Notes under the pieces: generated by a model
Seen by the model: the letters and a program-made list of their open reading frames with translations, nothing else
Databases searched by the model: none
What the model was told of the DNA's origin: nothing
From: a virus
Lineage: Duplodnaviria; Heunggongvirae; Uroviricota; Caudoviricetes
DNA: 7,023 nucleotides
IMG/VR virus record: IMGVR_UViG_2695420687_000004
Coordinates: 1 to 7,023 of that record
Direction: 5' to 3' (one strand)
Made by a program: the position numbers and the translations under genes
Part shown: in pieces, positions 1 to 7,023 of the stretch
Position numbering within the stretch: the stretch's first letter is position 1
Layout of the letters: each line of letters begins with the position of its first letter

Positions 1-312
1 GGCGAGCAAACTGCAGCAGATAATCCGCGACCATATCGGAGCAAAGCACTGCCGCCCCGCTGACGCCAAATCAAGTTTTGCCTGGTCAGCGATGGCATCC
101 AGCGAACGGGCCAGCGTGCCGGACTCACCCGCTTTACCGCTGGCAGTCAGCACATCAGTGATCAGCACGGGTTTATTAAGAGGAAACATTTTTGCATCGG
201 CATCATCGCCCGTGCAGACCATGCCCACGATGGCGGTGCTCACCGTGGTAATGGATCGGGTGCCTTCGTTGATTTCAACAACGCGCACCCCGTGGTGGTA
301 ATCCTGAGCCAT
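1..312 (-). CDS. FI: tail sheath protein (P2 FI-like), N-terminal 104 codons; gene continues beyond the left window edge
   Basis: ATG at 312..310 with SD AGGAGG 9 nt upstream on the minus strand (complement of 322..327). Translation [54 protein letters not shown]... matches my recollection of P2-family contractile sheath N-termini and the expected position after G and the Z/fun slot. No stop before position 1. Not in the ORF track because it is open-ended. The last ~25 codons (plus 1..75) look atypical (see findings). Confidence 0.6.
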
Positions 313-388
313 AGCGGCGAACCTCCTGATTGGATTAGGCTTCGCCCTATGTTGAAGTGATTGTGCCCGACAAACAGCTAAGTGTAGT

Positions 389-406
389 TGTACCGTTATT
401 CACACA
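389..406 (-). promoter_or_regulatory. candidate Ogr/Delta-type late-promoter activator site (TGT-N12-ACA dyad) upstream of the sheath gene
   Basis: TGTACCGTTATTCACACA at 389..406 is a TGT-N12-ACA dyad centred ~86 bp upstream of the FI start codon. If centred at about -55, as in P2 late promoters, the transcript would start near 342 and leave a ~30-nt leader. Caveat: this 6-fixed-base motif is expected ~1.7 times by chance in 7 kb, so position is the main support. Confidence 0.35.
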
Positions 407-454
407 AAATGACGGTATTTGTCTGCTTTCAGGGATAATCAAAATAAAGCTGAT

Positions 455-1021
455 TCAGGGAGATTCATTGCTCTTATTTGCCGGAAATTTTCGATAAATG
501 GTAGAAACGCCTACATCAAAAATCAGTGCAATACGCTGTCTTGATTCTCCGGCCTTGAGTAAACGCCCAATCTGTGCCCACTGTTCGCTGGTCAACTTAG
601 GACGGCGTCCACCTACTCTGCCTTTGGCACGAGCTGCAGCCAGCCCTGCCCTGGTACGTTCAACTATCAGTTCGCGTTCCATTTCAGCCAGGGCACCCAT
701 GACATGAAAAAAGAAACGGCCCATTGGGGTACTGGTATCAATACTGTCAGTCAGACTTCGGAAATTCACGCCGCGCTGGCGCAACTCTTCTATCAGCGTA
801 ACAAGATGCCGCATACTGCGTCCCAACCTGTCCAGCTTCCAGACAACCAGCGTGTCTCCTGCCGATAGTGTCCTGAGTAGTTTTTTCAGCCCCGGTCTGT
901 CGGACTTAGTGCCACTGATTTTGTCCTCAAAAATCCGCTCACATCCCGCGCAGTTCAGTGCATTACGTTGCAAATCGGTGTTCTGGTCATTTGTTGACAC
1001 GCGTACATAGCCAATAAGCAT
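455..1021 (-). CDS. site-specific serine DNA invertase, Gin/Pin/Cin/Hin family (188 aa)
   Basis: From ATG 1021..1019 (SD AGGGGA, 6-nt spacer): MLIGYVRVSTNDQNTDLQRNAL... with the catalytic-serine motif YVRVST, VVWKLDRLGRS, FRSLTDSIDTSTPMGRFFFHVMGALAEMERE and a C-terminal HTH region (GRRPKLT...STIYRKF), the hallmark of phage DNA invertases. Length 188 aa fits the family (~185-195 aa). The ORF-track start at 1138 adds 39 codons that read through the crossover-site region and is rejected. Confidence 0.93.
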   Translation of the reverse strand: MLIGYVRVSTNDQNTDLQRNALNCAGCERIFEDKISGTKSDRPGLKKLLRTLSAGDTLVVWKLDRLGRSMRHLVTLIEELRQRGVNFRSLTDSIDTSTPMGRFFFHVMGALAEMERELIVERTRAGLAAARAKGRVGGRRPKLTSEQWAQIGRLLKAGESRQRIALIFDVGVSTIYRKFPANKSNESP

Positions 1022-1076
1022 GATCAATCCCCTGAATAAAAACCGGGGATGATGCCAGTTAGCCATTATCTCTGCA

Positions 1077-1102
1077 TTTTCATAAACGTTGGTTTGGGAG
1101 AA
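1077..1102. other. inversion crossover site, left (hix/gix/cix/pix-like 26-bp site: 12-bp half-sites around a 2-bp core)
   Basis: TTTTCATAAACG-TT-GGTTTGGGAGAA. The AAAC..GTTT-type imperfect dyad around a 2-bp core matches the architecture of Hin/Gin/Cin sites (for example hixL TTCTTGAAAACCAAGGTTTTTGATAA, from memory). The inner half-site plus 9 further bp (1089..1111) is a perfect inverted copy of 2451..2473. The site lies 56 bp upstream of the invertase start codon. Confidence 0.75.
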
Positions 1103-1483
1103 GCGGCAAAACGGAATATCGGTGCTGGAGCCAATCAAGTCCCCGACATGTCCTTTTTTACATCAGCAAAGGGTGATAACGGATACTTTTCCTTACCGGA
1201 CGGCACTATTGTGCAATATGGAAAAGCCACAACGATAAGAAATAATGAAATTAGCCTGGTAACTTTGCCATTTTCCTTTCCCACAAAGTTCTCTCAGGTA
1301 CTGATAACCCATGATGATGCCGCAACTACAAATGCAGTTGCTTTTGGCGCCGCCACTCCAAAAACTGTTTCAACATTTCAGGTTGTCGTGCAGAAACTAG
1401 ATTTTAATACCGCCACTGGAGCTGTCACATTACGAACCACTGCTTCACCGTGCTACTTCCGTTATATCGCAATCGGGAGCTAA
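1091..1483 (+). CDS. alternative tail-fibre C-terminal (receptor-binding) cassette H'v, promoterless in this orientation; after inversion it would fuse in frame to codon 350 of H
   Basis: Plus-strand frame of ORF 1049..1483. From 1091 it encodes GLGEAAK (identical to H residues 351-357, same DNA in inverted orientation) followed by 123 different residues (RNIGAGANQVPDMSFF...CYFRYIAIGS) and a stop at 1481..1483. Frame continuity across the core TT/AA dinucleotide was verified by hand. The ORF-track start at 1049 lies outside the segment and is not used. Confidence 0.7.
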   Translation, partial: GLGEAAKRNIGAGANQVPDMSFFTSAKGDNGYFSLPDGTIVQYGKATTIRNNEISLVTLPFSFPTKFSQVLITHDDAATTNAVAFGAATPKTVSTFQVVVQKLDFNTATGAVTLRTTASPCYFRYIAIGS

Positions 1484-1487
1484 TTTT

Positions 1488-1712
1488 ATGCAAAACAAAT
1501 ACAGTCCATCTATGAATACGTTCTTTATGGCTGAATTTATGCGTCGTTACGAACAAGCTGGTACATTGCCTGATGATGCAATAGAGATACCCGATGAAGT
1601 ATTTAAAGAATACACAGGGGAACCACCGGACGGAATGATGAGGGTTGCGGGTAGTGATGGTCTACCCGCATGGGCAGAAATTATTTACACTCAGGAACCA
1701 TCGGCCAGATGA
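1488..1712 (+). CDS. truncated paralogue of the tail-fibre assembly chaperone (G'/Tfa', 74 aa), partner of the H'v cassette; possibly a pseudogene
   Basis: SD GGGAG 8 nt upstream of ATG 1488, 4 bp after the H'v stop. The product (..YSPSMNTFF..YEQAGTLPDD..GEPPDGMMRVAGSDGLPAWAEI..) aligns with the N-terminal half of G (..FSPAENAFY..YLTAGTWPSD..GEAPEGKVRSIGDDGLPCWVDL..) but stops where G continues for ~75 more residues. Its 3' end overlaps the 3' end of G convergently (1681..1712). Confidence 0.5.
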   Translation: MQNKYSPSMNTFFMAEFMRRYEQAGTLPDDAIEIPDEVFKEYTGEPPDGMMRVAGSDGLPAWAEIIYTQEPSAR

Positions 1713-2118
1713 TATCAGGAGCACTGGAGGTATCAATCAGTTCCAGTGCGTCCAGATAATCCAGCCACAGATTATATTGCGCCAGTTCCTCACCTTTCAG
1801 ACGCCCGATTGCTGCTTTGCCGGGCCACTGCTTGCTATTCATATAATCGTTGGCCTGGTCAATTCTCGACTGCTTTTCTGAGTCAGCCACTGCAAGTTGT
1901 TCTTCATGCGTAGGTGGCGGAAGATCTACCCAGCAAGGCAACCCATCATCACCAATGCTCCGCACTTTACCTTCGGGAGCTTCTCCCATGAAAACCAGCG
2001 CATCGGCAGCATTTATATTGATGCCGTCTGACGGCCATGTGCCAGCAGTTAAATAATCATCTTGTAGTGCTACAAGATAAAAAGCATTTTCAGCCGGGCT
2101 GAATACATAGTCGACCAT
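1681..2118 (-). CDS. G: tail fibre assembly chaperone (P2 gpG / Tfa family), 145 aa
   Basis: ATG 2118..2116 overlaps the H stop (TAATG). N-terminus MVDYVFSPAENAFY and C-terminal ..APDIIWPMVPECK resemble the Tfa-family N-terminal YFS..N.FY and C-terminal DIEWP..P motifs (recollection). The ORF-track start at 2136 is an alternative 6-codon-longer start. Confidence 0.8.
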   Translation of the reverse strand: MVDYVFSPAENAFYLVALQDDYLTAGTWPSDGININAADALVFMGEAPEGKVRSIGDDGLPCWVDLPPPTHEEQLAVADSEKQSRIDQANDYMNSKQWPGKAAIGRLKGEELAQYNLWLDYLDALELIDTSSAPDIIWPMVPECK

Positions 2119-3521
2119 TAATATCCCACTCCCCATACTGCCACTGTTGAATTAGATTTCGTATATGCGCAAGCGGCTTTGAATTTGACCCGGTCAACAA
2201 TCGCTGCGCTAACAAAAGGAGCTCCATTAGTCGCGTAGATCACAGAATTGACCAGCGAAGGATTGATGGAAAGGCAAGCATTAGGAAAGGCAACCGGCCA
2301 TGAGTCATCAACAACGACCATATTACCGTCGGTAGATTGCGGCACTGATACCATCTTCCACTGAAGCAGTGCTGTTCGTTGTACTCCACCAATTAATACT
2401 GGAATAGTGATGTTACCTGCACTGCTGGCCAATGCTGTTGCAGCAGGCATTTTTGCCGCTTCTCCCAAACCAAGGTATGTGAGAAGACCAGCTACATCCT
2501 TTCCACTCAAATTAGTCAGCGTATTGTCCAGCGGTTGTTTACCTGCCAGTGCATTAAGCATTGTCGTGGCAAAGTTCGGGTCATTCCCCAGCGCCGCCGC
2601 CAGTTCGTTCAGTGTATCCAGTGCCGCAGGTGCAGAACCCACCATTGCCGCAATCGCCGATTTCACAAAAGCCGTAGTGGCAATCTGTGTATTGTTGACC
2701 GACTGCGCCGCCGTGGGGGCTGTTGGCGTTCCGGTGAGTGCCGGACTCGACAGTGGCGCTTTCAGTGCCAGCGCATTGTTAATGGTGGTACTGAATTTCG
2801 GATCATTGTTAATGGCTACGGCTATTTCTTTCAGCGTGTCCAGCGTGGCTGGAGCACCATTAATAAGAGCCGTCAGTGCCGCCTGAACAAACGCGGTGGT
2901 CGCAACCTGCGTGGTGTTATTCCCCGCCGCTGGCGTTGGCGCTTTGGGGGTTCCGGTAAACGTCGGACTTTCTTTGGGTGCATACTGTGAATGCGGGTCC
3001 GGTGCGGCAAGATGTTTTGCCATCAGGTCATCCACGTACACCTTCAGCTCCAGTGCCTTGTCATCCACATACTTGCGGGTTGCCAGCACTACGGCAGGGT
3101 CGATTTTCAGTGTGATATTGTCCGTGCTGCTGGTAATCAACACCATACGCACGGTCTGGGTACGCCCGCTGCCTTCAGCCAGTTGCGGCTTATAGCTTTC
3201 CGGGCAGTTGCCCACGGCAATCAATGCCCCGGACTCATCAAACAGGCCCACTTCACGTATCCACCAACCGCCCTCGTTTTCAGGGATCACCTGTTCAGCA
3301 ATAATCTGGCTGCTGTTCTGCGGGTCGATATAGAGCATATTCAGCGCAGCCCGGCGTTTCTCATTTACTAATGCTGTCTGCTTTGCGTTCGGCGTTGGCA
3401 ATGTTCCGCCGCCATCGCCGACCGCCATATGGGTAATTTTTAAAGGCACACCGAGCGCGGCGGCGCTGGCAAGTTTCTCCGCGCCAATATCCGTCAGCAG
3501 GGTATAAAATTTTGTGCTCAT
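2118..3521 (-). CDS. H: tail fibre protein (P2 gpH-like), 467 aa; constant N-terminal 350 residues plus invertible C-terminal receptor-binding tip
   Basis: ATG 3521..3519 overlaps the I stop (ATGA); SD-like GAGAG 7 nt upstream. N-terminus MSTKFYTLL..GAEKLA..MAVGDGGG..YKPQLAEGSGR and collar repeats (..NNTQIATTAFV.., ..LDTLNELAAALGNDPNFATTMLNALAGKQPL) are characteristic of P2 H / Mu S-type fibres as I recall them. The crossover core falls between codons 350 and 351. Confidence 0.9.
   Translation of the reverse strand: MSTKFYTLLTDIGAEKLASAAALGVPLKITHMAVGDGGGTLPTPNAKQTALVNEKRRAALNMLYIDPQNSSQIIAEQVIPENEGGWWIREVGLFDESGALIAVGNCPESYKPQLAEGSGRTQTVRMVLITSSTDNITLKIDPAVVLATRKYVDDKALELKVYVDDLMAKHLAAPDPHSQYAPKESPTFTGTPKAPTPAAGNNTTQVATTAFVQAALTALINGAPATLDTLKEIAVAINNDPKFSTTINNALALKAPLSSPALTGTPTAPTAAQSVNNTQIATTAFVKSAIAAMVGSAPAALDTLNELAAALGNDPNFATTMLNALAGKQPLDNTLTNLSGKDVAGLLTYLGLGEAAKMPAATALASSAGNITIPVLIGGVQRTALLQWKMVSVPQSTDGNMVVVDDSWPVAFPNACLSINPSLVNSVIYATNGAPFVSAAIVDRVKFKAACAYTKSNSTVAVWGVGY
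2460..2485. other. inversion crossover site, right (hix/gix/cix/pix-like), inside the tail-fibre gene
   Basis: TTCTCCCAAACC-AA-GGTATGTGAGAA on the plus strand; the two half-sites are 10/12 dyad-symmetric. The inner half-site is identical to the inner half-site of the left site in inverted orientation, with the same 2-bp core. Confidence 0.75.
2529..2960 (-). repeat. diverged tandem duplication (two ~215-bp units) inside the constant part of the fibre gene
   Basis: H residues ~188-257 (TFTGTPKAPTPAAGNNTTQVATTAFVQAALTALINGAPATLDTLKEIAVAINNDPKFSTTINNALALKAPL) and ~261-331 (ALTGTPTAPTAAQSVNNTQIATTAFVKSAIAAMVGSAPAALDTLNELAAALGNDPNFATTMLNALAGKQPL) are about 60% identical. The DNA units are visibly similar, for example ttcagtgtatccagtgccgcaggtgcag vs ttcagcgtgtccagcgtggctggagcac. 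Coordinates approximate. Confidence 0.6.
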
Positions 3522-4123
3522 GGATTCACTCTCATTGTGTCAATAACATGGACCGCCCCGCCTTCATGCGCGGTGCCGCCAGAAATAATTGTTTCGTTGA
3601 TATACGGATAGATCGTGATTTCTTCGCCAAGATAGCTGGCGGCTCCCACCCAATGCGGGCCGCTGGTCTGCAGGTTGATGGACATGCCGATCATGTGACG
3701 GCTACATGGTTTGGCATCGCTTATCAGTCGCTCAAGTTCCAGATAGGTATCTTCAGTGATGCCCTGGTCCTGCACGCCGATATCCAGGCGAAACGTGCCC
3801 GGTGTCTCTCCGGTCTGCCACCACTCAATAATGCGGATCAGAAAGCCGAACGGCTCCACCACCCGCCGCACGGCACTGGTGGTCCCTTTATGCTGATGAA
3901 TATAAAAAGCATCCTTCACCACCTGGCGCTTGACGCTTTCTGTCCAGCCCTCGTCCCAGCGATCCACAGAGAACGCCCAGGCGAGATAAGGCAGGAAACT
4001 GACCGGACAGGTTGCCGGATTCCACAAGTCACGCAGCGGCACCTGCAGATCAGTAATCCCGCTGCAGGTTTGCGCCAGTCGGCGCTCCAGTGAAGTTGAA
4101 CCCGGTGGCAGCAGACTATTCAT
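3518..4123 (-). CDS. I: baseplate protein (P2 gpI-like), 201 aa
   Basis: ATG 4123..4121 with SD GGAGG 5 nt upstream; start overlaps the J stop by 8 bp. Motif LWNPATCP..LPYLAWAFSVDRWDE and the position between J and H match the P2 gpI family (recollection plus synteny). Confidence 0.8.
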   Translation of the reverse strand: MNSLLPPGSTSLERRLAQTCSGITDLQVPLRDLWNPATCPVSFLPYLAWAFSVDRWDEGWTESVKRQVVKDAFYIHQHKGTTSAVRRVVEPFGFLIRIIEWWQTGETPGTFRLDIGVQDQGITEDTYLELERLISDAKPCSRHMIGMSINLQTSGPHWVGAASYLGEEITIYPYINETIISGGTAHEGGAVHVIDTMRVNP

Positions 4124-5024
4124 CCGTTCCTCCGTTGGTTACGTGCCACTGCGTACATGATGCCGCCTGTGTTTTGTTCAGGACCACATCCGCCAGAGGA
4201 GAAGCCAGCTCCACACGCTGCACACCCTCAACATGCAGGGCGGCAAAGATGGCGCTACGGCGAATATCCCGACCAAGACGCGTCTGACTGGCGATGTACT
4301 TCTGCAGGCTGACTTTTGCCGCTGCCATTACCGGCTCTGCTTCCGGTCCCGGATAAAGAAAAATGGTGGCTTCCACTCGGTACGGGATGATTTCTGCGCT
4401 GCGAACCGTCAGACGGTTAGCCACCGGGCGGACGTTCTCACTGTTCAGGGCGTTCTCCACCACATCCAGCAAGTCTTTTTCTGCTGTTCCGTCGCCTTCG
4501 CGGCTAAGGACAGTCAGCACCACCTCTGCAGGTGCCGGACTGGTTGCACTGGCATCCGCCACCCGACCGTCGGCGCTTCGTGCATGAAACTCATAAGCGG
4601 CAGTTGGCCCCGCAACAGAAAGCCCTTCAAAGGCTGCAGGCACACGCAGGCGTAATGCTTCATCACTTTCCATCACAGCCGCAACGGGCGGTACAGCGTC
4701 ATCATCAGCAGGTGTCACCGTCAGGCGTTTCACGTTGTAGTTAGCAGCGAGCTGGTCAAGATCGCCGCCCATCGCGTAAGCCACCATCACCGCCTGCGCG
4801 GCTTCGTTAATGCGCTGGCGCAGAAGCAACTCACGATAAGCGTTCTCCTGCAACAATTTGGTAACAGGTTCAGATTCCAGTTCCAGCGTGCGGATCACAG
4901 CTTCCTGCTCATCTTTCGGATGAAGCGCCACAAATTCTGCCTTGCGTTCGGCAAGCAGCGTCTCAAAGTCCGGCACATCCACAATCTGCGGCGCAGGCAA
5001 CTGCGAAAGGTCAATCACTGCCAT
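4116..5024 (-). CDS. J: baseplate protein (P2 gpJ-like), 302 aa
   Basis: ATG 5024..5022 with SD GGAG and 6-nt spacer; N-terminus MAVIDLSQLPAPQIVDVPDFETLLAERKAEF is typical of gpJ-family baseplate proteins. The ORF-track start at 5063 is a 13-codon extension without an SD and would overlap W more deeply. Confidence 0.85.
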   Translation of the reverse strand: MAVIDLSQLPAPQIVDVPDFETLLAERKAEFVALHPKDEQEAVIRTLELESEPVTKLLQENAYRELLLRQRINEAAQAVMVAYAMGGDLDQLAANYNVKRLTVTPADDDAVPPVAAVMESDEALRLRVPAAFEGLSVAGPTAAYEFHARSADGRVADASATSPAPAEVVLTVLSREGDGTAEKDLLDVVENALNSENVRPVANRLTVRSAEIIPYRVEATIFLYPGPEAEPVMAAAKVSLQKYIASQTRLGRDIRRSAIFAALHVEGVQRVELASPLADVVLNKTQAASCTQWHVTNGGTDE

Positions 5025-5370
5025 TCTCTGCTCCTGTTGATACGGAAAGGGAAACAGGCACACCGTTATTACGCCGCCCGGTCAGCGCCACCACCATTGA
5101 ACCGTCAAAATGGCTGTTGATGGTGATGGAATCCAGCGTCAGCCGTGGCTCCCAGCGACTCAGCGCCACATACACTGCCGACATGACCTGCAGGCGTAAC
5201 GCCGGATTTTGTGGCTGGTCTATCAGTGCCGACAGCAGGGAACCATATTCACGGCGAGCAATGCGGCTACCCTGCGGCGTCAGCAGAATGTCCCGCACCG
5301 ACTGGCGCAGATGGTCAATATCAGTAATGGCTTTACCGCTGGTATTGTTCATCCCGCTATAAAGCGTCAT
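5011..5370 (-). CDS. W: baseplate wedge protein (P2 gpW / GPW-gp25 family), 119 aa
   Basis: ATG 5370..5368 overlaps the V stop (ATGA); SD GGAGG with 6-nt spacer. Size and position between V and J fit gpW. Confidence 0.85.
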   Translation of the reverse strand: MTLYSGMNNTSGKAITDIDHLRQSVRDILLTPQGSRIARREYGSLLSALIDQPQNPALRLQVMSAVYVALSRWEPRLTLDSITINSHFDGSMVVALTGRRNNGVPVSLSVSTGAENGSD

Positions 5371-5945
5371 ACCGGGCCTCCAGTTGTGTCGCCGCCTTTC
5401 AGGACGCCAGTATGCTGATGCGCATCAACCTCGATCCCGTTAGAACTCATCGCTCCGCCGCCCTGGGTAACGCCACCATTGATCACCACTTCGCTGTTAA
5501 TGCGCGTGCGGTCAGCCTCCAGTACAAACTCACTGGTTTTCATGGTGATGTTGTCAGCGGCCTCAATGACCATTGATTTGATGCCCCTGACATACCAGCG
5601 CCCGGTGGCGGGTTCGTATTCAAACCAGCTACCGTCAGGATGTTCTGTCACGCAGGCGTCCGCCGACGTCGACGGTGGTGCGAACTGATTCGAATAGACA
5701 GCGGGCAGCGCAAAGGCGGTCTCCAGATTGCCGCCCAGACTCAGCAGCACCACCTGCTCACCTTCCGATGGTTTCCACCATGTCCGGGCATTACCCGCGC
5801 GCAGCGTCAGCCAGTTAATCCAGTTGGTTTCAAGGTCGCCCGTTTTCACCCGGCAAAGCCAGTTTTCCCGGTCCACTTCGGTGACTACACCTATGCGGAT
5901 CAGATTGGTGATAAGGCGCATGATTTCGGTTAGTTGTGCGTTCAT
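5367..5945 (-). CDS. V: baseplate spike / assembly protein (P2 gpV-like), 192 aa from ATG 5945 (alternative start 5921)
   Basis: MNAQLTEIMRLITNLIRIGVVTEVDRENWLCRVKTGD...TWWKPSEGEQVV..LGGNLETAFALP.. with a Gly-rich C-terminus, typical of gpV-type spike proteins. The start is chosen at the sharp composition boundary near 5946; neither 5945 nor 5921 has a clear SD. The ORF-track extension to 6188 runs antisense through the AT-rich island and the 5' end of the membrane-protein gene and is rejected. Confidence 0.8.
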   Translation of the reverse strand: MNAQLTEIMRLITNLIRIGVVTEVDRENWLCRVKTGDLETNWINWLTLRAGNARTWWKPSEGEQVVLLSLGGNLETAFALPAVYSNQFAPPSTSADACVTEHPDGSWFEYEPATGRWYVRGIKSMVIEAADNITMKTSEFVLEADRTRINSEVVINGGVTQGGGAMSSNGIEVDAHQHTGVLKGGDTTGGPV

Positions 5946-5991
5946 AGATATATGATGACAGCTGAAAACTTGTTTATAACTTCTTGCAAAT

Positions 5992-6009
5992 TGTGGTATC
6001 GATGGTACA
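5992..6009 (-). promoter_or_regulatory. possible late-promoter activator dyad (TGT-N12-ACA) for the V-W-J-I-H-G operon
   Basis: TGTGGTATCGATGGTACA at 5992..6009, in the intergenic region upstream of V. It is centred only ~55 bp from the 5945 start codon, so it fits well only if the transcript starts very close to the ATG or if V starts at 5921. The motif is expected by chance about once or twice per 7 kb. Confidence 0.25.
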
Positions 6010-6048
6010 AATTGATAAAAGGATAAAAAACAACCAATAGGTGGATAA

Positions 6049-6855
6049 ATGAGTGTTATGAATCCAATAAGTTCTAATATATTTAATGCTGAATTTTTAA
6101 ACACCCCGGCAGCGGCACTTGCCGCATGGATTTCCATTATTGGAGCTGTTATAACTTTGGTGACGATAGTTATAAGAGCACTATTCAAATATAGAAAATC
6201 TCATGATGTAATTTTGAAAAAATCAGGAATACCTGCGTTTATATTAAATTTTTTTCTTATACGAATATCATTAAAAAGGCTGCCTACTATCACATGGGCT
6301 GAAAAATCAATCACGGTTCTCTTTTCACTTCTTTTTTTGTATGCAATTTATATTTTTGGTCCAGTTTTCATCCAAGCCATTAGAACCCCACCAAATAGCA
6401 CATTGCTTTATTGGATAAAGTCCGGTGAATCATTTTATATGTCAAAAAAACTGGCGACTGCAGCTACAATATTAACCACTCCTGATTGGGAAATATCAAA
6501 GGATGATTGCGAAGAGTCATCCTCTGCCAGTACAGAGAAGTACAAATCATTAACTATCGAACATAAAGAAATTCTTTGTAAACTACTAACCACTGATGAA
6601 GGGAATGCTTACATTGATGAAGAAGTCAAGAATTTCGTTAAAGACAAATTCTTTATCTATTCCTTTGCCCCAACAACCATATTTATTCTATTATGGATTT
6701 CTTTGGGTTTTATACTGACCATTCACTATTCTAAAAAAGTTAGGAAATATATTCTGACTGAACAAAAAAATGCAATTCATTGGGCATATGGTGAATTCAA
6801 GACAGAAGGAATCTATTCAATATATCAAGAGTTAGAACGTAAGACTCACCATTAA
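6049..6855 (+). CDS. hypothetical multi-pass membrane protein (268 aa) encoded by an AT-rich moron; function unknown
   Basis: ATG 6049 preceded by AGGTGG (6039..6044, 4-nt spacer); possible sigma70-like elements TTGCAA (5984..5989) and TACAAA (6006..6011). Clearly lower GC than the flanking structural genes (by eye, roughly 30% vs 55%). Hydrophobic segments at about residues 21-45, 60-74, 87-110 and 199-224, with positively charged loops (KYRKSH, KKVRK) and an acidic soluble region at ~115-198 (..[34 protein letters not shown]..). It is the only long ORF in the island and lies opposite to the late operon. Confidence 0.75.
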
Positions 6856-7023
6856 GACCCAACAAACGACGCTCTGCGTAACGCACTTCCGCCACGAAGG
6901 AAGACTCCAGCACGCCAGCACGATGACCGCCAGTTGCGGCCGCCCACGCTTTAGCGATCGCCATTCCTTCGCCTTTCGGATCGTTTTCCGGGTGAACGGC
7001 AATCAGCGTCGGTACACCGAATC
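6797..7023 (-). CDS. 3' end of a phage late gene in the P2 gene-S position (probable tail completion / virion morphogenesis protein); gene starts beyond the right window edge
   Basis: Open minus-strand frame entering at 7021 (..[56 protein letters not shown]..), GC-rich like the other structural genes, stopping at TGA 6799..6797 inside the AT-rich island. Identity is inferred from synteny only; I do not recognise the sequence. Confidence 0.4.

Follow-up and report, generated by a model that had tools for sequence, protein, structure and literature searches.

A probable Pin/Gin-type inversion switch for the tail-fibre tip in the accessory slot of a P2-like phage

Does the DNA between tail genes G and FI of a P2-like phage hold a switch that exchanges the tip of the tail fibre, and do both states of that switch occur in nature? 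Tail-fibre inversion by invertases of the Gin/Pin family has been in the textbooks since the 1980s, and a first-pass annotation had placed such a switch in the G-FI slot of a P2-like prophage. The locus lies in a 7,023-nucleotide stretch of DNA, the whole of which was analysed and is called the window below. Its tail module runs V-W-J-I-H-G and then, beyond an accessory slot, continues with the FI sheath operon (according to Pfam, sister prophages and P2), which is the P2-like order. The G-FI placement holds against the P2 reference, where this slot is filled by fun(Z); in the sister prophages the order is V-W-J-I-H-Tfa-[segment]-invertase-sheath.

The term prophage fits the sister copies, in which a complete phage is present, and not the copy in the window. 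Phage DNA spans only positions 75 to 6891 there, and homology stops abruptly inside the sheath gene and gene S; the outermost 72 bases of the window are bioF-like and the 140 bases at the other end are ilvC-like, neither of them phage. Because of these ends the copy of the phage block in the window must be truncated or chimeric and, cut at 75 and 6891 by non-phage DNA, it may not belong to a viable phage. The bioF/phage junction had no exact match among the metagenome and viral contigs scanned, and an ORF with a DUF6216 domain gave no hits in the PADLOC and PHROGs scans. Such ends would suit a frozen relic, that is, a copy that keeps the architecture of an inversion switch and no longer switches (the block being truncated or chimeric, or the invertase unexpressed), its orientation having become fixed. 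L019 and L021 point in the same direction, being forms of this prophage from which a deletion has removed the invertase or the silent cassette.

The evidence for a switch starts with the repeats. A repeat search of the window returned one long inverted repeat, with arms at 1077-1111 and 2451-2485 (35 nt, 89% complementary), which contains or delimits the following elements:

1077..1102: invertase-proximal crossover site, 26 bp, TTTTCATAAACG TT GGTTTGGGAGAA
2460..2485: H-proximal crossover site, 26 bp, TTCTCCCAAACC AA GGTATGTGAGAA
1089..1111: left arm of a perfect 23-bp inverted repeat, composed of the core dinucleotide, the inner half-site and 9 bp, and encoding GLGEAAK
2451..2473: right arm of the perfect 23-bp inverted repeat
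1091..2471: invertible segment, 1,381 bp, between the two central dinucleotides

Base-by-base comparison confirmed every coordinate that the first-pass annotation had given for two inverted 26-bp sites sharing a 2-bp core. When 1077-1102 is set against the reverse complement of 2460-2485, 22 of 26 positions match and all four mismatches fall in the outer half-sites, and the perfect 23-bp identity has the central dinucleotide as its exact starting point (TT at 1089-1090; AA, or TT when read on the opposite strand, at 2472-2473). Two hix/gix-type sites in inverted orientation, with the same central dinucleotide (TT/AA) and 12-bp, imperfectly symmetric half-sites around it, are the arrangement of the Gin, Hin, Cin and Pin systems. 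Chance alone would, by our own calculation, give about 3e-7 perfect inverted repeats of 23 bp per 7 kb. A scan of all 26-mers of the window with the symmetric hix/gix consensus, which, as a positive control, also located the G-segment boundaries annotated in phage Mu, found exactly two sites, each scoring 18/24, against 0.13 expected by chance (200 shuffles); a third crossover site that would allow multiple inversions, as at one EPEC locus, was not found in the window at a score of 16/24 or above. Beyond the window, the 23-mer of the repeat was found in at least 120 viral contigs, where it precedes about 40 different tip-sequence keys, and many of these keys occur in the same census both fused to H and silent beside the invertase-side half-site.

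The reading frames that these repeats connect are those of the tail-fibre gene H and of a silent cassette facing it:

2472..3521, minus strand: constant part of tail-fibre gene H, residues 1-350, outside the segment
2118..3521, minus strand: whole H protein in the current state, 467 aa
2118..2471, minus strand: currently expressed variable tip A of H, residues 351-467, ending in VAVWGVGY, with the stop codon
1091..1483, plus strand: silent alternative tip B cassette, 130 codons including GLGEAAK, followed by TAA at 1481-1483

The constant part of H carries a Phage_tail_fib domain (Pfam, residues 1-150, E = 7e-65). The codons for GLGEAAK are in frame in both tips, from residue 351 in H and at 1091-1111 at the head of tip B, exactly as had been proposed at first pass. 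Beyond GLGEAAK the sequences of the two tips are unrelated: tip A (117 aa) gives a weak match to Gp53-like_C over H residues 407-461, and tip B matches the same Pfam family with E = 1.5e-11. At the DNA level tip B is rare: among 5,426 complete E. coli genomes it occurs in one, and no phage record searched contains it; a protein-database search with tip B, from which fused forms cannot be counted, yielded nothing but short ORFs standing alone and a single 225-aa protein, encoded on a contig of 1,958 nt. With the N-terminus of H constant and outside the segment, and a choice of two in-frame C-termini inside, each having its own chaperone gene, the locus reproduces the plan of the Mu G, P1 C and e14 P segments, and the two tips would be expected to differ in receptor specificity.

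Each tip is followed by its chaperone gene:

1681..2118, minus strand: full-length tail-fibre assembly chaperone of the tip A cassette, 145 aa, its ATG overlapping the H stop
1488..1712, plus strand: 74-aa chaperone gene of the tip B cassette, N-terminal Tfa domain only

The earlier description of the present orientation, as the one that expresses the tip ending in VAVWGVGY together with the full-length chaperone, stands as regards tip A and the 145-aa protein. The latter matches Caudo_TAP over positions 3-131 of 131 (Pfam, E = 1.9e-29) and PHROG 188 (E = 4e-56), and a gene of the same length is called in the sister prophages; a PDB sequence search with the 145/151-aa chaperone gave no match. 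What did not stand is the contrast implied by that description, since the 74-aa ORF is a member of a conserved short family and not a truncated relic. This ORF matches Caudo_TAP at positions 4-60 of 131 (20.4 bits, under the cut-off of 22.1), PHROG 188 at positions 44-109 of 207 and also the 70-residue phrog_19350, and in a profile search it aligned with the first 70 residues of Tfa proteins that are 135-200 aa long; because the Caudo_TAP, PHROG 188 and profile alignments cover only that part, its homology is with the N-terminal domain of Tfa only. Tfa proteins combine a variable N-terminal fibre-binding domain with a conserved C-terminal helical trimerisation domain (PMC9608196), and the C-terminal domain is absent from the 74-aa ORF.

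Relatives of the 74-aa ORF keep a length of 66-74 aa down to 73% identity and show dN/dS values of 0.07-0.15 (pairs with dS of at least 0.46), and on both counts a recent truncation or deletion of a full-length tfa was rejected. Judged from these sequences, the family is a conserved, short form of Tfa, limited to the N-terminal domain and under purifying selection. In every case examined its gene lies directly 3' of the tip-cassette position, inside invertible segments; in L003 and L026 the preceding tip is a called gp53-like tip, and the cassette is expressed in at least two records. An AlphaFold2 model of the 74-aa protein built on an eight-sequence alignment (mean pLDDT 61.5, pTM 0.27) was too poor for a fold search. 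We tentatively give nearly even weight to the idea that this protein is a functional stand-alone tail-fibre chaperone, composed of the fibre-binding N-terminal domain of Tfa alone. If so, this small gp53-like tip would be folded with no help from the C-terminal trimerisation domain, which is conserved and held to be the common core of Tfa action. On the other hand, since the chaperone of tip B does not have this domain, fibres made in orientation B might need another factor, which is a point against the switch.

The enzyme that would act on the two sites is encoded next to them:

455..1021, minus strand: serine DNA invertase gene, Pin/Gin family, 188 aa, intact, outside the invertible segment
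937..1000, minus strand: candidate recombinational (Fis) enhancer, putative, at the 5' end of the invertase gene (gene nt 22-85, 64 bp)

The adjacent gene had been called a serine invertase at first pass, and its product has the architecture of a small serine recombinase, with an N-terminal resolvase domain, a nucleophilic Ser and a C-terminal HTH (Pfam Resolvase, E = 2.4e-53; HTH_7, E = 1.2e-15). It is closest to Pin of e14 (85.3% identity to PinE, 73.9% to Mu Gin) and matches the PDB structure of Gin, 3uj3, with E = 5.7e-93. Residues S9 (within VRVSTND), R42, K46, K47, R50 and Q150-x-x-R153-L154 are all present. Invertases that depend on Fis and the enhancer are distinguished by specific residues, in Hin K47, K/R48, K/R51, Q151, R154 and L155 (PMC3798978), whose counterparts here are K46, K47, R50, Q150, R153 and L154 in Gin numbering. 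A complete invertase ORF in which all the checked catalytic and Fis-contact residues are kept argues against the frozen relic.

The ends of the candidate enhancer are two G-N13-C 15-mers, GTGTCAACAAATGAC (986-1000) and GCGCGGGATGTGAGC (937-951), both of which keep their positions in pinE, in gin and in the invertase gene of L003. Centre to centre they are 49 bp apart (in our own register; the Fis motif is degenerate), not 48 bp like the Fis sites of the Hin enhancer. From the coordinates, the centre of the proximal 15-mer lies about 97 bp from the crossover core; the known enhancer is 65 bp long, with a Fis site at either end, and is situated about 100 bp from hixL (PMC3798978). Five invertase genes were searched over their first 300 nt with a strict Fis-consensus regular expression, which matched the distal 15-mer in four of them and missed the proximal one; because of this miss the call of a putative enhancer rests on position and on the relaxed, degenerate G-N13-C motif, and dependence of the inversion on Fis is suggested by analogy.

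Both orientations of the segment do exist, as was found by comparison of different isolates, and these natural flipped copies support the proposal made at first pass of switching between two tips by inversion. The prophage is also present in E. coli GPEC1405 (L001), where it is 99.7-99.9% identical and has the segment in the opposite orientation: in a blastn comparison with the window the strands run minus/plus/minus, with breakpoints within the shared repeat, and the constant part of H aligns at 99.8% identity on the strand opposite to that of the segment. Inversion of 1091-2471 in silico gives the GPEC1405 arrangement with 8 mismatches in 6,399 compared bases, none of them in the segment or at its junctions. 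At the H-proximal site of L001 the outer half-site remains with H and the inner half travels with the segment; tip B is there joined in frame to H in an annotated 480-aa protein, and tip A has become a silent 131-aa ORF. Metagenome contig L150 matches the segment over 1,061 nt with 100% identity and has tip B fused to a different H body. A related element is represented in both orientations by two records that are 99.9% identical (L025 and L026), and the exchange between them is confined to 11 bases, AAAAACC-TT-GG, which include the core.

Orientation A prevails among the assemblies: the exact H protein with tip A is found on 15 contigs, whereas fusions of tip B to H number two (L001 and L150). 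That all 15 contigs are in orientation A gives some room to the frozen relic. However, the segment of the flipped GPEC1405 copy is 100% identical, so that the inversion must be recent, and both sites in the window are intact, the invertase-proximal one being identical to the e14 site (L015 5606-5631); the P segment of e14, itself a defective remnant, still inverts in culture (PMC4272514). Weighing these observations, we regard a fixed orientation of the window copy as improbable.

Flipped copies might also have been made by RecA-dependent homologous recombination between the 23-35-bp inverted repeats and not by the invertase; the products would be identical in sequence, and the exchange between the window and L001 can be placed only within 23 identical bp. 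The exchange in the L025/L026 pair is, however, bracketed to 11 bp with the site core, the identity begins exactly at the core of a 26-bp site next to which a dedicated invertase is encoded, and the same pattern is repeated across many tip types. Moreover, a perfect match of 23 bp does not exceed the shortest length that RecA recombination can use efficiently, and we consider this route very unlikely. Finally, the GPEC1405 record is labelled whole-genome shotgun, and assemblers can be misled by inverted repeats, which would make the difference in orientation between records an artefact of assembly. This explanation is scarcely credible: the 23-35-bp repeat is shorter than any read, the flipped state appears independently in L001, in L150 and in the L025/L026 pair, and the half-sites are exchanged exactly as recombination predicts.

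The sites, the reading frames, the intact invertase and the natural occurrence of both orientations are here matters of observation, and the locus is very probably a site-specific inversion switch of the Pin/Gin type, by which a P2-like phage exchanges its tail-fibre tip. In the mechanism that we propose, dimers of the 188-aa invertase would bind the 26-bp sites at 1077-1102 and 2460-2485 and, by analogy with Hin and Gin, would be activated by Fis bound to an enhancer within the invertase's own gene (candidate at 937-1000). Both sites would then be cut at the central 2 bp, half of the complex turned by 180 degrees and the ends religated, so flipping the 1,381-bp segment 1091-2471; cleavage presumably falls at exactly this dinucleotide, and this particular copy is expected to be capable of switching. 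Because both cassettes open with the same in-frame GLGEAAK codons, the constant body of H (residues 1-350) can join either tip in frame. The orientation seen in the window would yield tip A (117 aa, ending in VAVWGVGY) and then the 145-aa chaperone, and the flipped orientation tip B (130 aa, gp53-like) and then the 74-aa chaperone with its N-terminal domain only. We propose that only the cassette joined to H is downstream of the late promoter, and that a phage population would for this reason hold two kinds of fibre.

Among known systems, the P segment of e14 is the closest in invertase and sites. It resembles the locus in its invertase and invertase-proximal site, as given above, in the inner half-site GGTTTGGGAGAA common to both sites, and in an invertase that lies outside a segment containing two tips and two convergent tfa genes. 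In contrast, e14 is a cryptic lambdoid prophage of E. coli K-12, whereas the element here is P2-like (Peduoviridae tail module, G-FI slot), carries different tips and has the 74-aa short form as one of its chaperones. The G segment of Mu, with its related Gin invertase and 26-bp sites, follows the same logic of a constant S part, variable Sv/Sv' tips and U/U' chaperones; unlike the locus studied here, it has a GA/TC core instead of AA/TT, a length of about 3 kb instead of 1.4 kb, and two full-length chaperones (528 and 534 nt). In EPEC E2348/69, two P2-like prophage loci phase-vary in culture, and sequencing confirmed that the variants coexist (Goldberg et al. 2014, PMC4272514). Likened by their description in that study, these loci share with the window the phage family and the mechanism, whereas one of them has three repeats and four variants and the window has only two sites. 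The Hin/hix flagellar switch of Salmonella uses an invertase of this subfamily and sites of 26 bp whose core is AA/TT, and its enhancer lies within the recombinase gene, about 100 bp away from one of the sites (PMC3798978); the candidate in the window would correspond to this enhancer, and the Fis-contact residues of Hin are kept in the window invertase. However, Hin lies inside its own segment and flips a promoter, whereas here the invertase lies outside and the flip swaps coding 3' ends.

The switch is thus of a known kind, that of Mu and e14, and adds little that is new to it. It is a clean worked example, in which the switch is legible at base resolution and its flipped product is present in public data, and its short chaperone poses a small question, namely how small a fibre chaperone can be. 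One 23-bp site is common to a large pool of interchangeable tip cassettes in P2-like and e14-like phages, and this shared site, together with the cassette pool that it serves, is relevant to the prediction and engineering of host range.

A repeat search returned a single outstanding inverted repeat in the window, with arms at 1077-1111 and 2451-2485. Base-by-base alignment resolved two 26-mer sites, TTTTCATAAACG TT GGTTTGGGAGAA at 1077-1102 and TTCTCCCAAACC AA GGTATGTGAGAA at 2460-2485. The first and the reverse complement of the second agree at 22 of the 26 bases; the four that differ are all in the outer half-sites. A perfect identity of 23 bp (1089-1111 / 2451-2473) starts exactly at the central dinucleotide. 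In the 467-aa tail-fibre protein H (2118-3521, minus strand), residue 351 is the first of the GLGEAAK motif, which also stands at the head of a 130-codon open frame on the plus strand (1091-1483). We then scored every 26-mer of the window against a symmetric hix/gix-type consensus; only these two sites were found (18/24 each, where shuffles expect 0.13), and as a positive control the same scan recovered the annotated boundaries of the phage Mu G segment and the e14 P-segment repeats. The coordinates given in the first-pass annotation for sites, repeat and GLGEAAK were thus all correct. Gene assignments, based on Pfam, are as follows.

Pfam-based features of the window
455-1021, minus strand: serine invertase (Resolvase and HTH_7)
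1091-1483, plus strand: Gp53-like_C tail-fibre tip
1488-1712, plus strand: N-terminal half of the tail-fibre assembly chaperone (Caudo_TAP, weak match)
1681-2136, minus strand: full tail-fibre assembly chaperone (Caudo_TAP)
2118-3521, minus strand: tail fibre H (Phage_tail_fib)
3518-5945, minus strand: P2 genes I, J, W and V

Sister prophages call the chaperone frame at 1681-2136 as a 145-aa gene starting at 2118. Their gene order is the same as in the window, continuing with the invertase, sheath, tube, E/E' and tape-measure genes, and in P2 itself fun(Z) occupies the interval between G and FI. This bears out the earlier placement in the G-FI slot of a P2-like phage.

The serine invertase noted beside the segment is indeed present. 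Its identity is 85.3% with e14 PinE and 73.9% with Mu Gin; in addition to the Resolvase and HTH_7 domains, it has a match to the solved structure of Gin (E=6e-93), and carries the nucleophilic S9 together with R42. It also has K46, K47, R50, Q150, R153 and L154 (Gin numbering), a set reported to be conserved uniquely among Fis/enhancer-dependent invertases (McLean et al., PMC3798978). The crossover site adjoining the gene is base-for-base the invertase-proximal site of e14. Two G-N13-C 15-mers lie within the 5' end of the gene (nucleotides 22-36 and 71-85, window 986-1000 and 937-951), at positions kept in pinE, gin and a Pseudocitrobacter homologue, with the centre of the proximal one ~97 bp from the crossover core. 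The known enhancer spans 65 bp, with a Fis site at either end, and lies ~100 bp from hixL (PMC3798978). We consider 937-1000 a candidate, rather than a demonstrated, recombinational (Fis) enhancer.

The window's arrangement of the segment was absent from 5,426 complete E. coli genomes searched by megablast, one of which (strain GPEC1405) matched 1089-2485 at 99.7%. The GPEC1405 locus carries the same P2-like genes, but its flanks align in minus orientation (99.8-99.9%) and its segment in plus. Compared with it, a window in which 1091-2471 had been flipped in silico showed 8 mismatches over 6,399 bases, with segment and junctions free of any, and an assembly artefact is an improbable source of the orientation difference. 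The outer half-sites remain with the flanks and the inner halves move with the segment, which is the prediction of conservative recombination at the core. In GPEC1405 the window's silent tip is fused in frame with H, annotated as 480 aa (350 + 130) and followed by the 74-aa gene, and the tip expressed in the window (residues 351-467) is a stand-alone silent ORF.

A metagenome contig (L150, 1-1692) contains window 1089-2149 at 100% (1,061 nt), fused to an H body of only 78-81% identity. An identical cassette on a divergent H means that this cassette is also expressed elsewhere and has passed between phages, and that the segment was horizontally exchanged as a unit, with its boundary at the crossover site. 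That the switch is a frozen relic appears unlikely beside an intact enzyme and both recombination products. Both orientations were also seen in a related element (L025/L026, 99.9% identical), whose inner half-sites differ, so that the exchange is bracketed to 11 bases, AAAAACC-TT-GG, central dinucleotide included; we give RecA-mediated exchange across the 23-bp repeat a low probability.

Taken with the sites and reading frames, the flipped copy, the fusion and this pair support the Gin/Pin-type, two-orientation tail-fibre switch proposed in the first-pass annotation. The best explanation is the standard mechanism, in which invertase dimers would bind both 26-bp sites, a Fis-bound enhancer would activate the complex, both sites would be cleaved across the central 2 bp, and subunit rotation and religation would attach one tip or the other to the constant H body. 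The system, which is probably Fis-dependent, may still be active in this copy, and the two tips presumably differ in receptor specificity. It belongs to a well-known kind of inversion switch: e14 Pin is the closest system in enzyme and sites, and the P2-like loci of EPEC are the closest in context. Goldberg et al. (PMC4272514) showed that orientations coexist in cultures, both at e14 and at two EPEC loci of P2-like prophages.

At both ends the window is not phage DNA. Sister prophages all match it solely over 75-6891; positions 1-72 are bioF-like (~90% identical to E. coli bioF) and 6884-7023 are ilvC-like (~93% identical to E. coli), two genes that are far apart on the E. coli chromosome. The junctions (~72-75 and 6884-6892) are abrupt and fall inside the sheath gene and gene S, with two unassigned bases on the left and an 8-nt microhomology, CACTTCCG, on the right. 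The flanks have the look of a non-coli Escherichia-like background, whereas E. coli prophages share 99.9% identity with the 6.8-kb phage block, and the junction was not found in the metagenome and viral collections searched. The window could be a chimeric contig, a construct or a true remnant. A complete prophage is consequently documented only in the sister copies; the coordinates 1077-2485 are unaffected.

Between S and V, an AT-rich ORF (6049-6855, plus strand, 268 aa, 33% GC) with a DUF6216 match converges on and overlaps the 3' end of S. The same slot holds an AAA ATPase and a DUF4435 protein in one sister prophage (L002, 11095-12649) and is empty in another (L017). The interval looks like a variable accessory slot, possibly for defence; the ORF had no PADLOC or PHROG matches, and no relevant literature was found. 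Two further records are deletion derivatives of the same prophage, with endpoints away from the crossover sites. L021 lacks window 613-1721 (1.1 kb), and the deletion leaves a fusion between the 145-aa chaperone and the invertase's HTH end (called as a 183-aa protein, Caudo_TAP plus HTH_7). In L019 everything left of 1663 is replaced, so that the silent cassette is gone along with the invertase and all genes from sheath to tape measure.

The silent cassette (1104-1711) is rare, being present in one of the 5,426 genomes and matched by no phage record at the DNA level, and its GC content is 44-45% versus 55% for the H body. The two chaperone genes converge and share 32 nt at their 3' ends (1681-1712). 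Homology to the commoner E. coli prophage type (L002) begins precisely at 1712, immediately beyond the stop codon of the 74-aa ORF; the final ~10 codons of the 145-aa chaperone thus fall with the rare cassette at this mosaic boundary.

The 74-aa ORF (1488-1712) might be taken for a broken gene, a reading ruled out by its conserved short length and low dN/dS: down to 73% identity its relatives keep a length of 66-74 aa, with dN/dS of 0.07-0.15 (pairs with dS of at least 0.46). In Pseudocitrobacter and three other contexts the homologue directly follows the tip-cassette position and converges on a full-length tfa within an invertible segment; in two loci (L003 and L026) the preceding cassette is a called gp53-like tip. 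In a profile search its counterpart in ordinary Tfa proteins (135-200 aa) was the initial stretch of ~70 residues, and 23 of the top 150 representatives were 90 aa or shorter. In Tfa, fibre binding is the role of the N-terminal domain, and trimerisation that of the conserved C-terminal helices (TfaMu work summarised in PMC9608196). The 74-aa protein therefore has the fibre-binding half only, which might be enough to fold the silent tip; its AlphaFold model was too uncertain to inform. It matches an existing PHROGs family, phrog_19350 (70 residues, unknown function), and a second family, phrog_3792 ('tail assembly chaperone', 78 residues), corresponds to the C-terminal half of Tfa alone. Fibre chaperones that are split or half-size may thus recur as an unstudied arrangement, and a conserved chaperone with the N-terminal domain only is the one mildly novel thread here.

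The 23-mer encoding GLGEAAK, TTGGTTTGGGAGAAGCGGCAAAA, occurs in at least 120 viral contigs, in front of ~40 different tip-sequence keys, each taken as the 20 residues that follow GLGEAAK. Many of these keys are found both fused to H in a long frame and silent beside the invertase-side half-site TTTTCATAAACG, and the 23-bp site occurs with H-side half-sites of both the P2 type (TTCTC[A/G]CATACC) and the e14 type (CTCTCGAAAACC). This distribution suggests that unrelated phage backbones draw on one common pool of exchangeable tip-plus-chaperone cassettes.

Follow-up and report, generated by a model that had tools for sequence, protein, structure and literature searches.

A candidate N-domain-only tail-fibre assembly protein encoded with a gp53-like tip in the invertible segment of a P2-like prophage

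The invertible segment and its two fibre tips

The invertible G segment of phage Mu (Gin), C segment of P1 (Cin) and P segment of e14 (Pin) share their architecture with the segment described here. In each of these, as in ours, a serine invertase gene lies next to the segment and the crossovers are inverted repeats, one of which falls within the fibre gene. The fibre has a constant N-terminus, which is combined with one of two tips, each of which has its own assembly gene, and the two sets are convergent. As with other switches of the Gin/Cin/Pin type, both orientations of the present segment occur in nature.

Tail-fibre assembly (Tfa) proteins, such as gpG of P2, Tfa of lambda and gpU of Mu (PF02413), are encoded directly downstream of the fibre gene. 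The chaperone gp25 of cyanophage Pam3, which serves here as the reference for the role of each half, is modular, with a domain for fibre binding at the N-terminus and a helical domain for trimerisation at the C-terminus (PMC9608196). As summarised in those passages of the same paper that cite North et al. 2019, both Mu Tfa and gp25 bind the distal part of the fibre through the N-domain, and Mu Tfa is still present on the fibre once it is mature. For the conserved helical C-domain, a role in trimerisation has been proposed, by which the chains would be brought into register. According to the same passages, the variable N-domain is responsible for recognition of the fibre in the current model of Tfa function, and the conserved C-domain for trimerisation.

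The window, by which we mean the whole stretch of 7,023 nt analysed here, is the tail module of a P2-like prophage and is encoded mostly on the minus strand. The P2-like tail genes I (3518-4123), J (4116-5063) and W (5011-5370) lie upstream of the fibre gene H on the same strand, together with V (about 5367-5945; 192 aa), which contains Phage_base_V and Apex domains. The mechanically called open reading frame at this position (5367-6188, minus strand) consists of V and approximately 80 extra upstream codons that extend into an AT-rich region (5946-6188); the real start of V is at about 5945. Upstream of V, on the strand opposite to the tail operon, is a gene for a 268-aa DUF6216 protein (6049-6855, plus strand) with a GC content of 32-35%, compared to about 55% in the tail genes. 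It has no match in PADLOC and looks like a moron or cargo gene.

A serine DNA invertase of the Gin/Cin/Pin type is encoded at 455..1021 on the minus strand (188 aa, starting from MLIGYVRVS; Pfam Resolvase, E = 2.4e-53; HTH_7, E = 1.2e-15) and is annotated in the same prophage as a "recombinase family protein". The left crossover site (1077..1111) is a 35-nt inverted repeat arm that is 89% complementary to the right crossover site (2451..2485), which is located within H. The segment between the outer ends of these arms (1077-2485) carries an alternative tip, Sv', and the gene G' on the plus strand, and the gene G and the present tip of H on the minus strand. In the present orientation, H (2118..3521, minus strand) encodes a tail fibre of 467 residues with an N-terminal Phage_tail_fib domain (E = 7e-65). 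The constant part of H lies upstream of 2485, and its variable tip, Sv, occupies 2121-2450. Sv' (1112..1483, plus strand) is a promoterless alternative C-terminal tip of the gp53-like type (Pfam Gp53-like_C, E = 1.9e-11), which joins H only after inversion. Comparison of Sv with Sv' detected no sequence similarity between the two tips, and no solved homologue of the gp53-like tip was found.

Inversion of the segment in silico produces an in-frame fibre of 480 residues (H'). The same event has taken place in E. coli GPEC1405, where the region equivalent to 1077-2473 is inverted at 99.7% identity between flanks that are 99.8-99.9% identical to the window and in one orientation with it. This is a clean inversion at the repeats, with natural breakpoints that map inside both repeat arms. 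The flipped fibre gene of GPEC1405 and H' are equal except for 2 substitutions in the constant N-terminal part and 4 residues at the crossover site, the latter resulting from the placement of the in-silico boundaries. The GPEC1405 prophage is apparently intact, and its 480-aa fibre gene is followed, after 4 nt, by a 74-aa gene annotated as "tail fiber assembly protein". Two IMG/VR contigs (L027 and L028; 99.7-99.9% identity) have the orientation of the window. The anatomy set out in the initial annotation, an asymmetric invertible segment with a short chaperone gene in the alternative orientation, is thus as described.

The short gene, its relatives and the cassette

G' (1488..1712, plus strand) encodes 74 residues followed by a TGA stop codon. 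It begins 4 nt past the stop codon of Sv', on the same strand as the tip, and is therefore placed behind H' by the inversion, as is naturally the case in GPEC1405. Its Shine-Dalgarno sequence, GGGAG (1475..1479), is inside the last codons of Sv', followed by the TAA stop (1481-1483) and by the ATG of G' at 1488; the arrangement GGGAG(C/T)TAxxxxxATG is kept in all cassettes described below. Judged from this layout, the fibre operon appears to express the tip and G' in the flipped state alone, through a ribosome-binding site of the coupling type.

The partner gene G (1681..2118, minus strand) encodes a full-length, two-domain Tfa of 145 residues (Pfam Caudo_TAP, E = 1.9e-29; 102.9 bits over profile positions 3-131), and its ATG overlaps the stop codon of H (TAATG). 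A 151-aa version of the reading frame uses an earlier in-frame ATG; RefSeq gives the 145-aa form in the same prophage. G consists of an N-domain (residues 1-66) and a helical C-domain (approximately residues 70-145) with the end WPMVPECK (C-terminus ...SAPDIIWPMVPECK). The proposed homology between G' and the first half of G holds: residues 5-65 of G' align with residues 6-66 of G at 38% identity, gapless over 61 residues (BLASTP E = 8e-15). The conserved C-terminal part of G is missing from G', as had also been noted, with the boundary at residues 65-66 or so in the predicted models. G' matches phrog_188, "tail fiber assembly protein" (E = 5e-18), and is about 43% identical to the N-domain of P2 G. 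Against Pfam Caudo_TAP (PF02413), it covers only positions 4-60 of 131 and scores 20.4 bits, slightly under the gathering threshold of 22.1 bits. G' ends 12 residues past the N-domain and, unlike other Tfa proteins, has neither the helical C-domain nor the WPxxP end; Pam3 gp25, in contrast, keeps both chaperone domains. Another counterpart is phrog_19350 (PHROGs v4; 70 positions; function unknown), an N-domain-only cluster of proteins of about 70 residues that carries no annotation. Its profile positions 5-67 match residues 4-65 of G' (E = 8e-10), and it also matches the N-domain of G. No NCBIfam model matched. A frameshift or read-through of G' into a C-domain was considered and rejected, since, downstream of G', the plus strand is the antisense of G and no Tfa C-domain is encoded on it; in tblastn searches, the C-domain of G was the sole copy in the window.

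The AF2 model of G' (pLDDT 86) is a compact alpha/beta domain (residues 1-64) followed by a tail (residues 65-74) of low confidence. In the model of G (pLDDT 97), residues 2-65 are arranged as strand-strand-helix-strand-helix-strand-strand, and the seven elements in residues 3-64 of G' follow in the same order. The C-domain of G is predicted to contain helices at residues 71-95, 98-103 and 109-126. In fold searches, the N-domain model of G' had no detectable match to Mu Tfa (5YVQ) or any other PDB entry, and the model of G had only an insignificant match to 7ypx (E = 3.4). The Tfa family profile matches Mu gpU (5yvq_B, TfaU) only through the C-terminal domain (residues 107-175, E = 8e-15), which is exactly the part absent from G'.

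The short length of G' is not peculiar to this locus. All nine of its close homologues (67-100% identity), identified by a word-indexed search of 5.8 billion proteins, are 66-74 residues long. Among 1.84 billion representatives, an exhaustive HMM search identified 489 relatives, which are for the most part Tfa proteins of 135-150 residues, with a distinct group of 56-87 residues. Several of the short representatives are on long contigs, including those of Salmonella (75 aa), Serratia symbiotica (72 aa), Hafnia (70 aa) and Asaia (79 aa), and were thus not cut by contig ends. A second search added forms of 68 and 69 residues from E. coli and of 67, 70 and 78 residues from Citrobacter, on contigs of up to 5 Mb. 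The number of residues after the conserved Trp62, counted with an N-domain HMM, is bimodal (0-20 in 45 sequences, 20-70 in 22 and 70-90 in 90); since the second search enriched the sample in short forms, the shape of this distribution is meaningful and its proportions are not. The N-domain-only family consists of proteins of 67-79 residues (referred to below as about 70), in which the domain is followed by a short, unconstrained tail. The tails after Trp62 are unrelated between contexts (AEIIYTQEPSAR, AEIIYSS, ADLPEAEDEV, AEIPGEVAENAED and AEIPGSDGSPENSDSE), and the protein stays short even in homologues of only 50-58% identity, with four or more unrelated tails. Other short families, at 33-46% identity, accompany other tips, an example being the 67-aa family of Citrobacter. 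In a locus of another such family (L024), the promoterless tip (3153-3501, plus strand) before an intact 68-aa short Tfa gene is split over two frames, probably by a frameshift. Variation in domain number also goes the opposite way: one Tfa of 211 residues (P0011) has two tandem N-domains (residues 1-67 and 71-137) and a single C-domain.

In every cassette locus, the short gene is located 4-5 nt after the same gp53-like tip (...GANQIPDMSFF...RYIAIGS, then the stop codon). This tip is 73-88% identical across loci and contains the GGGAG in its last codons. The cassette was found in at least six downstream contexts. In the window, the partner is the 145-aa G with a 32-bp overlap. A related segment, in which both orientations occur (L003 compared to L004) and whose module has a fibre with a Collar domain, has a TfaE-like partner of 200 residues, for which the overlap is again 32 bp. 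A different baseplate module, with Phage_Wedge1 and Sheath_initiator, has a 201-aa partner and a 23-bp overlap. In Mu-like and P2-like modules, a 133-aa partner follows past a 34-bp spacer. One of these loci (L021; E. coli GCA_009394205.1) has the backbone of the window at 96-97% identity over H-I-J-W and the invertase, yet its cassette is only 80% identical to that of the window and is followed by a different, Mu-type partner of 133 residues. The invertible segment has been exchanged here as a module.

The remaining two contexts are fixed. In Klebsiella aerogenes and a metagenome contig, the cassette is present with no invertase and no partner. In Salmonella enterica (12 contigs), the genes are in the canonical P2 order V-W-J-I-H(333 aa)-short-FI-FII, and the same V-W-J-I-H-short-FI-FII order was found in a 33-kb IMG/VR contig. 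In P2-like prophages of Salmonella and others, the short gene accordingly stands alone between H and the tail genes that follow, and the 5-10 kb covered around it contain no invertase. In Salmonella, the 75-aa gene is immediately followed by a GACGGGC-TGAC-GCCCGTC hairpin and TTTTTTT, which can be read as a terminator. A scan of the Klebsiella locus for a hairpin and TTTT after the 72-aa gene made no call, and a terminator is therefore claimed for the Salmonella locus only. In two of the fixed loci (L007, 5350-10219, and L013, 1407-5249), the block U-T-E-FII-FI after H and the 72-aa gene is on the opposite strand, inverted compared to P2. Its occurrence in two independent samples indicates a lineage feature and not a mis-assembly; the fixed Klebsiella prophages in which the FI-U block is inverted may be rearranged.

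The cassette is rare. It was found in 1 of 5,426 complete E. coli genomes and in 1 GTDB species representative. A tblastn search of 50,697 records of isolated phages with G' and two further short proteins (P0010 and P0166) returned only full-length Tfa proteins at no more than 45% identity and none above 60%; the best matches, when checked, were 146 and 162 residues long. No relative of G' above 60% identity was found among the plasmids of PLSDB. A literature search of limited extent found no description of N-domain-only Tfa proteins; the link of such proteins to a specific fibre tip, and the evidence for selection on them given below, come from the present analysis.

Possible roles of the short protein

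Taken together, the conserved length, the recurring arrangement and the homology to complete chaperones indicate that G' is an N-domain-only variant of the Tfa family and not a broken gene. In the present orientation, H (467 aa) is followed by the full-length, two-domain G. Inversion fuses H to the gp53-like Sv' and brings G' into place 4 nt downstream, with its Shine-Dalgarno sequence in the last codons of the tip. The tip and G' are inherited together and exchanged together, as a two-gene cassette, between contractile-tail modules of P2-like, Mu-like and other types, whether or not these have an invertase. The N-domain of G' would bind the distal part of the H' tip, and G' would then either aid the folding of the tip or remain on it as a cap, in both cases without the helical C-domain. 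We consider it likely that G' is such an intact N-domain-only Tfa, inherited as a unit with its tip, and that it binds the H' tip and assists its folding or caps it. G' would then suffice as the chaperone for a small gp53-like tip, or act as its cap. Since this family of about 70 residues always occurs with one type of tip, gp53-like tips may not require the conserved C-terminal half of Tfa chaperones. For the broader statement, that N-domain-only Tfa proteins of 67-79 residues are complete assembly or capping factors for gp53-like tips, we put the chances as even.

If this reading is correct, the helical C-domain, which is thought to drive fibre trimerisation, is dispensable for some fibres, and the cassette is a natural minimal system in which recognition of the tip is separated from bringing three chains together. 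An N-domain-only family that provides the sole candidate chaperone beside the fibre gene in some P2-like prophages amounts to a natural test of the Tfa model, with three possible outcomes: for some tips a factor that binds the tip is enough, the short protein acts not as a chaperone but as a cap or adhesin, or the function of the C-domain is borrowed in trans. In each case, G' is a natural handle on the role of the conserved C-domain in fibre chaperones. The window places both chaperone architectures on one fibre shaft under the control of one switch, and thus offers a convenient experimental pair. Such a pair could be of use in the engineering of fibres and retargeted tailocins, where the choice of a matching chaperone is a practical problem.

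The initial annotation had offered two explanations for the short gene: either a deletion had left a degenerate, dead-end state, or an N-terminal domain is enough, with the C-domain dispensable or supplied in trans. The second is the more probable here, and the first is contradicted by the evidence in the next section. Within the second, supply in trans would mean that G' provides recognition of the tip only, and that the function of the C-domain comes from leaky expression of G, from the Tfa of another prophage or from a stand-alone C-domain protein. Potential helpers are not difficult to find. The family phrog_3792 (78 positions; "tail assembly chaperone") matches residues 70-143 of G, which is the Tfa C-domain alone, and stand-alone C-domain proteins thus exist in phage genomes too. 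The C-domain is conserved across phages, as seen in the profile match to Mu TfaU, and enterobacterial genomes often contain several Tfa genes, with a median of 2 matching places per genome. However, tblastn searches with three divergent Tfa C-domains found none on either strand in the 5-10 kb around each of three fixed loci (L007, L013 and L019), and found exactly one, that of the partner, in each invertible locus. After inversion, G points towards the fibre operon and, as judged from the gene order, would have no evident promoter of its own. In addition, the cassette moves across genera and from one kind of module to another (P2-like, Mu-like and others), and would then depend on a helper that it does not carry. 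Dependence on a C-domain supplied in trans is therefore unlikely in our view.

It is likewise rather improbable that G' has no chaperone function at all, and that the gp53-like tip folds by itself while G' serves as a tip-bound cap or as an adhesin that modifies specificity. Tip-bound accessory proteins have a parallel in gp38 of the T2 type. G' keeps only the domain that, in the passages on Mu Tfa in PMC9608196, binds the fibre and stays on the virion. Its strict co-inheritance with one type of tip and the purifying selection on it would be expected of such an accessory protein; however, these data fit a chaperone role equally well. G' is also closely homologous to the N-domains of ordinary chaperones, including that of P2 G. 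Furthermore, the tip Sv is itself a weak gp53-like match, yet it is served by a full-length Tfa. We thus retain the reading of G' as an intact N-domain-only Tfa that acts on its tip as a folding factor or cap. For annotation, it follows that "hypothetical proteins" of about 70 residues encoded after gp53-like tips should not be labelled as pseudogenes.

Selection, decay and the convergent junction

The explanation by deletion holds that the 3' half of G' was removed together with a spacer, so that the flipped fibre is made without a working chaperone and the flipped state is a dead end. Several features of the locus give this idea its appeal. G' lacks the domain that defines the Tfa family by sequence, the cassette is rare, the two genes end in each other's antisense in a manner that resembles a fusion junction, and decayed relatives are known. 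One of the latter (L030) lies next to a serine invertase gene on an IMG/VR contig of 96.7 kb; its short gene (2868-3100, plus strand) has an in-frame stop after 13 codons; the tip and the 132-aa partner are intact. In another, a metagenome contig (L018), it is the full-length partner Tfa (526-760, minus strand) that has two in-frame stops, and the 74-aa short gene (330-554, plus strand) is intact. The short gene of this contig has the highest dN/dS in the set (0.26-0.36).

The record of substitutions is nonetheless difficult to reconcile with a dead gene. For codons 1-63 of the short gene, which are overlapped by no other gene, dN/dS among nine alleles is 0.04-0.36 in pairs with estimable dS, with the exception of one near-identical pair. 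The dS values range from 0.33 to saturation and are at or near saturation in many pairs. In a larger set of 11 alleles, which takes in the Salmonella form, the 69-aa form of E. coli and the 78-aa IMG/VR form, the uncorrected pN/pS has a median of 0.24 over 55 pairs (range 0.08-0.41), and there are zero indels in 62 codons. On this comparison of alleles, the short gene is under purifying selection, since low dN/dS, saturated dS and the absence of indels are unlike a gene that has been dead since before this divergence. The dead-end reading is opposed also by the length of the protein, which is maintained through wide divergence and with unrelated 3' ends and contexts, by the position of the short gene, which alone occupies the place of G in P2-like prophages and is followed in Salmonella by a proper terminator, and by the occurrence of the flipped state in the apparently intact GPEC1405 prophage. 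As homologues of G' are routinely about 70 residues long, they form the natural short class that the initial annotation had itself listed as a refuting finding, and a degenerate switch is very improbable.

The resemblance to a fusion junction can be examined in the sequence itself. G' and G overlap convergently at their 3' ends by 32 bp (1681..1712), with the stop codon of G' inside the 3' end of G, as the initial annotation had placed it. The TQEPSAR-stop of G' is antisense to the IIWPMV codons of G, so that the tail of G' (residues 65-74) lies opposite the 3' end of G, and the IIY(T) codons of G' lie opposite the final CK-stop of G, all within 1676-1716. Since the cassette abuts the 3' end of G, the last codons and stop of each gene come from the antisense of the other. 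The K-stop ending of the partner recurs with partners that are only about 28% identical in the C-domain. The EIIY motif is present also in a 69-aa allele without overlap, and thus belongs to the cassette. We infer that the junction is either old, or was joined repeatedly at the conserved DNA of the WP motif, with partners exchanged afterwards; the cassette would then already have been short when it was placed next to G. A deletion specific to this switch need not be invoked.

That the overlap is a sequencing or assembly artefact, which had been raised as a possibility, has practically no probability, as four independent assemblies, covering both orientations of the switch (the same prophage being found in both states in different genomes), share the identical junction, and a homologous junction is present in seven further loci. 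Where two full-length chaperone genes converge, too, overlaps of about 29 bp are normal.

Follow-up and report, generated by a model that had tools for sequence, protein, structure and literature searches.

The window analyzed here is the entire 7,023-bp draft contig CDRK01000234.1 of assembly GCA_000936005.1, as identified through a match to an identical tail-fibre protein; a literature search for the assembly accession did not find it. The listing of open reading frames (ORFs) places a P2-type late block on the minus strand, with an invertase gene followed by G, H, I, J, W, and V. Beyond V, the GC content changes from ~0.55 in the flanks to ~0.33 in an AT-rich island (local range about 0.31–0.36) that carries a cargo gene for a DUF6216-family membrane protein on the plus strand, and the phage gene S converges with its 3' end on this gene from the far side. 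An Rfam scan of the whole window returned no match. The features to which the text refers are the following.

1–74: piece from the interior of bioF, abutting the truncated tail-sheath gene FI
75–311, minus strand: truncated tail-sheath gene FI, with phage homology beginning at 75
1049–1483 and 1488–1712, plus strand, and 1681–2136, minus strand: alternative tail-fibre C-terminal/assembly ORFs
2118–3521, minus strand: tail-fibre gene H, from the ORF listing
5367–5945, minus strand: baseplate spike gene V, 192 aa, at the head of the V-W-J-I-H-G late operon
5948–6866: variable S–V cassette, with the V-promoter region, the DUF6216 gene, and its own last ~23 S codons
5992–6009, minus strand: TGT-N12-ACA dyad inside the AT-rich cassette, a predicted Ogr-type late activator site for the V-operon promoter
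6049–6855, plus strand: DUF6216-family cargo gene, 268 aa, from its PF19723 match and RefSeq name
6797–6855, both strands: convergent overlap of 59 bp, with the final 19 codons and stop of the DUF6216 gene (plus strand) facing the final 18 codons and stop of S (minus strand)
6797–6891, minus strand: 3' fragment of the P2-type tail-completion gene S, codons R121–S148 and stop plus the shared E119–V120, from megablast and homologues
6884–6891: S/ilvC junction, an 8-bp microhomology (CACTTCCG) with an in-frame fusion at Glu-Val
6892–7023, minus strand: internal fragment of ilvC (ketol-acid reductoisomerase, residues about 169–212), running to the contig end

In RefSeq and in all relatives, V begins with the ATG at 5945, and a 273-aa TTG-initiated ORF (5367–6188) was ruled out as the real V; the 81 codons by which that ORF lengthens V, into the island and over the start of the cargo gene, are an ORF-calling artefact. 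At the other end of the late block, the invertase gene adjoins the alternative tail-fibre C-terminal/assembly ORFs in the region 455–2136, and positions 1089–1513 of the window recur with 100% identity, in reversed orientation, in another genome (locus L009). The region 455–2136 is consistent with a Gin/Cin-type invertible host-range segment of a P2-type prophage.

A first-pass annotation, made from the letters of the window, had described a minus-strand gene in the S position that ends inside the island, with its stop codon at 6799–6797 and a 59-bp overlap with the plus-strand membrane gene. Checking the ORFs and their translations, we find the stop codon as claimed and the overlap at 6797–6855, with the cargo TAA at 6853–6855; the convergent arrangement with overlapping 3' ends is annotated likewise in RefSeq. 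At both RefSeq loci that we inspected, RM10466 and BL21(DE3), the identical 59-bp overlap is annotated between a “DUF6216 family protein” and a “phage virion morphogenesis protein” (S, 148 aa). In addition, megablast recovers V, the DUF6216 gene, and S as one contiguous stretch, at 99.4–99.9% identity, in 111 complete E. coli genomes, BL21 and REL606 among them. By our own arithmetic, an open run of 19 codons has a chance of ~0.2 in DNA of 33% GC, so the ORF alone is not significant and it is the comparative evidence that makes the overlap real. The overlap is real and conserved, and it is already annotated in many E. coli genomes. The composition boundary had been judged to lie at ~6856, and a fine-scale shift in composition is indeed found near 6854, but the edge of the variable DNA is at ~6866/6867, ~10 bp deeper into S. 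The V–DUF6216–S stretch is also present on two separate ~55-kb E. coli records (NZ_CP148585.1 and NZ_CP148400.1) that are not chromosomes and that could each be an excised or plasmid-like P2-type element, or else an assembly fragment.

The cargo protein matches PF19723 over residues 73–237 at 44.6 bits, passing the gathering score of 27.3, and its hydropathy profile displays three segments that are strongly hydrophobic, with perhaps a weaker fourth. Homologues of 262–268 aa, with identities of 50–100%, occur in Escherichia, Salmonella, Citrobacter, Klebsiella, and Serratia. The best-conserved stretch among them is the C-terminal YILTEQKxAIHxxxGEFKxEGIYxIYQELER, which includes the overlapped residues 250–264. 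Its tail, GEFKxEGIYxIYQELER, is kept in all homologues across this range of identities, and Gly248, Glu249, Phe250, Gly254, Tyr256, Tyr259, Glu261, and Leu262 are invariant down to 50% identity. The protein has no match in PHROGs or NCBIfam, PADLOC gives no defence-model match at E ≤ 1, whether for the DUF6216 protein, for P2 Orf30, or for the cargo of the Escherichia phage Cartapus, and a literature search on DUF6216 found nothing relevant. Among 50,697 deposited phage genomes, neither megablast with the island nor tblastn with the cargo protein detected a DUF6216 homologue, with the V gene alone giving matches; that no deposited phage genome encodes such a homologue counts to some extent against the reading favored here, in which an S protein with a DUF6216-type tail may support plaque-forming phage.

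Intact orphan DUF6216 genes of 263–268 aa adjoin ybjL at loci L030, L033, L034, and L036, and at loci L028 and L029 an orphan lies near rpoD and a UDG-family (mug-like) gene. Around the orphan genes, the prophage has shrunk to S and V fragments of 28–110 codons. The survival of the orphans suggests a benefit to the host, with the cargo gene kept by host selection once the phage itself has degenerated; functional tests of DUF6216 would accordingly be reasonable.

The edges of the cassette were placed by aligning an island-bearing sibling that is 99.94% identical to the window (L017) with a comparator that has the same tail-fibre protein and lacks the island (L018, BBWB01000006.1), in which V lies 68 bp past S. 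Homology between the two breaks at the V start codon (window 5947/5948) and at S nucleotide 377/378 (window ~6866/6867), and the sequence between these breakpoints measures about 900 bp in the island form versus 115 bp in the island-less form. As had been proposed, the last S codons are encoded by island DNA: the tail of 19 residues specified there differs from the island-less VNDDVEAMTRDMILQWLAG, and alignment of S with island-less homologues gives distinct rather than identical tails. The accompanying suggestion that an insertion had replaced or extended the native C terminus survives in its first part, in that the C terminus is replaced by a variant, but not in its second, as S is 148 aa long both with and without the island.

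A survey of the 120 closest S cluster representatives, all at least 78% identical, places this tail within the range of the family. In 106 of the 120, 18–21 residues follow the LLG motif, with a mode of 19 that is the length of the island type, and the S C terminus is colinear with the family model with ~19 residues following LLG. The tails belong to dozens of sequence types with the shared pattern T/V-x-D-[ILV]-L-x-x-W/F/Y-L, and the DUF6216-linked LTLDI type accounts for 19 of the 120. The last ~19 residues of gpS are thus hypervariable, with the remainder showing at least 78% identity across the sampled close homologues. A few S variants have lost the stop codon and continue into antisense sequence of the cargo gene, giving tails of 27 and 38 residues. 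A search of PDB sequences with S returned no match. Judged from these alignments, the S tail is a same-length variant that conforms to the family, not an extension, and the right boundary of the S–V variable region lies inside S as a rule. Cassettes would then be swapped by recombination within S, just past the LLG motif, and at the start of V, instead of being inserted into S, and the homologous, AT-rich 3' end of S would travel with the cassette. An AT-rich S tail would thereby be a normal feature of P2-type S–V cargo islands and no sign of gene damage.

The overlap is kept from 100% down to 50% cargo identity, in Escherichia, Citrobacter, Klebsiella, and Serratia. The overlap with S is 59 bp in a metagenome phage with a 50% identical cargo protein; in Serratia the overlap is 47 bp, because the cargo gene is four codons shorter; and a Klebsiella aerogenes remnant keeps the overlap even with S as a pseudogene. 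The last 15–19 cargo codons would be read opposite the last S codons, leaving the stretch constrained by both frames. In a codon alignment of nine related cargo genes, third-codon positions are invariant in five of the seven amino-acid-invariant columns that fall in the overlap, as against 11 of 60 elsewhere (Fisher p = 0.007). Because the third positions of cargo codons are the second positions of S codons, this excess is what dual coding predicts, and with seven overlap columns it is supportive only. A modest biological point is that 47–59 bp of apparently dual-coding sequence, kept across genera, belong both to a cargo gene and to an essential tail gene.

The upstream part of the minus-strand frame has another origin. 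The whole upstream ORF had previously been taken as a late gene that stays open across the composition boundary, a view that overlooked its ilvC part and that our comparison does not bear out. Positions 6884–7023 are identical at 140 of 140 nucleotides to ilvC of E. albertii NBRC 107761 (IlvC residues 169–214) and 92.9% identical to E. coli ilvC. All megablast matches to island-bearing prophages end exactly at 6891, and the S codons uniquely present in the contig are 121–148 only, a stub of 28 codons. The 74-aa minus-strand frame, open from the contig end as far as the stop at 6799–6797, matches KARI_N alone (PF07991, 26 bits against a cutoff of 20.6) and gives no whole-protein match to PF05069 or TIGR01635 above the curated cutoffs, whereas the full-length S of sibling loci reaches 129 bits for PF05069 and 113.5 bits for TIGR01635; the window therefore holds a fragment of S and not an S gene. 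Gene R, expected upstream of S in the O late operon, is missing from the window, where ilvC and then the contig end follow upstream of codon 119. In each of nine other contigs that encode the identical tail-fibre protein, S is intact at 148 aa, with R directly upstream in eight of the nine. At the left end of the window, bases 1–72 are 90% identical to E. coli bioF, and the public record of the contig reads N at positions 69, 70, 73, and 74, at the bioF/FI junction, where the window has A.

Two accounts of these contig ends can be weighed. The ilvC/S and bioF/FI junctions could be real, illegitimate recombination at microhomology having fused a 6.8-kb prophage remnant with host genes; the right-hand junction does have 8 bp of microhomology and is in frame, and decayed P2-type remnants with odd deletions are common. 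Both ends, however, are internal pieces of unrelated core biosynthetic genes, and the stubs (132–140 bp of ilvC and 72–74 bp of bioF) are each shorter than a typical sequencing read, with the contig stopping right after them. The left-hand junction coincides with the Ns in the public record, and none of 185,579 species-representative genomes contains the 28-mer that crosses the S/ilvC junction. A search for fusions with the 74-aa frame returned only IlvC or S fragments of at most 130 aa, from a candidate set that is seemingly limited by length. A real rearrangement would, moreover, require biotin and Ile/Val auxotrophy, and would bring bioF and ilvC within 7 kb of one another. We consider such a rearrangement unlikely. 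Because the window is a whole draft contig that ends in core-gene stubs below read length, both ends look chimeric, and this circumstantial evidence makes it very likely that both junctions are assembly artefacts. The real genome probably carries an intact S, and no biological meaning should be read into the “late gene” of the contig, an ilvC–S chimera that sits at its end.

A different question is whether the S tail and the overlap could be products of an insertion or of annotation. Were a foreign AT-rich island inserted in the 3' end of S, the native C terminus would have been destroyed and a novel or extended tail supplied by unrelated DNA. The composition of the island-type tail (GC of 0.36 versus 0.58 in the S body) fits that model, as do the ~5 of 18 residues that it has in common with the island-less tail; so does the TIGR01635 local alignment, which halts at residue 132 in the E. 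coli-type tail and counts to that extent against the explanation we prefer. The halt is confined to that type, with TIGR01635 aligning through the tail in the Serratia and metagenome variants (two of the three DUF6216-linked ones), P2, Cartapus, and the island-less form, and PF05069 aligns residues 3–146 of S to model positions 2–147 of 148 for both tail types. Divergence opens within the RRLLG codons, where the first divergent codons still encode R-L-L-G (CGT TTG TTG GGT versus CGC CTT CTG GGT); these differences are synonymous, which marks the divergent stretch as a homologous 3' part of S, as opposed to unrelated DNA of the island. The island tail retains the family pattern as T-x-D-I-L-x-x-aromatic-L, which is present in dozens of tails, S has the same length in both forms, and a different cassette, that of Cartapus, brings its own S tail with no overlap. 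Direct and inverted repeats flanking the island are limited to short chance matches, and a target-site duplication was not found. We regard an insertion into S, as originally envisaged, as largely refuted and very unlikely. It is also highly improbable that the overlap is an annotation by-product, with the cargo protein ending earlier, its last 19 codons being untranslated read-through, and S alone mattering in 6797–6855. The Pfam DUF6216 alignment does end at residue 237 of 268 (model position 265 of 270), and some homologues end four codons earlier, at 264 aa. None of the cargo homologues has a stop before residue 262, however, the conserved GEFK-to-ELER tail is the best-conserved part of the protein, and this tail is kept even in orphan copies next to which S is reduced to a fragment. 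Taken as a whole, the evidence makes it likely that the contig is the FI'-to-'S part of a P2-type (Peduoviridae) prophage from an Escherichia albertii-like host, with an exchangeable S–V cassette and chimeric ends.

The region between V and the cargo gene has a regulatory anatomy that resembles that of P2. The sequence TGT-N12-ACA has two matches in the whole window, at 389–406 upstream of FI and at 5992–6009 upstream of V, the positions expected for the late promoters PF and PV of P2. The center of the second dyad lies 55.5 nt upstream of the first base of V, equal to the activator-to-V spacing annotated in P2, and from this P2-like spacing the V-operon late promoter is predicted to sit inside the AT-rich cassette. 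The dyad is part of a 103-bp spacer between V and the cargo gene that is highly conserved across cassettes. A candidate cargo promoter, TTGCAA-16 nt-(TGg)TACAAA, was recognized by eye on the cargo strand at 5984–6011 and overlaps the right half of the dyad, although it fails the consensus criteria of the scanning tool; the Shine–Dalgarno sequence of the cargo gene, AGGTGG, is at 6039–6044. At orphan loci without V, the candidate promoter is conserved whereas the left half of the dyad decays.

Between S and V, neither a consensus scan nor an RNAfold hairpin scan detected a terminator-like hairpin on either strand; the consensus tool misses the annotated terminator of P2, whereas the RNAfold scan recovers the −22 kcal/mol bidirectional hairpin of that phage. 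Because no terminator was found between the genes, antisense coupling of cargo and late transcription is plausible. In an intact prophage, the cargo gene may be expressed during lysogeny from the promoter-like sequence in the 103-bp spacer, with its transcripts running antisense into S. Unterminated O-operon late transcripts that pass S would in turn run antisense through the whole cargo gene and not just through the 59 bp of the overlap, and an activator bound at the overlapping dyad would cover the cargo promoter as well. The cargo gene would then be strongly expressed in lysogeny and shut down during late transcription.

A more speculative idea, which we hold to be doubtful, is that the overlap with its dual coding acts, together with the V promoter inside the cassette, as a selected anti-deletion device of the moron and is no accident. 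If so, a simple deletion of the cargo would kill the phage, with the cassette locked to the end of S and to the V-operon promoter, and the cargo could be exchanged only for a cassette with its own S tail and V promoter. Such a device would explain why hypervariable S tails are found beside an S body that varies so little among close homologues.

The P2-like phages have three variable loci with horizontally acquired genes, TO, Z/fun, and orf30 (PMC3091744), and a further example of a variable locus between S and V has been described (PMC6823313). The window has the features of that locus, namely a non-structural gene between S and V that is oriented opposite to the late genes and is of atypical composition. 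The cargo cassette would thus be horizontally exchanged in the slot that orf30 occupies in P2. As in the S–orf30–V region of P2, the cargo gene here is AT-rich and convergent with S, encodes a protein of similar length (268 aa, compared with 261 aa in P2), and has an Ogr-type activator site for the V promoter between its start and V, at identical spacing. P2 Orf30 is nonetheless unrelated in sequence to the window protein (BLASTP E = 0.63); it has no Pfam match and is assigned to phrog_2407 at 2.9e-148, the PHROG search with the window protein having been negative. The two arrangements also differ at the 3' ends of the genes, since in P2 a gap of 71 bp, with a strong bidirectional hairpin terminator in it, separates S from orf30, in contrast to the 59-bp overlap without a hairpin described here.

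Similarities extend to the morons of lambdoid and P2-type phages, in that an AT-rich non-structural gene with an apparent promoter of its own is set against conserved late genes and is retained intact in decayed prophages. Classical morons, however, consist of a promoter, a gene, and a terminator and are intergenic, whereas the cargo gene of the window has no recognizable terminator and shares its 3' end with an essential gene. Convergent gene pairs subject to antisense or transcriptional interference include the face-to-face switch promoters of coliphage 186 and the excludons of Listeria. The DUF6216–S pair is like these in having genes on opposite strands with 3' transcript overlap, one expected to be lysogenic and the other lytic, and unlike them in that the overlap is at the coding 3' ends and not between promoters. 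The nearest parallel in cassette structure is Cartapus, in which a different cargo (phrog_18838) occupies the same slot in the same orientation with a cassette-specific AT-rich S tail (GC of 0.24), although there the cargo gene ends 5 bp before the S stop codon without overlapping it and S is 150 aa. The arrangement in the window is one that is already annotated in public genomes, and it lies in a known variable locus.
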